From assembly GCA_963770895.1 (NCBI GenBank), contig CAVYRF010000002.1:5152001-5216000 (forward strand): a stretch of DNA of 64,000 bases. The letters are read 5' to 3'. This DNA is from an uncultured Acidobacteriota bacterium. GTDB taxonomy: Bacteria; Acidobacteriota; Thermoanaerobaculia; Multivoradales; UBA5704. Position 1 is the first letter of the stretch. The number at the start of each line of letters is the position of its first letter. Made by a program: the position numbers and the translations under genes. Positions 1 through 64,000 of this stretch are shown piece after piece. The notes under the pieces are model-generated. The model worked only from the letters and a program-made list of their open reading frames with translations. It was not told where the DNA came from and ran no database searches.

Positions 1-3000
1 GCGACGATCTCGATGCCGGTCTCGAGCACGTCGTCGTCGTCGAGCAGGCGCATCTCCGCTTCGCCGCCGCGGAACAGCCGCGCGAAGACCTCGCCGAAGG
101 ATTTGTTGACCTCTTCAAAGGTGGCGCGGAAGCGTTCGCTGGAGGTTTCGTTGATCTCGCGGATGGTGCGGCGCAGGCTTTCCACCGACTGTGCGACGTC
201 GGTGCGCTGGGTGGTCAGGAACTGGTGGCGCTGCTCCTGCTCGTCGTGCTCCTGCACCGCCAGGACGTTGACCGGTCCCAACCGTTCGAGCGCCGCCTTG
301 CAGCGCGCCAGCTCGCCTTCCAGCTCGGTGAGCTCGGCGGCGTCGATCGGCGACTCCGGTGGGGGAGGCATCGCCGGCGCGGCGGCGGGCGGCGGCGCGG
401 CGGGAATCACCAGGAAGGCCGCGGCGGTGTCGGCTTCGGCGCCTGCGATGGCGTCGGCGGCGTCCGTACTGTCCGTGCCGTCGATGGCGGTGACGCGGCC
501 GGCGCCGTCTGTGCTGCCGGCGTCGTCGGCGTCGTCGCCATCGGCGCCGGGGTGCTGGGCCGCCGGGGCGGCGGCGAAGTGCTCGCGCCAGGTCGCCGCC
601 AGGTGCTCGACGTCCTGGCGCAGGCCGGCGTCGGCGACGCGCAGCTCTTCGATCTGGGCGCGCATGTCGTCGCGGCGGGTGCGGTGGCCGGCGATCCGTT
701 CGTCCAGGTCGCGCACCTCCTGGCGGTGGGCGTCCAGCCCCTCCTGCTCGTCGAGCACCTCCTGCTGCGCCGCGTCACGCCGCTCCAGCGCCTGTTGCAG
801 GTCGGTTTCGGCGGTGGCCAGCGCCGCTTCCAGCTCGCCGCGCCGTGCCGCCAGGCGCTCGGCTTCCTGGCGCCAGGCGGTCACCTGGTGGCGGCCGCGG
901 GCGACTTCCGCGGCCAGCCGCGCCACGTCGCGGTCGTGCGATTCCAGGCGTTCGTCCAGCAGCTCCAGGCGGCTGCGGCGGCCGGCGCTGGCGGTGCGCA
1001 GCGCTTCGCGCGCGCCGCGCGCCGCCTCCAGGTCCTGGCCGGCGCGGTCCATGCTCTGTGCGACGTCGCCGTGGCGCCGCTCGACGTCTGCCGCCTCCTG
1101 CTGCAGCTGGCCGCGCCGCTCGGCGATGCGCTCGATCTCGCGGCGGGTCTCCTCCCGTTCGCTGCCCAGCGTTGCGCTCTCGACGCCCAGGCGGCGGTGG
1201 CGCGCGGCGAGGTCTTCTTCGCGCGCGCGGCCCACGGCCAGCTCCTGGCGCAGCTGCGCGGTTTCGTTTTGCAGCCGGTTGGCGTTCTTGGCCAGGTCGG
1301 CGCGTTCCGCGACCAGGCGGTCGAGCTCGGACGCGGCCTGGTCGCGCCCGGCTTCGAGCTGGGCGATCGACTGTTGCAGGGCGGCCAGCTCGCTCTCCCG
1401 TTCGAGCGCTCCGGGGTTGACCGTTTCGCCTTCCACGTGGAAGGTGCCGGCCTGCACCCAGACGCCCTCGCGCGACAGGAAGGCGACGCCGGCGTGGCGC
1501 CGCGCCAGGCGCTCGGCGTCGGCGGCCGAGCGCACCAGGTAGGCCGGCGGCAGCGCCGCGGCGAGCGCCGGCGTCAGGCTGAGCGCCTGACCCAGCGACA
1601 GCACGACCGCCGGATCGTCGACCACCGGCTGGTCCGCGGCGTCGACGGTGGCGCCGGTGTCGGCATCGGCGGCAGTGGCTGTCGCTGCGGGTGCCGGGGC
1701 GGCGATCAGGATGGCGCGCGAACGGCCGGCCAGGGCGGCGGCGAGCTGGCGCGCGCTGGTCCCCGGCGGCAGCAGCACGGCGTCGGCGAGCCCGCCCAGG
1801 TAGACGTCCAGGCTGCGCTCCCAGCCGAGCGCGGCGCGCGCCTGCTCGGCCAGGAAGCGCGGTTCGCCCAGGCCGGCGTCGGCGAGCGCCGCCAGCAGGG
1901 CGCGGCGGCGCTCGCCGTGGGCGCGCGCCAGGTCGGCCAGCAGGCGCTGGCGGTTGCGGGCGCCGGCGATGTCGGTTTCCAGGCCGCGCTTGCGCTCGGC
2001 GGCTTCGGCTTCGCGCCGCATCGTCGCATCGAGCAGCGCCGCGACCCGCTGCTGCTCCTCGCCGCGCGCCGCCAGGTTGGCGGTCAGGGTGGCGGTGCGT
2101 TCGCGCGCGATCGCCAGCGCTTCGGCGGCCTGGCCCAGCTCGTGGCCGCGGCGCGCCAGCTCTTCCTCCAGGTGGTGCTGGCGGAAGTTGCCGCGCTCCA
2201 GCTCGATCTGCGACTGCTGCAGGCGCTGGCGCAGGCCGGCCAGCACGGCGGCGACCTGGAGGGCTTCGGCGCGCAGCGTTTCGACGCGCGCCGCGGCCTG
2301 CTTCCAGTCGCGCTCGGCGTCGGCGATCTGGTGCTCGTCGGCATCCACCGCCGCTGCTGCCCGCGTCCGCTCCTCGACCAGCTCGCCGCGCTTTTCTTCG
2401 AGCGCCGCCAGGCTGGCCGCCTGGGTCGCGGTTTCCTGTTCGCGGCGCTCGGCGAGGCCGCGGTCCTGGGTCGCCCGCTCGCCCAGCTCGGCCACTGTCT
2501 GGCGGTTTGCCTTGATGAACTCCTGCCGCCCCTGGATGGTCGCCGCCAGGTCGGCGACGCGCTGGTGGCGCTCGGCGACCCGGCTGGCCAGCGCGTCCAG
2601 GCGCTCGCGGCCGGCGGCGAGCGCGGCTTCGTCGCGGTGCAGCTCGGCGGCGACGGCGGCCTCGCGGTTGGTCGCCTCGGCCAGGCGCTGGCGCAGCTCG
2701 GCCAGCTGCGTGGTCTGCAGGTGGTGGCGGCCGGCCAGGACGCGCGCCAGCAGCTCGCGGTACTCGACTTCCTTTTCCTGGTAGCGGCGGGCGGCCCCTG
2801 CCTGGCGCTTGAGCGAGCGCACCGCCCGCTCCACCTCGGACACGATGTCGTCGAGGCGCAGCAGGTTGGCGGTCGCCTCCTGCAACTTCACCTCGGCGAC
2901 GCCCTTGCGCGACTTGTAGCGGGTGATGCCGGCCGCTTCCTCCAGCAGCTTGCGGCGCTCCTGCGGCTTGCCCGACAGGATCATGCCGATCTTGCCCTGT

Positions 3001-3428
3001 TCGATCACCGAGTAGGCGCGGATGCCCAGGCCGGTGTCCATCAGCAGATCCTTGATCTCCTTGAGGCGCACCACCTTGCCGTTCAACCGGTACTGGCTTT
3101 CGCCGCCGCGGAAGACGCGCCGGCCCAGCGTGACGCGGCCGTCCTCGGCGTGCGGCAGCGAGGTGTCGGTGCGCAGCGTCAGGATCACTTCCGCCATGCC
3201 CAGCGGCTTGCGGCTTTCGGCGCCGTTGAAGATGACGTCTTCCATGGTGCCGCCGCGCAGCGACTTGGCGCTCTGCTCGCCGAGCACCCAGGTCATGGCT
3301 TCCGACAGGTTGCTCTTGCCGCAGCCGTTGGGTCCGACGATGGCGGTGACGCCTCCGGCCAGCTCGACGGTGACCGGATCGACAAACGACTTGAAGCCGG
3401 AAATGTCCAGGGACTCGACTTTCAGCAT
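1..3428 (-). CDS. smc: Chromosome segregation protein SMC (3' end runs off the left edge)
   Basis: Manual translation from ATG at 3428 gives MLKVESLDISGFKSFVD...IVGPNGCGKSN (Walker A)...VLGEQSAKSLRG..MEDVIFNG...YSVIEQG...EEAAGITRY, long coiled coils, LGPVN and LFRGGEAEM..DDDDVLETGIEIVA. Absent from the ORF track because there is no stop inside the window. Confidence 0.96.
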   Translation of the reverse strand, partial: MLKVESLDISGFKSFVDPVTVELAGGVTAIVGPNGCGKSNLSEAMTWVLGEQSAKSLRGGTMEDVIFNGAESRKPLGMAEVILTLRTDTSLPHAEDGRVTLGRRVFRGGESQYRLNGKVVRLKEIKDLLMDTGLGIRAYSVIEQGKIGMILSGKPQERRKLLEEAAGITRYKSRKGVAEVKLQEATANLLRLDDIVSEVERAVRSLKRQAGAARRYQEKEVEYRELLARVLAGRHHLQTTQLAELRQRLAEATNREAAVAAELHRDEAALAAGRERLDALASRVAERHQRVADLAATIQGRQEFIKANRQTVAELGERATQDRGLAERREQETATQAASLAALEEKRGELVEERTRAAAAVDADEHQIADAERDWKQAAARVETLRAEALQVAAVLAGLRQRLQQSQIELERGNFRQHHLEEELARRGHELGQAAEALAIARERTATLTANLAARGEEQQRVAALLDATMRREAEAAERKRGLETDIAGARNRQRLLADLARAHGERRRALLAALADAGLGEPRFLAEQARAALGWERSLDVYLGGLADAVLLPPGTSARQLAAALAGRSRAILIAAPAPAATATAADADTGATVDAADQPVVDDPAVVLSLGQALSLTPALAAALPPAYLVRSAADAERLARRHAGVAFLSREGVWVQAGTFHVEGETVNPGALERESELAALQQSIAQLEAGRDQAASELDRLVAERADLAKNANRLQNETAQLRQELAVGRAREEDLAARHRRLGVESATLGSEREETRREIERIAERRGQLQQEAADVERRHGDVAQSMDRAGQDLEAARGAREALRTASAGRRSRLELLDERLESHDRDVARLAAEVARGRHQVTAWRQEAERLAARRGELEAALATAETDLQQALERRDAAQQEVLDEQEGLDAHRQEVRDLDERIAGHRTRRDDMRAQIEELRVADAGLRQDVEHLAATWREHFAAAPAAQHPGADGDDADDAGSTDGAGRVTAIDGTDSTDAADAIAGAEADTAAAFLVIPAAPPPAAAPAMPPPPESPIDAAELTELEGELARCKAALERLGPVNVLAVQEHDEQEQRHQFLTTQRTDVAQSVESLRRTIREINETSSERFRATFEEVNKSFGEVFARLFRGGEAEMRLLDDDDVLETGIEIV

Positions 3429-3541
3429 ATACCTCGTTCCAAGGTACGGACCCGCGTCATCTGGGAGCCGGGGGAAGCCGGACCGGCGCCGCCGCACAGC
3501 ACCGCGCCACCGCAACCCCTGGGGGCCTGACAAGAATCAGA

Positions 3542-3557
3542 CTACCAGATTTGGTGC
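3542..3557 (-). promoter_or_regulatory. Candidate NrdR-box-like operator upstream of smc
   Basis: Minus strand GCACCAAATCTGGTAG matches the conserved positions of the NrdR consensus acaCwAtATaTwGtg. Only one copy seen. Confidence 0.25.
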
Positions 3558-3616
3558 ACAGGGGACAGACGGCAACAAGGCGGTGGAGCGCCGGCGCCGG
3601 TGGCCAGCCGGAAAGA

Positions 3617-3632
3617 CGTTTCCGCGGAAACG
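3617..3632. repeat. 16-bp perfect palindrome CGTTTCCGCGGAAACG, second copy inside the DUF222-HNH gene
   Basis: Same palindrome at 4437-4452 (20 bp perfect at 4435-4454). Both copies are preceded by GGCCAGCCG, 5 nt and an A. Confidence 0.85.
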
Positions 3633-3908
3633 CGACGGCGCCGGCAACCCCGGACAAACCGCCCGCTCCAGCCAATCAGCCGCGGTGGCCAAGCTCACAA
3701 TACGGCGCTCCTGAAGCGATGCTGCGGCGTCGTCGTTCCCCTTCCGCCCGCCCGCCGCCGTGAATGAGAGTCAGCGTGGGATCAATCCTCGCGCCCCTTC
3801 CTTCCCCGGACCGGGGAGCCGCGCCTGCGGGCTGCTGCTGGTCCAGCCCCTTGCCGGTGCTGCGCTCCCCGGCTGGGAGTCGCGCTGGGCAGGTGGCTGC
3901 CGGGTCTG

Positions 3909-5459
3909 TCAGCTGGAGATGGACACTTGGGACCTCGCGTCGAGGAAGAGCAGCCAGTCGATGGCCCAGGCGTAGTCGACCGGGTAGCCCCACCAGTCGG
4001 GCAACGTCGCACTGGCATCTACGGCCACGTCGTGGCGCGCGAGGTGTGCGGTCAGGGCCGCCACAGGCTCGTCTGTTGTCTCTGGCAGCGCCGGCGCCTG
4101 CGGGAGGAGCCTGCTGTCGGGGCGATCGAAGCGCGCTGTGCCGTCGGGCGCCAAGCGCAGCGAAAATCCCTCTTCGTGCACCGCGCGATGGTGGCGGCGG
4201 CAGAGCAGCACGGTGTTGGCGAGGCTGGTGGCGCCGCCATCGGCCCAGGCCTGCACGTGGTGGGCGTCGCACACCCGCCGACCGCAGCCCGGAAAGCGAC
4301 AGCCGCCGTCGCGATTCTGCAGGGCGCGGCGCAGGGCGGGGGAGATGGCGCGGGTGCGGCGTCCGACGTCCAGCACGGTGCCATCTGCGGCATGCCGCAT
4401 CACCACCCGCGCCGAGTCGCAGGCCAGCCGCCGGCACGTTTCCGCGGAAACGTGGGTGCCGTCCGCCAGCCAGGACTCACCGGCGCCGCCGGCCGGCAGC
4501 GCGTCTGCATCGACGTGCACCACCACCTGGTAGCGGTCGCCGCGGCTGCCGGGGTCGAGCCCCGCGGCCAGGGCGCTTTCGGCGATCAGGCCCAGGGCAT
4601 CGGCGCGGCGCTGCTCCAGGGAAGTATCGTCCGTCGCCTCTCCGGCGCCGCACACCTGGCCGGTATGTGGGCCGTGGAGCGCCGCGCCGCTGGCCTGCTC
4701 GCCAGTGGACGCTGGGCTGGTGCGGAGCTGGTGGGGTGCCTCGGCACCGGCGCGCGCGGTGCCGGCCGGCGGGCTGGTGCGTGGAGTGTGGAGCGTCTCG
4801 GCGTCGGCCCGCGCGGCGCCGGAGGGCAGAATGGTGCGTGGCCCGTAGAGCTTTTCGACGCCGGCGTCCAGGGCGCGGAGCAGCGCCGCTCCTGCTTCCG
4901 GCGGCAGGCGTCCCGCCACCACCACCATGCCGTCTTCGTCGGTGTAGGCGCGCAGGTAGCGCCCGGCATGGCGGCGGCGCTCGTCTTCGCCTGCGGCCAG
5001 GCGGTCGACGCGCCGCATGCCGCGAACCAGCCGTTCGACGTGAGCGGCGGTTCCCGCGCGCCCGAAGGTCAACAGGTAGTCTTCGTTGGAAGGCGTGGCG
5101 ATGCGGGTCAGGGCGCGCACCTTGGAGTAGGAAAGCTCACCGCGGCGCATCGCCGCCGCCAGCTGTGGCAGGGCACCCAGCGCGCGCGCCACGCGCAGTT
5201 TTTCGCGCGCCGCTCCGACGTCGAGCCCGACGCGCCAGCACAGCCAGTGGGCGCAGGATAGAAAGCCGGTGTTCCAGCCGCCCTGCTCGTCGAATTCGCG
5301 CAGCATGACCAGGAGCTCATAGGTGGCGGCCGAGATCTGCGCCGACAGATGGGCGATGCGCTCGCCGAGCTGCTCGAGCCGTGCACGTTGTTGCGCACCC
5401 GCCACCGGCCGGTCGAGCGCTATCGAAACCATTTGATCTTCTTCACTGACGGCGGTCAT
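3909..5459 (-). CDS. DUF222 (13E12-repeat-like) domain protein with C-terminal HNH endonuclease
   Basis: GW...GF.SCAHWL.WR, LSYSKVRALTR, HVSAETCRRLACD, LDVGRRTR, RDGGCRFPGC...DAHHV..W.DGG.T.L.N..LLCRRHHRAVHE. Alternative start at ATG 5432. Confidence 0.9.
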   Translation of the reverse strand: MTAVSEEDQMVSIALDRPVAGAQQRARLEQLGERIAHLSAQISAATYELLVMLREFDEQGGWNTGFLSCAHWLCWRVGLDVGAAREKLRVARALGALPQLAAAMRRGELSYSKVRALTRIATPSNEDYLLTFGRAGTAAHVERLVRGMRRVDRLAAGEDERRRHAGRYLRAYTDEDGMVVVAGRLPPEAGAALLRALDAGVEKLYGPRTILPSGAARADAETLHTPRTSPPAGTARAGAEAPHQLRTSPASTGEQASGAALHGPHTGQVCGAGEATDDTSLEQRRADALGLIAESALAAGLDPGSRGDRYQVVVHVDADALPAGGAGESWLADGTHVSAETCRRLACDSARVVMRHAADGTVLDVGRRTRAISPALRRALQNRDGGCRFPGCGRRVCDAHHVQAWADGGATSLANTVLLCRRHHRAVHEEGFSLRLAPDGTARFDRPDSRLLPQAPALPETTDEPVAALTAHLARHDVAVDASATLPDWWGYPVDYAWAIDWLLFLDARSQVSISS

Positions 5460-6017
5460 TGTTCTCTCCCTCTGCCTCGCCAGCGATTGTAAACCCGTGT
5501 TTTTTCAGGTCGCAGGAGGCCGCGGACGGGCCGATCCGAGGCCGTCGAAGGGATGCGGGAGGCCGGCCGCCAGAAACCGTCTTTGCTTACCATTTGCGCG
5601 CCAATCGATGCCATTCCAGCGCGGACTTGAGAAAACGGGCGCAAGGTCTCGAAAAAGCTTGTCAAGGGGGAGCGGACCGAAAAACAGAAGATTCCTCCGC
5701 TGGTGATGACCAGGGACGGGAGCGCCACCGTATGTGCGCTGGCGCTGCCGGCGGAGTTCGAGAAGGTGGAGGCGATTTGGAAGCGGCTGTCTCCCGGCTA
5801 GACGTCGATGCGGAGGATGGTCGCGTTGGGGATGCAGCCGGTGGCGATGAAGATGGACGCGGACGCGTCGAGGCCACGTGCGATCGCGAGGTGGAGGCGT
5901 CCGCCGTCATCGCCACAGCGCGTGGGGGGCCAAGGGGGCCCCGACGATTTGGCTACGCTGTAGCCTGTACGCGCGAGGTGCGCCGGGGTGCGGAGTGGGA
6001 GAGTCTTGTGGCGCTGG

Positions 6018-6662
6018 TCAGGTGCGGGAGCGGCCCGGCGTGGTCGCTGGATCGCTGGGGGCGGCGAAGGCTGCGGATAGTTGCGGCAGGTAGAAGGCGC
6101 ACCAGAGGAGCAGCGGCAGGGCCAGCTTGAGGGGCAGGTCCAGGAGGTGCCTGCCGAGGGCGTAGAAGTTGCGCGCGAAGGGGCCGTAGTTGGCGGCGCT
6201 CCAGGCGCCGAGGTGGGTGGCGTAGGTGGCCTTGACGATGAAGATGACCAGCACGATGTCGTAGGCGACGGTGGCCATGACCGCGATGCCCAGGTTGGTC
6301 AGCTTTTGCTGCCAGGGGACGCCCGGCACGGCCAGGAACAGGGCGCCGAGCAGCATGAGGTGGAAGTGCACGTCGGTGGCGTGGAAGGGGTAGACCAGGG
6401 CGCGCGCCGGCGGGAAGTCGCGCCGGACGACGTAGGCGTCGTCGTTGCCCTTGGGCAGCAGGTCGGTCACCGGCGGGCGCTCGAACAGGCGCAGGATGGA
6501 TCCGGCGCTGCGCAGCAACACGCGGTTGTAGATCGGCGTCGCCAGCACCCAGGCGAGCGCCACCGGCAGCAGCCACAGCAGGGTGTTGCGGATCAGCCGG
6601 CTGGCCCAGGCCCGCGCCGGCGCGGCGGCGGGGCGGGCGCCGGCGTCAGAGGACCGGCTCAT
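6018..6662 (-). CDS. Putative exosortase H-associated membrane protein
   Basis: 214 aa with about 4 hydrophobic segments, overlapping the 3' end of the exosortase gene. Confidence 0.6.
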   Translation of the reverse strand: MSRSSDAGARPAAAPARAWASRLIRNTLLWLLPVALAWVLATPIYNRVLLRSAGSILRLFERPPVTDLLPKGNDDAYVVRRDFPPARALVYPFHATDVHFHLMLLGALFLAVPGVPWQQKLTNLGIAVMATVAYDIVLVIFIVKATYATHLGAWSAANYGPFARNFYALGRHLLDLPLKLALPLLLWCAFYLPQLSAAFAAPSDPATTPGRSRT

Positions 6663-7275
6663 CCTGCGCCGGGGCCGGCAGGCGGTTGGCCCATACGACC
6701 CATAACAGCACGCCGCACAGGATCACGACGCTCTGCCAGATCACCGTATGGAAGGACGCGAAGACGCTGGGGTAGTAGACGCCGATCAGGTAGAGGCTGA
6801 CCACCCGCACCAGGTTGACCACCTGGATCGCCGCGATGCCGAGCGCCAGGCCCCCCAGCCGCCAGCGCCAGGGCGCCGGAAAGGCGAGCACCGCCGCCAG
6901 GAAGATGAGCATCGCTTCGACGCCGTTGCAGCCGTTGCGGATGTTGACCGCGAAGCGCCCCTGGATGATGGTGCCGTGCATGGTGACGCGCTGGCCCATC
7001 AGGTTGAGCACGGCGCCGCTCAGCTGCGCCACGCCGCCGGTGAACGGTTCGACCACGTGATCGTTCACCCAGTTGACCGAGATCAGCGTGAAGCCGCCGG
7101 CGAGCAGCACCACGAACAGGACCAGAAAGGTGATCTCTCGCCGGTAGCGCGGCCAGAACGGCTGCTCGGGCGGTGACTGCGTGCCCGCCCCGCCGCCGCT
7201 GGGCCGCGCGGACGAAGCGCCGGCCGCGCCGCCGCCCGACCGCGGAGAATGAGGCTTGCTGCGGTTGCGTGCCAT
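6646..7275 (-). CDS. xrtH: Exosortase H-type membrane transpeptidase
   Basis: Multi-TM protein with the exosortase Cys/Arg/His residues in context: I.NGCNGVEA, QVVNLVRVVSL, FHTVIWQ. Confidence 0.8.
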   Translation of the reverse strand: MARNRSKPHSPRSGGGAAGASSARPSGGGAGTQSPPEQPFWPRYRREITFLVLFVVLLAGGFTLISVNWVNDHVVEPFTGGVAQLSGAVLNLMGQRVTMHGTIIQGRFAVNIRNGCNGVEAMLIFLAAVLAFPAPWRWRLGGLALGIAAIQVVNLVRVVSLYLIGVYYPSVFASFHTVIWQSVVILCGVLLWVVWANRLPAPAQDEPVL

Positions 7276-7284
7276 AGGATGGCC

Positions 7285-9027
7285 TCATCTTACGGACCGC
7301 GGCGCGGCCTGTCCAGCCGCAGGGGCCGCTTGCGTCGCGGCTGTCGCGGCTGCCGCCGGCGTGGCGGTCGGCGGGGGTGCGGTCGCGGTCGGAGGCGCAG
7401 TCGGCGCAGGTGCGGTCGCGGTCGGCGGCGAAGTCGGCGCGGTCGCGGTCGGAGGCGAAGTCGGCGCAGGCGCGGTCACGGTCGGCGGCGAAGTCGGCGC
7501 AGGCGCGGTCACGGCCGGCGGCGCAGTCGGCGCGGTCGCGGTCACGGTCGGCGGCGAAGTCGGCGCGGTAGCGGTCGGAGGCGCAGTCGGCGCAGGCGCG
7601 GGCTTCTTCGCGGGCGCGTGCGCGGGCTCCTTCGCAGGCGCGGTCGCCGTTGGCGCGGCGGCGGACTCTTCCCCGATCAGCTGGTCGTAGGCGGCGCCCA
7701 GCGCGGCGGTGAAGGCGGCGGCGGAAAAGCGCTGCTCGAAGGTGGCGCGGGCGCGGGCGCCCAGCTGCCGGCGGAGCGCGGGGTCGGCGAGCAGCCGGCC
7801 GAGGGCGCCGGCGAGCGCGGCGACGTCGCCGGGCGGGACGAGCAGCGCGTTGTCGCCGTCGGTCAGGTCTTCGGGCAGGCCGTCGCAGCGCGACGAGACG
7901 ATCGCGCAGCCGGCCTGCAGCGCTTCCAGCACCGCGAGCGAGCCGCTGCCTTCCTGAATCGAAGGCAGCACGAAGATCGCCGCGTGCCGCAGGAAAGGGC
8001 GGGGATCGTCGACCCTTCCGGGCAGGGCGACGCGATCGCCCAGGCCCAGCCGCTGCGCCAGCGCCCGGTGCGCCGCGAGCAGCGGCCCCTGGCTCAACAG
8101 GCAGGCGCGGCAGGCGATGCCGCGATCGCGCAGGGCGGCGAGCGCGTGCAGCAGGACGTCGACTCCCTTGCGCGGGTCGTGGCGCGACAGCGAGACGACC
8201 AGCGGCGGCGCGGCCGGCGATGCGAGCGCCGCAAGGTCGGGCGGCAAGTCCGACAGGACAGCCGCCTGAGGCGCCGGCGCCGGTGGGGCGGCGAGCGGTC
8301 CGGCGTCGACGCCGGTCGGCCCCGGTGCCGTCTGCGGCTCCGTCTCCGGCTCCGCCAGGCGGCCCCCCGGCGCGTCGTCGAAGGCGGCCGGGGCCGCGTA
8401 GGGAATCTGGCGGATATCGACGGTCAACCGGTAGTCGGCGAGCAGGCGATCGCGCACCGACTGGTAATTGATCAGCACCAGGCGCTGCGCCTGGTAGCCG
8501 CGGCGTTCGCAAGGCGCGCCCAGCAGCAGCACCATGCCGTACTCGCGCCAGTGGCGCAGGCGCTGGCGCAGGCCGTGGTAGCCCTGCAGGCCGGTCAGCT
8601 TTTCGCGGTACTCGTGCTGCAACGTGGTGTACGCGCTCGCCACCGAGACGGCGCGGCGTCCCCGCCGGGCCAGCGATCGCGCGACGCCCGCGGCCACGTA
8701 GCCCCACACGCCGAAGCCGTGCAGCAGCACCGGCCCCGGACGGTCGCCCAGATGGCGCCGGATCGCGGCGGCGACAAAGGGGCGGTGGGCGCCGACCATG
8801 AAGCCGCGGAACGGCCGCACCGGCGACGCGACCCGATGCACGGTGGCGAAGTCGGTCTGCCACCGGGCGGCGTGGTCGCCGGCGCAGAAGACGTGCGGCG
8901 CAAATCCCGCCGCGCTCGCCGCCATGGCGTGGGCCAGGACGTAGCTTTCGTGGCCGCCGACCTTGGCAAAGGGGTCGATGCCGGACACCAGGACCAGCTG
9001 CACCGCCTTACGCACGGCCGGGCTCAA
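7285..9027 (-). CDS. Glycosyltransferase family 4 (GT-B) with Pro/Thr/Ala-rich C-terminal tail
   Basis: GGHESY, SRHDPRKGVDVLL, FVLPSIQEGSGSLAVLEALQAGCAIV, DGDNALLVPPGD. TTG start at 9027 overlaps the upstream TGA (TTGA). Confidence 0.85.
   Translation of the reverse strand: MSPAVRKAVQLVLVSGIDPFAKVGGHESYVLAHAMAASAAGFAPHVFCAGDHAARWQTDFATVHRVASPVRPFRGFMVGAHRPFVAAAIRRHLGDRPGPVLLHGFGVWGYVAAGVARSLARRGRRAVSVASAYTTLQHEYREKLTGLQGYHGLRQRLRHWREYGMVLLLGAPCERRGYQAQRLVLINYQSVRDRLLADYRLTVDIRQIPYAAPAAFDDAPGGRLAEPETEPQTAPGPTGVDAGPLAAPPAPAPQAAVLSDLPPDLAALASPAAPPLVVSLSRHDPRKGVDVLLHALAALRDRGIACRACLLSQGPLLAAHRALAQRLGLGDRVALPGRVDDPRPFLRHAAIFVLPSIQEGSGSLAVLEALQAGCAIVSSRCDGLPEDLTDGDNALLVPPGDVAALAGALGRLLADPALRRQLGARARATFEQRFSAAAFTAALGAAYDQLIGEESAAAPTATAPAKEPAHAPAKKPAPAPTAPPTATAPTSPPTVTATAPTAPPAVTAPAPTSPPTVTAPAPTSPPTATAPTSPPTATAPAPTAPPTATAPPPTATPAAAATAATQAAPAAGQAAPRSVR
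7362..7600 (-). repeat. Imperfect tandem repeat encoding (PTATAPTSP / PTVTAPAPTSP)n
   Basis: Recurring GCGGTCGCGGTCGG(A/C)GGCG(A/C)AGTCGGCGC units in the GT4 3' end. Confidence 0.85.
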
Positions 9028-10043
9028 CGGGCGTCCGCGCCCACGTTCACGGCGGCGGTCGCCGCCGTCCCCGCCGCGTCCGCCGCTCCCGCCGCGCCCG
9101 CCGGTCTGTCGCGGCGGCGTAGCAGCGCCCGGCGCAGCGACCGGCGCAAGGGAAACGCCCACAGCTCCTGCGGCACGATCGGCTGGCGGGCCGTGGTCAG
9201 GCGCCCGCCCAGCCGTTGCCGCAGCGCCGCCGGGGTGCCGGTGCCAAAGCGGCGTGCCAGCTCGCGCCCAGTGACGTACTGCCGGTCCAGGTAGAGGTAG
9301 TCCGCCGCGGCGTCGGCGGCGAACCACAGCCAGTTGGCCGCCAGGTAGCTGGACGCGGTGAAGCCGACGTTGGGATCCAGGTAGGTGAGCACCAGCGCCG
9401 CCTGCGGAAAGCGCTGCCGCAGCAGCGGCAGCGCGCGGCTCCAGCAGAACGAGAAGGCGTTGCGCGGCGCCCAGCGAAAGGTGTACACGCGCGACAGCAA
9501 CAGCACGTTGTCGGGCGCCACCCCCGCCGGCAGCGCGTCGCCGTGACCGGCCAGGTCGAAGCGCGACGCCAGCAGCAGCGTCGCCGGCGGCATCCCCTGC
9601 GGCGTCCCCGCGAAGTAGAGCCCCAGCGCCGCGCCGTCGCGCGGCGTGCCGACGTAGTGGAACCGCTCGCAGACCGCGCGCGTCACGTCGGCGGGCACGT
9701 CGCGGACGCTGCTGCCGGCCGCGCCGTCGCCGCGCCCCTCATGCCAGTGGAGAAATCCCTGCTGGTCGCGGCGGATGCGCTCGAGCACTGCCCGTGCTTC
9801 GGCGGCGGCGATGCGCGGGTCGGCCAGCTCGCGGCGCGACAGCCGCGGCATCTGCTGCCGCAACCGCAGGCGCGCCAGAAACGTGTCGTCTCCCGGTTCG
9901 GCAACCAGGTCGAGCGCGCGGTCGGCCGCCAGCGCATAAGGGCTCACCGGGTGCGGCACCTGACCCTCCGCGGGCGGCGCCGGGACCGTCAGCGGCGGCC
10001 CGTCGGACGGTGGCGCTGCCCGGGTGCGGAGCGGGTTGTTCAT
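9024..10043 (-). CDS. Mom-like (GNAT-fold, adenine methylcarbamoylase-family) protein
   Basis: Motif order CERFHY...LGLY...LLLSRVY...APRNAFS...LVLTYLDPNVGFTASSYLAANW...YLYLD parallels the Mom-family pattern HY..LGL..L.R..P.N..S..SYAD...G..G..Y.A.NW. Confidence 0.65.
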   Translation of the reverse strand: MNNPLRTRAAPPSDGPPLTVPAPPAEGQVPHPVSPYALAADRALDLVAEPGDDTFLARLRLRQQMPRLSRRELADPRIAAAEARAVLERIRRDQQGFLHWHEGRGDGAAGSSVRDVPADVTRAVCERFHYVGTPRDGAALGLYFAGTPQGMPPATLLLASRFDLAGHGDALPAGVAPDNVLLLSRVYTFRWAPRNAFSFCWSRALPLLRQRFPQAALVLTYLDPNVGFTASSYLAANWLWFAADAAADYLYLDRQYVTGRELARRFGTGTPAALRQRLGGRLTTARQPIVPQELWAFPLRRSLRRALLRRRDRPAGAAGAADAAGTAATAAVNVGADAR

Positions 10044-10184
10044 GTGATGGGCGCCAGAATATCACCGGGGTACAGAGCGGTGAGGTGGCGACCGTCTCAC
10101 CAAGTTCGTGCTCACGCACTTTCTGTTGCGGAGAGCGGTCTCTCCCCATCCATTGTGTCCGCCGAGACGGACAAGGAGGAATCC

Positions 10185-10370
10185 ATGAGGAAGCACCTGC
10201 ACAAGCTCCAGCTGAACCGCGAAACTCTGCGCGGGCTCGAGGGCACCAACCTGCGCCGCGCCGCCGCCGGCGTCTACGCGAGCCTCGGCACCTGTGGCAC
10301 CCCCTGCACCGAACAGTGCACCAATCCCTGCTCCTGGACCTGCCACTACCCCTGCGGCGAGCAGCCGTAA
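10185..10370 (+). CDS. RiPP precursor peptide (class I lanthipeptide-like leader, Cys-every-fourth core), 61 aa
   Basis: Strong SD AAGGAGG before ATG 10185. Sequence MRKHLHKLQLNRETLRGLEGTNLRRAAAG-VYASLGTCGTPCTEQCTNPCSWTCHYPCGEQP, with codon usage typical of the genome. Confidence 0.85.
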   Translation: MRKHLHKLQLNRETLRGLEGTNLRRAAAGVYASLGTCGTPCTEQCTNPCSWTCHYPCGEQP

Positions 10371-10519
10371 GAGGGATCCGAGCCGCAGATCTGTCTCGGC
10401 GGAGGTTCGCCGGGCGGCCCGCGGCCGGCGGGCGGTGGGGCAGACGCTCGATCGCCACCCGGCCGCCGGCAGTTGCGGCCCAGGCGCGGGCAGGCCGGCG
10501 CGGCCGGCGCCCAGCCGCG

Positions 10520-10548
10520 TTGACAAGGGGGGGCTCGGGTCATAGCAT
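10520..10548 (+). promoter_or_regulatory. Sigma70-type promoter of the pyrR operon
   Basis: TTGACA (10520-10525), 17 bp spacer, TAGCAT (10543-10548), ending 20 nt before the pyrR ATG. Confidence 0.7.
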
Positions 10549-10568
10549 GCCGCGGACCCGGAGAGGCG

Positions 10569-11126
10569 ATGGCCCACGACCTGACGCCGAAAGCGACCAT
10601 CCTTGATGCTGAGCAGATGGCGCGCATGATTCGGCGGATGGCTGGCGAAATCAGCGAGCGCAACCGCGGTGTGTCGGACCTGCTGCTGATCGGCATCCGC
10701 ACGCGCGGAGTGCCGCTGGCCGCAGCGATCGCCGCCGAGATCGAGCACATGGAGGGGCTGAAGGTGCCCCTGGGGGTGCTCGACATCACGCTGTATCGCG
10801 ACGACCTGTCGGCGGTGGGGGCGCAGCCGCGGGTGGGAGTCAGCCGGCTGCCGCATAAGATCGACGGGCGCGTCGTGGTGCTGTGCGACGACGTGCTGTT
10901 CACCGGGCGGACGGTGCGGGCGGCGCTCGACCAGCTGCTCGACTACGGGCGGCCGCGCTCGGTGCAGCTGGCGGTGCTGATCGACCGCGGCCACCGCGAG
11001 CTGCCGATCCAGGCCGACGTGGTGGGCAAGGTGGTGCCCACGTCGCGCGACGAGGCGATCGAGGTGTGCTTCGAAGCCACCGACGGCAGCCAGCAGGTAC
11101 GCATCCTGGAGCGCGCGGCGCCGTGA
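10569..11126 (+). CDS. pyrR: PyrR bifunctional regulator / uracil phosphoribosyltransferase
   Basis: [50 protein letters not shown]. Confidence 0.96.
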
Positions 11127-12064
11127 GCGAGGTGCGCTGGACGCGCGAGGACCTGCTGGGAATCGCCGAGCTGTCGCCGGGCGAGATCGAGCTCATCCTG
11201 GATACCGCCGAATCGTTCCGCGAAGTGGGGGAGCGGCCGATCAAGAAGGTGCCGGCGCTGCGCGGCAAGACGGTGGTCAACCTCTTCTTCGAATCCTCGA
11301 CCCGCACGCGCTCCAGCTTCGAGATCGCCGAAAAGCGTCTGTCGGCGGACAACCTCAATTTTTCGGCTTCGGGATCGGCGCTGTCGAAGGGGGAGAGCCT
11401 GGTGGACACGGCGCTCAACCTGCAGGCGATGGCGCCCGACCTCATCGTCATCCGCCACGCCCACGCCGGGGCGCCGCACCTGCTGGCGCGCAAGCTCAAG
11501 GCGGGGGTGATCAACGCCGGCGACGGCGCGCACGAGCACCCGACGCAGGCGCTGCTGGACGCCTATACCATCCGCCGCCACAAGGGGCGGCTGGCCGGCC
11601 TCAAGGTGGCGATCATCGGCGACATCGAGCACAGCCGCGTGGTGCGGTCGAACATCCACCTGCTGACCAAGATGGGGGCGCGGGTGACGGTGGCCGGCCC
11701 GCATACGCTGATGCCGGTGGGGATCGAGCGCATGGGGGTGGCGGCGGCGTTCACCCTGGCGGACGCCATCCGCGACGCCGACGTCATCATGATGCTGCGC
11801 ATCCAGCTGGAGCGGCAGGGGCGGATGGCGTTCCCGTCGGTCAAGGAGTACTTCCAGCTGTTCGGGCTGACCACGGAACGGCTGAAGGGGGCCAGGGAGG
11901 ACGTCATCATCATGCATCCGGGCCCGATGAACCGGGGGGTGGAGATCGCCAGCGAGGTGGCCGACGGCCCCTACTCGGTGATCCTGGAGCAGGTCACCCA
12001 TGGGGTGTCGGTGCGCATGGCGGTGCTCTACCTGCTGTCCGGCGTCCACGAGGAGACCGCCTGA
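11123..12064 (+). CDS. pyrB: Aspartate carbamoyltransferase catalytic subunit
   Basis: [53 protein letters not shown] start overlaps the pyrR stop. Confidence 0.96.
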
Positions 12065-12065
12065 C

Positions 12066-13439
12066 ATGGCCGGCGCGCGTCTGCTGATCGCCGGCGGCCG
12101 GCTGGTCGACCCCAGCCAGGACCTGGACGGCGCCTTCGACCTGCTGATCGAGGACGGCCGCGTAGCGGAGGTCCTGCCGCGCGACGGCGACGCCCGCGGC
12201 CGCGGGCGCGGCCACGGCCGCAAGCGGGACGGCGACGACGCCGACTCCGGCGGAGGGGGCGGCGACCTGGAGCGGCTGGACGCGTCCGGCCTGGTGGTGG
12301 CGCCGGGCCTGATCGACATGCACGTGCACCTGCGCGAGCCCGGCCAGGAATACAAAGAGACGGTGGCGAGCGGCACGATGGCGGCGGCGGCCGGCGGTTT
12401 CACCGGCGTCGCCTGCATGGCCAACACCGACCCGGTCAACGACAACCGTTCGATCACCGAGCACATCCTGGCCGAGGCGCGGCGCCACGGGTACGCGCGG
12501 GTGCACCCGATCGGCGCGGTCAGCAAGCGGCTGGCGGGCGAAGAGCTGGCCGAGATCGGCGAGATGGTGCGCGGCGGCGCGGTGGCGGTTTCCGACGACG
12601 GCAAGCCGGTGATGAACGCCGAGCTGATGCGGCGGGCGCTGCTGTTCGCCCGCCACTTCGACATCCCGGTCATCCAGCACGCCGAAGACCTCAACCTGTC
12701 GGGCGCCGGCGTGATGCACGAAGGGGAGTGGTCGACGCGGCTGGGGCTGGCCGGCATTCCGGGCTCGGCCGAGGACGTCATGGTGGCGCGCGACCTGCTG
12801 CTGCTCGAAGACGGCGGCGGCCGCTATCACGTGGCGCACCTGTCCACCGCGCGCAGCCTGGAGATGGTGCGGCAGGCGCGGCGCCGCGGGTTGCCGGTCA
12901 CCTGCGAGGTGACGCCCCACCACCTGGTGCTGACCGACCAGGAGGTGGCGCGCACGGTGTTTTCGACGCAGTGCAAGATGAAGCCGCCGCTGCGCTCGGA
13001 GCACGACCGCCAGGCCCTGCTGGCCGGCCTGGCCGACGGCACGATCGATGCCATCGCCAGCGACCACGCGCCGCATCACGCCGACGAAAAGGACGTGGAA
13101 TTCGACCTGGCGCCGTTCGGCATCCTGGGGCTGGAGACGACGCTGGGGCTCTGCCTGGACCGGCTGGTGCGTCCCGGCGTGATCGGCCTGTCGCGCCTGG
13201 TCGAGCTGCTGTCGACCGGGCCGGCGCGGGTGCTCAAGCTGGCCGGCGGCACCCTGCGGCCGGGCAGCCCCGCCGACGTCACCCTCTTCGATCCTGACGG
13301 CCAGATCACGATCCAGGCCGCGTCGTTCCTCAGCCGCTCGCGCAACACCCCCTTCGACGGCTGGACCCTGCGCGGCAAGCCGGTCGCAACCCTGCTCGAC
13401 GGCCGCCCCGTCACCCTGCCCAACCGCCCACGCGCCTGA
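12066..13439 (+). CDS. pyrC: Dihydroorotase
   Basis: PGLIDMHVHLREPG, SDDG, HVAHLST, CEVTPHHL, IASDHAPH, SRNTPF. Confidence 0.95.
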   Translation: MAGARLLIAGGRLVDPSQDLDGAFDLLIEDGRVAEVLPRDGDARGRGRGHGRKRDGDDADSGGGGGDLERLDASGLVVAPGLIDMHVHLREPGQEYKETVASGTMAAAAGGFTGVACMANTDPVNDNRSITEHILAEARRHGYARVHPIGAVSKRLAGEELAEIGEMVRGGAVAVSDDGKPVMNAELMRRALLFARHFDIPVIQHAEDLNLSGAGVMHEGEWSTRLGLAGIPGSAEDVMVARDLLLLEDGGGRYHVAHLSTARSLEMVRQARRRGLPVTCEVTPHHLVLTDQEVARTVFSTQCKMKPPLRSEHDRQALLAGLADGTIDAIASDHAPHHADEKDVEFDLAPFGILGLETTLGLCLDRLVRPGVIGLSRLVELLSTGPARVLKLAGGTLRPGSPADVTLFDPDGQITIQAASFLSRSRNTPFDGWTLRGKPVATLLDGRPVTLPNRPRA

Positions 13440-13444
13440 CGCAC

Positions 13445-13492
13445 CGCGGGGGGCGGGGGCGGGTTCGGTCCCCGCGCCCCCGCTTCCCCGCG
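13445..13492 (+). terminator. GC-rich stem-loop after pyrC (possible terminator, no U-tract)
   Basis: CGCGGGGGGCGGGGGCGGG pairs imperfectly with CCCGCGCCCCCGCTTCCCCGCG around a TTCG-containing loop. Confidence 0.4.
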
Positions 13493-13672
13493 CCCACGCC
13501 CCCGGCGCCTGGCTCGATCCGCGACTGGCTGGTCGCGGCCCCGCCCAATCCGCCGGCGCTTTAGATTTTGTGTTACTATTAATTATCAATTTCACGCCTG
13601 CTTGATTGAGGCGAAGCGGGAATCCGCCAGATCCGGAAGGCGTGCTGGACGATCGGAAAAGGAGACAGCGAC

Positions 13673-14116
13673 ATGGCAACGTGTACGAGTACCGGTTTTT
13701 CGGGGACACAGGGCATGCAGTTCAGCGGTCAGAACCTTCTGCCGCAGGGCAAGATCTGCGTGCTCAGCGGCTACGTGCAGTCCGCGGCAGTGCAGACCGT
13801 AACGGTCACCAACTCGGGCGGCACCGTCGTCGCGTCCATCCAGGCCTCGGGCGGCGCGAGCGGAACGCCGGTGACGATGAGCCCCGTCAAGGGCTCGACC
13901 AACTCCTTTATCGCGGACGGCAACGTCTACACGATCACGTTCACCAACAACGGCGGCCAGACCTCGCGCGTCCTCGCCGCCAGCGACAGCCTGTCGTCCG
14001 GCACCTCGACCTTCGCCACCAGCTGGACCTTCATCACCGAAGACACGCCCAGCGGCGGCGACTGCGACTTCAACGACACCACGGCCTATCTCACCTGGAA
14101 CCTTTTCATCGGCTAG
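13673..14116 (+). CDS. PA-IIL/LecB-like calcium-dependent lectin (fucose-binding lectin II fold)
   Basis: SD AAGGAG. LPQGKICVLSGYVQSAAVQTVTV resembles LecB LPANTRFGVTAFANSSGTQTVNV. C-terminal TEDTPSGGDCDFNDTTAYLTWNLFIG resembles SEDGTDNDYNDAVVVINWPLG, including the terminal Gly. Confidence 0.7.
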   Translation: MATCTSTGFSGTQGMQFSGQNLLPQGKICVLSGYVQSAAVQTVTVTNSGGTVVASIQASGGASGTPVTMSPVKGSTNSFIADGNVYTITFTNNGGQTSRVLAASDSLSSGTSTFATSWTFITEDTPSGGDCDFNDTTAYLTWNLFIG

Positions 14117-14294
14117 GGCCGGCCCCCCTCCGGCAGGGTGCAAGCCGCCAGGGAGCGTGGTGGGTCGCCGAAGGATGGTGCAAACCTGTGAGACGGGACA
14201 ACAGGGGACGACCAACTGCCGCTCGCCGGGCTCGCCGGGCGCGCACGCCCGCCATCATCGCGCCCGGCGCGCGGCGGCATCGTTCCGGCCGTTT

Positions 14295-15188
14295 TCAGCC
14301 GCAGGGGAAGGCGCCGGTGTCCTGGATGGGCGTTGCGGCGGTGACGTCGGGATTGGTGTAGGTGCGCGTGCGGCCGCTGGTCATATCGGTCGCGGTCACG
14401 GTGAAACCGACGTTGGTGTCGGCGGAGTAGAAGACCCAATAGAAGTTGTTCACCGCGCAGCCGTTGAGCACCTTGACCAGCATTTCGGGATTGCTCTTGG
14501 CGAAGAACCACAGGATGCCGCCGCTGGTGACGCCGATGTTGGTGAGATCGACGGTGTTGGCGCTGCCGGACAGACCGCCGCTCTGGGCGGTTTTATAGGT
14601 GGCGATGATCTGGAAGCGGTTGTCGCCCTGCACGTCGCTGACGCACAGGGTGGTGCCGGCGGGGATGCAGGCGCCGGCGGGCGCCGCGGTGATGGTGACG
14701 CCGACGCTGTTGCGCGTCACGGTTGAGGTCGGCGGCGTGAAGTCCTTGGTTTCCGTGGCGGTGCAGGGGGTGGTGCCGGTGTCGAAGGTCAGGGCGTCTT
14801 CGGCGGGCCCCAGGACCGACTGCGAGAAGACGAGGGTCTGGCCGTGTGCCACCGGCGCGCCCTCGAAGTCGAAGGTCACGGCGTTGGGCACGTTGGCGGA
14901 CGTGACGTCCAGCTCCTTGGTGCGGGTTGCCACCAGCTGTCCGTCGAACGCGTCGGTGACGGCGCGCAGCGTGATGATGTAGGTGCCGACGGTCGTGGCG
15001 TAATAGGTGAGCGTCACCGTGGCCAGGTTGTCGGCGGCGTAGTTCTCCACGTAGAAACCGTGGCTGGTCGGATCGGAGGTCGTCTGGCCGCCGTTCGGAC
15101 AGCTGACGAGCGTCTGTGGCTGGGCAACAGCGGCCACGGCGGCAAGCGTCGCCATGGTGACAGCTGCGAAAAGTGTCTTGCCTCTCAT
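14295..15188 (-). CDS. Secreted beta-rich protein with Cys-flanked C-terminal domain
   Basis: SD GAGGAGG, signal peptide MRGKTLFAAVTMATLAAVAAVA, C-terminal C...TTLC...RF...LWFF..SNPEMLVKVLNGC..N..YWVF...TNV.FTVT.TD...G..RTY.NP...IQDTGAFPC. Confidence 0.8.
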   Translation of the reverse strand: MRGKTLFAAVTMATLAAVAAVAQPQTLVSCPNGGQTTSDPTSHGFYVENYAADNLATVTLTYYATTVGTYIITLRAVTDAFDGQLVATRTKELDVTSANVPNAVTFDFEGAPVAHGQTLVFSQSVLGPAEDALTFDTGTTPCTATETKDFTPPTSTVTRNSVGVTITAAPAGACIPAGTTLCVSDVQGDNRFQIIATYKTAQSGGLSGSANTVDLTNIGVTSGGILWFFAKSNPEMLVKVLNGCAVNNFYWVFYSADTNVGFTVTATDMTSGRTRTYTNPDVTAATPIQDTGAFPCG

Positions 15189-15368
15189 CTGTGATACCTC
15201 CTCGAAGAAACCGCGCGCCGTTGCCAAACGGCGGCGCAGCAACCAATTTGGTTGTAAAGACCATGAGCTATACTGCCGCGTGTGCCTTCCTTCGACGATG
15301 CAACAACGCCGAGCGGCGCGACGGTGGCGGCGGGTGCTGCCGGGCAGCATGCGGCACCTGATGGTTTG

Positions 15369-17519
15369 ATGCCGCGGCCGGCGCCGGTGGCGGGGTCGCA
15401 GCGGCGCAGGCAAGTGTGGCGCGCGCTCCAACCATGGCGCTGGCCGCGATCTCCGGCAATGCCTGGAGCGGCGGCAGCGCCGGGTGCACCGCGACCACGC
15501 TGGCGGCCGCTGACGGCGCTGCGCGGCTTCCTGGTCGTCTGCGGCCTGCTGGCGCTGTATTGCGTACCGACGCTCCTTTACTTCTACCCCGCGTGGACCA
15601 CCCTGACGCGGCGTTTGATCGGCGAGGCCGGCGACCCCACGTTCAACCTTTACGTCCTGAAGTGGGGGGCGCACCAAGTCCGTCTCGGAATGCCCGATTT
15701 TTGGAACGCCAATTTCATGTACCCGGTCCGCGGCACCCTGGCTTTTTCCGATCACCTGCTGGGGCCCGCGTTGCAGCTGGTCGTCTTGCAAAAGCTGGAC
15801 CTGGCAGCGAACGCGATTGCCGGGTACAACCTTCTGCTGGTCTCCTCGTTCGTGCTGAGCGGCGCCGCCACCTGCTGGGTGCTGCGCCGCGGCGGCCGCT
15901 CGCGCGCCGCGGCGGTCGTCGGCGGCTTGCTGTTCGCCTTTGCGCCGATGCGCTGGGCGCACCTGGACCACATCCAGATCCTGCTGGCGCAATGGGTGCC
16001 GCTGACCCTGTGGTATTGGGACCGCCTGCTGGCGCAGCCCAGCGCGCGCCGCGCCGCCTGCTTCCTGCCGTTCTACCTGCTGCACGTGACCGGCGGCTGC
16101 TACCTGGCCTACATGATCCACGTGCCGATGCTGGCGCTGGCCGTCAGCCGCCGGCCGCGCAGCGTGGCGGAGCTGCGCCGGCTGGTCGCTGGCCCCGGCC
16201 TGCGCGTGCTGCTGGCGGTGGCGCTGCCGGCGGCGGCGACGGTGTACTGGCTGTTTTCGCCTTACGTCGAGGCGGCGCGCCGCCACGGCCTGGAGCGCTC
16301 GCCTGCCGAGGTGGCGCTGTACGCGGCTTCGCTGCTGAGCTACCTCGCCCCCGCCGAATCCAACTGGTACGCCGGCGGCTGGCACCGTGTGATCGATCGC
16401 TGGCAGCTGGAGGTGAGCCTGGACGAAGGGCGCCTGTTCGCCGGCTTCGTCGCCACGGCGCTGTGCGCCTGCGGCCTGGCGCTGTGGTGGCGGCGCCACC
16501 GCCGGCGGCCCTCGCGGCCGCTGGCCGGCTGGCAGCGCGCGGTCCTGGCGGCGCTGCTGCTGGCCGCCGCCGCGGCGTTTGTGATCGGTGACGTGCGGAC
16601 GTTCGACCCCGGTGCCGCGGACACCGCGTGGAACCTGCCGGCGCTGGCTCTGGCGCTCAGCCTGGGCCTGTGGCTGGCGGCGCGGCGCCGGTGGGGCGGC
16701 GCCGGCCCCGTCGGCTGGGCGGGGATCGATCCCTGGGAGCGGGGGCTGGCCGCGGGCGGAGCGCTGTGCTTTCTGCTCTCGTTCCCGATCGTCTTCGTGC
16801 CGCTGATGGGCATCGTCCCCGGCCTGGGCGGCCTGCGCGCTCCCGGCCGCTTCTACGCCATCACCTCCTTTGTCGTGGTGTGGTTCGCCGCCGCGGGTTG
16901 CGACGCCCTGCTGGCGCGCCTTGCCGGGGCCGCGGAGCGGCGCGGCTGGGCAGGGAGCCGGCGCTTTGCCCTGCGTCTGGCGGCCGCGGCGGTCCTGGTC
17001 GTGGCGGCGCTGGTGGACCTGGCGCCCAGCGAGGTGACGACGCGGCGGCTGCGCGCCGAGCCGGATTTCCCGGCGGTCTACGCGGCGCTGCGCGCGCTGC
17101 CGGCGGACGAGGTGGGAGGCATCCTTGAGCTGCCGCGCCTGCGGCCGGTGCGCGAGACGCTCTACATGTACTACTCGACGCTGCACTGGAAGCCGATCGC
17201 CAACGGCTACAGCGGCTTTCTGCCCGAGCGATACCTGGAGCTGCGCGAACGCATCCCCCTGCTCCCCGCCGACGCCGCCGCCTTCGACCTGGTGCGCCAG
17301 TGCGGCATCACCCACCTGGTGGTGCACGCCGGCGGGCAGCCCGGCAGCCCTATCCGCGACCAGCTGCCCGCCTGGGAGCGCCGGTACCTGAACAGCGCCG
17401 TCCGGCGCCTCTACGACGACGGCGCCGACCGGATCTATCGGGTCGTCGACCCCATCCGGCCGCGCTTGCTGGCGGAGGCCGCGGCTCCTAGTGTCATCGC
17501 TTCCCTGGGCGGCCGCTAG
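15369..17519 (+). CDS. Polytopic membrane protein, YfhO/GT-C-like
   Basis: GDP.FNLYVLKW, FWNANFMYP...LAFSDHL, FAFAPMR, LRAPGRF, H.KPIANGYSGF.P and many TM segments. Start codon uncertain. Confidence 0.65.
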   Translation: MPRPAPVAGSQRRRQVWRALQPWRWPRSPAMPGAAAAPGAPRPRWRPLTALRGFLVVCGLLALYCVPTLLYFYPAWTTLTRRLIGEAGDPTFNLYVLKWGAHQVRLGMPDFWNANFMYPVRGTLAFSDHLLGPALQLVVLQKLDLAANAIAGYNLLLVSSFVLSGAATCWVLRRGGRSRAAAVVGGLLFAFAPMRWAHLDHIQILLAQWVPLTLWYWDRLLAQPSARRAACFLPFYLLHVTGGCYLAYMIHVPMLALAVSRRPRSVAELRRLVAGPGLRVLLAVALPAAATVYWLFSPYVEAARRHGLERSPAEVALYAASLLSYLAPAESNWYAGGWHRVIDRWQLEVSLDEGRLFAGFVATALCACGLALWWRRHRRRPSRPLAGWQRAVLAALLLAAAAAFVIGDVRTFDPGAADTAWNLPALALALSLGLWLAARRRWGGAGPVGWAGIDPWERGLAAGGALCFLLSFPIVFVPLMGIVPGLGGLRAPGRFYAITSFVVVWFAAAGCDALLARLAGAAERRGWAGSRRFALRLAAAAVLVVAALVDLAPSEVTTRRLRAEPDFPAVYAALRALPADEVGGILELPRLRPVRETLYMYYSTLHWKPIANGYSGFLPERYLELRERIPLLPADAAAFDLVRQCGITHLVVHAGGQPGSPIRDQLPAWERRYLNSAVRRLYDDGADRIYRVVDPIRPRLLAEAAAPSVIASLGGR

Positions 17520-17546
17520 CGGCCCCCGGCCCCCAGCCCCCTGGCC

Positions 17547-17969
17547 TCAGTCGAGGTCGAGCCAGGACCGCGTTTCTTCGGTGCGGGTGGTGGCGGTCTT
17601 GGGCCAGCTGGCGAGCCAGCTGGCGAGCTGCGGCTGGTCGGGGTCGTCGGAGCCGAGGATCTGGACGCCGACGCCTTTGGGCAGGGGCGACAGGCGGTGC
17701 CAGCGGACGACGGCCTTGACGCGGATGGCGGCGCTGCCGCGCGGGCCGGCCTGGCTGTAGATCAGCAGGTGCAGCAGGCTGCCGACCGGCGGCAGGTCGC
17801 TGGTGACGAGCAGGAGGCCGCCGGGGCCGATGTCTTCGACGATGACCAGCTGTTGATCTTCGCCGGCGGCGCCTTCGCGCTGCATGAAGGCGAGCGAGCC
17901 CCAGGCGATGGAGCGCGGCGCGGAACGGCGGCCCGGGTGCGGTTGCTGTTGCTGCTGCTGTGGTTGCAT
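17547..17969 (-). CDS. PilZ domain protein (c-di-GMP receptor-like)
   Basis: RRSAPR (RxxxR), DIGPGG (DxSxxG-like), V.AVVRW and GVGVQ. SD GGAGGAG. Confidence 0.75.
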   Translation of the reverse strand: MQPQQQQQQPHPGRRSAPRSIAWGSLAFMQREGAAGEDQQLVIVEDIGPGGLLLVTSDLPPVGSLLHLLIYSQAGPRGSAAIRVKAVVRWHRLSPLPKGVGVQILGSDDPDQPQLASWLASWPKTATTRTEETRSWLDLD

Positions 17970-18130
17970 CGAAGTCTCCTCCCAAGTCTGCGGGGCCACC
18001 GCTCTGGCGGTTGTGCCCAGCCCCCGTAGGCAGGAGCTTTGCAGGCTGACAGGCCCGATCCAATCGGACTGCGGCGCGCCCTGCCGTCCGCAATCGGCTC
18101 GACACTGGGTAGGCGCCCATCCTACACCTC

Positions 18131-18136
18131 TATAAT
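18131..18136 (+). promoter_or_regulatory. -10 box TATAAT, probable leaderless suhB transcript
   Basis: Perfect TATAAT 8 nt before ATG 18145 with no SD. Confidence 0.55.
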
Positions 18137-18144
18137 CGCTGCCC

Positions 18145-19062
18145 ATGCCCGCCGCCACGACCGCCCCCCACGACCCTCGCGAGCTGCTCGCAACCGCCGT
18201 CGCCGCCGCGCAGGCGGGCGCCGCCGTGCTGATGCGCTACTTCCGCCACGGCGACCTGCAGGTGGCGACCAAGGGAGAAAACGACTTCGTGACCCGCGCC
18301 GACCGCGAGAGCGAAGCGGCGGTGCTGGGCGAGATCCGGCGCCGCTACCCCGATCACCGCATCCTGGCCGAGGAGGGCGGCGGGGGCGAGGAGCGGGCGG
18401 CCGACGGCGGCTACCTGTGGGTGGTCGATCCCCTGGACGGCACGACCAACTTTCTCCAGGGGCTGCCGGTCTTCTGCGTGTCGGTCGCCTGCCTGTACGC
18501 CGGCAACCCGGTCGCCGCGGTGGTCGAGGACCCGACCGGGGGCAATCTCTTCACCGCCAGCCTGGGCGGCGGCGCGCAGTGGAACGGCAGGCCGATGTCG
18601 GCTTCGCCGCACCGGGCCCTGACCGGCGCGTTCCTGGCGACGGGCTACCCGTTTCGCGCCCACGCCACGCTCGACGTCTACCTTGCCACGTTCCGCGAGA
18701 TCTTCCTGCAGGCCAAGGCGGTGCGCCGCTGCGGCGCCGCCGCCCTCGATCTTGCCTACACCGCGGCCGGCGTCTACGACGGATTTTTCGAGTTCCGCCT
18801 GTCGCCGTGGGACATCGGCGCCGGCGTGCTGCTGGTGCGCGAGGCGGGCGGCACGATCTCCGACGTCGATGGCGGCCAGGACTTCTTCGCCAGCGGCAAC
18901 GTGGTTGCCGGCGGCAGCGGCCTGCATGCGCAGCTGCGCGCCGCCGTCGGCCTGCACGCGTCCGAAGCCGAGCTGGACCGCATCAGCCCGGCGACGCGCC
19001 ACCCCGCGCTGGTTTCCTCTCACACCGCCGCCCCCGCCGGGCGTCCGGCCGATGGCGGATAG
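18145..19062 (+). CDS. suhB: Inositol monophosphatase family protein
   Basis: DFVTRAD, ILAEE, WVVDPLDGTTNF, RRCGAAALDLAY.A.G, LSPWDIGAG. Confidence 0.93.
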   Translation: MPAATTAPHDPRELLATAVAAAQAGAAVLMRYFRHGDLQVATKGENDFVTRADRESEAAVLGEIRRRYPDHRILAEEGGGGEERAADGGYLWVVDPLDGTTNFLQGLPVFCVSVACLYAGNPVAAVVEDPTGGNLFTASLGGGAQWNGRPMSASPHRALTGAFLATGYPFRAHATLDVYLATFREIFLQAKAVRRCGAAALDLAYTAAGVYDGFFEFRLSPWDIGAGVLLVREAGGTISDVDGGQDFFASGNVVAGGSGLHAQLRAAVGLHASEAELDRISPATRHPALVSSHTAAPAGRPADGG

Positions 19063-20230
19063 CCGCCGCGGCGGCAGCTTCGAGATCGTCATCCACGCCG
19101 CGGACCGGCGGGGGACGGTGCTGCGGCTGCGCCTGAACCGCGCCTGGCTGACCGCCGGCTCGGTCGTGGTGCTGCTGTACTGCTTCTTTCTGGCCTTTGC
19201 CGCGGGCATGGCGCCCGGCGTCGTGGGAGCGACCTTCGGCAGCCAGGAGTACCGCGTCCTGGCGTCCGAGCGGGCCCGCCAGGGCGAACGGTTGCAGGCG
19301 CTGGTCGAGCGCCTGGACCAGGTGCGCCAGCGCAGCGCGGCGCTGCTGCTGGCGGTGCGCAAGGTTTCGGCCGCCTACGACCTGGCGCCGGCGCCGCCTG
19401 CCGGCAGCGCCGGCACCGCCGCACCGGCGGCTGGCCCCGCCGCCGCGGCGGGCGAGGCGGCGGCGGGCGAGGCGGCGGCGGGCGAGGCGGCGGCAGCGGG
19501 CGAGGCCGCGAGCGCGGGGGAGCTGCTGCTGGGCAGCGGCTCGATCTATGCCGGCACCTTGCAGCAGGGCGAGCGGCTGGAGCGCCGCATCGACGTCGAG
19601 ATCCGCGACCTGGAAGCGGGGCTCGCCGCCGTCGCGCTCTTCGAGCGCGGCCACCAGGACGTGGTGCGCGACACCCCCAGCGCCTGCCCGCTGCGCGGTG
19701 ATCGCTACGTCCTGACCAGCCCGTTCGGCCGCCAGCGCAGCGCCTTCACGCGCGACTTCGGCTTTCACGCCGGCATCGACCTGGCGGCGCCGCGCGGCAC
19801 TTCGATCGTCGCTCCCGCCGACGGCGTGGTGACCTTTGCCGGCACCTATCCGCTGGCCCGCAGCGCCGAATGGTGGCGGTTCGGCAACCTGGTGGCGGTG
19901 GCGCACGGCGACCGCTTCGTGACCCTGTACGGCCACTGCGGCGACCTCAAGGTGCGGGCCGGCCAGGCGGTGCGGCGCGGCGAGCTGCTGGCCCTGGTCG
20001 GCAGCACCGGCTGGAGCGTCAGCCCGCACGTGCACTACGAGGTGCGCAAGCGCGCCGCCGACGGCAGCCTGGTGCCGGTGGACCCCCTGATCTACATCCT
20101 GGATCGCCGCTGGCCCGACGAACAGCGCCAGCTGGCCCGCGCCAGCGCCGCCGCGCCGGCGACGATCGGGGGCGGCTTCGAGCCGCTGCCCCCCGGCCTG
20201 GACCGCGTCCCCGGCCGCGTGCGGCGCTAG
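19052..20230 (+). CDS. M23 family metallopeptidase (peptidoglycan hydrolase-like)
   Basis: N-terminal TM plus coiled coil, TSPFG, FHAGIDLAAP.GT, TLYGH, GSTG.S..PHVHYEV. Confidence 0.88.
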   Translation: MADSRRGGSFEIVIHAADRRGTVLRLRLNRAWLTAGSVVVLLYCFFLAFAAGMAPGVVGATFGSQEYRVLASERARQGERLQALVERLDQVRQRSAALLLAVRKVSAAYDLAPAPPAGSAGTAAPAAGPAAAAGEAAAGEAAAGEAAAAGEAASAGELLLGSGSIYAGTLQQGERLERRIDVEIRDLEAGLAAVALFERGHQDVVRDTPSACPLRGDRYVLTSPFGRQRSAFTRDFGFHAGIDLAAPRGTSIVAPADGVVTFAGTYPLARSAEWWRFGNLVAVAHGDRFVTLYGHCGDLKVRAGQAVRRGELLALVGSTGWSVSPHVHYEVRKRAADGSLVPVDPLIYILDRRWPDEQRQLARASAAAPATIGGGFEPLPPGLDRVPGRVRR

Positions 20231-20249
20231 TGGCCCGCCCGGGACGCTA

Positions 20250-22013
20250 CTAGATGCCGGTCACGCGCACCACCTCTTCGAAGGTGGTGCTGCCTTCGGC
20301 GAGCTTGCGCAGGGCCGACTGGCGCAGCGTGCGCATGCCGTTCTTGATCGCCTCGCGCTTGATCTCCGGAGAGTCGGCGCCGCGCAGCACCAGCGCCTTG
20401 ACCGCGTCGTCGATGGGCAGGATCTCGAAGATGCCGGTGCGCCCCAGATAGCCGGTGCCGCGGCATTCGAAGCAGCCGCCGCCCTCCTTGACCTTGACGC
20501 GCTTGCCGGCGGGCACCGACAGCCGCAGGGTGGCGGCTTCTTCGGCGCTCAGGTAGCGCTCGCCGACGCAGTGCGGGCAGATGCGGCGCAGCAGGCGCTG
20601 CGCCATCGCGCCGACGACGGTCGAGCCGATCAGGAAGCGCTCGACGTCCAGGTCGATGAGGCGCGAGATGGAGCTGGCGGCGTCGTTGGTGTGCAGGGTG
20701 GAGAACACCAGGTGGCCGGTGAGCGCCGCCTGGATGGCGTACTGGGCGGTTTCGGCGTCGCGGATCTCCCCCACCATGATGACGTCGGGGTCCTGGCGCA
20801 GGATGTGGCGCAGGGCGGCGGCGAAGGTGATGCCCACCTTGAGCTGCACGGCGGTCTGATTGAAATCTTCGTGCACCATCTCGATCGGGTCTTCGATCGT
20901 GGTGACGTTCAGCTCGCGCGTGGCGATGGTCTTGAGCGCCGAGTAGAGCGTCGTCGTCTTGCCCGAGCCGGTGGGGCCGGTGACCAGGATGATGCCGTGC
21001 GGGCGGGTGATGAAGTCGTTGAACTGCTGCATCTCGTCGGCATAGAAGCCCAGGCTGGTCAGATCCTGCAGCAGCACCTGCGGGTCGAAGATGCGCATCA
21101 CCACCTTTTCGCCGAAGGCGACCGGCAGGGTGGCGATGCGCAGCTCGATCTCACGGCCGCCGCGCTTGGCCTTGACGCGGCCGTCCTGCGGCCGGCGCTT
21201 TTCGGCGATGTCGAGGCGCGACATGGTCTTGATGCGCGACACGACGGCGGCGTGCACGATCTTCGGCATGCGCTGGATGTCGTGCAGCACGCCGTCGATG
21301 CGGAAGCGGATGAGGCTCTCTTCGCGCTTGGGCTCGATGTGGATGTCGCTCGCCCGGCTGTCGAAGGCGTGCTGCAGCATGAACTCCACGGCGTTGACCA
21401 CGTGCTGGTCCGAGGACTCGATCTCGGCTTCGTTCTTCATCCGGACCAGCTGTTCCAGGTTGCCCAGGTCGATGCCGCTGGCCAGGTCGCGTTCGGCGCG
21501 CTTGACCGAGTGGCGCAGGCCGTAGAATTCCGTGATCGCCTTGAGGATGTCGGGCTCGGAGGCGACGACCAGCTCGATGTCGCGGCCGGCGATGCGGCGG
21601 AACGAATCGACCCCTTCCAGGTCGTAGGGGTTGGCGCAGGCGACGCGCAGACGGCCGTTGGTCATCTGCAGCGGGATCATGCGGTGGCGGCGCGCGAACG
21701 GGCGCGACATCTTGGATTCCATCAGCTCGGCGTTGAGGCTCAGGGTGTCGATGCGCACCTGGATGAGCCCGGCGTCGGCGGCGATGGCCTGGGCGATCTC
21801 CTGCTCGCCCAGCGGGCCGCCGGAGTCGCGGCCGTTGGGCAGGTGCAGGCGCGTCACCAGCTCATAGGCCAGCGCCTTCTGCTCGTAGGCCGAGCTGGAG
21901 CGCAGGCGCTGCGGCACCAGCTTTGCCTCCTGCCGGATCGCATCGCCCTGGTCGCGGGTGACGTAGCCCTGGCGCACCAGGATGTCGGCAACGAGCTCGG
22001 GGGTCAGGTTCAT
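20250..22013 (-). CDS. GspE/PilB-family secretion/pilus assembly ATPase
   Basis: ASDIHIEP, LDIAEKRRPQDGR, VTGPTGSGKTTTLY, TIEDPIE, LRQDPDVIMVGEIRD, GHLVFSTLHTND and a tetracysteine motif. Start ATG 22013. Confidence 0.92.
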   Translation of the reverse strand: MNLTPELVADILVRQGYVTRDQGDAIRQEAKLVPQRLRSSSAYEQKALAYELVTRLHLPNGRDSGGPLGEQEIAQAIAADAGLIQVRIDTLSLNAELMESKMSRPFARRHRMIPLQMTNGRLRVACANPYDLEGVDSFRRIAGRDIELVVASEPDILKAITEFYGLRHSVKRAERDLASGIDLGNLEQLVRMKNEAEIESSDQHVVNAVEFMLQHAFDSRASDIHIEPKREESLIRFRIDGVLHDIQRMPKIVHAAVVSRIKTMSRLDIAEKRRPQDGRVKAKRGGREIELRIATLPVAFGEKVVMRIFDPQVLLQDLTSLGFYADEMQQFNDFITRPHGIILVTGPTGSGKTTTLYSALKTIATRELNVTTIEDPIEMVHEDFNQTAVQLKVGITFAAALRHILRQDPDVIMVGEIRDAETAQYAIQAALTGHLVFSTLHTNDAASSISRLIDLDVERFLIGSTVVGAMAQRLLRRICPHCVGERYLSAEEAATLRLSVPAGKRVKVKEGGGCFECRGTGYLGRTGIFEILPIDDAVKALVLRGADSPEIKREAIKNGMRTLRQSALRKLAEGSTTFEEVVRVTGI

Positions 22014-22218
22014 CAACGCTCTGGTCTCCTGCGGGGTCGCCCCGGCCGCAGCGACCGCGGCGGCGGAGACGGCTGCTCCGGCGGCAGGCCACAGTGTAAG
22101 CGCAAGCCGGCCGGGCGGGGTAGACTGCCGGCGTTGCGGCCCGCGCCGGTCGCCGTTACCGCAGCCTACGGCCGGCGCGCCCCGGCGGATGGGTGCGGAG
22201 GGGTAAGGAGGATTCGCA

Positions 22219-23412
22219 ATGTCGATGCCGAAGCTTGGCGCCGGGGGCAGGCTCGCCGCGGCGGCGCTGGTCGCCGGCGGGCTGCTGCTGGCGGGTGCCG
22301 CGATCCTGCGCGCCCGCGAACCCCGCCTGCCGCTCTCAACGCTGCACCTGCCGCCCGGATTTTCGATCGCCGTCGTCACCGACCAGATCCCCGGCGCCCG
22401 CTCGATGGCGCTGTCGCCGCACGGCATCCTGTACGTCGGCAGCCGCGACGAGGGCAAGGTGTACGCGGTCCTGGGCGCGGTGCCCCCCGCGGCTCCCGGC
22501 GGCGTGCGCGTGGTGACGCTGGCGAGCGGCCTGGACCTGCCCAACGGCGTCGCCTGGCGCGACGGCGCCCTGTACGTCGCCGAGGTGTCGCGCCTGCTGC
22601 GCTTCGACGCCATCGACGAGCACGCCGGCAAGGGGGTGGCGCCGCCGGCGCCGCGCGTGCTGTACGACGCCTACCCCAAGGAGCACCATCACGGCTGGAA
22701 GTTCATCCGCTTCGGGCCGGACGGGCTGCTGTACATCCCGGTGGGCGCGCCCTGCAACATCTGCCTGCCCGACAAGCCGATCTACGCCGCGATCACCCGC
22801 ATGCATCCCGACGGCACCGGCCTTGAAATCTTCGCCCACGGCGTGCGCAATACCGTCGGCTTCGACTGGGACCCGCAGACCCACGAGCTGTGGTTCACCG
22901 ACAACGGCCGCGACAACCTGGGCGACGACGCTCCGCCCGACGAGCTGAATCACGCGCCGCGCGCCGGCATGCACTTCGGCTACCCGTTCTGCCACGGCAC
23001 CGACATCTCGGACCCCGAATTCGGCAAGGGGCATCCGTGCTCCGCCTACACCCCCACCGCCCTCAACCTGCCGGCGCACGTCGCTTCCCTGGGCATGCGT
23101 TTCTACACCGGCAGCATGTTCCCGCCCGACTACCGCAACCAGATCTTCATCGCCGAGCACGGCTCGTGGAACCGCAGCGTGCCGATCGGCTACCGCGTCA
23201 GCCTGGTGCGTGTGAAGGACGGCCGTCCGGTGTCGTACACGCCCTTCGTCGAAGGCTGGCTGCCGGCGACCGGCAGCGGCCCGCTGGGCCGCCGCGTCGC
23301 CTGGGGGCGTCCGGTGGACGTGCAGCAGCTGCCCGACGGGTCGCTGCTGATCTCCGACGACAAATCCGGCGCCATCTACCGCGTCACCTACGCCGCGCCG
23401 CGTCGCCCCTGA
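22219..23412 (+). CDS. Sorbosone/PQQ-dependent sugar dehydrogenase family beta-propeller, secreted
   Basis: LHLPPGF, HHGWKFIRFGPDG, VGAPCNIC, GVRNTVGFDW, NGRD, AEHGSWNR, GRPVDV. Confidence 0.88.
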   Translation: MSMPKLGAGGRLAAAALVAGGLLLAGAAILRAREPRLPLSTLHLPPGFSIAVVTDQIPGARSMALSPHGILYVGSRDEGKVYAVLGAVPPAAPGGVRVVTLASGLDLPNGVAWRDGALYVAEVSRLLRFDAIDEHAGKGVAPPAPRVLYDAYPKEHHHGWKFIRFGPDGLLYIPVGAPCNICLPDKPIYAAITRMHPDGTGLEIFAHGVRNTVGFDWDPQTHELWFTDNGRDNLGDDAPPDELNHAPRAGMHFGYPFCHGTDISDPEFGKGHPCSAYTPTALNLPAHVASLGMRFYTGSMFPPDYRNQIFIAEHGSWNRSVPIGYRVSLVRVKDGRPVSYTPFVEGWLPATGSGPLGRRVAWGRPVDVQQLPDGSLLISDDKSGAIYRVTYAAPRRP

Positions 23413-23581
23413 GAGGGCTGAGGGGCTCAGGGAGCTGAGGGGCCTGGGAGGCTGAGGGAAGCTGGGGGAGGGAATACCTCCCGACGACCCTGGTCCGGAG
23501 CCGTCGGGAGGAGCAGAGCCTGGGGGGACGGAGGTAGCTGCGGGTCTGCTCATGGGTGTATACGCAGCTCGCGGCAAAGTG

Positions 23582-24775
23582 TCACAGCTGCCGGCGCGGC
23601 CAGGCGCGCTGCTGGGCCTGAGTGGCGGCAAAGTGGGCGTCCAGCTCGGCCACGGAGTCGCCGCCCAGCTTTTCGAGCAGGGCGTCGGCCAGGACCAGGG
23701 CGACCATGGCTTCGGCGATGACGCCGGCGGCGGGGAGCGCGGTGACGTCGCTGCGCTCGTATTGCGAGGTGCGCTCGGCCAGGGTGTCCAGGTCGACGCT
23801 GGGGAGGCCCTGGCGCAGGGTGGCGATGGGCTTCTTGTAGGCGGTCACCACCAGGTCCTGGCCGTTGGTGATGCCGCCTTCCAGGCCGCCGGCGTGGTTG
23901 CTGGCGCGCACGAAGCTGTCGCCGGCGCGGCCGATGGGGTCGTGCGCCGCGCTGCCCGGACCGCGGCTGGCGGCGAGGGCGGCGCCGAACTCCACGGCCT
24001 TGACCGCCGGCACCGACAGCAGGGCCTGGGCCAGGCGGCCGTCGAGCTTTTCGTCCCAGTGGGTGTGGGAACCCAGGCCGGGGGGCACGTTGTGGGCGAT
24101 GACCGTGACGGCGCCGCCCAGGGTGTCGCCGGCGTCGCGGGCGCGCTCGACCAGGGCGATCATCGCCGGCTCCAGCGCGCGGTCGATGGCGCGCAGCGGC
24201 GAGGCGTCGTCCATGCGCTGCAGGTCTTCCCAGGTGGGCGGCGGGGCGTCGGCGCCCACCGCGCCCAGGGAGCGCACGCCGCTGGCGATCGCGATGCCCA
24301 GCCGTGCCAGCAGCATCTTGGCGAAGGCGCCGGCGGCGACGCGCGCCGCGGTTTCGCGGGCGGAGGCGCGTTCCAGCACGTCGCGCAGATCGTGGCGCAG
24401 GAACTTGACGCCGCCGGCCAGGTCGGCGTGACCGGGGCGCGGGGTCTTCAGGCGGCGCCCCTCGACCAGGCGCGGATCGATGGCCTGCGGGTCCGGCGCC
24501 ATCACCTTTTCCCAGGCGGCGTAGTCGCGGTTGGCGATCCACAGGACCACCGGCGACCCCAAGGTGACGCCGGCGCGCACGCCGCCGTGGATCTCCACGG
24601 CGTCGCTTTCGATCTGCATGCGGCGGCCGCGCCCGAAGCCGTGGCGGCGGCGATCGAGGTCGCGAGCGAGCAGCGCCAGGTCGACGGGGAGGCCGGCGGG
24701 CAGGCCGCGCAGGATGGCGGTCAGGCCGGGACCGTGGCTTTCGCCGCCGGTCGTCAGCTGCAGGCGGCGCAGCAC
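23582..24775 (-). CDS. aroC: Chorismate synthase
   Basis: TGGESHG, PRPGHADL, ERASARETAARVAAG, SNHAGGLEGGITNG, KPIATL, ERSDV. Confidence 0.96.
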   Translation of the reverse strand: MLRRLQLTTGGESHGPGLTAILRGLPAGLPVDLALLARDLDRRRHGFGRGRRMQIESDAVEIHGGVRAGVTLGSPVVLWIANRDYAAWEKVMAPDPQAIDPRLVEGRRLKTPRPGHADLAGGVKFLRHDLRDVLERASARETAARVAAGAFAKMLLARLGIAIASGVRSLGAVGADAPPPTWEDLQRMDDASPLRAIDRALEPAMIALVERARDAGDTLGGAVTVIAHNVPPGLGSHTHWDEKLDGRLAQALLSVPAVKAVEFGAALAASRGPGSAAHDPIGRAGDSFVRASNHAGGLEGGITNGQDLVVTAYKKPIATLRQGLPSVDLDTLAERTSQYERSDVTALPAAGVIAEAMVALVLADALLEKLGGDSVAELDAHFAATQAQQRAWPRRQL

Positions 24776-24788
24776 GGCGGCTCCGGCG

Positions 24789-26288
24789 CTAGTGGCCGCC
24801 GCCCTGGCGGGCGAAGTCGATGAAGCCCTGGTCGACGTCGGCGGTCACCAGGCGCACCCGCGTGCGGTCGCCGACGTCCAGCCCCTGCTGGCCGTGCACG
24901 ACGCGGCCTTCGACGGGCGGATGGAAGATGCGCACCCAGGTGCCCTTGTCGGAGGCGCCGGTGACCACGCCGTCGAAGACCTGGCCGATGCGGGAAGACA
25001 GCAGCATCGCCGCCGCCGATTTGTGCACCCGGCGTTCGACCTTTTCGGCGTCGTCCTCTTTTTCGGTGCAGTGGGTGGCGAGCGCCTGCAGCTCGTCGAT
25101 GGCGTAGGGGGAGGCCTGGTGCGCCAGCGCGGCCTTGACCAGGCGCTGGCCGATGACGTCGGGGTAGCGGCGGTTGGGCGCCGTCGAGTGCGCGTAGTCG
25201 CGCACCGCCAGGCCGAAGTGGCCGGGCGCCTGCTGGCCGGGCGCTTCGGCGACGTATTCGCCGCGGCCGAGCAGCTTGACGATGGTCAGCGACAGGTCGG
25301 GAAAGCGCAGCGGGTCGGCCTGGCGGCGGCGGGCCAGGAACTGCGAGAGCGCCACGGAATCGGGATCGGCGGGCAGGCGCTCGCCGTAGCCGGCCGCCAC
25401 TTCGACGATGCGCGGCCAGCGCTTGGGGGTGCGCACGACGCGCCGCATGGAGGGCAGCCCGGCGGCGGTCAGGAAGCCGGCGACGACACCGTTGGCGGCG
25501 ACCATGAAGTCTTCGATCAGCTGCATGGCGCGGTTGTGGTCTTCCTGCACCAGGTCGGAGATCTGGTCTTTGTCGAAGACCGGCTGCGTCTGCAGGGTTT
25601 CCAGCTCCAGCGCGCCGTGCTGGTGGCGCAGCGCGCGCAGGCGCTGGGCGGCGGTGTCCTGCAGGCGCAGCTGCGCGTCCATGCCCGCCACCGCGGTGAC
25701 GCGCGCAGGCGCCGGCCCCTTGCCTTCCAGCCAATCGCCGACGGCGTGGTAGGCCAGCTTTGCCTGGTTGCGCACCCAGGCGCGGTACACCTCGGAGTGC
25801 GACACCGTGCCGTCCTGCTCGACCACCATGTCCACCACCACGCTGAGGCGGTCCTGGTTTTCGCCCAGCGACGTGAGGTCGGTCGAAAGCTGCAGCGGCA
25901 GCATGGGGAAGATCTGGGCGGCGGTATAGACGGTGGTGGTGTTGGTGCGCGCGTGGCCGTCGATCGGCGAGCCCTTGGCGACCAGCGCGTCGACGTCGGC
26001 GACGGCGACCAGGACCCCGATGGCGTCCTTGCCGCCCTGCTTGGGGTGGGGATCGCCGACCGACAGCTGGTCCAGGTCCTTCGAGTCGTCGTTGTCGATC
26101 GAGCACCACAGGAGGCTGCGCAGGTCGCGGAAGCCCGGCGCGCCGTCCGGCGGCCGCGCCGGTCCGTGGATGGCGGCCAGCTGCGCCTTGGCGGCGTCGT
26201 CGAAGTCAGGAGCCAGGTCGCGGTCGAGCATCGCCTGGCGGGCGATGACCTGCAGGTGCTCCCTCTGGTGCGCTGGACTTTCGCTCAT
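24789..26288 (-). CDS. RNB-domain ribonuclease (RNase II/R family) with C-terminal S1
   Basis: SIDNDDSKDLDQ, VADVD, TTVYT, LIEDFMVAAN, HFGLA..Y.HSTAPNRRYPD. Confidence 0.92.
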   Translation of the reverse strand: MSESPAHQREHLQVIARQAMLDRDLAPDFDDAAKAQLAAIHGPARPPDGAPGFRDLRSLLWCSIDNDDSKDLDQLSVGDPHPKQGGKDAIGVLVAVADVDALVAKGSPIDGHARTNTTTVYTAAQIFPMLPLQLSTDLTSLGENQDRLSVVVDMVVEQDGTVSHSEVYRAWVRNQAKLAYHAVGDWLEGKGPAPARVTAVAGMDAQLRLQDTAAQRLRALRHQHGALELETLQTQPVFDKDQISDLVQEDHNRAMQLIEDFMVAANGVVAGFLTAAGLPSMRRVVRTPKRWPRIVEVAAGYGERLPADPDSVALSQFLARRRQADPLRFPDLSLTIVKLLGRGEYVAEAPGQQAPGHFGLAVRDYAHSTAPNRRYPDVIGQRLVKAALAHQASPYAIDELQALATHCTEKEDDAEKVERRVHKSAAAMLLSSRIGQVFDGVVTGASDKGTWVRIFHPPVEGRVVHGQQGLDVGDRTRVRLVTADVDQGFIDFARQGGGH

Positions 26289-26605
26289 CGGCTCTCCACG
26301 GAAGATGTGCCCCCGGCAGACGGCGGGCGTCGGGCGGTCGCCAGAGGATATCGCACCCCGCGAGGCGGCGAGAGATCAGCATTTGCCGTAAGGCTCGTGG
26401 TTATATGCTGACGCCGCGGAGCCGGGCGGTCGGCAGGGTGGCAAGCAGCCGGGTTCGGCCGCGCTTCGCGCCCCGCGCCCCGCAGACGGCGCGGTGTGCA
26501 CTCCTTAGGATGGAACCAGAGGTCTGGCAGCCGCCGCGGCGATTCCGCCGCGCCGGCGGCGGCAGGCAAGGGGACGCCCCTGGCGGCGCGTCCGCGGAGG
26601 ATGGC

Positions 26606-28015
26606 ATGGCAGGTGAAACGGAAGCGGGCAGCTGGCTGCCGATCGTGACGGAGGGACCGCTCCTGGCGCAGATCGACCAGGCGCTGGACGAATTGGCGGT
26701 GGTGCTGGCGCCGCTCGCGGGCGAAGCGCCGGCGGCAGGCGGGTCGGGTGCGAGCGCGGCGGCGGCCGCCGCGCCGACCAATGGCCGGCGGCCGGCGGAT
26801 GCGGCGGCGGAAGAGGCGGCGGCGGGGGAGGGGGCGTGGCAGCTGGGCGGCGGGCCGTCGGGCGAGGCGCTCTTCTTTACCTACCTCGACCAGGCGCGGC
26901 CGGAGCGCGGCTATGACGAGCGGGCGCTGGTGCACCTGGAGGCGGTGATCGAGGCGGCGGCGCGCGAATCGCTCTTTCCCAGCCTGTACGGCGGGTTCAG
27001 CGGTGTCGCCTGGGCGTTGGAGCACCTGACCGGGCGGCTGCTGGAGGAGCCCGCGTCCGGCGCCGAGGACCCCGGCGCCGAGGTCGCGGAGGTGCTCGAC
27101 GGCTACCTGCGGCAGACGCCGTGGAAGGACGACTACGACCTGATCGGCGGCCTGGTCGGCTACGGCGTGTACGCGCGCGAGCGCGCGCCGCGGCCGGGAG
27201 GCGCCGAAGCGGCGGCGAGCGTCGTCGAGCGGCTGGGCGAGCTGGCCGAGCGGCGCGACGGCGGCGTCACCTGGCACACGCCGGCGGAGCGGCTGGCGCT
27301 GCAGAAGGCGGACTACCCGGAGGGCCACTACAACCTGGGCGTGGCGCACGGCGTGCCGGGCGTCATCGGCCTGCTGGGGGAGCTGCGGGCCGCCGGCCTG
27401 GCGACGGCGGAGTCCGACCGGATGCTGGCGGACTCGGTGGCGTGGCTGTTCGGGCAGCGGCTGCCGGCGGGCACCGGCTCGGCGTTCGGCTACAACACCG
27501 TGCCGGGCGGCGCGGTGGTGCGGGAGGCGCCGTCTCGCCTGGCCTGGTGCTATGGCGACGCCGGCATCGTGCTGACGCTGATGGTCGCCGCGCGCGCCGC
27601 CGGCGAGCCGAGCTGGGAGGCGGCGGCGCTGGACATCGCGCGTGCCGCGGCGCAGCGGCCGCATGCTGAGGTGGGAGTGCTGGACGGCGGCCTGTGCCAT
27701 GGGTCCGCCGGCCTGGCGCACCTGTACAACCGCCTCTACCAGGCGACGCGCGAGCCTCTCTTCAAGGCCCAGGCGATCGCCTGGCTGGAGCACCTGCTCT
27801 CCTTGCGGCAGGCGGGGGAGGGCCTTGGCGGCTGGCGCACCTGGCGGCCGTTGGGACCGATGGGCGATCCCAATCCCACTTTCGGCTGGGTGACCGACTC
27901 CGGCTTTCTGACCGGCGCCGCCGGCATCGGCCTCACCCTGCTGGGCGCGGTCAGCGCGGTCGAGCCCGCCTGGGATCGCCTGCTGCTGACCAGCGTGCCG
28001 CCGATCGCACCCTGA
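26606..28015 (+). CDS. lanC: Lanthionine synthetase C (class I lanthipeptide cyclase)
   Basis: SD GGAGG. SLYGGFSG, YDLIGGLVG, NLGVAHGVPG, RLAWCYGDAG, GLCHGSAG, GFLTGAAG; the Zn-ligand WCxG and CHG motifs are intact. Confidence 0.92.
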   Translation: MAGETEAGSWLPIVTEGPLLAQIDQALDELAVVLAPLAGEAPAAGGSGASAAAAAAPTNGRRPADAAAEEAAAGEGAWQLGGGPSGEALFFTYLDQARPERGYDERALVHLEAVIEAAARESLFPSLYGGFSGVAWALEHLTGRLLEEPASGAEDPGAEVAEVLDGYLRQTPWKDDYDLIGGLVGYGVYARERAPRPGGAEAAASVVERLGELAERRDGGVTWHTPAERLALQKADYPEGHYNLGVAHGVPGVIGLLGELRAAGLATAESDRMLADSVAWLFGQRLPAGTGSAFGYNTVPGGAVVREAPSRLAWCYGDAGIVLTLMVAARAAGEPSWEAAALDIARAAAQRPHAEVGVLDGGLCHGSAGLAHLYNRLYQATREPLFKAQAIAWLEHLLSLRQAGEGLGGWRTWRPLGPMGDPNPTFGWVTDSGFLTGAAGIGLTLLGAVSAVEPAWDRLLLTSVPPIAP

Positions 28016-28049
28016 CGGGTCGCGGCGGCCGTTTCAGGGGTTCAAGGGG

Positions 28050-31000
28050 TCAGGACGTGGCGGCGGCTTCGGCGGTCGCGGCGGCTTCGGCTGCCGCGGC
28101 GCCGGCTGCTGCCGGGGCGGCTTCCGCGGCGGCGTCCGGCGGGGTCGGTGCGGGGCTGTTGCGGGCGGCGCGGGCGGCGCGCGAGCGGTGGACCTGGTAC
28201 AGGAAGTCGTAGAGGACCATTTCGTGGGCGCGCGCCGAGGAGCGGATGAAGCGGTTGACGTGCATGTGGGCCAGGCTGGTCGACATGTCGGCCAGGGTTC
28301 CCAGCAGGGCGCCCTGCTCCTGCAGGCGGTGGAGCTCGGCAAGGATCGGTGCCGACCTTTGCGAGCGGCGGGCGAAGACGGCCAGGGCCGGGGCGAGCGG
28401 GTTGTCGGGATCGCCCGCGGCGTCGAGCAGCGGCGCCAGCTGCGGGCGCTCGGTGCGGAACTTCTGGTCGAGCTGCACCTGCAGCGCCTTCTGCGCCTTT
28501 TCGTCGGCGTTGGCGCCGGCAAATTCGCGGTTGAAGTTGTCGCGCAGGCGCGACAGCACCTTGACCTTGGTCGCGGCGTCCAGGCCGACGTCGTCGAGCA
28601 GGGCGTTGACACCGAAGAAGGCCAGGCGCCAGCGCAGGTCGGCGCCCTCGTCGCCCTCCAGCATGTCGAGGATGTCCATCACCGCTTCGCTGTCGGCCTG
28701 GAAGAGACGCTCGACCAGGCCGATGCCGGCCGGGCCGCCGTAGCGCTCGACTTCCTGCTCGTAGGTGTCCAGCTGCAGCTTCCACATGCGGCCGTCGGCG
28801 AGCAGCGGCGCCGCGGCGGCATGCAGGGCGGGCAGCACCTGCGCGGTGAGGGCCGCGGGATCGCCGTGGAAGCGCACCCGCACGTGCCAGTCGGGATCGC
28901 CGTAGCGGATGAAAAACCAGCTGTCGATGAGCCCTGCCGGCCCCACCTGGCGCAGCAGCGGCGCCACCACGTCGCGCAGCACGCGGTCGGCGGTGGCGGT
29001 GCCGGTGTAGAGCTTGGCGTAGAGCCATTCGGAGCCCGGGGCAAACGACCGCTGCATGCCGGCGCCGGTTCCGGCGGCGGCGAGCGGCGCCGGGCGGGCG
29101 GTGGCCGGTGGCGTTGCGGGGGCTGAGGCGGCGGTGGCTGCCGTGGTGGGCTGGGCCTGCGGCTGGGGGCGCGGCAGGCGATGGTAGGGCACCACCAGCT
29201 CGGAGACGAAGCGGCCTTCGGGACCGTGCGCGACCAGCGCGTCGGGTCCCGGGAAGAGCTCGTGCAGGCGCGCCCGGTCGCGCTCTTCGACCACGTCCAG
29301 GAAGGCGTCGATCGCCAGCGTGTTGTCCAGGTCGACCAGCAGCTCGTTGTCGCCGTCGGCGAGAACCACCAGGCGCGGCAGGCGCCGCCGCGCACGCCAA
29401 GCCTGGACGGCCACGAAGCGTTGGGTGCCCTGCGCCTTGGCGAGCTGCTTGATCTCTTCTCCGGTCATCCACCAGGCGGCGCGCGACAGCACCAGCCGCC
29501 CGTTGGTGACGCGCGGCAGGAACGGCGCGCTGTCGAGCGCTCCCCAGTTCCAGCTGAAGCCGCCGACCAGCTCCTGCGCCTGGAGGGTGCACAGGAACCG
29601 ATACAGACCCAGGCTGCGGGTGATGAAGTTATGGGCGCTGGTCAGGCGGGGGATGATCTCCCGTCCCAGCGCCCGCGAGGTGATCACCACCCGGTTGCCG
29701 ACGACCGACACCAGCAGATCGGTGATCGGGATCTGCCGATCTTCGGGCGCGCCGGAGCGGCCCAGGTAGGGGATCTCGTAGTCGCGCATCACCGGCCGCG
29801 ACAGGATGTTGCCGATCCGCCCCTGCGGCAGGTGGACGATCTCGGCAAACAGGGCGTCCGGCCGCAGCGCCTCTTCGGCGCGCAGATGAGCCCGAGTGTG
29901 CTGTTCCAGCAGCGGATCGGCGTGGCAGAAGCGCCCCAGCAGGCGGGCGCCCGAGGGCCCCGCGGCGCCGTTCATCAGCAGCTGGAAGTCGCCCGCGGCC
30001 ACCGCTTCGGGCGAGGCGGCGGCCAGGAACACCACCACCTGAAAGGCGTCGGGGAGGCGGTCCGGGCGCTCCGTTCCCGCCATGCGATCGAGATCTTCGG
30101 CGGTCAGCTCCATCTGCTGGCTGTCCTGCGCCAGCGTGTCCTGGAGCTTGGCGAGCAGCGCCGCCTGGCGCAGGCTCCAGGCGACCGTGGATTCGGCGGC
30201 GGCGCCGCCCAGGGCGAGGCCGCGCAGCAGCGGCGACGCTTCGGCGCCGACTTCCGAGGTGCGCTCGAAGCCGATGCCGATCTCTTCGTCGAGCGCTTCG
30301 ACCAGCGGCACCTGGCGTTCGCCGAAGCGCTCCTGGAATTCCTGCCGGAACTTTTCCAGCCCTTCGTTGCGCGACCGGCCCACCAGGCGCAGCTGCAGGT
30401 CCATGCCGCGCGCCACTTCCGCCAGCACGGCATCGTCGAGGCTGGCTTCGACGAAGGGTTTGACCATGTCGACCTGGAACAGGCGCGCCATCTCGACCGG
30501 CGTCGGCAAGGTCTCCAGGCTGGTGGCGATGGCGCGGTAGGAGTCGGGGGGGGCGCCGGGTCCCGCCGCGTCCAGCGCCGCCAGGGCGTCGCGGGCGGCG
30601 GCCAGGCGCTCCGCCGCCTGCTGCCCGGCCGGCAGGGTGGCCAGGTGCTGCACCAGGTCGTGGATCGCTTCGGGCCCGGTGACCGGCGGCGACAGGTCCG
30701 ACACCAGCACCTGGGAGTCGATCAGCTCGGTGATAAAGGCGTCGGCGTCTTCGCGCGAGATCTCGAAATCCGCTTCGGCGTCGGGTTCGGCCGCGGGGGC
30801 GTCGGTGTCGGCGGGTGCAGCGGGTGCGGCGGCGGCGGCGTGCTCCGCCGTCACCAGCGCGGCGGCGAGGTCGGCGGCCAGGGCGCCGCCGCGCGCGCGT
30901 TCCAGGGTGGCCTCCAGGTAGTCGGAGGCGTCCACCGCCACCAGGTGGTGGGAGCGCACCTTCTTCTCGAGACGCGCTTCGGCATAGCGCAGGCGGCCGG

Positions 31001-31583
31001 CGGCGCGGTACAGGCTGGAGTTGGGGTGGAAGCGCAACGCGGCGCGCATGGCCGGATCGCGCTCCAGCTCTTCGCAGAGCGCGAACAGGTAGTCCATGTC
31101 GAGCCGGGTGTGGCGCCCGTAGGCGGCGCGCGGGGCGAGCGACAGGGCGGTGCGCGTGGCGGCGCCGGCCGGCCGCACCGCCGTCGAGCAGCCCGAGAAC
31201 ATGCCGAACGGGGTCGCCCGCGATGCCATGCGCAGGAAGTAGCGCACCAGGGCGCGCTCGGCCCGCTGCCCCTTCTTGCTTTCGGGGTCGCGCCGCCAGA
31301 GCTCCATGGCGTCGGCGAGCGACGGCGACGCCACGAACAGCGCTTCGCGCACTTCGGCGCGCTCCGCCAGCGCTTCGAGGCGCGTGCGCAGCATCCGGCG
31401 GTCCGCGGCGATGGCGGCGGCCAGCGCTTCGCTGTCTGCCGCCCCTGCCGCTGCCGCCGCGGGCGCGGCGAGGCCGGCGCTCCACGCTTCCACCTCCTCG
31501 AACGGCAGGAGCGGCGTGCGGAAGACGAAGAACGAGGGTCGCTCGTAGAGATCGGCGATCGATGTGCGAGTCTGCGTAGTCAC
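28050..31583 (-). CDS. lanB: Lantibiotic dehydratase LanB (glutamylation plus elimination domains)
   Basis: FRTPLLP, Y..RM.SRATPFGMFSG, GRF, NILSRP, PRLTSAHNF, FLPRV, DNELL.DL. C-terminal WLYAKLY, FFIRY.DP..H.R.RF, TY..E.ERYGG, F..DS, SLAHMHVNR. Confidence 0.94.
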   Translation of the reverse strand: MTTQTRTSIADLYERPSFFVFRTPLLPFEEVEAWSAGLAAPAAAAAGAADSEALAAAIAADRRMLRTRLEALAERAEVREALFVASPSLADAMELWRRDPESKKGQRAERALVRYFLRMASRATPFGMFSGCSTAVRPAGAATRTALSLAPRAAYGRHTRLDMDYLFALCEELERDPAMRAALRFHPNSSLYRAAGRLRYAEARLEKKVRSHHLVAVDASDYLEATLERARGGALAADLAAALVTAEHAAAAAPAAPADTDAPAAEPDAEADFEISREDADAFITELIDSQVLVSDLSPPVTGPEAIHDLVQHLATLPAGQQAAERLAAARDALAALDAAGPGAPPDSYRAIATSLETLPTPVEMARLFQVDMVKPFVEASLDDAVLAEVARGMDLQLRLVGRSRNEGLEKFRQEFQERFGERQVPLVEALDEEIGIGFERTSEVGAEASPLLRGLALGGAAAESTVAWSLRQAALLAKLQDTLAQDSQQMELTAEDLDRMAGTERPDRLPDAFQVVVFLAAASPEAVAAGDFQLLMNGAAGPSGARLLGRFCHADPLLEQHTRAHLRAEEALRPDALFAEIVHLPQGRIGNILSRPVMRDYEIPYLGRSGAPEDRQIPITDLLVSVVGNRVVITSRALGREIIPRLTSAHNFITRSLGLYRFLCTLQAQELVGGFSWNWGALDSAPFLPRVTNGRLVLSRAAWWMTGEEIKQLAKAQGTQRFVAVQAWRARRRLPRLVVLADGDNELLVDLDNTLAIDAFLDVVEERDRARLHELFPGPDALVAHGPEGRFVSELVVPYHRLPRPQPQAQPTTAATAASAPATPPATARPAPLAAAGTGAGMQRSFAPGSEWLYAKLYTGTATADRVLRDVVAPLLRQVGPAGLIDSWFFIRYGDPDWHVRVRFHGDPAALTAQVLPALHAAAAPLLADGRMWKLQLDTYEQEVERYGGPAGIGLVERLFQADSEAVMDILDMLEGDEGADLRWRLAFFGVNALLDDVGLDAATKVKVLSRLRDNFNREFAGANADEKAQKALQVQLDQKFRTERPQLAPLLDAAGDPDNPLAPALAVFARRSQRSAPILAELHRLQEQGALLGTLADMSTSLAHMHVNRFIRSSARAHEMVLYDFLYQVHRSRAARAARNSPAPTPPDAAAEAAPAAAGAAAAEAAATAEAAATS

Positions 31584-31592
31584 GAGCCCTTA

Positions 31593-31601
31593 AAGATACC
31601 A
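31593..31601 (-). promoter_or_regulatory. Extended -10 element (TGnTATCTT) directly before lanB
   Basis: Minus strand TGGTATCTT, 9 nt upstream of the GTG start. Confidence 0.4.
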
Positions 31602-31706
31602 CGAGGCCCCGGACGTGCCCTGCTCACCGCGTCAGCGGATGCAGCGCCTCTCGCGGGTGCGAAAGGGAGCCATCACTTCGTAGGAGATGAGTGCCGCGGC
31701 AGGGGT

Positions 31707-31750
31707 AAAACGCGACCGCGCCGACCCGCGAAGCGAGCACGGCGCGGTCG
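31707..31750 (-). terminator. Rho-independent terminator between the Gly/Asn-rich gene and lanB
   Basis: 11-bp stem CGACCGCGCCG/CGGCGCGGTCG followed on the minus strand by CGTTTT. Confidence 0.6.
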
Positions 31751-31789
31751 GTGGAGCTGTCCGTTGCAGGAGGCGAGGATGCCGGCGGG

Positions 31790-32614
31790 CTACTCGAGCA
31801 CCGTCGCGCAGTTGACGGTGTAGACGAAGTAGGAGGCGCCGCAGCCCCCGTTGTCGCCGTTGCCGCCGCCGTTGCCGCCATTGCCGCCGCAGCCGCCGCC
31901 GCCACCATTGCCGCCGTTGCCGTAGCCGCCGTGACCGTCGTCGCCGCCGCGGCCGCTGCCGCCGCCGTTGCCGTAGTCGCTGGTCTGGCTGAGGCCGCCG
32001 TTGGGCACGGAGCTGATGGCGTTGCCGGTGCTCCAACCGCCGTTGCCGTGGCCATTGCCGCCGTTGCCGCCGTTCCAACCACCGTTGCCGCCACTGCCGC
32101 CGTTGCCGCCACTGCCGCTGCCGCTCTGGGTGCAGGCCTGCGAGCCCGGGAAGAGCTGGCCGGCGCCCCACGCATCCTGCTGGTCGTTGCCGTTGTCGTC
32201 GCCATGGCCGTAGTCGTTCTGCGAGGTCGACGAGCCGACCACGGCATGGAGGGCGATGTAGAGGCTGGTGCCCGGCACCGCCGTACCCAGCGGGATGGTG
32301 AAGGTGTAGGTGGTGACCGCGGGAGAGAGGGTTTCGCGGTAGGGGAACTGGTCGACGATCGGCGCCTGGTTCTGGGTCTGCGGGATGCCCGCCAGGGTCT
32401 GGCTGACCGCGGCGTCCAGCTGGTCGATCGTGACGGTGCCGGTGGTGGCCACGGTGATGTAAAGATTGGAAATGTCGTTCGAAACCGTCACCGTCCCGTC
32501 GGTGGTCGTGCCGTTGGCAACCAGGTTCACGGTCAGCGGATTGCTGGTGCACCTGCCGAAAGCCGCGGCGCAACAGGCCAGGCCAAGGACTATTGAAATT
32601 AACAGTCGTTTCAT
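31790..32614 (-). CDS. Secreted protein with Gly/Asn-rich low-complexity insert
   Basis: SD GGAGG, signal peptide MKRLLISIVLGLACCAAAFG, beta domain GTVTVSND..NLY...QFPY...YTFTIPL...IALHAVV...AWGAG..FPG, then (GGNG)n, then ASYFVYTV. Confidence 0.8.
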   Translation of the reverse strand: MKRLLISIVLGLACCAAAFGRCTSNPLTVNLVANGTTTDGTVTVSNDISNLYITVATTGTVTIDQLDAAVSQTLAGIPQTQNQAPIVDQFPYRETLSPAVTTYTFTIPLGTAVPGTSLYIALHAVVGSSTSQNDYGHGDDNGNDQQDAWGAGQLFPGSQACTQSGSGSGGNGGSGGNGGWNGGNGGNGHGNGGWSTGNAISSVPNGGLSQTSDYGNGGGSGRGGDDGHGGYGNGGNGGGGGCGGNGGNGGGNGDNGGCGASYFVYTVNCATVLE

Positions 32615-32639
32615 GAGATGAATGCCTCCCACCAAGTAG

Positions 32640-32890
32640 CCGAGTAACAGACTGCAGGAGCTCACAGCGAGCCCCTTTTTTGAAAAGCTCCGATATTTTA
32701 CAGCTAGATACGCATAGAGCGCAATATTCATATCTCCTCCGCTCGCTGCAACTTGCCGTTTTCCGCCGGGACGCTTTATATATCTGATTTTTACTATTGC
32801 GATTGATGCGCAATATTGCGCCGGTAAATACCGGTGGCGGGTATTGTGATCGGTTTCTTCAAGGCAAGGAACCGATTGCTTTACAAGCAA
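32640..32890. promoter_or_regulatory. AT-rich intergenic regulatory region
   Basis: Markedly AT-rich stretch in a GC-rich window, including the palindrome CGCAATATTGCG near 32810-32821. Confidence 0.45.
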
Positions 32891-32912
32891 GAACGGGAAC
32901 GGGGCGGAGCGG

Positions 32913-32968
32913 CGTGCGGGGTCGGGGAGTGCGGGGTGGAGCAGTGCGGGGTGGGGCAGTGTGCGGGG
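32913..32968. repeat. Short imperfect tandem repeat of GTGCGGGG(T) units, about 15-17 bp period, 4 copies
   Basis: gtgcggggtcgggga gtgcggggtggagca gtgcggggtggggca gtgtgcgggg. Confidence 0.7.
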
Positions 32969-33112
32969 ACCGGGGCGCGCGAGGGTGAAATCGCCGGCGC
33001 CAGGTGCCGGGGGCGCGCGGCTTGCGCCGGCGCCAGGTGCTGCGCCGGCTGCCGGCCGGCCGGTCAGAAAGTGACCGGCCGGCGCGGCGTTGGGATGGCG
33101 GTGGCGACTGGA

Positions 33113-36100
33113 TCAGGGGGCGGCGGTATGGGGCGCCGGAGCGGGAGCGGCCGGGGCGGCGGTATGGGGCGCCGGAGCGGGAGCGGCCGGTGCGGCGGTC
33201 GGAGTCGCCGGAGCGGGGGCGGCCGGTGCGGCGGCGGGCGGCCAGCCCAGGCCGAGGTGGCCGGCGTTGAAGATGGCGTTGAACACCAGGGCGTAGTCGC
33301 CCTGCGTGTTCATGCGCCACATGGGATTGCAGGCGAAGAGCAGGACGTGCCCCTTGCCGAGCGGGCTGTCGACGACCAGGGGGGTGCCGGCGATCTCGTC
33401 GGCGCCTTCCAGCATGCCCGACAGCAGGATCTTGTCGGCCTCCTTGGGGAAGGCGAGGATGACGCGCGGCCGATCCTGGAGGCGCGGGATGAAGGGAGCG
33501 GCAAAGAGGGCGTAGCCTTCGGGCAGCAGGAAGCCCTCTTCACCCGGGCCGGGCTTGGGACGCGGCGGGGTTTCGACGAAGGGCCGCCCCTGCGGCACGT
33601 CGGGATCGGTCATCGAGCCGCGGCCGCTGACGCGCTGGTCGTTGCCGCGGCGGCGCTCGGGGGAGCCGACCTTCATCACCAGCGCCCCCGGATACTGCAC
33701 CGGCACGGTTTCGTCGTAGCCGTAGCCGATCGGGCTCGCGGTATCGGCCAGGTGCGCCTGCAGGATCGAGCCGCTGGCCTTCACCTTGCTGACCCGCGAT
33801 ACCTCCACGTAGCGCGCCAGGCCGTATTGCGCCGCCCAGACGGCGGTGTCGCCGACGGTGATCAGCAGGCCGCCTTCCTTGACGAAGCGCTCCAGGTTCT
33901 GCACCCCGGTCAGGCCCAGGCCGGGACGCATGTCGTCGGTTTCGTCGACGCCCAGGTTGGGGGTCAGCGCCGTCTTCTTCCAGGGCAGCGGCGGCCCCGG
34001 CGGCATGCCGTTGACGATGTCCGCCGGCTCGCCGCCGGCGGGCGGGAAGACGATGACGTCGAAGCGCGAGCGCAGATCGGTCATGGCGGCGATCTTCTGC
34101 GTCGACAGGTAGGTGTAGGGCACTTTCAGGCTTTCGAAGGCGAGGCGGAACCACCCTTCGTCCTGGGTGCTCAGCCAGCTGTGCAGGATGGCGATGCGCG
34201 GCATCGGCATGGGGTGGGTCGCCGCCGGCGGCCAGGCGTCCAGGACGCGCACCTGCATGCTGCCCATGCCGGCGATCGCCTGGCGCATGCGGTCGGTGGC
34301 TTCGACCAGCACGGTGCCGGCCGGCAGGGTGCCGTGCGCATCCTTGAGCTCCGCTTCCAGGACGGCGAATTTGGCATCCGGGTAGGAGGTCCGCAGGCGC
34401 ACCAGGTCGGTGTCGGCGCGGTTGGTGATGGCGATTGCGCCGCCGGCGGCCACCTGGGCGGACGGCAGCTGGCCGTTCCACGGGTGCATCGGCACCTTGA
34501 GCACGTCCTGGTTGACGATGCGCTTGCAATCGACGTTCTTGGTGTAGCCCAGGGTCCAGCCGGTGTCGTCGTAGACCGGGTCCTTGCCCTGCACGTACTG
34601 GGTGTCGAGCAGCGCGTCGGCCAGGCGGCTGTACGGTTGATCCATGCGGATGATGAAGCTGCCGGCGGCGAAGCTGAGCTGGTCCTTGTCCGCCTTGGCG
34701 GCGTCGGCCTTGGCGTCGGGTTTGGCGTCCGCGGCCTTGGCGTCGGCAGTCTTGGCGTCGGCAGTCTTGCTGTCGGCGGGTTTGGCGTCGGCGGTCTTGC
34801 TGTCGGAGGTCTTGCTGTCGGAGGTCTTGCTGTCGGCGGATTTGGCGTCGGCGGTCTTGGCGCTGGCGTCACCGGCCGCGGCGTGGTCTGCCGCCGAGTC
34901 GTTGTCGGCGTCCGATTTTTTTGGCGGCCAGCCGGCCTTCAGGCTGAAGGCCCGGTCGCTCTGCTGCACCTCGATGCCCTGGGTGCGCAGCAGGTTCAAC
35001 AGGTCGCGCAGCTGCCCCAGGCGCTTCTGGTCGGCGGGGAAGACGTAGGCGGCAGGGCCCTCTTCGGTGGCCTTGGCCATCGAGCGCTGGGCCAGCGTCC
35101 AGAACATGCGCAGCAGGCGCTCGTGGTTGTCGGCCATGTACTTGAGCGCCACCAGGACGCCGCTCTGCTCGTAGTTCACATTGTTGCGCAGCGACCATTT
35201 GAGCTTGGGGTAGGGCGGATTGGGCCGGTACCATTCGCGCTCGCTGCCGTCGCGGATGACGCGGTCTTCGGTCGCCGGCACCAGGTTGCCGAAGGTTTCG
35301 TAGAAGCGGCCGATCGAGTTGTGGCCGTGGGCGACCCAGAACATGTAGTTGGGCGCCCAGCCGTCGTAGAAACCGTGCGTCCAGACGCCGATCAATCCCT
35401 TTTCGGTCAGCGTCTGGATCTCGTTGTAGGCCATGCGGTGCCACTCGTCGATGGCGATCGGATCGAGCGCCGGGTTGTAGGGGCCGGTGCCGGTCGAGAT
35501 GTACAGCAGCGGCACCGATTCGTGGAGGTCGTGGACCACCATCGGGTGCCAATCGAAATAGGCCGCCAGCACGTTGCGGCTGAGGTTGAGACCCAGTCCC
35601 ATGGCGTCGCGGTTGTTGTCGTGCTGGACGTAGTGTCCCCAATATGCGAGCGGCGGCAGGATCGAGCCGGCGTTGGCCTGCTGCCAGCGCACCAGGTCCA
35701 CCATGCGGTCGCGGCCGTCCACTTCGAGCACCGGCGTGATCAGGGTGATCACGTTGTCGCGGATGCTCTTGATCAGCGGCGTGTCCTCGACCACCAGGCG
35801 GTAGGCCAGCTCCATGAACATTTCGGGCGAGCCGGTTTCGACCGAATGCATGGCGCCGGTCAGGTAGTACATCGGCTTGCCGGTGGCGATCAGCCGCGAC
35901 GCCGCTTCTTCCGACAGCTTGCGCGGATCGGCGAGCTGGCGGGTGATGTCTTTGTAGGTGTCGAGCTTGCGAATGGTGTCCTCGTCGGCGATCGCCACCA
36001 GGATCATCTCGCGCCCTTCCTCGGACTTGCCGAGCGAGAAGACCTTGAGGCGCGGCGAGGCCGCCGCCAGCGCCCGCATGTAGCGGTGCACGTCCTCGGC

Positions 36101-36361
36101 ATAGGTGAGGTGGTCGGGCGCGCCGGCGATGTAGCCGATGACCTTTTCGGGCGTCGGCACGGTGGTCGATGCCGGCAGGTGATCGACCAGGTCGGTCATG
36201 AATTCCGGTGCGGTGGTCGCGGCGCGAATCTTCTGCGAGTACTGCTGGTCCCATTCAGGATGTTTTTCGATCGGCTCGATGGCGGTATTGGCGGCAGTGG
36301 CGGCGGTGGCGATGCTGGCGCACACCAGCAGCGCAAGGATCGACGCGGACGAACCTTTCAT
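33113..36361 (-). CDS. Secreted M14-family zinc carboxypeptidase-like protein with C-terminal GAT1-like domain
   Basis: Signal peptide, G.SEEGR, MHSVE (HxxE), DGRD, HDNNRD, VHDLHE, FDVIVFP and FV..GG.LI. Confidence 0.85.
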   Translation of the reverse strand: MKGSSASILALLVCASIATAATAANTAIEPIEKHPEWDQQYSQKIRAATTAPEFMTDLVDHLPASTTVPTPEKVIGYIAGAPDHLTYAEDVHRYMRALAAASPRLKVFSLGKSEEGREMILVAIADEDTIRKLDTYKDITRQLADPRKLSEEAASRLIATGKPMYYLTGAMHSVETGSPEMFMELAYRLVVEDTPLIKSIRDNVITLITPVLEVDGRDRMVDLVRWQQANAGSILPPLAYWGHYVQHDNNRDAMGLGLNLSRNVLAAYFDWHPMVVHDLHESVPLLYISTGTGPYNPALDPIAIDEWHRMAYNEIQTLTEKGLIGVWTHGFYDGWAPNYMFWVAHGHNSIGRFYETFGNLVPATEDRVIRDGSEREWYRPNPPYPKLKWSLRNNVNYEQSGVLVALKYMADNHERLLRMFWTLAQRSMAKATEEGPAAYVFPADQKRLGQLRDLLNLLRTQGIEVQQSDRAFSLKAGWPPKKSDADNDSAADHAAAGDASAKTADAKSADSKTSDSKTSDSKTADAKPADSKTADAKTADAKAADAKPDAKADAAKADKDQLSFAAGSFIIRMDQPYSRLADALLDTQYVQGKDPVYDDTGWTLGYTKNVDCKRIVNQDVLKVPMHPWNGQLPSAQVAAGGAIAITNRADTDLVRLRTSYPDAKFAVLEAELKDAHGTLPAGTVLVEATDRMRQAIAGMGSMQVRVLDAWPPAATHPMPMPRIAILHSWLSTQDEGWFRLAFESLKVPYTYLSTQKIAAMTDLRSRFDVIVFPPAGGEPADIVNGMPPGPPLPWKKTALTPNLGVDETDDMRPGLGLTGVQNLERFVKEGGLLITVGDTAVWAAQYGLARYVEVSRVSKVKASGSILQAHLADTASPIGYGYDETVPVQYPGALVMKVGSPERRRGNDQRVSGRGSMTDPDVPQGRPFVETPPRPKPGPGEEGFLLPEGYALFAAPFIPRLQDRPRVILAFPKEADKILLSGMLEGADEIAGTPLVVDSPLGKGHVLLFACNPMWRMNTQGDYALVFNAIFNAGHLGLGWPPAAAPAAPAPATPTAAPAAPAPAPHTAAPAAPAPAPHTAAP
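34690..34865 (-). repeat. 15-bp in-frame tandem repeat encoding D(A/S)K(T/P/S)(A/S)
   Basis: KTADAKSADSKTSDSKTSDSKTADAKPADSKTADAKTADAKAADAKPDAKAD. Confidence 0.85.
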
Positions 36362-36407
36362 GATCACCTCGGGCGGCGAAAGTTAGTGAAGATGGCGCAT
36401 GCGGCGG

Positions 36408-37808
36408 CTATTGGAAATAGCCGCTGACGTCGAGCAGGACGTGTGCGGATTGGGTCGCGGTCGCGTTGAAAATCCCCACCGTGCCGGTGCCCGAAGAGGC
36501 CAGCGCGACGATGGCGCTGTTGGCGCGCAGCTGGCCGCTGGCAAAGTTGAGCGTGCTGGTGACAGGCACCTGCGCGTTGCCGGCGAAGAGCGTCAGGTAG
36601 CCGCCTTCGGGCGGTCCCACCACGGTCAGGTTGACCGCCAGCGCCTTGGCCGTCGCGGGGATGCCGCACTGGCCGGCGGCGACCACGATGCGCTGGCTGC
36701 CGGGCGGCAACGCCGGGCCGCCGTAGGGGCCGTCGCTGGTGCGCGTGTCGAGCAGGCGGCAGGGGGTCAGGGTGTAAAACCTGTCGTGGCCGGCGGGCGC
36801 CGTCTGCGGCGGTTGCCAGCCGAGCTGGATGACGTCGAAGTCGCTGGCGTGCAGGGTGCCGAATTCGGGGTTGAGAACGCCGTTGTCCCAGCGCGTGTCG
36901 TAGGTGCCCTGGATGTACATGTTGCTGCCGTTGTCGGCGACGATCAGGCCGTACGTTTTCATCGCCTGGAAGATCAGCTGGTCTTCCGCCGAGTAGCCCG
37001 AGATATCGACCGACGCCTTGAGGCGCAGGCGCGTGCCGAGCGGCGGCGCCGACGGGTTGGAGCCGGCGACGTGCGAGGCGGGGTAGACGTAACCGTTGCT
37101 GTCGCGCAACGTGAAACGGAAGGCGTGCCGGATCGGGCTGCTGCCAAAGGCCTCGTCATACCGGATCAGGCCCGGCATGATCGCCAGGCCGGCGGCGTCG
37201 GCGCTGGTCCAGCCCTGCGGCCGGCGGGCGTCGCTGTCCAGCTGAAAGATGGCGCCCGAGCCGGCTTCCCAATGATCGACGTTCCAATGCGCCTGGTAAA
37301 GCTCGTACAGAATGCGGTTGTCGCGGTCGACGATCAGCATGTGATAGTCGTCGCTGGTGCCGCCGCCGGCGGTGCCGCCTTCGATCCACTTGGCCTGCGT
37401 TTCGGCGGCCGGCGGGATGGGATAGCCCGCGCCGTGGCCGGGGGCGCCGGTGTCGCTCTGGTCGGGCGACAGGACAAACGTGACCGGCACCAGCGCCTGC
37501 GTGCCGGGGACGCTGATAAACGGAAATCCGTAAATATTGGGATTGCTCGGATCGTTCGGGTCGACGTCGCCGCCCAGGTCGGGATGGAGCGGCGTGTCGC
37601 TGCCGATCCAATCGATGAAGTTCGCGCTGTTGGGGTCGACAGGAGCGTTGGAGATGTTGACGTTCCACCAGTTGTCAGGTGGAAACAGCGGCAGCGGCTG
37701 GGGGAGCGGGCCGCCCACGCTGGCTGTCTGGGCGCTGGCTTGATGGCCGGGGGCGGCCAGGGAAAGGATCACTAGAACTGCCAGTGCTGCGTTCACCAGA
37801 ACCTGCAT
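36408..37808 (-). CDS. Secreted protein with PxDNWWN..ISxAPVD domain and C-terminal PCRLLDTR beta domain
   Basis: Signal peptide from ATG 37808, LFPPDNWWN, D.HMLIVD, LYELY, GWTSADAAGL, I.HA.RFT, YG.IVADNGS, FYTLTPCRLLDTR...LLDVSGYFQ. Confidence 0.8.
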   Translation of the reverse strand: MQVLVNAALAVLVILSLAAPGHQASAQTASVGGPLPQPLPLFPPDNWWNVNISNAPVDPNSANFIDWIGSDTPLHPDLGGDVDPNDPSNPNIYGFPFISVPGTQALVPVTFVLSPDQSDTGAPGHGAGYPIPPAAETQAKWIEGGTAGGGTSDDYHMLIVDRDNRILYELYQAHWNVDHWEAGSGAIFQLDSDARRPQGWTSADAAGLAIMPGLIRYDEAFGSSPIRHAFRFTLRDSNGYVYPASHVAGSNPSAPPLGTRLRLKASVDISGYSAEDQLIFQAMKTYGLIVADNGSNMYIQGTYDTRWDNGVLNPEFGTLHASDFDVIQLGWQPPQTAPAGHDRFYTLTPCRLLDTRTSDGPYGGPALPPGSQRIVVAAGQCGIPATAKALAVNLTVVGPPEGGYLTLFAGNAQVPVTSTLNFASGQLRANSAIVALASSGTGTVGIFNATATQSAHVLLDVSGYFQ

Positions 37809-37897
37809 GATGCGCAGGGGGCCTCCTTGACGGCGCGTTGGACGATCCGGGTCTCTGATACTGAGGCGAGTATACGCGGTTCGGCGGGGGTGGGTTT

Positions 37898-37980
37898 CGG
37901 TTCGTCGTCGACGGGTCTCGAAATCGGAAAACTGACTCTTCGAACTCCCTGGCCTGCTCCGGTGTCCACGAGCCGATGAT
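37898..37980 (-). pseudogene. Possible frameshifted remnant of a small antitoxin C-terminus
   Basis: Reads IIGSWTPEQAREFEESV; removing one T and one C from homopolymer runs continues as SDFETVDDE. Confidence 0.3.
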
Positions 37981-37993
37981 CGGTGCCGTGCTT

Positions 37994-40375
37994 TCAGGTG
38001 GTGCGGGCTTGGAGGGAGTAGAGCTCGCCGTAGGCGGGGTGGAGGTCGGCGGCGATGCCTTGGTCCAGGCGGGCGAGGGCGGCGGCGGGGGCGGCGGGGG
38101 TTTGGTGGGGGATGGGCCAGTGGAGGGTGAGCTGGTTGATGCCTCGGCGCAGGAGGTGGGCGGGGAGGGGAAGGTGGGACTGGGTCCAGGCGGTGGTGAG
38201 GGGGAGGGTGCCGGCGGGGGCGCCGTTGAGGGTGAGGCGGGCGGTGCCGCGGCGGGGGTGGGGCGGGGTGAGGGAGCGGTGGGGGGACAGGCGGGCGGTG
38301 ATGGTGAGGGCGGCGTCGCGGTCGCCTGCGCTGACCAGGCAGAGGCTGGTGGTGGGCCAGGGCGAGCGGTGGGTGGCGGGGCGTTGGACGTCGTCGAGCG
38401 GCATGACGTCGGGGTAGAAGCGCTCCAGGGGTTCCCAGAGGTAATAGGGCGGGTCCAGGAGCTCGGTCGCGGCGGGGCGGAGGGCACGGTGGGCGATGAG
38501 CTGGGACAGGGCGGCGTCGGCGGCGGGTCTGGCGTGGCGGGTGAGGGCGGCCAGGATGGCGGCGAGGAGGTCGGCGTCGAGGTGGTCCCAGCGCCAGCCG
38601 TGTTGCAGGCCCAGGGTGAAGTCGGAAGCGAGGTTGCGGCGCTGGGCTGGGGTGAGGATGGCGGGGAGCGGCGCGGCGCGGGCGGCGATGAGATCGAGCA
38701 TGGCGGATTCGATGCCGGGGGCGGCGGCCAGGGCCTGGTCGCACCAGGCTTCCAGGAAGGGGGCCTTGGGTCCGACGGCGAGCAGGCGGTGGGCGCCGTG
38801 GACGGCGGCGCCCAGGCGGGCGACGGCCTCGACCGCTGCGGGGACGGCGGGCGGCGGCAGGCTGCCCAGGAGGGTCTGCCAGGGCAGGTCGGCTTCGGCA
38901 AGGCCCGAGACGCGCAGGATCTCGCTGGCGAGCGCTGCCATGGCGACGTGGATGCCTTCGGAGGTGAGGTGGCAGTAGTCCAGGAAGAGGCGGCGGCCGG
39001 GGAGCGGTGAGCCGGTGTGGGTGGCGAAGACGTGCGGCAGGTCGACGCAGGCGAAGCCGTGGCGCTGCCGGGCCCGGCGCAGCAGGTGGTGGGTGAGGGT
39101 GGTCGCCTGCGGCGCCGCCAGGAAGGCCAGCGTCGGGTAGGCCGCGGCGTCGATCTCGGCGCGCGCGGCGGCGGCGGCGGCGGGGGCGTCGCCGGCGCCT
39201 GAGCGGGCGTTGGCCAGCAGGCGCCAGGAGGTGGGCGTGACGCCGCCGTCCTGGTCGAGCATGGCGGTGGCGGTGCGCGCGGCGGCGCTCCAGGCGCCGC
39301 GTGCCAGCTGGCTCCGGGCGCGCGCCAGGCGGCGGTACCAGGCGGCGATGCCGCCTTGGGCGGTGGGCGGGGCGGGCGACCACCAGGAGATGGGCTGGCG
39401 GTTCTCCCAGCCGGTCAGGCTGACTTCGGGCACGACGACGACGACCGGCACGCCCAGGGCGCGGGCGACCTGGGCGATGCGCTCGAAGGTCGATTGGGCC
39501 AGGGTGCGCAGCCGGTCGGCGGCCAGCGCCACGGGGCCGGCGGGGCCGGCTTCGCGCCAGGCCGCGGCGTAGTCCTGGCGGGCGGCGACGGACGGGGCGT
39601 AGGGCGAGACGTCGGGGGTTTCGAGCAGGTTCCAGTTGTTGCCGGCAAACAGCACCAGGACGTCGGGCTGGATCTGGACGGCGCTTTCCAGGGTCGCGAG
39701 CAGCGAGGGGAGGGTCTCGTTGGTGCGCGCCAGGTCGATCACTTCGACGGCGTCCTGGCCGGCGACGGCGCGCAGCTGGGCTTCCAGGACGGTGGCGGGG
39801 GTCAGGTGCGGTGCGTAAAGGTAACCCGCCGCGGCCGACTCGCCGAACAGGCAGACGCGCAGCGGCATGGGCGCTCGCTTCGGACGGATCTCCCGCCGCG
39901 CCGCGAAGTGATCGCCCAGCGGCAGCGGGCGTGGGCGCACGAAGGCCAGGTCCGGTCCCGACCCCCGCGGCTGCCAGATGCTGATCGGGCGCGGCCAGCC
40001 GCCGGGCCGGCCGCCTGGCTGCGGCGCGGCTGCCGCGGCAGCCGGCGCGCCGCCCGGTGCTGGATCGGCAGGCGCTGCCGCCGGCTCGGCGGAAGGTTCC
40101 GCCGGCGGCGTGGCGGATGCCGGCGCGGGCAGCGCCAGGCCGGGTGGCGGCGGCGTCAGCATGCCGGCGCGTTGCAGCGCTCGCGCCACGCGCGCGCCTT
40201 CGGGGGTGCCCAGGAGCGCCGCCAGCGCACGGCTCGCCGCCTTGGCGGGGTCGGCCGGCGCCGCGGCGCGCGCATCCTGGGCGCCGTCGCCGTTGCCGTT
40301 GCCGGCGCCGGCGCCGGCGCGCGGCTGCGCCGCGGCTGCCGGGGCGGCGTCGTGCGCGGGGCGGTCGTCAGGCAT
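37994..40375 (-). CDS. SGNH/GDSL-like protein with TPR-like helices
   Basis: VCLFGESAAAG (block I-like), PDVLVLFAGNN (block III-like), LFLDYCHLT (DxxH block V). ATG overlaps the upstream TGA. Confidence 0.6.
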   Translation of the reverse strand: MPDDRPAHDAAPAAAAQPRAGAGAGNGNGDGAQDARAAAPADPAKAASRALAALLGTPEGARVARALQRAGMLTPPPPGLALPAPASATPPAEPSAEPAAAPADPAPGGAPAAAAAAPQPGGRPGGWPRPISIWQPRGSGPDLAFVRPRPLPLGDHFAARREIRPKRAPMPLRVCLFGESAAAGYLYAPHLTPATVLEAQLRAVAGQDAVEVIDLARTNETLPSLLATLESAVQIQPDVLVLFAGNNWNLLETPDVSPYAPSVAARQDYAAAWREAGPAGPVALAADRLRTLAQSTFERIAQVARALGVPVVVVVPEVSLTGWENRQPISWWSPAPPTAQGGIAAWYRRLARARSQLARGAWSAAARTATAMLDQDGGVTPTSWRLLANARSGAGDAPAAAAAARAEIDAAAYPTLAFLAAPQATTLTHHLLRRARQRHGFACVDLPHVFATHTGSPLPGRRLFLDYCHLTSEGIHVAMAALASEILRVSGLAEADLPWQTLLGSLPPPAVPAAVEAVARLGAAVHGAHRLLAVGPKAPFLEAWCDQALAAAPGIESAMLDLIAARAAPLPAILTPAQRRNLASDFTLGLQHGWRWDHLDADLLAAILAALTRHARPAADAALSQLIAHRALRPAATELLDPPYYLWEPLERFYPDVMPLDDVQRPATHRSPWPTTSLCLVSAGDRDAALTITARLSPHRSLTPPHPRRGTARLTLNGAPAGTLPLTTAWTQSHLPLPAHLLRRGINQLTLHWPIPHQTPAAPAAALARLDQGIAADLHPAYGELYSLQARTT

Positions 40376-42156
40376 CAGACAAAGGTGTAGAGATCGGTGG
40401 GCAGGGCGGCGCCGGGGTGGCCGGCGGCGGCGGTGTCGAAGGCGCTGCGCAGGCGCTCCTGCCAGGCGGGCAGCAGGGCGGGCCAGTCGGCGGGCAGGGA
40501 CTGGCGGTCGATCAGGAAGTCTTCGAGCACCAGGGCGTCGAGGCCGGCGCGGGCCATGGTGAAGAGGGCGTCGACGGGAGTGCAGACGATGGGCTCGCCG
40601 GCGGTATTGAAAGAAGTGTTGACCAGGATCGGGCAGCCGGTGCGGCGGCCCATTTCGCGCAGCAGCGCGGCGAAGCGGGGGGCGTCGGCGTCGGCGACGG
40701 TCTGGGGGCGGGCGGAGCCGTCGACGTGGGTGATGGCGGGCAGCGCCAGGCGCGAGGTGACGGCGCAGGTTTCCAGCATGAAGGGCGACGGGTGATCCAG
40801 GTCGAAGTGCTCACCGGCGGCGCCGGCCAGGACGCTGGGCGCGAAGGGGCGGAACTCTTCGCGGCGCTTGACCAGGCGGTTGAGGCGCTGGCGCGCCGTG
40901 GGGTCGCGCGGATCGGCCAGCAGGCTGCGGGCGCCCAGCGCGCGCGGACCCATCTCCAGGGCGCCGTGGAACCAGCCGACGATCTGGCGGCGCTCCAGGC
41001 GGTCGACGACGGCGGCCAGCAGGTCGGCTTCGCGGCCGCGGAAGTCGAGCGCCGGCAGCTCGGCCGCGGCCAGCAGGTCGGCGACCTGGCCGGCGCTCCA
41101 GCGCGGGCCCAAAAACACGTGCGACAGCGGCGCCGGGCGCTGCCCCGTGAGCTCGGCCTGGGCGAGCGCGGCGGCGCCCAGGCAGCCACCCGAGTCGCCC
41201 GCCGCCGGTTGCACGAACAGGCGCCGGAAGGGGCCTTCGCGGCGGATGCGGCCGTTGGCGACGCAGTTGAGCGCCACGCCGCCGGCCATGCAGAGGTCGG
41301 TGGCGCCGGTCTGGGCGTGGAGGTAGCGCGCCTTGGCCAGCAGCAGCTCTTCGAGCACCGCTTGCAGGCTGCGCGCGACGTCGCGATGGAAGTCCTGGAT
41401 CGGCTGGCCGGGGCGGCGGCGCGGCGCTCCCAGCAGGTCGGCCAGGGCCGGCGCATCCATCTGCCGGCCGCGCACGAAGTCGAAGTAGCGCAGGTCGAGG
41501 CGGAACTGCCCGCCCGGCAGGTCCTGGACCAGGCGGCGCATGGCGTCCAGGTGGCGCGGCTGGCCGTAGGGCGCCAGGCCCATCACCTTGTATTCGCCGT
41601 CGTTGACGCGAAAACCCAGGTAGGCGGTGATGGTCGAATACAGCAGGCCCAGGGAGTGCGGAAAGTCGACCTGCTCGAAGAGGTCGAGCTGGTTGCCGTG
41701 GCCGCGGCCGTAGGTGGCGGTCGCCCATTCGCCGACGCCGTCGACGGTGAGCACGGCGGCGCTGTCGAAGCCCGAATACAGATAGGCGCTGGCGGCGTGC
41801 GAGGCGTGGTGCGGATAGCAGCGCAGCGGCCCGTCGTAGCCCAGCCCTTCGCGCAGCGCCCGCTCGGGGCGGCGCGGGTCCAGCCACGGCAGGTCGGCCG
41901 GCGTGTCGGCCGGCACCCCCGCCCACAGCTGGCGGGCGAGCTTTTCGGTGGGCTGCTCGTAATAGGCGAGGCAGTCGACCTGGTGGGGGCCGATGCCGCC
42001 GGCGGCGAGGCAGTGGCGGAAGGCGCCCACCGGCAGGCGCGCGTCGTGTTTGACGCGCGAGAAGCGCTCCTCTTCGGCTGCCGCCACCAGACGGCCGTCC
42101 TGCAGCAGGCAGCAGGCCGACTCGTGAAAGAACGCGGAGATCCCGAGGATGTTCAC
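40375..42156 (-). CDS. Carbamoyltransferase (NodU/CmcH family)
   Basis: ILGISAFFHES, AAAEEERFSR.KH, HHASHAASA, DGVGE, SLGLLYS, GEYKVMGLAPYG, AGGVALNC, E.GPRALG.RS, FRPFAP, THVDGSARPQTV, NTSFN..GEPIV. Confidence 0.93.
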   Translation of the reverse strand: MNILGISAFFHESACCLLQDGRLVAAAEEERFSRVKHDARLPVGAFRHCLAAGGIGPHQVDCLAYYEQPTEKLARQLWAGVPADTPADLPWLDPRRPERALREGLGYDGPLRCYPHHASHAASAYLYSGFDSAAVLTVDGVGEWATATYGRGHGNQLDLFEQVDFPHSLGLLYSTITAYLGFRVNDGEYKVMGLAPYGQPRHLDAMRRLVQDLPGGQFRLDLRYFDFVRGRQMDAPALADLLGAPRRRPGQPIQDFHRDVARSLQAVLEELLLAKARYLHAQTGATDLCMAGGVALNCVANGRIRREGPFRRLFVQPAAGDSGGCLGAAALAQAELTGQRPAPLSHVFLGPRWSAGQVADLLAAAELPALDFRGREADLLAAVVDRLERRQIVGWFHGALEMGPRALGARSLLADPRDPTARQRLNRLVKRREEFRPFAPSVLAGAAGEHFDLDHPSPFMLETCAVTSRLALPAITHVDGSARPQTVADADAPRFAALLREMGRRTGCPILVNTSFNTAGEPIVCTPVDALFTMARAGLDALVLEDFLIDRQSLPADWPALLPAWQERLRSAFDTAAAGHPGAALPTDLYTFV

Positions 42157-42211
42157 CGGCCGCGGAGGTGGCGCCAGGGGGTGCGCGCGGCGCCGGCTTT
42201 GCTAGTACCCA

Positions 42212-45200
42212 CTACCGGCCGCCGCCGCCGCGGTTGCCGTGCGCGGCTTCCGCCTGCTTGACGGTGCCCAGGGCGGCCAGGCGGGCCTGCGCCAGGCGGA
42301 AGGTGGAGAGCGGATCGGCGTCTTCGCCCGGCGGGCGGGTGACGCGGGCGTAGAGGCGGCGTGCTTCGTCGGGCATGCCGTAGGTTTCCGCCAGCTGGCC
42401 GAAGATGTACCAGTCGGCGGCTTCGGGCGCGCCGCGGGCGCCGGGGGGCTGCCCCGGCCGCACTTCGATGGCTTCGATCGCGACGCGGTAGCCTTCGGCG
42501 GCGCGCCCGCGCTCGACGCAGAGCGCCGCCAGGGTGTGCAGGGCGGCGGGGTCGGCGAAGCGCGACAGCTCCACCGCCTGCTGCGCGTCGGCGAACGCCT
42601 GGTCGTCGGGTTGCCCGCGCACCAGCGCCAGCCAGGCCAGGTCGTTGAGGTCGCCGGCCGTCTCCTGGCCGCCGGCCACCAGGTGGCGCAGGTAGAGCGC
42701 GGCGGCCGTCAGGTCGCCGCGGTGGGCGGCGGTGCGGGCGGCCAGGCGGAGCGCCAGCGGATCTTCGGGATGGCTGCGCAACCAGCGCTGCGCCAGCTCT
42801 TCGAGGTTGGCCAGGCGGCCCAGGCCGGCCAGCGCCCGCGCCTGGAACGCGAAGGCGCGCTGCGCGCCAGGGTGGGCGGCGGCCAGCCGGCCGGAGGCGT
42901 CGAGCAGGTCCTGGAAGCGGCCCAGGCCGCTCTGCGCCTGTGCCAGCGCCACCTCGAAGGCGGTGCGGCGGGCGGTGTCCGCCGCGGCGCCGTCGCGACA
43001 GCCTTCCAACCGCGCCAGCAGGGCCTGGCCTGGCGCGGGCGTGAGCGCCGCCGCACCGCCCGCCGCGAGGGTGGCGGCGGCGCAGCCGGCATCGGAGGGC
43101 GTGGCGGCCGTGGCGGCCGTCGTGGCTGGGGCGGCTGCCGGTTCGCAGGCCGCCCAGGGCGCCGCGCCGGTGAGTCCGGGTGCCGCGGTGTCGTCGCTGC
43201 CGCAGCCTTCCGGCCGGGTGCTCCACACGGCCAGCATGGGGATGGCCGGCAGAGCGCCGGCGGGGTCGCCGGCGTCGGCGGCGTCACGGGCACCGGCGCC
43301 GGGCGCCCTTTCGGAGGCGGCGGAGGTGGCGAAGGCGTCGTCGGCGGCGGGAGCGGCCGAGGTGGCTGCCGCTTCGGCCATGGCGCCGATCTGGGCCAGC
43401 AGCGCGGTCGGGGCGCCCGGCGGGGACGGCGCCGCGAGCGGTGCCGGGCGCTTGGCGGACGCCGCGCCCTTGCCGGTCTTGCCGCCGATGCCGCTCAAGC
43501 CGCTGCCGCGGCCGGACAGCGCGATGCCCGCGATGCCTGGAGCGCCGGCGGCTCCCGGCGGGGGATTGCGCAAGGTGGCGGCCGGCCGGCGCAGTTCTCC
43601 CACCGCCCAGTCCAGCCAGCGCCGGGCGCCGGCTTCGTCGTGGGCGGCCAGGCGCCGCAGCGCTTCGAGGCCGAGGGTATAGGGGGCGTCGCCGAGCGCC
43701 GCGACGCGGTATTCGCCGTGGTCGGGCACCAGGAACAGCGCGGTGCGCGCGACGGCGGCTCCGGCACGCGCGGTGATCTGGACGCGGTAGCCGGCGGCGT
43801 CGTCGCCGCTGATCGCGGTGTGCCAGGCGGCGGCCGCCAGGTCCTGACGCACGTCGGCGGCGAGCAGCGCGTCGTGTTGCGCCGACAGCGGCGAAGCGCC
43901 GAACGAGGCGGCCAGCTCGCGCTGCGCCGCCGGGCTCATGGCCTGGGTGAGCCCGGCGCTGAGCGCCGCGACCATGCGGTCGGTGGCGGGAGGGTCGGCC
44001 AGGGTCGCCAGCAGGAAGCGGCGCGCCGCCGCGCCGGCGCGGCTGGCGTTCGCGCTGCCGGCGTCGGCGCCGCCGGGCTGGCGACCCGCGGTCTCGATGG
44101 TTTCCGCGGCGTCGGTGGTCGCGGCGGCGTCAGCGGGGGCGCCGGCGCTGCTGGCACCGCTCGCGTTGGTGGCACCGCTGGCGTCGCTGGCGTCGGCGGC
44201 AGGGTCCGCGGCGCCGGTGCGGGTCGCCGCCGGCCGCGGCGCCTCCTGGTGGCGGCGGGCGAGCCGCAGCGCGTCGGCGCGGACCAGGTAGGCGGCGGAG
44301 TTGGGCGACAGCCGCGCGGCGCGCGCCAGCAGGGTGGCCGCCTCGCCGTAGCGGCGCAAGGCGACCAGCTCGCGGGCCGCCGTGTCGAGCGCGCCGACGC
44401 GCGCCCCAGGGTCACCGATGCGGCGCTCGGCGTCTCCCAACGCGGCGTCCGCGCCGGCGGTCGCCGCCAGCGCGACCAGGCGCTGGGCGTCGCGCGCCGG
44501 CGTGTCGTCCAGCTCGGATGCCAGGGTCACCGCTTCGGCGAAGCGGCCGGCGTGCACCAGGGCCGCCAGCAGGTTGTCGTCGTAGGCGTGCGTTTTGAGC
44601 TGGTCGCGCAGCCCCTGGTATTCGGTGATGGCGCCGGCCAGGTCGGCGTCGGCGGCGTAGCGGCGCCCCTGCGCGTCGTGCTCCAGCAGGATGGCCAGGT
44701 CGGCGCGGGTGGTTTCGTCTTCGGCGTCCAGGGACTTTGCCTTGCGGTAGGCGGCGACCGCGGCGGCGCGATCGAAGCCGGTGCCGAAGCGGCGTCCGAT
44801 GCCGTCGTGCTGCAACACCCAGGCGAGGGTGCGCTGCGCCGCCGCCGAGCGCGGCTCGAGATGGGTCGCCCGCTCGGCTTCGCGGCGCGCCGCCTCGCCC
44901 AGGCCGCCGGCCAGCAGGGCGCGCGCCAGGCGGCTGTGCGGCAGCGCCTTTTTGGGCGCCGCCGCGGCTTCGCGCTGGAACTCCGCGATGGCGGCGCGGA
45001 CGTTGCCGGCCGCCAGGTCGGTTTCGCCCACCTGCTCGAACTGCACCAGGATGGGCTTGGCGGCCCGCACCTGGCGCACCGCGGCGCGCAGGCTTTCGAA
45101 CTCCTTGGCGCCGATGCGGCGCTTGCCGGTATCGAGGCGCAGCGTCGCCGTGACCACCCCGTCGGGCGTCGCCGCGAAGGTTTCGGTCAAGCTGGCGGTC

Positions 45201-47287
45201 CCCAGCTGCAGCGTCTGGCTGGGTGGCAGCGGCCGCGGCGCAAAGCCCGGCGGCGGCACCATGCGGAAGGTGGTTTCGACGACGAACGGCCGGCCGAAGT
45301 AGAAGTCGGCCACCCGCCCGGGCTCGTCCTTGCCCGCCGCGGTCAGGTCGTCGGGCAGCTGGTCGAGCAGCGCCGCCGGCAGGATGGCGACCGCCGCCGT
45401 CTTTTCATAGGTGAGGGCGCTCTTGATCTCCCGCACTTCCAGGCGCAGGCGGAAGGGCTGCGCCAGGTCCCGCGGGTCGGCGTGGTCGTACGAGGTCAGC
45501 TCCTTGGCCAGGTACGACTTGCGCACGTATTCGGAGAGCGATTCGCGCACCGTCTCGGCGTCCTCGGAGACGTAGAAGGCGCGCAGGTCGCGCTCGCTGG
45601 CGCCCCAGTAGCGGTCGCTTTCGACGGCGCGCGCCGGTCCCAGGTCGGCGAGGTAGATCTCGCGCGTCTTTTCGGCGCGGTTCTCTTCGGGCGCCGCTTC
45701 GGGGGTGCGGATCAGGGCGGTGGCGGTGGGGCTGGCGATCAGCGCCAGGCGCCCCTGGTCGTCGGTCGGCAGCTCGCCGGCGCGGGCGAAGGGGTCGGTG
45801 GGATCGATCCACACCTGGGGGCTGCCCGGCACGACGACGATCGCGTGGTTGAAGCCGCCGAAGCCCGGCAGCTCCTCTTCGATGTCCTGCTGGTCTTCGC
45901 CGGAGTTGAGCAGCGCCGCGTAGGCCGGGATGTCGAGCGCCCGCAGCGCCGCGATCAGCAGCACCGCCTTGTCCTTGCAGTCGCCAAATTTGCGCCGCAG
46001 CGTTTCAGCGGGCGAACGCGGCACGATGCCGCCCTGGCCAAGCTCGACGCCGGTGTAGCGGATGTCGCCCAGGCGCCGCAGCAGGCGGTTCATGGTGTCC
46101 ATCTGCGACGGCGCGGTGCCGCCGGCGGCGCGGATCAGCGCGGTCATGTCGGCGCCGCGGATGGCGTCGTCGACGATCTGCGAGTAGCGGTGCGCGATGT
46201 CGCCCCACGAACGCCCGGTGGAGAAGGCCAGATACGGCGTGCGCGGCTGCTCCGGCGCCAGGCCCGTTTCGGGGTCGTCGGTCGCCGCCAGGTCGCGGTA
46301 GTCGAACGTCAGCCGGCGGCGCGGCGGATCGCCGGCGATCGCTTCGTCGCGCGGCGCGTTCTGCGGCAGCAGGCGCGCCGTCCAGCGCAGCGCGGCGGCG
46401 GCGGGGGCTTCGACGATGACGCGAGCGTGATGCACCGACACCGACGCCGCGACGTCGGTGACCTCCACCAGGCCGGCGTCGAAGAAGGGCGCCGTGTCGC
46501 GCACCGTCACCTGCTGCTCGACGACCACACCGGGGCCGGTCGCCGGCAGCGGCCCGCGCAGGACGCGGCCGTCGCCGAACATGTCGGGGCCGTCCTGCAC
46601 CTCGCCGCTTTCGGTCAGTACGGCGGGATCGAGCGGCAGCGCCACGCCGTCCGGCGTGATGACGCGCGCCCGCACTTCGGGGCGCGCCTGGTGCCAGGGA
46701 GCCCAGCTGCGCTCGACCGTGGACCAGCTTTCGTCGGCGGCGGCGGTCAGCAGGCGGTAGACCAGGCGCTGGGTGTAGACCTCGCGGCCGGCGGCATCGA
46801 AGGAATAGTGCTGCTCGGACAGCAGCACGACGACCGGCTCGCCGTCGCGCCCTTCGAAGCGGGCGGCGGCGTGGGCGACCGCCGCCGGGTCGGCGGCAAA
46901 CGGTTCGCCGTCCCAGGGTTCGATTCGCGGCGCCTTGCTGGCCGCCGCCGCGGCCGACGCCTTGCGGCGCTGCTTGTCGTGGTCGGTCGCGGCGCGCGCG
47001 GGCGCGCCGGCTGCCGCCGCCCGCGTGGCGGCTGCCCTCAGCGGTCTGACGGCTCCTCTCGACGGCCTGACGGCCGAGGCCGCTGCCGGTGCGGTCAAGG
47101 CGGTGGCGGCGGTGGTGGCGGCGGCCGACGCGGCGGTGGGAGCGGCCAGAGCGGCAAGGCCGGTGAGGGTGGTCAGGACGCCGAGCGTGGCGAGGCCGGC
47201 GAGCACGGCGGGAAGCCGCCTGGGCCGGGAGTAAATCCGCCGGGGGCGCGAAACCTGCGAGGACTGTGCACAACTCCAGCTGGTCAC
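42212..47287 (-). CDS. Large DUF3857/transglutaminase-like/TPR protein
   Basis: IRYTG.ELG, P...AETL.R.FGDCKDKA.LL, FNHAIV, WIDPT (Cys-His-Asp triad) and multiple TPR-like helices. Start uncertain. Confidence 0.85.
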   Translation of the reverse strand: MTSWSCAQSSQVSRPRRIYSRPRRLPAVLAGLATLGVLTTLTGLAALAAPTAASAAATTAATALTAPAAASAVRPSRGAVRPLRAAATRAAAAGAPARAATDHDKQRRKASAAAAASKAPRIEPWDGEPFAADPAAVAHAAARFEGRDGEPVVVLLSEQHYSFDAAGREVYTQRLVYRLLTAAADESWSTVERSWAPWHQARPEVRARVITPDGVALPLDPAVLTESGEVQDGPDMFGDGRVLRGPLPATGPGVVVEQQVTVRDTAPFFDAGLVEVTDVAASVSVHHARVIVEAPAAAALRWTARLLPQNAPRDEAIAGDPPRRRLTFDYRDLAATDDPETGLAPEQPRTPYLAFSTGRSWGDIAHRYSQIVDDAIRGADMTALIRAAGGTAPSQMDTMNRLLRRLGDIRYTGVELGQGGIVPRSPAETLRRKFGDCKDKAVLLIAALRALDIPAYAALLNSGEDQQDIEEELPGFGGFNHAIVVVPGSPQVWIDPTDPFARAGELPTDDQGRLALIASPTATALIRTPEAAPEENRAEKTREIYLADLGPARAVESDRYWGASERDLRAFYVSEDAETVRESLSEYVRKSYLAKELTSYDHADPRDLAQPFRLRLEVREIKSALTYEKTAAVAILPAALLDQLPDDLTAAGKDEPGRVADFYFGRPFVVETTFRMVPPPGFAPRPLPPSQTLQLGTASLTETFAATPDGVVTATLRLDTGKRRIGAKEFESLRAAVRQVRAAKPILVQFEQVGETDLAAGNVRAAIAEFQREAAAAPKKALPHSRLARALLAGGLGEAARREAERATHLEPRSAAAQRTLAWVLQHDGIGRRFGTGFDRAAAVAAYRKAKSLDAEDETTRADLAILLEHDAQGRRYAADADLAGAITEYQGLRDQLKTHAYDDNLLAALVHAGRFAEAVTLASELDDTPARDAQRLVALAATAGADAALGDAERRIGDPGARVGALDTAARELVALRRYGEAATLLARAARLSPNSAAYLVRADALRLARRHQEAPRPAATRTGAADPAADASDASGATNASGASSAGAPADAAATTDAAETIETAGRQPGGADAGSANASRAGAAARRFLLATLADPPATDRMVAALSAGLTQAMSPAAQRELAASFGASPLSAQHDALLAADVRQDLAAAAWHTAISGDDAAGYRVQITARAGAAVARTALFLVPDHGEYRVAALGDAPYTLGLEALRRLAAHDEAGARRWLDWAVGELRRPAATLRNPPPGAAGAPGIAGIALSGRGSGLSGIGGKTGKGAASAKRPAPLAAPSPPGAPTALLAQIGAMAEAAATSAAPAADDAFATSAASERAPGAGARDAADAGDPAGALPAIPMLAVWSTRPEGCGSDDTAAPGLTGAAPWAACEPAAAPATTAATAATPSDAGCAAATLAAGGAAALTPAPGQALLARLEGCRDGAAADTARRTAFEVALAQAQSGLGRFQDLLDASGRLAAAHPGAQRAFAFQARALAGLGRLANLEELAQRWLRSHPEDPLALRLAARTAAHRGDLTAAALYLRHLVAGGQETAGDLNDLAWLALVRGQPDDQAFADAQQAVELSRFADPAALHTLAALCVERGRAAEGYRVAIEAIEVRPGQPPGARGAPEAADWYIFGQLAETYGMPDEARRLYARVTRPPGEDADPLSTFRLAQARLAALGTVKQAEAAHGNRGGGGR

Positions 47288-47605
47288 GCCTTCCCCCTAC
47301 CGTATTCCCCCGCGTTGCCCCCCAAAAGGGTATCATGCCGGCTCCGGCGGTGGAGCAGGCTGGGCGGGTGCATGCTGCCGGCCGCGGTCGCCGGCAAGCG
47401 CGGCTGCAAGCGGCCCCGCGCGGCCCCAGCCGCGCCGCGGCTCTGGTCAATCCGTAGACGATGTGCTATTTTTTCGAGCACCGGTTTGTGAAGTGTCCCT
47501 CTCGATCCCGAGGCGGCCACGCACACTTTCCACAGGTGCGCTGTCGCCAGCCACCGCCGGTTGCAAAAGGGCCTTATCGGCCCAGGACAGGACAAGGAGA
47601 GAGGG

Positions 47606-48097
47606 ATGGGCAGGAAGCTTTTCGTCGGCAATCTCAATTTCGATACGACCAGCGACGACCTCAAGCAGCTGTTCGCGCAGGCAGGCACGTGCGAATCGGC
47701 GCAGGTCATGACCGATCGCGCGACCGGCAGATCGCGCGGCTTCGGTTTTGTCGAGATGAGCTCCGACAGTGACGCCCAAAAGGCGATCCAGGAATTGAAC
47801 GGGCGAAGCTTCCAGGGCCGCAACCTGAACGTGAACGAAGCGCGCGAACGCACGCCCGGCGCCCCGCGCCCGCCCCGCCCCCACGGTGACTTCGGCGGTG
47901 GCGGCGGCTACGGCGGCGGCGGCGGTTTTGGCGGCGGCGGCGGCTTCGACGGCGGCGGTGGTTTCGACGGCGGCGGCGGCTTCGGCGGTGGTTTTGGCGG
48001 CGGCGGCGGCGGCTTCGGTCGCGGTCCCGGCGGCCCCAAACCGCGCAAGGACGGCGGCAGCCGCCGCGGCCTGCGCGCCCGCAAGCGCAGTCTCTAG
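47606..48097 (+). CDS. RRM RNA-binding protein with Gly/Phe-rich tail
   Basis: KLFVGNL (RNP2), RSRGFGFVEM (RNP1), GR.LNVNEAR, (GGGGF/D)n. SD AAGGAG. Confidence 0.93.
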   Translation: MGRKLFVGNLNFDTTSDDLKQLFAQAGTCESAQVMTDRATGRSRGFGFVEMSSDSDAQKAIQELNGRSFQGRNLNVNEARERTPGAPRPPRPHGDFGGGGGYGGGGGFGGGGGFDGGGGFDGGGGFGGGFGGGGGGFGRGPGGPKPRKDGGSRRGLRARKRSL

Positions 48098-48296
48098 GTT
48101 TTCAGCTCAGCTTCTCAGCTCAGCTCGATCCGATCTGGCAGCCCGCCGCGGCACCCTGCGCCCACCAGCGCAGGCTTTGCCGTGTCCGCTCGATCCGATG
48201 CGGCGATCGCCGCGGCTCGCGGTCCGCGGCCCAGGCACGGCGATCGGCCAAAGGGCGACATACGTTCCGGGACCGCGCCGCCCCGTTCGGTTGCCC

Positions 48297-50063
48297 TCAC
48301 CGGGTGATGGCGATGCCGTTGGAAGTGCGATGGAGAACCTTGACGGTGTAGGAGCCGGCGCCGTTGTCGATGAGCTGCCAGCCGGGGGCGGTCGCGAGGG
48401 TGCCGCGCCTGGGGAGGGCTTCGGCGCTGGTGGACACGACCGACGACGGCGCGAAGTCCAGGATGAGCACTTCTTCGGCTGCCGCGTCGTAGGTTCTGTA
48501 GGTGACTCTGTCCGCGGCGTAGGTGACGTCCTGGACGACGGACGTGGAGCGCAGCAGGTGGTTGCCGGTGCCGATGGCCCAGGGCGGATAGGCGCCGACT
48601 CCCGCCAGGAAGTGGCGGACGTAGTCGCCGTAGCCGTCGGAGAACCAGGATTCAAAAGAGATGTGGGGGTCGGGGCCGGTGGTGACGGAGCCGTCGGCGT
48701 TGAGCATGTAGCTGGCCCAGGCAAAGGAGCGCGCCGCCTTGTTCAGGATGGTCGAGGGCGCGGCCGCCGCCTTTTCGCTGTACATGGCGCTCACCGAGGC
48801 ATAGCGGGCGGTGTGGCTTCCCATCGGGTAGTCGTAGGCGCTCTGTTCGCCGATGGCGTTGGCGCCGTACTGATCCTGGGCAAAGTTGGTCTCCACCCAG
48901 GTCAGCAGGCGCTGGGCGTCGGCCATCCAGGTGGCATCGAGCTCCGGATGCTCGATCAGGTAGCGGGCGGTCTCCATGGGAACGTATTGATTGACGTTGG
49001 TACCGGAGATTCCCCGTTTGTAGCGCGTGCCGTCCGGCAGCGGATAGGTCGGGATGTCTTCAAAGTAGCTGGCCCACTGGCCGTTGCGCATGGGGTATTC
49101 GGTGAGCCAGTTCCAGGCGATCTGCCGTGCCCTTTGCAAGAGGCGTTTGTTGCCGACGCTCAACCTGATCAATTCGTCGAACAGCCGGATGGGGCCGATG
49201 ACGTCGGCGCAGTAGTCGTCGCTGGTGGCCCCCAGCAGGGGCTGGGTCGGGACCAGCGTGGCGCCGCTCAGCGCCTCGACCCGGAACGGCCATGGCGAAT
49301 GCGCGGCGTCGCCCAGGCGCACGTTCCTGGCCAGGGCGAGGGCGGCCTGGCGGGCGGCGGCCAGGTAGGCCGGGTTGCCCGTCTGTTCGTAGAGCCGCAA
49401 CACGCTGTAGCCCCATTCACCCACCTTGTCCGGTTCGATGTAGCCGATGCCGTCGCCGGCGCCGTTGAGCAGGCCCTCGGCCGCTCCTTGATAGATCGGA
49501 GCGCCGGGCTCGGCGCTGGCGTAGGGCACCAGCGGCCAGGCGCCCTGGTCCGCGGTGAGCCCATAGGCCAGGTCGTAATCGATCACCTGTGTCGCCAGCC
49601 CGATGGCGCCGGCGTCTCCCGAATAGGGGTAGTACGCCAGCGCGGAATCGACGATCATCGAATACAGACCGGCGGGATTGTGCTTGTAGGGTACGGGCTG
49701 AAACGGCACCGAGCCGACGATGAAATAGCTGTAGAAATAGTAAGCCGGATGCAGCTGCCCGTCGCCGCCCAGGATCGGTTGGTCGACGTCGAAGGGTTCC
49801 GCCTGCACGGCCGCCGGAACCTGCTCCAGAAACCCCCAGGCGCGCGTGATCACCTGGTCGAACCAACCGGTTTGCGGCAGCCAGCTGAGCAAGGTTCCCG
49901 AACGGTCCAGCGCCACGGGGTGCCCGTTGAGCACCGCGGACGCATCCGCGGCGTCGACAGCCGGGCCGGCGGCCGGGCTCTGCTCGCCGGCAAGCCGGGA
50001 CGCGCCGCACCACGAACCGAGGCAGGCGATCAGCGCGGCGGCGCAGGTGCATCGATCGATCAC
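48297..50063 (-). CDS. Secreted hypothetical protein, probable (alpha/alpha) toroid glycosidase-like fold
   Basis: SD GAGGAG plus GTG 50063, signal-like N-terminus, aromatic-rich motifs EPDKVGE.GY, PWPFRV, YFEDI, MGSHTARYAS, WFSDGYGDYVRH. Confidence 0.6.
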   Translation of the reverse strand: MIDRCTCAAALIACLGSWCGASRLAGEQSPAAGPAVDAADASAVLNGHPVALDRSGTLLSWLPQTGWFDQVITRAWGFLEQVPAAVQAEPFDVDQPILGGDGQLHPAYYFYSYFIVGSVPFQPVPYKHNPAGLYSMIVDSALAYYPYSGDAGAIGLATQVIDYDLAYGLTADQGAWPLVPYASAEPGAPIYQGAAEGLLNGAGDGIGYIEPDKVGEWGYSVLRLYEQTGNPAYLAAARQAALALARNVRLGDAAHSPWPFRVEALSGATLVPTQPLLGATSDDYCADVIGPIRLFDELIRLSVGNKRLLQRARQIAWNWLTEYPMRNGQWASYFEDIPTYPLPDGTRYKRGISGTNVNQYVPMETARYLIEHPELDATWMADAQRLLTWVETNFAQDQYGANAIGEQSAYDYPMGSHTARYASVSAMYSEKAAAAPSTILNKAARSFAWASYMLNADGSVTTGPDPHISFESWFSDGYGDYVRHFLAGVGAYPPWAIGTGNHLLRSTSVVQDVTYAADRVTYRTYDAAAEEVLILDFAPSSVVSTSAEALPRRGTLATAPGWQLIDNGAGSYTVKVLHRTSNGIAITR

Positions 50064-50104
50064 GTGGCGTCTCTCCTCTGCCAAGCCGCGGTTTTTGTCG
50101 CGCC

Positions 50105-51307
50105 TCAAAACAGGTCGAAGATCAGGATGCGGGCGTCGAGCGGGCCGTTCTTGACCGGCAGGCGGCGGCGCGGGCGCAGGCCGATGTGTTTGCCCAGGCC
50201 CTCGCCGCCGGCCAGGACGACGGCGCGCCAGCCGCGGAACTGATGCTTGAGCAGGGTCCCCAGGGCGCGCCAGTGGCCGGCGTCGGCGGCGGCGCGCTCG
50301 CCGTACGGGGGGTTGACCACCACCAGGCCGGGCGCCGCGCCGCGGTGCGCCGGCGGCAGGCAGTCGGCGGCTTCGCCGCGCGTCAGCTGCGCCCGCCCGA
50401 GCAGGCCGGCGCGTTCCAGGTTGGCGCGCGCGGCGCGCAGCGCTTCGGCGGAGCGGTCGTTGCCGCGCAGCTGCACGCCGGACCCCGGCGCCGGCAGCGG
50501 TTCGGCGCACACCTCGGCAAAGCGGGCGGCGTCGAAGCCCGGCAGGCGCTGGAACGCCCAGCCGCCGCCGTCGCCCGCGCGCAGCTGGCCGGGCGCGGTG
50601 CCCATCGCGAACCAGGCGGCCTCGATCAGCAGCGTCGCCGAGCCGCACATCGGGTCGACCACGGCGCCGCTGCCGTCCCACTCCGCCGCCAGCACGCACG
50701 CGGCGGCCAGGGTTTCGCGCACCGGCGCCGCGGCCGACTGCAGGCGGTAGCCGCGGCGGTCCAGCGGCTCGCCCGAGGTGTCGAGCAGCAGCGTCGCGCG
50801 GTCTTCGTGCAGGCGCAGGCGCAGCTGCAGGTCCGGCGCGGTGCGGTCGACGTCGGCGCGGCGGCCCCAGCGGTCGCGCTGCCCGTCCACCAGGCCGTCC
50901 TTGGCCGACAGCGCCGCCCAGCGCACGTCGCGGATCTGCGACGCGGTGGTGGTCGCCTGGATGGCGAAGCTGCGGTCGGGATGGAAGAGCTCACCCGGAT
51001 CCAGGCCGCCCGGCGCCGCCGTCAGGCCGGTCGCGGCGGCGCCCTGGGTGTGGCCGGACACCAGGGCGCGGGCTCCCGCGGCCAGTGCGGCGCCGTCGCC
51101 GGCGGCCCAGCTGGCCAGCTCGATCAGCACCCGGTTGGCGGTGCGCAGGCGCCAGTTGGCGCGCCAGCAGTCCTGCCAGCTGCCGGCGAAGCGCACGGCG
51201 CCGCGCTCGGCCTCGACCGCCGCCGCCCCCATGCCGTCCAGCTCCGCCGCCAGGATGGCTTCCAGGCCCGAGGCGCAGGTGGCGACCAGCGTCAGCGTGT
51301 CATCCAC
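50105..51307 (-). CDS. THUMP-domain RNA methyltransferase (RlmL-like)
   Basis: ATCASGLE, ANW.LRTANRVL, LDTSGEPL.RRGYR, AP.RETLAAA, DPMCGS.T, VNPPYGER. Confidence 0.9.
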   Translation of the reverse strand: MDDTLTLVATCASGLEAILAAELDGMGAAAVEAERGAVRFAGSWQDCWRANWRLRTANRVLIELASWAAGDGAALAAGARALVSGHTQGAAATGLTAAPGGLDPGELFHPDRSFAIQATTTASQIRDVRWAALSAKDGLVDGQRDRWGRRADVDRTAPDLQLRLRLHEDRATLLLDTSGEPLDRRGYRLQSAAAPVRETLAAACVLAAEWDGSGAVVDPMCGSATLLIEAAWFAMGTAPGQLRAGDGGGWAFQRLPGFDAARFAEVCAEPLPAPGSGVQLRGNDRSAEALRAARANLERAGLLGRAQLTRGEAADCLPPAHRGAAPGLVVVNPPYGERAAADAGHWRALGTLLKHQFRGWRAVVLAGGEGLGKHIGLRPRRRLPVKNGPLDARILIFDLF

Positions 51308-52346
51308 CGCCGCGCAGCTCCTTGGCGGCGCCGCGGTGGGCGTCCAGGAAGGGGAGCAGGGCGTGGAGCAGTTGGGCCGGGTGGTCCTCCATCGCCAGGT
51401 GGCCGGCACCGGGGATGCTGGCGAAGGCGGCGTCGGGCAGCAGCTGCGCCGCCTTGCGGCCGTCGGCGACGGGGATCACCCGGTCGGCTTCGCCCCAGAC
51501 CACCAGGGCGGGCGTGGCGAGCGTCTCCAGTTTGACTTCGGCGGGCGGCTGGGGCGCTCCGGCGGGGCGCTCGAGCGTCGCGGTCAGGCCGTAGAAGGCG
51601 GTGGCTTCGCCCTCGACGCGCAGGCGGTCGGCGTAGGCGTCGACCAGCGCCGGGGTGACCAGCGCCGGGTCGCCGATGCTGCCCAGGAGCGACCGGCGGA
51701 TGTGCTTGCGCCGCAGGGCGAACTGCACCGCCAGCGAGTCCAGCGGCCGGAACTTGGCGATGACCGTGCGGCGGTCGTTGCCGTAGGTCGGCGCCGAGCT
51801 GTCGACCAGGGCCATGGAAAGCATGCGCTCGGGGTGGCGGGAAGCAAGGAAGAGCGTGAGGCCGCCGCCGTAGGAGTGGCCGACGAACTGGGCGCGCCGG
51901 ATGCCGAGCTGGTCGAGCACGGCAAGGATGAGATGCTCCTGGCCCTCGCGCGTGTAGCACCAGGGATCGTGCGGGCGCTGGGTCCAGCCGAAACCGTAGA
52001 GGTCCAGCGCCACCACGCGGTGGGTGCGCGCCAGCTCGGGCACCACCAGGCGCCACGAATAGCTGGAGGCGCCAAACCCGTGCAGCAGCACGACGGCATC
52101 GGCGGCGGCCGGTCCCGCCTGCTCGACGTAGACGGCGTTGCCGTCGACCGTCAGGTAGCTGCCGGCGGGCTGCGCGCCGCGCACCTGGGCGAAGGGGCGC
52201 AGCGACACGCAGCCGGCCAGGAGCAGCGCCGCGGCGCTCAGGAGTGTCGCGGCGGCCGGGAGCGTCGCCCGCGCCAGGAGCAGGGCGTGGGCAGCCTGGC
52301 GCGGCCGGGTTACGGCGGCGTGACGAGGTCGGGGTCGGGCGCGCAC
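51300..52346 (-). CDS. Alpha/beta fold hydrolase (possible lipoprotein)
   Basis: LLHGFG, DL.GFG, VGHSYGG (GxSxG), WGE.D.V, GAGH, and an LLLAGC lipobox-like sequence. Confidence 0.88.
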   Translation of the reverse strand: MRARPRPRHAAVTRPRQAAHALLLARATLPAAATLLSAAALLLAGCVSLRPFAQVRGAQPAGSYLTVDGNAVYVEQAGPAAADAVVLLHGFGASSYSWRLVVPELARTHRVVALDLYGFGWTQRPHDPWCYTREGQEHLILAVLDQLGIRRAQFVGHSYGGGLTLFLASRHPERMLSMALVDSSAPTYGNDRRTVIAKFRPLDSLAVQFALRRKHIRRSLLGSIGDPALVTPALVDAYADRLRVEGEATAFYGLTATLERPAGAPQPPAEVKLETLATPALVVWGEADRVIPVADGRKAAQLLPDAAFASIPGAGHLAMEDHPAQLLHALLPFLDAHRGAAKELRGGG

Positions 52347-52529
52347 CGGCGCATCTTATACGGCGCCGGGGGCCTCCCCGGCGGCAGCCGCGGCCTCCGG
52401 CCTGTCGGCGCCTGCCTGCCGGTTCCAAGGGGCGGGGGTTTTGGAACCGATTTTCGACTGCAATTGTCACCTTCTCTACCTATCCTGGCGATCTTTGCGG
52501 TTGCGGCGGTGGAACCGCCGAGCGGCGCC

Positions 52530-54554
52530 ATGTCGATCGTCCTCGAACAGCTGACCAAGCGCTACGCCGGGCACCCGGTGGTCAACGGCGTGTCGTTGAC
52601 CGCCGCCGACGGCGAGCTGCACGTGCTGCTCGGCCCTTCGGGCAGCGGCAAGAGCACGCTGCTGCGCATGATCGCCGGCCTGGCCGACGTGGACGGCGGC
52701 CGCGTGGTGTTGCACGGGCGGGACGTGACCGATCTGCCGCCGGCGCGGCGCGGCGTCGGCTTCGTGTTCCAGAGCTACGCCCTGTTCCGCGGCATGACGG
52801 CGGCCGAAAACGTCGAGTTCGCGCTGCGCATCCGCGGCGTCAAGGCGGCCGAGCGGCGTCGCCGCCGCGACGAGCTGCTGGAGATGGTGGGGCTGACCGG
52901 CCTGGGCGGGCGCTCGCCGCGCCAGCTGTCGGGCGGCCAGCAGCAGCGCGTCGCCATCGCCCGCGCGCTGGCCCACCAGCCGGAAGTGCTGCTGCTCGAC
53001 GAGCCCTTCGGCGCCCTGGACGCGCGGGTGCGCCTGGACCTGCGGCGCACGGTGCGCACGATCCAGCGCGAGCTGCGCATCACGACGCTGTTCGTCACCC
53101 ACGACCAGGAGGAGGCCTTCGAGCTGGCCGACCGCGTGGCGGTGATGAATTTTGGCCGGCTGCTCGAAGAGGGGCCGCCCGACGAGCTGTACCTGCGGCC
53201 GGCGACGGAGTTCGTGGCGACCTTCCTGGGCACCGCCAACCTGATGGTGGGGGAGTGCGCGCCGGACGGCGTGCGCCTGGGGCCGGTGCACTTCCCGCTC
53301 AACACGCGCGCCGGCGAGACCCCCAGCGAGCCGCGGCGGGTGCAGGTGCTGTTCCGCCCCGAAGACGTGGCGCTGCGCGAGTCGGCCGAGGCGCTCACCC
53401 GGCTGTCGTGTCCGCCTCTGGGGCGCGCGGTGGTCGAGCAGCGCACCTTCGTCGGTTCGTACGAACGCCTGCGGCTGCGCCTGCCGCCGCTGCCCGGGGT
53501 GCGCGCCATCGCGCCGCCGGTGCCGTTCGGCAGCGACGACATCGCGGTCGAGGTGACGCGCACGCCGGACGAGGCGCGCCGCTACCCGCTGGCGACCGGC
53601 GACGCGTCGTGGGTGGGGGTGCGGCGGGTGCACGCCCTGGAGCACCCCGGCCTGCGCATGGTGCTGCTGGCCGACGGCACGCCGCCGTCGCGCGCGGCGG
53701 TGGCGCTGGGCGCCCAGCTGGCGCGCCTTTCCCACGCCCGCGTGCTGGTCTTGGGGCATCGGCCGGGGCCCGCCGGCCTGCCGCGGCTGGCGGCCGGCGC
53801 CCGCGGTGGTACCGAGCGTGCCGAGCGCGCCCAGCAGTCATCGCGCCCGGTGACGCACCCGGCGGCCCCGGCGCTCGCCGCCGGTGCGAGTGTCGGCGGC
53901 GGTGGCGCCGGCGCCGCGGACCAGGACCTGGAGCTGCTGCTGCAGCAGGTCCGCGAGACGCTCGGCAGCGGCCTGGCGGCGCTCGAAACGCGTTCGACGC
54001 CCGAGCTGCCCGCGGTGGCGGTCGCCGACGAAGAGGCGCGCCAGGGCGTCGACCTGCTGGTCGTCGGCAGCCCGGCGCGCGACGCCGGCGACATGGTGGA
54101 GCGCCTGCTGGAGGGGGGCGCCCGCAACCTGCTGCTCGCCCCCAGCCAGGCCGCCGCGACCGTCGAGCGGCTGCTGATCTGCGTCGCCATCGGCGAGCCG
54201 GGCAAGGCCGACGTGTCGTTCACCGGCCGGCTGGCGCGCCACCTGGGCGCCGAGGTGACCGTGCTGACGGTGCTTCCCGAAGCGGCGCGCGACGGCGGCG
54301 CCGAGCGCTTCCTGGCCAGCTGCGTGCGCACGCTGGGGCGCCAGGGCGTGGCCGCCACCACCCGCACGCGCGTCGGCCTGCCGACCGAGCAGATCCTGGC
54401 CGAGCGCCAGGAGGGGCGCCACGACCTGCTGGTCCTGGGCGCGCCGCTGCCGCGCGCCGACGGGCGCATCAGCCTGAGCGGCGTGATGGCCCGCCTGCTG
54501 CGTGAGGCGGCGGTGCCGGTGCTCATCGTGCGCTCGCCCGAGGCCGCCGGATGA
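52530..54554 (+). CDS. cysA: Sulfate ABC ATPase CysA fused to C-terminal universal stress protein-like domains
   Basis: [45 protein letters not shown]. Tail contains DLLVVG and DLLVLGA...[18 protein letters not shown]. Confidence 0.85.
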
Positions 54555-55681
54555 ACGCTTGCCGCGAGCTGCCGCTGCTCGCTTTTCGCCGGCCGCCGGC
54601 CGGCCATGGAGGGACGTCGATGCACCGCTTCCGCCGCTTCCGCACCCCCGTCGTCGCCAAGCTCGGGGCGATCGCCCTGTTCGCCTTTGCCCTCGGTCTC
54701 GCCGCGCCGTCCGGGCCGGCGCGGGCCGCGACCGCGGCGCCGCCCAAGGAGGTGAAGCTGCTCAACGTCTCCTACGACCCGACGCGCGAGCTCTACCAGG
54801 ATTTCAACACGGCGTTCGCCCGCTACTGGAAGGCGAAGACCGGGCAGGTGGTGACGATCGAGCAGTCGCACGGCGGTTCCGGCAAGCAGGCGCGTTCGGT
54901 CATCGACGGGCTGGAAGCCGACGTGGTGACGCTCGCCCTGGCCTACGACATCGACGCGATCGCCGCCGCCGGCATGCTGCCGGCCAACTGGCAGGCGCGG
55001 CTGCCCAGCAACAGCACGCCCTACACCTCGACGATGGTGTTCCTGGTGCGCAAGGGTAATCCCAAGCAGATCCACGACTGGGACGACCTGCTGCGCCCCG
55101 GCGTGCAGATCGTCACCCCCAACCCCAAGACCTCGGGCGGGGCGCGCTGGAACTACCTGGCCGCCTGGGGCTACGCGATGAAGAAATACGGCCAGGAAGC
55201 CAAGGCGCGCGATTTCGTGACCCGCCTGTACCGCCACGTGCCGGTGCTCGACACCGGCTCGCGCGGCGCCACCGTGACGTTCGTCGAGCGCGGCATCGGC
55301 GACGTCTCGATCGCCTGGGAGAACGAGGCCTACCTGGCGATCAACCAGTTGGGCAAGGGCAAGTTCGAGATCGTCACGCCGGGGGTGAGCGTGCTCGCCG
55401 AGCCGCCGGTCGCGGTGGTGGACAAGGTCGCCGCCAAGCATCACACGACCGAGGTGGCGCAGGCCTACCTGCAGTACCTGTATTCGCCGGAAGGGCAGGA
55501 GATCGCCGCCCGCAACTTCTACCGGCCGCGGCAGGCGGCGGCCGCGGCAAAGCACCCCGGCCTGTTCCCGCACATCCAGACGTTCACCGTCGACGAGATG
55601 TTCGGCGGCTGGACCAAGGCGCAAAAGGTGCACTTTGCCGACGGCGCCCTGTTCGACCAGATCTACCAGGTCGGCCGGTGA
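54551..55681 (+). CDS. sbp: Sulfate ABC transporter substrate-binding protein
   Basis: [45 protein letters not shown]. Start may be ATG 54620. Confidence 0.95.
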
Positions 55682-56529
55682 CGACGGCGGCAGGCGGCGG
55701 GCGGGCGGCGCGGCGCGGCGTGCTGCCGGGGTTCGGGCTGGCGATGGGCTTCACCGTCACCTACCTCGGGCTGATCGTGCTGATCCCGCTGGCCGCCCTG
55801 GCGCAGAAGGCGACGACGCTGACCTGGAGCCAGTTCTGGCACGTCACCAGCGGTCCGCGCGAGCTGGCGGCGTACCGGCTGAGCTTCGGCGCGGCGCTGG
55901 CGGCGGCGGTCATCAACGGCGTCTTCGGGCTGCTGCTGGCGTGGGTGCTGGAGCGCTATTCGTTCCCCGGCAAGCGCTGGATCGACGGCCTGGTGGACCT
56001 GCCGTTCGCGCTGCCCACGGCGGTGGCGGGCATCTCGCTGGCGTCGCTCTATGCGCCCGAAGGGTGGATCGGCCGCTGGCTGGCGCCGCTCGGCGTGCAG
56101 GTGGCGTTCACCCGGCTGGGCATCGTCGTGGCGCTCACCTTCGTCGGCCTGCCGTTCGTCGTGCGCACCGTGCAGCCGGTGCTGCGCGAGCTGTCGCCCG
56201 AGCTGGAGGAGGCGGCGGCGACGCTCGGCGCCAGCCGCTGGCAGACCGTGCGGCGGGTGCTGCTGCCCGAGCTGGTGCCGGCGGCCGCCACCGGCTTCGC
56301 GCTGGCGTTCGCGCGGGCGCTGGGCGAATACGGCTCGGTCATCTTCATCGCCGGCAACATGCCGATGCGCTCCGAGATCACGCCGCTGCTGATCATGATC
56401 AAGCTCGAACAGTTCGACTACGCCGGCGCCACCGCGGTGGCGCTGGTGTTCCTGACCGCGTCCTTTTCGCTGCTGCTGCTGATCAACCTGCTGTCGTGGC
56501 GGTACGCCGTGCGGACGGCGGCAGCATGA
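55678..56529 (+). CDS. cysT: Sulfate ABC transporter permease CysT
   Basis: [50 protein letters not shown]. Confidence 0.95.
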
Positions 56530-57380
56530 GCGACGCCGCGCCGGGTGTGGCGGCCGCCCGCCGTTCCCGCCACCTGGGCGAGCCGCGGGTGGTGCGCTGG
56601 CTGCTGATCGGCGTCGCCCTGGTGTTTCTGCTGGCGTTCCTCTTCGTGCCGCTGGCGGCGGTGTTCGTCAAGGCGTTCGCAAAGGGGGTGGCGGCGTTCG
56701 CGGCGGCGGTGGGCGATCACGACACGCTGGCGGCGATCCGGCTGACGCTCCTGACCGCGGGCATCGCGGTGCCGCTCAACCTGCTGTTCGGGCTCGCCGC
56801 CGCCTGGGCGGTGACGCATTTCCGCTTCCGCGGCAAGCAGCTGCTGGTCACCCTGATCGACCTGCCGTTCAGCGTCTCGCCGGTGGTTTCGGGCCTGATC
56901 TTCGTGCTGCTGTTCGGCGCCCGCGGACTGCTCGGTCCGTTCCTGTCCGAGCACGACGTCAAGATCATCTTTGCGCTGCCGGGGCTGGTGCTGGCGACGG
57001 TGTTCGTGACTTCGCCGCTGGTGGCGCGCGAGCTGATCCCGCTGATGCAGGCGCAGGGCGACGAGGAGGAGCGGGCGGCGCTCACCCTGGGCGCCTCGGG
57101 GTGGCAGACCTTCTGGCGCGTCAGCCTGCCCAAGATCCGCTGGGGGCTGCTCTACGGCGTGGTGCTGTGCAATGCGCGGGCGATGGGGGAATTTGGCGCC
57201 GTGTCGGTGGTGTCGGGGCACATCCGCGGCGTCACCACGACCATGCCGCTGCAGATCGAAATCCTGTACAACGACTATCAGTTTGCCGCCGCCTTCGCGG
57301 TGTCGTCGCTGCTGACCCTGCTGGCGCTGGTGACCCTGGCGGTCAAGAGCTGGGTCGAAAGGCACTCCGGCGATGGCTAG
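56526..57380 (+). CDS. cysW: Sulfate ABC transporter permease CysW
   Basis: IDLPFSVSPVVSG, ARELIPLM..QG, ARAMGEFGAVSVVSG.I.G.T.T. ATGA overlap with cysT. Confidence 0.94.
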   Translation: MSDAAPGVAAARRSRHLGEPRVVRWLLIGVALVFLLAFLFVPLAAVFVKAFAKGVAAFAAAVGDHDTLAAIRLTLLTAGIAVPLNLLFGLAAAWAVTHFRFRGKQLLVTLIDLPFSVSPVVSGLIFVLLFGARGLLGPFLSEHDVKIIFALPGLVLATVFVTSPLVARELIPLMQAQGDEEERAALTLGASGWQTFWRVSLPKIRWGLLYGVVLCNARAMGEFGAVSVVSGHIRGVTTTMPLQIEILYNDYQFAAAFAVSSLLTLLALVTLAVKSWVERHSGDG

Positions 57381-57458
57381 CGCTCCGCACGGCCGGGCCG
57401 GTGGCGCCCTGCCCGCGCGGTGGGTGGCGGGGCGGCGGCGGGGGTAGACTGGCCTGTC

Positions 57459-59723
57459 ATGCGCCGCCTCAGCCTGGGCTCGCTGCTGATCCTGCTCAAT
57501 GCCGGACTGGTCCTGGTGGCGGTGGTGTGGGTGGCCGCCGGCGCGGTGCGGGTGCTGCGCGAGCTGGCGGACCGGCAGGCGCTGGCGCGCGTCGACCTGG
57601 CGGCGCAGAGCGCCGCGGCGGTGATCGCGCGCGCCGGCGATGAGGTGGTGGCGTCGGCGCGCCTGGCGGCCGACCATCCCGACCTGCGCAGGATCGTGGC
57701 GGGCGGCGACCGCGCGGCGCTCGCGGCCTGGCTGGACCGCTTTCGCCGCACCAGCGAGCTGACCGGCTGCGCGCTCTTCGCCGGCGGGCAGCTGCTGGCG
57801 AGCGCCGGGCCGCCGCTGCCGTGGGAGGCGCTGCGCCGTCCCGGCGCCGGCGGGCGCGCCATGGCGAGCGGCGCCGGCGGTGGCGGCGACGGGCTGGACG
57901 GCGGTGGCGGCCTGATCCTGGGAGGTTCGGCGCCGGTTGCGGCGCTGCCGCAGGCGACGGCGGTGACGGCGCTGGCGATGGACGGCACCTTCGCGCAGCG
58001 CACCGGCGACCAGGTCGGCCTGGCGGTGGTGGTGCTCGACCGCGCCGAGGCCGAGCGGTCGGCGGCGACGGCGGCGGCGGTGCGCCAGCGGGCGCTGGCG
58101 ATGCCGGTGCCCGTACCGCCGCCGGGCGGCGGCGACATGGGGGGCCGGACGGCGGTGCCGGTCGCCTCGGCGCGGGTGGAGGTGGCCGACCTGTACATCG
58201 CCGACCGGCCGCTGCTGGCGCCGTCGGGCGCGGTGGCGGGGCTGGTCGAAAGCCGGCTGCCGATGGCGACGGTGGACGGGCCGCTGGCCAGCCTCACCCG
58301 GCAGATGATGATCCTGGCGCTGGGCGTGGCAGCGGCGGCGACGCTGGCGTCGGCGGCGGCGGGGCGCTGGCTGGGGCGGCCGGTGCGCGCGCTCACGGCG
58401 TCGGCGGCGCGTCTGGGACGCGGCGACCTGACGACGCCGATCGGCCATGCGCCGGGGCTGGAGCTGGGGGCGCTGGCGGCGACGCTCGAGGAGACGCGGC
58501 GGCAGCTGCTGCGCCTGACCGCCGAGCTGCGGCAGCGCCAGGCCGAAAGCGAGGCGGTGCTGACCGGCATCGCCGAGGGGGTGATGAGCGTCGATCGCGA
58601 CCGCCGCATCCGCTATCTCAACCCGCAGGCCGCGGTGCTTCTGGGCGTGCGCCAGGGGCAGGCGCTGGGACGCTTCTGCGGCGACGTCCTCAACCCCCGC
58701 GGGCCGGCGGGCGAGCGCCCGTGCGAAGACGGCTGTCCGATCGTGCACGCGCGCTTTCGCGGCGGCGCCCTTGCTACCGAAAATCTGCAGCTGCCGGGCG
58801 GCCGCCAGCGCTCGATCGTCATCACCAGCGCCGGGCCGGTCGAAGGGCGCCAGTTCCTGGTGCTGCGCGACGAAACCGACGTCGAGCTGGCGCGGCGCCA
58901 GCGCGACGCCGTGCTGGCCAACATCTCGCACGAGTTCAAGACGCCGCTTGCGGCCCAGCGCGCCTCGATCGAGCTGCTGCGCGAAAAGCTCCTGGAACGG
59001 CCGGGCGGCGCCGCGGCCGGGCCGGCGGACGCGGCGTTGGCGCCGGCCTATTGGGCGGAGACGCAGGAGCTGGTGCTGTCGCTCGAGCGCGGCGGGCTGC
59101 GTCTGACGCAGCTGATCGACAACCTGCTGGAGAGCGTGCGCATCGAATCGGGACAGGACGGCTTGCGGCGGCGCCCGGTGGCGCTCGACCAGGTGATCGA
59201 AGACGCCGTCGAGCTGACGGCGCCGCTGTTCGCCCAGCGCGGCCAGCGGGTGCGGGTCGACCTGCCGTATCCGCTGCCGGCGGTGCTGGGCGACGCGCCG
59301 CGCCTGACCCAGGTGTTCGTCAACCTGCTGGCCAACGCTCACAAGTTCGCGCCGGCGGGATCGGCGCTGGCGATCGGCGGCGAGGTGACCGCGGACCAGG
59401 TGGCGCTGTGGGTGGACGACGAAGGGCCCGGCCTGCCGGCGGCCGCCGAGTCGGGGCGCGAGCTGTTTCGCCGCTTCGTCCGCTCGCCGGAGCAGATGGG
59501 CGAGCCGGAACAGAGCGGCATGGGGCTGGGCCTGTGGATCGTGCAGTCGATCGTCGAGCGCCACGGCGGCACGGTCGAGGCGCAGCGCCGCGAACCCGGC
59601 ACGCGGATGCGCGTCGCGCTGCCGCTGGCGCCGGCGGTGGCGGCGCTTTCGGCGGCTGGGGTGGGCCAGGCGGCCGGGGCGGCAGTGGCGGCAGCGCCGC
59701 CGGCACAGGAGAGCGGGGCATGA
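57459..59723 (+). CDS. Sensor histidine kinase (TM-HAMP-PAS-HisKA-HATPase)
   Basis: Two TM segments, HAMP, PAS-like region, NISHEFKTPL, NLLANA.KF, D.GPG, G.GLGL.IV. Confidence 0.92.
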   Translation: MRRLSLGSLLILLNAGLVLVAVVWVAAGAVRVLRELADRQALARVDLAAQSAAAVIARAGDEVVASARLAADHPDLRRIVAGGDRAALAAWLDRFRRTSELTGCALFAGGQLLASAGPPLPWEALRRPGAGGRAMASGAGGGGDGLDGGGGLILGGSAPVAALPQATAVTALAMDGTFAQRTGDQVGLAVVVLDRAEAERSAATAAAVRQRALAMPVPVPPPGGGDMGGRTAVPVASARVEVADLYIADRPLLAPSGAVAGLVESRLPMATVDGPLASLTRQMMILALGVAAAATLASAAAGRWLGRPVRALTASAARLGRGDLTTPIGHAPGLELGALAATLEETRRQLLRLTAELRQRQAESEAVLTGIAEGVMSVDRDRRIRYLNPQAAVLLGVRQGQALGRFCGDVLNPRGPAGERPCEDGCPIVHARFRGGALATENLQLPGGRQRSIVITSAGPVEGRQFLVLRDETDVELARRQRDAVLANISHEFKTPLAAQRASIELLREKLLERPGGAAAGPADAALAPAYWAETQELVLSLERGGLRLTQLIDNLLESVRIESGQDGLRRRPVALDQVIEDAVELTAPLFAQRGQRVRVDLPYPLPAVLGDAPRLTQVFVNLLANAHKFAPAGSALAIGGEVTADQVALWVDDEGPGLPAAAESGRELFRRFVRSPEQMGEPEQSGMGLGLWIVQSIVERHGGTVEAQRREPGTRMRVALPLAPAVAALSAAGVGQAAGAAVAAAPPAQESGA

Positions 59724-60409
59724 AGATCCTGATCGTGGACGACGACCGCGAGCTGGCGGGGCTGATCGCCTATGCCTTGCGCCAGGCCGGGTACATGACG
59801 GTCGAAGCGGGCGACGGCCTGGCCGCGCTCGCCGCCTTCGAGCGCGAGCAGCCCGACCTGGTGATCCTGGACCTGCAGCTGCCCAAGCTGGGCGGCCACG
59901 AGGTCTGCCGGCGCATCCGCGAGCACTCGGCGACGCCGATCATGATGCTGACCGTGCAGGGCGGCGAGGAGGACGAGGTGGCGGGGCTCGACCTGGGGGC
60001 CGACGACTACCTGACCAAGCCGTTCAGTCCGCGCGCCCTGCTGGCGCGGGTGCGCGCCCTGCTGCGCCGGGCCGGCGAGGACAAGCCGGCGCCGCTGCTC
60101 GCCGGCGACTTTGCGCTCGACCTCGAGCAGCAGTCGGTGACGGTGCGCGGCGGCCCGCCGCTGCGCCTGACGCGGCTGGAGGTGCGCCTGCTGCAGCTGC
60201 TGCTGGCCAATGCCGGCCACCCGGTGCCGGTCGAGCGCCTGCTGTCGCACGTGTGGGGCTCGCGCGGTGCCGGCGACCGCCAGCTGGTCAAGCAGCTGGT
60301 CCATCGCCTGCGCCACAAGATCGAGATCGACGCCCGCCAGCCGCGCTACCTGCAGACCGTCGCCAGCGTCGGCTATACCCTGCGCTCGCGCGGCGAAGCC
60401 GGCGAGTAG
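59720..60409 (+). CDS. OmpR/PhoB-family response regulator
   Basis: KILIVDDD, DLVILD, GADDYLTKPF, LT..E..LL, VHRLR.KIE, TV..VGY. Confidence 0.94.
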   Translation: MKILIVDDDRELAGLIAYALRQAGYMTVEAGDGLAALAAFEREQPDLVILDLQLPKLGGHEVCRRIREHSATPIMMLTVQGGEEDEVAGLDLGADDYLTKPFSPRALLARVRALLRRAGEDKPAPLLAGDFALDLEQQSVTVRGGPPLRLTRLEVRLLQLLLANAGHPVPVERLLSHVWGSRGAGDRQLVKQLVHRLRHKIEIDARQPRYLQTVASVGYTLRSRGEAGE

Positions 60410-60609
60410 GCGGCGCCTGCTGGCCGGGGCGTCGCGGCGCCCCGGCGCCCCGCGGCGTCCGCCCGCGACAGGCCGCCTGGGGGCTGCGGCGCCAGTACCT
60501 TCTCATATTTGCATCATTCGATGTGAACTAATCGCTGTCTGCTGCGTATATTGACTATGCGGATGTCGAATGAGGTATTGTGTTGGCAGGAGATCCACAA
60601 GGAGGCAAG

Positions 60610-61932
60610 ATGATGACGCCACGCCCGGGACACTCCGACCGCGAGGCCGGCAGCTCGACGCTGTGGGACTTGGGGCCGTTCGAGCTGCTGCTGCAGCGCA
60701 AGCTGGGGACCGCCGACAGCTTCCAAGTGCGGCCCGTGTCGCGCCTGATCGCCGCCAGCGAGGAGGATGCGACGCTGGCGGACCAGCTGTTGCGGCTGCC
60801 GCGGTCGCAGCGCCTGGCGTGCGTCGAGCGGGAGCCGGTGTACCGGCGCGAGTCGCTGGCGCGGCTGTTCGCGATGCGGTGCGAAGCGAGCCTGCACCTG
60901 GGCGCCTGCGACGCCCCCGCGGCGGAGCTGGCGGTGGCGGTGGCCGTGGCGCTGGACGTCGTGCCGGGCGGCAGCGTCGAGCGCACGGCGGCGCTGGCGT
61001 TCTGGCTGCTCGGCAAGACCAGTCTGGCGGCGCGGCGCTGGCAGGAGGCCGAAAACGCCTTCGAGATGATGCACTCCTTCGTGCCGGAGGGCGTCTCCGA
61101 GGAGCGGGCGCTGGCGCTTTGCGGCCTGGCGCAGCTGCGCTCCGACCAGGGAGCGTGGGACGACGCGATCATGCTGTTCGGCTGGGCGGCGCTGCTGTTC
61201 GCCCGCATGCAGGCGCTGGAGTCAGCCGCCGCCTGCCGCGCGCAGCAGGCCGACCTGCTGGTGGCGCTCGGGGCGCCGGACAAGGCGCGCGACTCGCTGG
61301 AGCAGGCGCTGCAAGACCTGGACTGCGCCACGGCGCCGTCGTTCGCCGCCCGCCTGCTGCTGGCGCTCGGCGGGTGCGAGGCGGCGGGCGGCCGCCTGGA
61401 AGCGGCGCGGACGGCGCTGCGGCAGGCCCGCGGGCTCTACGACCTGCCGGCGGCGCCCGGCGAGGAGGTGCAGCGCGCATGGCTGGAGGGCAGGGTTGCC
61501 GCCGCCGCGGGCGAATCCGGCGTCGCCGACCGCCTGCTCGACGGCGTGCGCCGCCAGCTGCTGACCGGCGGCAGCCTGCAGGAGGCGGCGCGGGTGACGC
61601 TCGACCAGGTGCTGCTGCGGCTGGGCAACAATCCCGGCGCCGCCGGCGATGCCGGTAATCCTGCCAGCCCGAGCGCGGTCCTCGCCGCCGAGCTCGCCGC
61701 GGCGTTTCCGCTGGCGACGGAGCACTTCGCGGCAGCGCTGGCCGAGCTCGCCGCGATCCCCGCGGAGGAGCGTGCGCGCGCCGCCGGCGAGCTGCGCCAG
61801 CGGCTGTGGCAGACCGCGCCGGAAGAGCAGGCGCGGCCGCCGCACCTGACCCCCTTGCGCGCCCTGGCCGATCGCCTGTTGCGGCGCATCGACGAGCACC
61901 AGGACCCGCTGGGCGGGGCGCGCGATCTGTAG
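60610..61932 (+). CDS. TPR-like helical hypothetical protein
   Basis: SD AAGGAGG before ATG 60610; Ala/Leu-rich helical repeats. Confidence 0.6.
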   Translation: MMTPRPGHSDREAGSSTLWDLGPFELLLQRKLGTADSFQVRPVSRLIAASEEDATLADQLLRLPRSQRLACVEREPVYRRESLARLFAMRCEASLHLGACDAPAAELAVAVAVALDVVPGGSVERTAALAFWLLGKTSLAARRWQEAENAFEMMHSFVPEGVSEERALALCGLAQLRSDQGAWDDAIMLFGWAALLFARMQALESAAACRAQQADLLVALGAPDKARDSLEQALQDLDCATAPSFAARLLLALGGCEAAGGRLEAARTALRQARGLYDLPAAPGEEVQRAWLEGRVAAAAGESGVADRLLDGVRRQLLTGGSLQEAARVTLDQVLLRLGNNPGAAGDAGNPASPSAVLAAELAAAFPLATEHFAAALAELAAIPAEERARAAGELRQRLWQTAPEEQARPPHLTPLRALADRLLRRIDEHQDPLGGARDL

Positions 61933-61964
61933 GTTCGGGGCCTCGGTCAGCGTCGGAGCGTCGG

Positions 61965-63560
61965 TCAGGGCAACGCCAGCAGGTAGGCGCGGCCGTCTGT
62001 AAAGAAGCGGTCGCTGCCGGCGTCGGTGCCGCGGCCGGGGGGACCGACGGTGAGCGTTGCCAGGCGCCGCGCGCCGCTCGGCGCCAGGTCGCCGGCGATC
62101 AGGTCGCGTTCGCGATCCACGTGCAGATCGATGCGGTGGGTGAGCAGGTAGGGCGCCGCCACCAGCATGATGCCGGCGTCGTAGCTGGCGGTCGCCACCC
62201 ACAGCGGCAGGTTGCCGGGGCTCACCCGCAGCCCGGTATCCCAGAGGCGGGTGTGGTGGCGGCGGCGGATCGAGCCCGATGGGTCGCCCGGCTTCTCGAA
62301 GGTGAGGTCCTGGGGCTGGCGCTCGTAGTAGGTCGGCGACGCCGGGCCGCGCGGATCGGGCCGGTTGCTGGCGACGTCCCAGAGCTCGGTCAGCACGCCG
62401 TGCACGGACTGCGGCTCGGCCTGCTGCCAGCCGGCGCGCGCGAACGCGGCGGCGAGGTGCGCCTGGTCGGCGATATAGAGCAGCGACACCGGCTCCATGG
62501 CGCCGCCCACCGCGTCTTCGGAGCGCACCGGCAGGCCGGCGGGGAAGGCGGCGGCGACCTGGGCCGCGGCGATCGGCAGCAGCGGCCGCGGCGGCCCCAC
62601 CACCTTGGGCTGGGGCCGCAGGGCGGCCAGCATCGACGCGTACACGCACAGCGCCACCGCCGACGCGGCCAGCGCGCCCGCCAGCCATGGGCAGCCGTCG
62701 GCGGGGACCGGCAGGCGGTGCTCGACCGGCGGATATTTGAACAGCGCGATCAGGATGGCCAGCCAGGCGGTGGCGAGCGCCAGGCTGGCCACCGTGTCGT
62801 ACGGCCAGTGCACGCCCAGGTAGATGCGCGAGATCGGCACCGACCCGATCAGCACCAGCAGCGGTGCCGCCAGCATCCAATGCCAGGGGCGGCGCGGCTC
62901 GTCGCGCAGGATCAGGTAGACCAGGAAGCCATACACCGAAGCGGCGACCAGGGTGTGGCCGGACGGGAAGCTGGAATCGTGCAGCAGCTGCGCGGCGCCC
63001 GGCGGGCGGGGTCGTTCGACCAGGCGCTTGAGGCCCAGGGAGAGCAGCTCGGCGCCGACCAGCCCGCAGCACAGCCCCAGCGCTTCGCGCCGCCTGCCGC
63101 CGGCCCAGAACAGCACCGCCACGCAGACCACCAGCGGCAGGACGAAGCTGGCGCTGGCCAGGGTGGTCACCAGCGAATAGAACCGCCACAGCACCGGCGA
63201 ATGGAAGCGCTCGACGGTGTTGTGCAGGCACTGGTCGGCGACCACCAGCTTGCTGTCGTCGAGCACCCCGCGCAGCAGGTGGACAAACCAGGCGCCGGCG
63301 CCGCCGGCGAAGGCGGCCCCGAGCACCAAACGCAGCCACGAGCGGCGGGAGTCGTGCAGGTGCCGGTCCAGAAACGCCATCAGGCGCGGCGCCCGGCGAC
63401 GCGCGCCGTGCAGACGCGGATGCGCCAGCAGCCGCCCCAACGACCCCCGCACCAGGTGAAACCCGCGGTGCGGCACCAGCCACGCCAGCGCCAGCAAGCC
63501 GGCGATGCTCCACACCAGCGCCCCCTTGCCCAGGACCACCGATAGAGCGTGGAGCGTCAT
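61965..63560 (-). CDS. PAP2 phosphatase with LssY-like C-terminal domain
   Basis: K.LV.RPRP, SFPSGH, SRIYLGVHWP.D, then RHH.RLW, WV..ASYD.G, H.ID..VD.ERD. Confidence 0.88.
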   Translation of the reverse strand: MTLHALSVVLGKGALVWSIAGLLALAWLVPHRGFHLVRGSLGRLLAHPRLHGARRRAPRLMAFLDRHLHDSRRSWLRLVLGAAFAGGAGAWFVHLLRGVLDDSKLVVADQCLHNTVERFHSPVLWRFYSLVTTLASASFVLPLVVCVAVLFWAGGRRREALGLCCGLVGAELLSLGLKRLVERPRPPGAAQLLHDSSFPSGHTLVAASVYGFLVYLILRDEPRRPWHWMLAAPLLVLIGSVPISRIYLGVHWPYDTVASLALATAWLAILIALFKYPPVEHRLPVPADGCPWLAGALAASAVALCVYASMLAALRPQPKVVGPPRPLLPIAAAQVAAAFPAGLPVRSEDAVGGAMEPVSLLYIADQAHLAAAFARAGWQQAEPQSVHGVLTELWDVASNRPDPRGPASPTYYERQPQDLTFEKPGDPSGSIRRRHHTRLWDTGLRVSPGNLPLWVATASYDAGIMLVAAPYLLTHRIDLHVDRERDLIAGDLAPSGARRLATLTVGPPGRGTDAGSDRFFTDGRAYLLALP

Positions 63561-63633
63561 GCGGCGGCTCTCCCGCGCGTCATGCCCTCGGCGCCCCTGA
63601 AGGCGGCCGCGACACACCGGCGGGTGCCGCGCG

Positions 63634-64000
63634 TCAACCGCGGCGTGGAGCGAGGCTTGCGGCCGGCTGGCGCGGCGGCCCTGGCGGTCGGGAGGGCCTT
63701 GCCGGTTGGCGTGGCGCCGGCGTGGCTCCATGCCGTGACGCACCGCGCGCACGGCGCCGTGCCTCGCAACCACCACCGCGTTCCGCCCCGGCGCTGCCAT
63801 GTTTGCATGGCCGTATCGTATACGGCCGCGGCGTCACCAGGGCGGCCAGCCGCGGCACTTCCGGGTGGGCCAGCCCGAGCAGCGGCAACACCTGGGCGGC
63901 GCCGACGTCGCTGAGGTAGCCCAAGCGGCGGGCCACTTCGAGGCAAAAAGAGAGCTCGCGTAGACGGCGCTCGGCCAGCGCCAGCGCCGGCAAGCTGTCG
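63634..64000 (-). CDS. Partial gene, four-helix-bundle-protein-like C-terminus (5' end outside the window)
   Basis: Frame open to the right edge; LRELSFCLEVARRLGYL resembles four helix bundle proteins. Confidence 0.35.
   Translation of the reverse strand, partial: DSLPALALAERRLRELSFCLEVARRLGYLSDVGAAQVLPLLGLAHPEVPRLAALVTPRPYTIRPCKHGSAGAERGGGCEARRRARGASRHGATPAPRQPARPSRPPGPPRQPAASLAPRRG

Follow-up and report, generated by a model that had tools for sequence, protein, structure and literature searches.

The locus raises the question of what a Mom-like gene and the glycosyltransferase gene directly behind it make in the chromosome of a soil bacterium. To our knowledge, all characterized members of the Mom family are viral and act alone, and we know of no glycosyltransferase of family GT4 that acts on DNA. 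A preliminary description of the 64,000-nucleotide stretch of DNA analyzed here (the window) had read the two genes as a cellular DNA hypermodification cassette or, alternatively, as tailoring enzymes for a divergently encoded peptide, and knew of no described system with this pairing. The literature searched agrees on the last point, within a scope that left out the comparative papers Iyer 2009 and Iyer 2013. The features of the locus are collected in Table 1.

Table 1. Features of the Mom-like/GT4 locus and its borders (window positions)
Feature	Position	Strand	Basis
XrtH-associated membrane protein	6018..6662	-	NF041730 28.6 bits, under cut-off 35; syntenic in 10/10 relatives' loci
Exosortase H (XrtH)	6646..7275	-	TIGR04177 122.7 bits > 86
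GT4 glycosyltransferase gene, 580 aa from TTG (576 from GTG)	7285..9027	-	Pfam; EX7E motif
Promoter-like site TGGACA-17-TAAGAT in GT4 3' end, just upstream of XrtH	7287..7315	-	Consensus scan
Pro/Thr-rich C-terminal tail of GT4, 130 aa	7288..7677	-	Translation compared with homologue sizes
Pro/Ala-rich insert between Rossmann halves of GT4, aa ~212-268	8224..8394	-	Homologue matches split around insert
TTGA: Mom-like stop overlapping possible TTG start of GT4	9024..9027	-	Sequence
Mom-family GNAT gene, 339 aa (P0001)	9024..10043	-	ORF; Pfam PF25680; AF2 model
GNAT/Mom core, aa 106-316	9096..9728	-	Range aligned to 8bv8
HTH-like insertion, aa ~257-283	9195..9275	-	Helices 259-266 and 271-281, aligned with Mu Mom insertion
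N-terminal helical extension, aa 35-101	9741..9941	-	Helices 35-47, 54-67, 70-74 and 76-94 in model
Divergent intergenic region, Mom-like gene/peptide gene	10044..10184	.	Sequence
Precursor-like peptide, 61 aa: KLQLNRETLRGL leader, AAAG, then C-x3-C repeat core	10185..10370	+	ORF
pyrR, conserved right border of variable slot	10569..11126	+	Pribosyltran 3.6e-26; synteny

The first gene encodes a member of the Mom family. Pfam PF25680 'Mom' matches residues 113–277 of the 339-aa protein with 38 bits against a cut-off of 27.1 (E 1.8e-9), PHROG 1384 'Mom-like DNA modification protein' matches at 7.3e-7, and the Mom family set is common to 30/30 of the nearest Atlas clusters. The Mom-family motif order reported in the preliminary description was confirmed: RFHY (aa 127–130), LLSRVY (182–187), PRNAFS (193–198), TYLDPNVGF (220–228), and SSYLAANW (231–238). 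The AF2 model has a pLDDT of 87.3, and its top solved match is Mu Mom (8bv8_A; Foldseek E 8.7e-10, TM 0.67 by target). By VIA, 201 of 222 residues align with 8bv8 at Z 16.1 and rmsd 4.2, the alignment reaches residue 316, and the next GNAT entry follows about 4 Z lower at Z 12.3. The Mom/GNAT structural match that had been suggested as a check is thus present. The frame is intact, the protein is 49–65% identical to its relatives without truncation, and the GC3 of the gene (0.91) is typical of genes in this genome.

A recent study of Mu Mom (PMC13219725) describes R111 and S124 as essential, and also the role of an HTH-like insertion that distinguishes Mom from other GNATs. The core residues H129/Y130, R185, S198, D223, N225, and Y233 of the window protein were mapped against Mu Mom with HMMER and MAFFT. 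Both programs place the essential R111 and S124 (2026 numbering) at R185 and S198; among 96 clade members R185 is invariant and S198 is conserved in at least 90%. H58/Y59, D149, and Y159 of Mu Mom correspond to H129/Y130, D223, and Y233, and most clade members carry Asn where the window protein has D223. The HTH-like insertion between the last strands (Mom ~175–209) is present at the aligned place in the model. The two proteins differ in other respects. They are 17–18% identical, D119 stands in place of the dimer residue W48, and an extra N-terminal helical domain of ~70 aa lacks a counterpart in Mu Mom in alignment A5; this extension is common to the cellular clade, in which family matches begin at query residues ~36–65. 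The essential R151 has no Arg counterpart. Asn225 aligns there, and Asn is nearly invariant at this position across the cellular Mom-like clade, which suggests that the donor or acceptor may differ from that of Mom, or that the chemistry may. These data identify the 9024–10043 product as a true but divergent Mom-family GNAT.

The gene pair has been inserted into a variable chromosomal slot between XrtH and pyrR. Phage genes were not found within about 20 kb of the pair, and the earlier statement that none lie nearby holds over 1–31.6 kb of the window, where the genes are SMC, DUF222-HNH, the XrtH-associated protein, XrtH, pyrR/B/C, PilZ, inositol monophosphatase, M23 peptidase, T2SSE ATPase, chorismate synthase, RNase II, LanC, and LanB. 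The locus differs from that of Mu Mom in being chromosomal, in having no com-like regulator or phage genes, and in continuing into a GT4 gene. XrtH lies 9 nt downstream of the GT4 gene and was found in 37/41 relatives, including this genome, which also holds 10 IPTL-CTERM matches. It is a conserved core gene outside the inserted pair. The GT4 gene, the Mom-like gene, and the peptide gene are absent from the XrtH–pyrR slot in 10/10 relatives' loci, and with GT4 plus Mom-like genes at 0/10 of these XrtH loci the pair is not a conserved part of the exosortase H system. The promoter-like site upstream of XrtH matches 9 of 12 consensus positions and is a pattern match only, from a scan that returned two sites against 0.1 expected. 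A close Mom-like gene was found in 0/9 genomes of the genus and in none of 400 genomes sampled across the phylum (E 1e-10); a search of the species genomes with one protein as query was likewise negative. Around the insertion, a scan for long direct repeats gave none that was convincing.

The second gene encodes a GT4 enzyme of the retaining GT-B type. As stated in the preliminary description, its sequence places it in this family: Glyco_trans_1_4 (8.5e-30, 104 bits) and Glycos_transf_1 (1.4e-27, 96.7 bits) match, the EX7E motif is intact (EGSGSLAVLE, aa 359–368), and a GGHESY loop occupies aa 24–29. The N-terminal Glyco_transf_4 domain scores 19.5 bits, below the cut-off of 28.5. Matches to paralogues by tblastn break in two at ~220/260, around the Pro/Ala-rich insert. 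The Pro/Thr-rich tail is encoded largely by 33/27-nt tandem repeats (7367–7601) and was not seen in the homologues examined (404–485 aa). Known phage DNA glucosyltransferases belong to GT-B families other than GT4, and none of their families is among the matches to the window protein listed at E <= 1. The T-even phage enzymes and other virus-encoded DNA glycosyltransferases are of the GT-B type and add a sugar to an already modified base; they act on 5-hydroxymethylpyrimidines in phage DNA. The window GT4 shares the GT-B type with them but belongs to a bacterial polysaccharide-type subfamily.

The two genes meet in a tight junction. The Mom-like TGA stop (9026–9024) and a TTG in frame with the GT4 ORF (9027–9025) form a 4-nt overlap, so the overlap that had been described is real, but its use as the GT4 start is uncertain. 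In-frame GTGs lie 12 and 24 nt 3' of the TTG, at 9015 and 9003. The database gene call (P0162) is 576 aa long and hence starts at the GTG at 9015, 8 nt past the Mom-like stop. Most GT4 homologues have 2–7 residues ahead of the first strand, which also favors a GTG start. Whichever start is used, the gap is at most 20 nt, as a 4-nt overlap or a spacing of 8–20 nt. Short contigs from public runs, in one case possibly of the source sample, match parts of the region without differences and leave other parts of the stretch uncovered; one piece (8909–9182) spans the junction. No RNA data set was among the public runs listed. A complex prediction with Mom-like residues 30–320 and GT4 residues 1–450 gave a score of 0.00, which speaks neither for nor against an interaction.

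Recurrence of the pair was seen indirectly, through contig sizes. The Mom-like protein P0282 and the GT4 P0165, which is 65% identical to the window GT4, are each on a JGI contig of 4387 bp; P0282 shares a 90% cluster with P0008, a protein with 62% identity to the window Mom-like protein. The Mom-like protein P0013 (49% identity) and the GT4 P0171 (55%) are each on a JGI contig of 53211 bp. These are the only two exact size coincidences among 20 Mom-like and 123 GT4 contigs, where ~0.15 matches are expected by chance (P(>=2) ~0.01, or ~6e-5 within the nine best GT4 rows). Co-residence is read from equal size and source rather than from the DNA, so the genes need not be adjacent or co-oriented, and on the 53211-bp contig they could be far apart. 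The protein trees agree with the size matches. The Mom-like tree groups {P0013,(window,(P0007,P0008))} with support 99/95, and in the GT4 tree one clade (SH-aLRT 93) unites the three linked GT4s with P0163 and P0164, to the exclusion of the own-genome paralogue P0169 and the relative's orthologue P0166. A recent local duplication as the origin of the GT4 gene, with no relation to the Mom-like gene, was considered and then dropped on the basis of the contig-size matches and the GT4 tree. Twelve further Mom-like contigs, compared by eye, equal no GT4 contig in size. Other clade members (P0009, 21923 bp; P0012, 642983 bp; P0016, 18076 bp; P0293, 39848 bp) have no size match among the best 120 GT4 homologues, and since long contigs are among them, the pairing is confined at best to a small inner clade. 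A protein search with the subclade alignment yielded 11 proteins, none of which added a contig match. Within the small clade of the window protein the pairing thus seems to be conserved, as it appears to recur on two further fragments of environmental DNA.

The wider family has a different partner. There are ~400 clusters of cellular Mom-like proteins, and the sister clades share with the window protein the family, the N-terminal extension, the Asn at the R151 position, and a stop/start-coupled downstream gene. In their loci this gene encodes a protein with two transmembrane segments (2-TM), and at 10/13 loci examined there is a 4-nt overlap between its start and the Mom-like stop, which indicates that a coupled downstream partner is the normal layout of the family. 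Other sister-clade loci have a HAD phosphatase plus a membrane protein, and AEP-like primase genes lie upstream in 6/23. A GT4 of the window type was found in 0/23 sister-clade loci. The GT4 linkage proposed in the preliminary description therefore appears to recur, on indirect evidence, in the small clade, but it is not family-wide. The modeled 2-TM partner has an alpha/beta N-domain, an Ig-like sandwich, and two TM helices. EVE/YTH/PUA-like readers are the sole whole-domain fold matches of the N-domain, over residues 1–172 (THYN1 with 5mC DNA, Z 7.8; Mmi1 YTH, 7.7 and 7.5; 2ar1, 7.7), and these are weak values that unrelated models reach. By sequence the N-domain has no Pfam or PDB match, and Pfam gave nothing useful for the whole protein. 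A hidden GT-B enzyme in this partner was ruled out by the model architecture, with no glycosyltransferase among the fold matches. Eight proteins (Mom-like proteins, GT4, partners, and an AEP-like protein) hit no PADLOC 2.0 family at E <= 0.01, and the sister-clade systems of a Mom-like protein with a 2-TM or HAD partner appear to be undescribed, as neither Pfam nor PADLOC has a family for them. Their partner is thus of another kind than a glycosyltransferase, and it was not found in the window's genome, where 15 tblastn queries gave no match at E <= 0.01 and a profile against 24,037 ORFs had a best E of 0.25. The GT4 gene thus fills its position. By tblastn the window Mom-like protein matches nothing in 50,697 phage records or in plasmid collections, and two narrow pattern sets found no close relatives in IMG/VR. 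Four distant viral Mom-like loci (29–33% identity) have neither a GT4 nor a 2-TM partner.

These results point, at somewhat less than even confidence, to two acquired enzymes that work as a module, in which a nucleic-acid base is first aminoacylated and then glycosylated. The preliminary description had credited Mu Mom with making N6-methylcarbamoyl-adenine. That chemistry is outdated, since Mu Mom takes glycine from Gly-tRNA; PMC13219725 reports that it uses Gly-tRNAGly on dsDNA and modifies adenine N6. For the module we infer a donor and an acceptor, a sequence of reactions, and a role in the cell as follows. The two genes would have been acquired horizontally together. By analogy with Mu Mom, the Mom-like enzyme would move an aminoacyl group from a charged tRNA to the exocyclic amine of a base, with adenine in DNA as the likeliest acceptor, and aminoacyl-tRNA-dependent modification of adenine N6 in DNA is its predicted activity. 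Translated from the same mRNA, probably in a coupled manner, the GT4 enzyme would then put a sugar from a nucleotide sugar on this adduct. A glycosylated aminoacyl-type base would result, and it would serve as a mark on the cell's own nucleic acid or as protection for it. DNA as the target is suggested by the Mom chemistry (PMC13219725), by the retained HTH-like insertion, and by the weak EVE/YTH-like fold of the sister-clade partner.

A rather unlikely alternative is a genuine module with an acceptor other than nucleic acid. The GT4 enzyme would make a glycoside (a glycolipid, a small molecule, or an envelope glycan), the GNAT would acylate or aminoacylate it, and the product may serve an envelope or exosortase pathway. 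There are parallels. Mycothiol synthesis combines a GT4 enzyme and a GNAT (MshA and MshD), MprF carries out aminoacyl-tRNA-dependent lipid aminoacylation, and XrtA/PEP-CTERM exopolysaccharide loci hold GT4 enzymes with a FemAB-like aminoacyl-tRNA-dependent GNAT. The curated models nearest to the window GT4 are envelope and small-molecule enzymes. The top NCBIfam model is the PEP-CTERM/XrtA-system glycosyltransferase, followed by EpsE, BshA, MshA, and GlcNAc-phosphatidylglycerol synthase, but among the best 25 of 30 NCBIfam matches the named equivalogs (stp2, EpsE, BshA, MshA, etc.) are all far under their cut-offs, as is the top model with 85 bits against 409 or 400. Paralogues of the GT4 gene sit amid polysaccharide genes (a GT2 gene with pyruvyl transferase, DegT aminotransferase, and a GT28-like gene), the sister-clade partners are membrane-anchored or include a HAD phosphatase with a membrane protein, the pair directly precedes XrtH, and R151 is not kept. 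The window resembles the XrtA/PEP-CTERM loci in having a GT4, a GNAT-fold transferase, and an exosortase in one neighborhood; it differs in the low GT4 score, in a GNAT of the Mom type rather than the FemAB type, and in the XrtH link, which is conserved in none of the ten relatives' loci. NCBIfam gives no FemAB-type or other acyltransferase family for the Mom-like protein. The Mom-specific insertion, the R111/S124 counterparts, and a fold nearest to Mom argue against a non-nucleic-acid acceptor, and the AEP-like primase neighbors and reader-like partner of the sister clades point to nucleic acid.

We regard it as quite unlikely that the two genes are neighbors with no shared substrate, the Mom-like enzyme acting alone on DNA or RNA and the GT4 being an ordinary envelope enzyme co-transcribed with XrtH. 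This explanation fits the report that Mu Mom needs no second enzyme (PMC13219725). It also fits the lack of this GT4 in the sister loci and of a matching GT4 on most contigs of the window's own subclade, the commonness of the GT4 subfamily in the lineage (tblastn matches in 41/41 relatives), and the uncertain GT4 start. It is opposed by the two exact contig-size matches, which involve the closest GT4 homologues and agree with the trees, by stop-coupled downstream genes being the family norm, and by the GT4 standing in the position of a partner that was not found in the genome.

Tailoring of the neighboring peptide by the pair, with the two enzymes acylating and glycosylating the divergently encoded Cys-rich ribosomal product, is improbable. 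Some peptides are tailored by GNATs and GT4-like enzymes, and the peptide gene is 141 bp away on the opposite strand and likewise missing from the relatives' slot. It is real as an ORF, with a GC3 of 0.90 and AGGAGG 7 nt upstream, and it matches TIGR04117 weakly (18.8 bits < 50). However, ~22 further loci in the genome carry the same leader at E < 0.01 as dispersed paralogues, so nothing ties this peptide to the two enzymes in particular. LanB and LanC, encoded in the same window (26405–31583), could process such Ser/Thr/Cys-rich cores, and the Mom-family features favor nucleic-acid handling. The peptide option of the preliminary description is accordingly weak and its Mom chemistry outdated, whereas its Mom/GNAT assignment stands and its linkage holds, indirectly, in the small clade. 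Finally, it is very improbable that the Mom-like gene is merely what remains, without activity, of a transferred system whose partner was lost, in a functionless juxtaposition, because the missing usual partner, the replaced R151, and the odd low-complexity expansions of the GT4 are set against an intact frame of typical GC3 without truncation, all other key residues kept, and an Asn that is the norm of the whole clade and not a local lesion.

Since the pair appears to recur, its product may be a novel type of decoration on nucleic acid. It is possible, though on balance doubtful, that a cellular Mom-type writer using the amino acid of a charged tRNA, with a dedicated GT4 acting on the adduct, yields a glyco-aminoacyl purine in DNA or RNA, an undescribed class, and that with the coupled membrane-anchored EVE/YTH-like reader of the sister clades it forms a new writer-reader/writer-writer group on N6-adenine adducts. 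If the proposed module is correct, base modification that depends on tRNA would no longer be confined to viruses, since a chromosomal Mom-type enzyme with a conserved glycosyltransferase would carry it out in cells. Its sugar-bearing purine adduct would bear on restriction evasion, epigenetic marking, sequencing artefacts, and enzyme tools. With ~400 clusters of cellular Mom-like proteins and an uncharacterized membrane partner that is possibly a reader of modified bases, the biology of the family would be directly testable.

The Mom-like protein of the window matches Pfam PF25680 (Mom) at 38 bits, compared to a cut-off of 27.1, and the PHROG family 'Mom-like DNA modification protein' at 7.3e-7. 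A profile built from six relatives returned Mu Mom (8bv8), the DNA-adenine modifier of phage Mu, as the sole meaningful solved chain (E 0.0048). The AlphaFold2 model, with 96 relatives in the input, has a pLDDT of 87.3 and a pTM of 0.84. The best Foldseek match of this model is also 8bv8 (E 8.7e-10, TM 0.67 by target), and re-alignment to 8bv8 gave Z 16.1 and an rmsd of 4.2 over 201 residues, compared to Z 12.3 for the next GNAT. The language-model atlas puts the protein among Mom clusters; viral members dominate one of these and actinobacterial members two. These data bear out the Mom-family membership and GNAT kinship claimed in the preliminary description, and the assignment is solid except at a single position, that of Mu Mom R151.

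Mu Mom moves glycine from Gly-tRNAGly onto adenine N6 in dsDNA, and the adduct subsequently rearranges into a carbamoylmethyl form, as reported in PMC13219725, which supersedes the earlier acetyl-CoA/iron model (PMC7261163). The same report gives R111, S124, and R151 as essential residues and describes an indispensable HTH-like insertion, to which modelling assigns DNA binding. Mu Mom was aligned with the Mom-like clade using the numbering of that 2026 paper. Residues R111, S124, D149, and Y159 correspond to R185, S198, D223, and Y233 in the window protein, and H58/Y59 corresponds to H129/Y130. Mu Mom W181 is Y256, the dimer residue W48 is D119, and the essential R151 is N225; Asn at this last position is almost invariant across the cellular Mom-like clade. 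Helices 259-266 and 271-281 of the model occupy the place of the HTH-like insertion. A helical domain of ~70 residues (amino acids 35-101) before the core is common to the cellular clade but absent from Mu Mom.

The TGA of the Mom-like gene overlaps a TTG in frame with GT4 (TTGA, 9027-9024), as first described. The GT4 start is uncertain among TTG 9027, GTG 9015, and GTG 9003; the database gene call (576 aa) corresponds to GTG 9015 and the N-termini of homologues favor a GTG, yet the junction is tight whichever start is used. GT4 matches Glyco_trans_1_4 (8.5e-30) and Glycos_transf_1 (1.4e-27), and its EX7E motif is intact. None of the curated equivalogs was reached, the best being the PEP-CTERM/XrtA-system glycosyltransferase and EpsE (85 bits versus 409 and 400). 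This copy is distinguished by a Pro/Ala-rich insert separating its two halves and by a Pro/Thr-rich tail of 130 aa that is coded largely by 33/27-nt tandem repeats (window 7367-7601, 7.5 copies), which yield an 11/9-residue Pro/Thr-rich repeat at the C terminus. None of the homologues inspected (404-485 aa) showed the tail. Matches to the GT4 subfamily are found in 41/41 relatives, three more paralogues are present in the own genome, and the named homologues are from Acidobacteriota. The paralogues adjoin a GT2/pyruvyl-transferase fusion, a DegT aminotransferase, and a GT28-like gene. The GT4 of the pair derives from a polysaccharide-type enzyme because its subfamily is lineage-wide and its paralogues lie among such genes. 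Together the two enzymes would modify a nucleic-acid base in two steps, an aminoacyl group first and then a sugar. The foremost alternative, which we consider doubtful, is that the pair forms a module whose acceptor is not a nucleic acid.

Features of the window around the Mom-like/GT4 pair
Feature	Position	Strand	Remarks
DUF222-HNH endonuclease gene	3909-5459	-	between SMC and XrtH-associated gene
XrtH-associated-membrane-protein-like protein	6018-6662	-	28.6 bits, below cut-off of 35
Exosortase H (XrtH)	6646-7275	-	downstream of GT4; TIGR04177, 122.7 bits, cut-off 86
GT4 ORF	ends at 7285	-	long; directly after Mom-like gene
Mom-like ORF	9024-10043	-	339 aa
Cys-rich peptide ORF	10185-10370	+	61 aa; upstream of Mom-like gene, opposite strand
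pyrR, pyrB, pyrC	beyond peptide ORF	+	upstream side of Mom-like gene
LanC-like cyclase	26405-28012	+	
LanB-type dehydratase	28053-31583	-	Lant_dehydr_N 6.5e-165

The window has a G+C content of 72.7%, and its genome comprises 8.16 Mb in 3 contigs. Short contigs of public sequencing runs match parts of the region without differences. No phage genes were seen around the pair in the genes annotated to 31.6 kb of the window, which agrees with the original claim; the neighbors are cellular, and 13.6-31.6 kb holds ordinary cellular genes and the LanC/LanB pair. A polytopic membrane protein of 745 aa without a Pfam or NCBIfam match is encoded at 15282-17519(+), and its shape gives the impression of a GT-C type glycosyltransferase.

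XrtH was found in 37/41 genomes searched, own genome counted, and a total of 10 IPTL-CTERM matches came from the own genome. The loci of 10 relatives (L043-L052) all keep SMC, the XrtH-associated gene, and XrtH in this order. XrtH faces pyrR-pyrB-pyrC in nine of these, and the tenth stretch has no visible pyr genes. The XrtH-pyrR space measures 64 bp to 5.4 kb among the relatives and 3.3 kb in the window. Its cargo differs: three genomes of the genus share a secreted protein of ~430-441 aa there, one other genome has thrB/thrC-like genes, and yet another has a helicase plus a radical-SAM-like protein. The pair formed by XrtH and the XrtH-associated membrane protein is conserved and divergent from pyrR-pyrB-pyrC, and the slot from XrtH to pyrR is a cargo hotspot. 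The spacing from SMC to the XrtH-associated gene is also variable among relatives (~0.15 to 2.6 kb). GT4, the Mom-like gene, and the peptide were found in 0/10 of the relatives' XrtH loci. The Mom-like gene is single copy in its own genome. The other nine genomes from the genus gave no match to it; of the 31 remaining relatives, five gave matches, all weak (25-30% identity); and a sample of 400 genomes from the phylum gave none at E 1e-10. The pair is an insertion into a variable chromosomal slot, since it is absent from the relatives' slots, the genus, and the phylum sample, and the slot cargo varies. A promoter-like site upstream of XrtH (7315-7287, pattern match only) suggests that XrtH may retain its own promoter.

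A tree of 34 Mom-like proteins places the window protein in a subclade of 14 rows (support 100/99). The contents of 23 loci with Mom-like relatives, 8 from species genomes and 15 from metagenomes, were scored by tblastn with window proteins and locus proteins, and a window-type GT4 homologue was detected in none. All 23 loci lie outside the 14-row subclade, so this count is silent on the nearest kin. Pairing among these was judged from equal sizes of the JGI contigs bearing Mom-like and GT4 homologues (P numbers). Mom-like P0282 and GT4 P0165 are each on a contig of 4387 bp. P0282 is in the same 90% cluster as P0008, itself 62% identical to the window Mom-like protein, and P0165, the fourth-best of all GT4 matches, shares 65% identity with the window GT4. 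Mom-like P0013 (49% identical) and GT4 P0171 (55% identical, tenth-best) are each on a contig of 53211 bp. These are the only exact size matches among 20 Mom-like and 123 GT4 contigs, compared to ~0.15 expected by chance (P ~0.01 for at least two); over the nine best GT4 rows only, a restriction chosen post hoc, this probability is ~6e-5. Twelve further Mom-like contigs had no size match to GT4 contigs. The matches are phylogenetically coherent in both trees. The Mom-like tree has a clade {P0013,(window,(P0007,P0008))} at 99/95, and a GT4 tree of 38 rows joins the window GT4, P0165, P0171, P0163, and P0164 (SH-aLRT 93), leaving out the own-genome paralogue P0169 and a relative's orthologue P0166. 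None of the best 120 GT4 homologues is on a contig sized like those of P0007, P0008, P0009, P0012, P0016, P0018, P0293, and P0294, some of which are long, and this counts against a wider GT4 linkage. The pairing is probably conserved within a small clade, as judged indirectly; the recurrent linkage envisaged earlier probably holds there and does not extend to the sister-clade loci. It is unlikely that the two genes are mere neighbors with no common substrate.

An exhaustive search for the Mom-like family gave 403 representatives at a cut-off of E <= 1e-3, and the stricter cut-offs of 1e-10 and 1e-30 left 281 and 42, respectively. Momylation systems are present in phage and bacterial genomes alike, and the Mom domains of jumbo phages are fused to restriction-type nucleases, as described in PMC7824862. 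In 14/23 loci (L013-L017, L053, L056-L058, L060, and L063-L066; for example, L013:8627-9709), a partner protein of ~360-400 aa without a Pfam family is encoded directly downstream of the Mom-like gene. One of the 14 partner genes has two in-frame stops. Thirteen partner loci were inspected at the gene junction, and in 10 of them a partner start codon and the Mom-like stop have an overlap of 4 nt. An AEP-like primase-domain gene (PF24387) is additionally upstream in 6/23 loci, and a HAD phosphatase and a membrane protein take the place of the partner in 4/23. L018, L019, L020, and L062 represent a third Mom-like subclade from Actinomycetota MAGs with a HAD-family hydrolase, a ~250-aa membrane protein, and no TM partner. 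The 453-aa protein at L059:620-1981, whose contig has 28% G+C, contains a Mom-like domain and a ~180-aa C-terminal extension. Searched by tblastn against 50,697 phage records and 72,556 plasmid records, the window Mom-like protein had no match, and IMG/VR yielded four relatives only, all distant (29-33% identity) and lacking both GT4 and the partner beside them.

The partner model (pLDDT 87.6) has an alpha/beta N-domain, an Ig-like sandwich, and two C-terminal TM helices. Foldseek gave nothing clear for this model, and a fold search of 48,161 chains gave Ig-like matches for residues 185-304. Fold matches of the N-domain were THYN1 (EVE) with 5mC DNA (Z 7.8), Mmi1 YTH (Z 7.7 and 7.5), and 2ar1 (Z 7.7), values that unrelated models reach. 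Pfam and PDB sequence searches gave no support for an EVE/YTH relationship. The sister-clade Mom-like gene and its partner are a possible writer-reader system, the EVE/YTH likeness being a lead only. The language-model atlas places the partner among unnamed clusters. PADLOC has no model for the partner, AEP-like, HAD, or membrane proteins, and these were not found in the window's genome.

The preliminary description also offered the divergent Cys-rich peptide as a substrate of the pair. The window copy has six Cys with C-x3-C spacing. Its leader (KLQLNRETLRGL...AAAG) recurs at ~22 further genome places (E < 0.01), in every case with a Cys/Ser/Thr-rich core behind it. The genome (G000) carries a large family of such dispersed precursor-like peptides, in which Cys/Ser/Thr-rich cores follow a KLxLNRETLRxL...GG leader, with examples at C2:4304020, C2:3477115, and C2:4747628. 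LanB and LanC are class I lanthipeptide machinery and might process the dispersed peptides. The recurrence of the leader and the presence of LanB/LanC at 26405-31583 make the peptide unlikely as a dedicated substrate, and its tailoring by the pair is quite improbable. That the Mom-like gene is an inactive relic is the least probable reading of all. Two-step aminoacyl-then-glycosyl modification of a putative nucleic-acid base target is, tentatively, the single most likely mechanism for the pair.

What the first reader, a model, noticed from the sequence alone, without database searches (positions are those of the whole stretch)
10185..10370. Hidden RiPP precursor with six cysteines spaced exactly every fourth residue
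Seen: strong SD, a 29-aa leader containing KLQLNRETL and ending AAAG, and a 32-aa core with Cys at positions 8, 12, 16, 20, 24 and 28 plus 7 Ser/Thr. The ORF track buries it inside a spurious 384-aa ORF. Established: KLxLxxET-type leaders occur on class I lanthipeptide precursors, and LanB/LanC link Ser/Thr to Cys. Inference: up to six (methyl)lanthionine rings, a densely cross-linked topology. Strict CX3C spacing also allows radical-SAM or other Cys-modifying enzymes encoded elsewhere. The leader/core boundary is inferred.
Basis: partly seen in the sequence, partly recalled or inferred. Interest (0 to 1): 0.85.

Follow-up and report, generated by a model that had tools for sequence, protein, structure and literature searches.

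The report
Lanthipeptide precursor with cysteine ladder
This small gene is a real precursor of a ring-locked (lanthipeptide-type) peptide, and is one of roughly ninety scattered sister genes in a soil acidobacterium that seem to share a single modifying enzyme pair.

Summary
Window 10185-10370 (+) encodes a 61-aa peptide behind an AAGGAGG Shine-Dalgarno site. It has a 29-aa leader (KLQLNRETL...AAAG) and a 32-aa core with six Cys at strict CX3C spacing and seven Ser/Thr.

It is not a lone oddity. About 85-89 paralogues with the same leader and hypervariable Cys/Ser/Thr-rich cores are scattered over this 8.16-Mb genome (class Thermoanaerobaculia, Acidobacteriota, judging by the record titles of its closest LanB relatives).

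The genome has one full-length class I dehydratase (LanB, window 28050-31583) beside a LanC cyclase (26405-28015), 16 kb from this gene, which is the nearest precursor to that pair.

- All 19 of the 31 related genomes that carry this leader also carry this LanB type (2 only as fragments). Only 1 of the 12 without the leader does.
- In several relatives the order is precursor-LanC-LanB.
- A 72%-identical metagenomic homologue keeps all six Cys and all seven Ser/Thr.
- The known CXXX-repeat radical-SAM maturase was not found.
- Both LanM enzymes have their own precursors with a different leader.

Best reading: a class I lanthipeptide precursor with an LxLxKx5L-type leader, giving up to six small thioether rings. 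The kind is known. The strict Cys ladder and the roughly 90-member class I library are the notable parts. There is no expression or chemical evidence.

The parts
10173..10179 (+). Shine-Dalgarno site AAGGAGG, 5 nt upstream of the ATG
   Evidence: sequence; a purine-rich block at -13 to -6 is shared by the 85 paralogues analysed.
10185..10370 (+). Precursor gene (61 aa plus stop), a LanA-type class I lanthipeptide precursor
   Evidence: E = 6e-13 to the leader profile; the exact protein is in NCBI/ENA; 72% homologue P0002; GC3 0.90.
10185..10271 (+). Leader, residues 1-29, with L8-x-L10-x-R12-x5-L18 and E13-T14-L15, ending AAAG. The boundary is inferred.
   Evidence: alignment A1: M1, L10 and T14 invariant; E13, L15, L18, L23 and A27 in at least 90% of 21 leaders; LxLxKx5L motif in PMC7268733.
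10272..10367 (+). Core, residues 30-61: six Cys at CX3C spacing and seven Ser/Thr. Predicted substrate for dehydration and thioether ring formation.
   Evidence: all 6 Cys and all 7 Ser/Thr kept in P0002; related TCGxPC cores in other genomes.
26405..28015 (+). LanC-type cyclase. The start codon is uncertain; the LANC_like domain spans about 26843-27988.
   Evidence: 112.3 bits, cut-off 23.2; best solved match 8BYK, a 'Lanthionine synthetase C-like protein', then NisC; WCYG and CHG motifs align.
28050..31583 (-). Full-length LanB dehydratase with glutamylation and elimination domains. It is the only one of this type in the genome.
   Evidence: Lant_dehydr_N 550 bits, Lant_dehydr_C 236 bits; only 2 PF04738 hits in the genome, the other 124 bits; best solved match 5EHK, a lantibiotic dehydratase, E = 6e-47; NisB E = 2e-24.

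Best explanation
The ORF encodes a class I lanthipeptide precursor. Its leader (LxLxRx5L with ETL, ending AAAG) is the recognition tag for the genome's single full-length LanB, 16 kb away. By the established LanB mechanism, LanB would glutamylate and eliminate Ser/Thr of the core to Dha/Dhb. A LanC would then add the six Cys thiols to them; the LanB-adjacent LanC is the first candidate among 9 stand-alone LanC-like genes. From the positions conserved across related cores, the likely pattern is S33 to C37, T36 (or T39) to C41, T42 to C45, T46 to C49, S50 to C53 and T52 to C57, which would be a ladder of small contiguous rings. The leader would be removed at the Gly-type site, probably by a C39-peptidase ABC exporter encoded elsewhere. 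The gene is one of about 85-89 paralogues that share the leader and appear to use the same LanB in trans. Shown: the gene, the leader family, the LanB and LanC genes, co-occurrence and adjacency in relatives, and conservation of Cys and Ser/Thr. Inferred: binding, dehydration, ring pattern, cleavage site and export.
For: Leader family: 89 matches in this genome at E <= 0.01. My own iterated HMM gave 92 hits, and 85 were analysed after dropping 2 false hits and the 5 for which my script assigned no start codon. Cores: 17% Cys and 24% Ser+Thr against 0.6% Cys in leaders; 82 of 85 cores have at least 2 Cys.

LanB link. Of 31 genomes (the window's own plus 30 relatives), 19 carry the leader. Seventeen of these have a LanB scoring E <= 1e-148 on PF04738. 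The other 2 (G005, G013) have it only as fragments or split at contig ends. Of the 12 genomes without the leader, only G023 has such a LanB.

Direct adjacency of precursor, LanC and LanB: G024:C127, G002:C91 (same genus, its only precursor), G021:C11 and C7, and G019:C13.

Of 80 LanB-homologue loci (+/-8 kb) from Acidobacteriota, Myxococcota, Actinomycetota and others, 31 hold at least one ORF matching the leader HMM.

LanM is a worse fit. Five leader-bearing genomes show no LanM, including G018 (33 copies, 100% complete), and 3 LanM genomes show no leader. Both LanM genes here have their own adjacent precursors with a different leader.

The LanC has its Zn-ligand motifs. P0002 (72% identity) keeps 6 of 6 Cys and 7 of 7 Ser/Thr while the residues between them change. 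Related cores in G032, G040, G006 and G005 keep Ser/Thr at -4 and -1 of the first Cys and directly after Cys 2 and Cys 3.

NCBI's class I leader model NF038153 matches 5 of 10 paralogues just below its cut-off (12-19.7 bits against 22). One family member is named 'class I lanthipeptide [Thermoanaerobaculia bacterium]' by NCBI. The motif LxLxKx5L is published for class I LanAs, many of whose leaders end in Gly-Gly.
Against: There is no expression, mass-spectrometry or binding evidence.

The gene is 16 kb from LanB/LanC, with unrelated genes between them (pyrR/B/C, pilB, chorismate synthase, RNase II).

NF038153 did not match this peptide even at E <= 10. Its only NCBIfam hit of note is the CXXX-repeat rSAM target model (18.8 bits, cut-off 50).

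The leader ends AAAG, not GG. No C39 peptidase gene is in the window.

49 of 80 LanB loci had no leader ORF within 8 kb, and G023 has the LanB type without the leader.

The related genomes are not independent, so the co-occurrence overstates the support. The same leader also sits directly upstream of a GMC oxidoreductase at another locus, so the tag is not exclusive to LanB/LanC.

No counterpart lies upstream of pyrR in 9 congeners, and no close match to the core was found in 60 genomes of the family.
Confidence: 0.7

Rival explanations
1. The peptide is an unmodified or disulfide-bonded double-glycine-leader bacteriocin. It would be exported and cleaved by a C39-peptidase ABC transporter, and its six Cys would form three disulfides rather than thioethers.
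For: The leader ends in a Gly-type site. The genome has 9 C39-domain hits, 3 of them strong. Of the 87 HMM hits given a start codon, 14 lie within 20 kb of any lan, C39 or SPASM gene I mapped (the script stopped before the last, contig C3, row).
Against: The leader family tracks LanB across genomes and sits in precursor-LanC-LanB operons. Ser/Thr positions, which disulfides do not need, are conserved together with the Cys. Ser/Thr are enriched N-terminal to Cys (z = 7.8 at -5) and depleted C-terminal to it across 85 cores.
Confidence: 0.1
2. The main modification is other Cys chemistry, for example thiazole formation by a GMC-family oxidoreductase as shown for ThaO/TheO in Thermoanaerobaculia, or processing by a LanM.
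For: PMC13083261 (section 9 read whole) shows GMC oxidases installing thiazoles in Cys-rich lanthipeptide-type precursors of this bacterial class. In this genome a precursor with the same leader lies 216 nt upstream of a GMC oxidoreductase. The genome has two LanM genes.
Against: None of the 6 GMC hits is in the window. The published sites are Gly-Cys/GGC motifs, and this core has no Gly-Cys dipeptide. Both LanMs have cognate precursors with another leader. LanM presence fits the leader less well than LanB presence does. The ThaA/TheA sequences are in supplements I could not open, so leader identity with them is untested.
Confidence: 0.08
3. The peptide is a CXXX-repeat radical-SAM target, or a ranthipeptide/sactipeptide-like substrate cross-linked at Cys by an rSAM/SPASM enzyme.
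For: There is a weak match to TIGR04117, the Cys-Xaa-Xaa-Xaa repeat rSAM target model (18.8 bits, E = 0.0013). One paralogue's leader weakly matches TIGR04149, the rSAM-modified RiPP model (14.8 bits). The genome has five SPASM-domain proteins.
Against: Both matches are far below their cut-offs (50 and 25 bits). The cognate maturase family TIGR04115 was not found: best 32.7 bits against a cut-off of 350, no more than generic rSAM similarity, and the model also 'rings' below its cut-off in 10 of 14 control genomes. The nearest SPASM gene is about 580 kb away. The genome is 95% complete, so absence is not proven.
Confidence: 0.05
4. The ORF is a recently inserted or decaying copy that is not expressed.
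For: Nothing matching the leader family lies upstream of pyrR in 9 congeners, and the locus is a synteny breakpoint. No RNA data exist.
Against: The ORF is intact with a strong SD and coding-like GC3 of 0.90. A 72% homologue shows a selective pattern of conservation, and a near-identical copy occurs in another public assembly.
Confidence: 0.05

Closest known systems
Class I lanthipeptide precursors with the LxLxKx5L leader (Bacteroidetes type, which includes the pinensin family; NCBIfam NF038153 lant_leader_L1a)
   Same: Small precursor with a leader carrying L-x-L-x-(K/R)-x5-L and ending at a Gly-type site. Ser/Thr/Cys-rich core. LanB and LanC are encoded in the genome, and adjacent to such precursors in relatives.
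   Different: R replaces K, and the leader ends AAAG rather than GG. This peptide misses the NF038153 model entirely, and paralogues score only 12-19.7 bits against a cut-off of 22. The host is an acidobacterium. The LanB is full length, whereas PMC7268733 describes the pinensin LanB as split. The gene is 16 kb from the enzymes.
Prochlorosin / SyncA systems (class II; one ProcM or SyncM enzyme with many scattered precursors)
   Same: Tens of precursor genes per genome share a conserved leader and have hypervariable cores. Most are far from the synthetase, and a single dehydrating enzyme is present. About 85-89 here, against 'up to 79 SyncA substrates' (abstract start of PMC9872173 in the search listing).
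   Different: The enzymes here are class I (LanB plus separate LanCs, 9 stand-alone LanC-like genes) and not one bifunctional LanM. Pfam found no family, Nif11 included, on this peptide. Promiscuity of the LanB is inferred, not shown.
CXXX-repeat peptide / rSAM maturase system (TIGR04117 target, TIGR04115 maturase)
   Same: Cys at every fourth residue in a small peptide, with a weak HMM match.
   Different: The score is far below the cut-off and no cognate maturase was found in the genome. The leader type links to LanB instead.
ThaA/TheA with a GMC oxidase (ThaO/TheO) and LanM in Thermoanaerobaculia (PMC13083261)
   Same: Same bacterial class and a Cys-rich lanthipeptide-type core. A sister precursor here lies directly upstream of a GMC oxidoreductase.
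   Different: No GMC gene lies near this ORF and the core has no Gly-Cys motif. That system is class II (LanM). The published precursor sequences could not be seen because supplements are closed.
Nisin-type ring logic (recalled, not from a call)
   Same: Ser/Thr lie 3-4 residues N-terminal to their partner Cys, like nisin rings A and B.
   Different: Here up to six such small rings would follow each other almost without spacers. There is no lipid II-binding motif to compare, and the function is unknown.

Membership tests
Class I lanthipeptide precursor (LanA), LxLxKx5L/GG-leader type | Small ORF with an N-terminal leader and a Ser/Thr/Cys-rich C-terminal core | tested here: met
   61 aa. The leader has no Cys. 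The core has 6 Cys and 7 Ser/Thr in 32 residues.
Class I lanthipeptide precursor (LanA), LxLxKx5L/GG-leader type | Leader motif LxLxKx5L | tested here: met
   L8-Q-L10-N-R12-ETLRG-L18, with R for K. 73 of 85 paralogues fit the loose form and 48 of 85 the strict LxLx[KR]x5L form. The motif is taken from PMC7268733.
Class I lanthipeptide precursor (LanA), LxLxKx5L/GG-leader type | Gly-Gly type leader end | tested here: inconclusive
   This leader ends AAAG. Most paralogues in alignment A1 show (A/V)(A/G)GG. The cleavage site is inferred.
Class I lanthipeptide precursor (LanA), LxLxKx5L/GG-leader type | Curated leader HMM NF038153 at or above 22 bits | tested here: not met
   No hit for this peptide at E <= 10. 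Five of 10 paralogues score 12-19.7 bits. One metagenomic family member is named 'class I lanthipeptide' by NCBI.
Class I lanthipeptide precursor (LanA), LxLxKx5L/GG-leader type | LanB (glutamylation plus elimination domains) and LanC with Zn ligands encoded with it | tested here: met
   Both lie in the window, 16 kb away. They are directly adjacent to same-leader precursors in G024, G002, G021 and G019.
Class I lanthipeptide precursor (LanA), LxLxKx5L/GG-leader type | Dehydrated Ser/Thr and (methyl)lanthionine in the product | not testable with these tools
   This needs co-expression and mass spectrometry.
CXXX-repeat rSAM target system (TIGR04117 / TIGR04115) | Target HMM at or above 50 bits | tested here: not met
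   18.8 bits.
CXXX-repeat rSAM target system (TIGR04117 / TIGR04115) | Cognate rSAM maturase TIGR04115 in the genome | tested here: not met
   Best score 32.7 bits against a cut-off of 350. The genome is 95% complete.
Prochlorosin-like combinatorial lanthipeptide library | Many scattered precursors with a conserved leader and hypervariable cores | tested here: met
   89 matches. Cores are not alignable. Of the 87 HMM hits given a start codon, 14 lie within 20 kb of any mapped lan, C39 or SPASM gene (the script stopped before the contig C3 row).
Prochlorosin-like combinatorial lanthipeptide library | A single bifunctional class II synthetase (ProcM type) acting on Nif11/NHLP leaders | tested here: not met
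   The leader tracks LanB, not LanM. The LanMs have their own precursors. Pfam found no family on this peptide.
GMC-oxidase thiazole RiPPs (ThaO/TheO type) | GMC oxidoreductase next to the precursor, and a Gly-Cys target motif | tested here: not met
   None of the 6 GMC hits is in the window, and the core has no GC dipeptide. The locus criterion is met by a sister precursor at G000:C2:4970417.

The most novel reading that the evidence does not exclude
One LanB, together with a set of nine stand-alone LanC cyclases, matures about 85-89 scattered precursors in trans. That would be a class I counterpart of the prochlorosin system and, as far as my searches show, the largest lanthipeptide precursor set reported for one genome. 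The shared leader may also serve as a common address tag read by further enzymes such as a GMC oxidase. Within this library the CX3C peptide would fold into an unusually dense ladder of six nearly contiguous small thioether rings.
Probability: 0.45. Interest if true: 0.8.

Novelty: new member of a known kind. Interest (0 to 1): 0.6.

Why it matters
Combinatorial lanthipeptide biosynthesis, with one enzyme and dozens of natural substrates, is in the papers my searches returned a class II phenomenon (ProcM, SyncM). A class I LanB that accepts about 90 natural cores, helped by a panel of LanC cyclases, would be a natural test bed for substrate tolerance and ring-pattern control. It would also be a ready source of enzymes and leaders for peptide engineering. 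The CX3C peptide is the most regular member and a clean substrate for asking how a cyclase chooses among many adjacent Ser/Thr-Cys pairs. The leader profile also marks at least 4,870 protein clusters at 50% identity in public data; in a sample of 10 of these clusters I found only two informative names.

Tried and rejected
- **Expression.** No RNA holder is listed for window 9000-12000. Laying four DNA runs gave only short contigs identical to the window where they covered the ORF, and no listed differences, so no population signal.
- **Search by leader alignment in genome contigs.** I used the LanB protein instead.
- **Tandem DNA repeat** as the cause of the Cys periodicity: none found.
- **Promoter and terminator scan.** It found only the pyrR promoter-like site at 10520-10548 and no terminator-like site.
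- **Close matches to the core.** No close match in 60 genomes of the same family. The best were 50% identical in two genomes of another genus.
- **Synteny.** Nothing matching the leader lies upstream of pyrR in 9 congeners.
- **Other Cys-modifying enzymes.** There is one YcaO, more than 100 kb from any precursor on its contig. SPASM proteins are distant.
- **The Mom-family neighbour** as a possible maturase. It is the only PF25680 hit in the genome, so it is not a recurrent partner of the family.
- **Literature.** Six searches found no paper describing a multi-precursor class I system in Acidobacteriota. This is a statement about those searches only. The supplements of PMC13083261 (ThaA/TheA sequences) were closed.

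Full report
**What is there.** Window 10185-10370 (+) is a 186-nt ORF preceded by AAGGAGG (10173-10179) five bases before the ATG. It encodes MRKHLHKLQLNRETLRGLEGTNLRRAAAGVYASLGTCGTPCTEQCTNPCSWTCHYPCGEQP.
- Residues 1-29 carry KLQLNRETL and end AAAG.
- Residues 30-61 have Cys at core positions 8, 12, 16, 20, 24 and 28 and seven Ser/Thr.
- The 384-aa ORF that contains it (9216-10370) is the usual high-GC artefact. Its upstream part runs antisense to a real minus-strand gene (9024-10043, Pfam Mom family).
- The small ORF has GC3 = 0.90, like the real genes of this 70.7% GC genome.
- No tandem DNA repeat underlies the 12-nt periodicity.
- Only two stretches with five or more consecutive CX3C intervals occur in 14.9 million six-frame residues of the genome.
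- The gene is not hidden from gene callers. The exact 61-aa sequence is in the NCBI and ENA protein sets, and a one-residue variant (E19K) is in another public assembly.

**It belongs to a very large paralogous family.**
- A regular-expression scan followed by an iterated local HMM on the laid genome (8.16 Mb, 3 contigs) found 92 hits. After dropping 2 false hits and the 5 for which my script assigned no start codon, 85 were analysed.
- The independent genome search with a 21-leader alignment (A1) gave 89 matches at E <= 0.01, this ORF at E = 6e-13.
- The genes are 42-88 aa, mostly begin MKK or MRK, and share a purine-rich SD. The leader consensus is MKKxxxKLxLxRETLRxLxxxxLxxAAGG.
- Cores cannot be aligned and are 17% Cys and 24% Ser+Thr, against 0.6% Cys in leaders. 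82 of 85 cores have at least 2 Cys.
- CX3C is the preferred Cys spacing in the whole family: 73 successive pairs against 30.7 +/- 4.9 in shuffled cores.
- Ser/Thr are enriched N-terminal to Cys and depleted C-terminal to it.
- This peptide is the most regular member. Only 4 of 85 cores have three or more consecutive CX3C intervals.
- Of the 87 HMM hits given a start codon, 14 lie within 20 kb of any lan, C39 or SPASM gene I mapped. Four are within 400 bp of a stand-alone LanC-like gene (printed rows only; the script stopped before the contig C3 row).

**Organism.** The closest LanB relatives (57-74% identity) come from records titled Thermoanaerobaculia or Acidobacteriota soil MAGs. LanBs at about 50% identity occur in Holophagales and in Myxococcota such as Archangium and Cystobacter.

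**Which enzyme?** The window holds a full-length LanB at 28050-31583 on the minus strand.
- It scores 550 bits on Lant_dehydr_N and 236 bits on Lant_dehydr_C. Its best solved relative is the lantibiotic dehydratase 5EHK (E = 6e-47), then NisB.
- A divergent LanC lies at 26405-28015, with the WCYG and CHG motifs aligned to the solved LanC-like protein 8BYK.
- The genome has only one other PF04738 hit, and it is weak (124 bits).
- It also has 9 stand-alone LanC-like ORFs, 2 LanM genes and 2 further large ORFs with LanC-like domains.
- This precursor is the nearest family member to the LanB/LanC pair, at 16.5 kb.

Co-occurrence in 31 genomes (the window's own plus 30 relatives):
- 19 carry the leader. 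Seventeen of them have a LanB with E <= 1e-148 on PF04738. The other two, both fragmented assemblies (G005, G013), have it only as fragments or split at contig ends.
- Of the 12 genomes without the leader, only G023 has such a LanB.

Same-leader precursors lie directly beside LanC and LanB in G024:C127, G002:C91 (same genus, its only copy), G021:C11 and C7, and G019:C13. Of 80 LanB loci from several phyla, 31 hold a leader-HMM hit within 8 kb, and 49 do not.

LanM fits less well:
- Five leader-bearing genomes show no LanM, among them G018 with 33 copies at 100% completeness.
- Three LanM genomes show no leader.
- Both LanM genes of this genome have their own adjacent 82-aa precursors with a different leader.

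**Selection on the core.**
- A 60-aa metagenomic homologue (P0002, 72% identity) keeps all six Cys and all seven Ser/Thr, while the residues between them change.
- Cores in G032, G040, G006 and G005 share the pattern (S/T)xxTCGxPC(S/T)xxC(S/T)xxC. Ser/Thr are conserved at -4 and -1 of the first Cys and directly after Cys 2 and Cys 3, but not at the position of T39.
- This suggests rings S33-C37, T36-C41, T42-C45, T46-C49, S50-C53 and T52-C57. That pattern is inference.

**Rivals.**
- The weak match to the CXXX-repeat rSAM target model (18.8 bits, cut-off 50) reflects the Cys periodicity. The cognate maturase TIGR04115 was not found (32.7 bits against 350), and SPASM proteins are far away.
- A recent paper shows GMC oxidases making thiazoles in Cys-rich precursors of Thermoanaerobaculia (PMC13083261; passages, section 9 read whole). 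No GMC gene is near this ORF and the core lacks Gly-Cys. A sister precursor, however, sits 216 nt upstream of a GMC oxidoreductase, so the tag may be read by more than one enzyme.
- A disulfide-only, exported-bacteriocin reading does not explain the conserved Ser/Thr or the LanB linkage.

**Comparison with the known.**
- Walker et al. [quoted passage not shown] Many of those leaders end in Gly-Gly, and a C39 protease is often encoded in the cluster. This leader fits that motif with R for K.
- NCBI's leader model NF038153 matches 5 of 10 paralogues just under its cut-off, but not this peptide.
- One family member is named 'class I lanthipeptide [Thermoanaerobaculia bacterium]' by NCBI and another 'natural product precursor' by JGI. 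The kind is therefore known.
- Less ordinary is the scale. There are 1-58 copies in all 9 congeners.
- In the two samples, genomes with 30 or more copies all belong to this order, in families f1 and f2 (scoring was capped at 53 candidates per genome). Genomes outside this order showed 1-2 copies.
- 4,870 clusters at 50% identity in the global library match the leader at E <= 0.001.
- The nearest analogue, many scattered precursors for one enzyme, is class II. 'Up to 79 SyncA substrates' is from the abstract start of PMC9872173 in the search listing.
- Six literature searches found no description of such a class I system in Acidobacteriota.

**Locus history.** In 9 congeners nothing upstream of pyrR matches the leader or the Mom-like gene. 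Similarity to G000 starts about 30-85 nt before pyrR. The relatives' upstream gene maps 5.1 Mb away in G000. The precursor therefore sits at a synteny breakpoint in variable DNA.

**Verdict.** The peptide is a new member of a known kind. Its strict Cys ladder and its place in a roughly 90-member class I library make it worth an experiment.

Noticed in passing
G000:C2:4970417-4970578 (-) and L147:2423-4201 (-): A precursor with the same leader lies 216 nt upstream, on the same strand, of a GMC-family oxidoreductase (GMC_oxred_C 64.9 bits, GMC_oxred_N 31.7 bits). This recalls the thiazole-forming ThaO/TheO enzymes of Thermoanaerobaculia (PMC13083261).
   Followed up: partly
L133:8448-8696 (-) and L145:8213-8461 (-): Each of the two LanM genes has its own adjacent 82-aa precursor with a different leader (AW(R/K)D...(N/H)PA type), so two leader systems coexist in one genome.
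   Followed up: partly
G000:C1:652841-652984, C2:5020187-5020345, C2:2709152-2709301: A sub-group has the variant leader K(L/M)(K/R)I(S/N)xETLLPL and Cys-poor, His-containing cores. One of them lies 147 nt from a LanC-like gene. These peptides may carry a different modification.
   Followed up: no
window 9024-10043 (-): The divergent neighbour is the genome's only Mom-family (PF25680) gene. Neither it nor the precursor lies upstream of pyrR in 9 congeners. The relatives' upstream gene maps to G000:C2:29340-30575, so this is a synteny breakpoint.
   Followed up: partly
upstream regions of the paralogues; window about 10116-10121: The k-mers CGCACT, GCACTG and CACTGC are about 6-fold enriched in the 130 nt upstream of the precursors (10-11 of 85 regions). 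The window copy has CGCACT at about -70. This may be a shared promoter or regulator site.
   Followed up: no
G000:C2:3320488-3323265 (L134): An operon-like row of a precursor followed by two LanC-like genes with no LanB nearby. The core there is also rich in short Cys repeats (CTNACTDCTVACTACTNVCSGCTRGCTACGVSC).
   Followed up: partly
window 31790-32890 (-): An ORF between LanB and an M14 carboxypeptidase-like gene encodes a protein with an internal hydrophobic, signal-like stretch and a long Gly/Asn-rich tail. It was not scanned against any family library.
   Followed up: no
G000:C2 near 1.8208 Mb (+): This is the only other stretch in the genome with five consecutive CX3C intervals. It has no recognisable leader and may be an off-frame artefact.
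   Followed up: no
public protein library (P0006, P0015, P0042, P0082): A few library proteins of 132-168 aa contain two leader matches. They are probably tandem precursor genes fused by gene callers.
   Followed up: no
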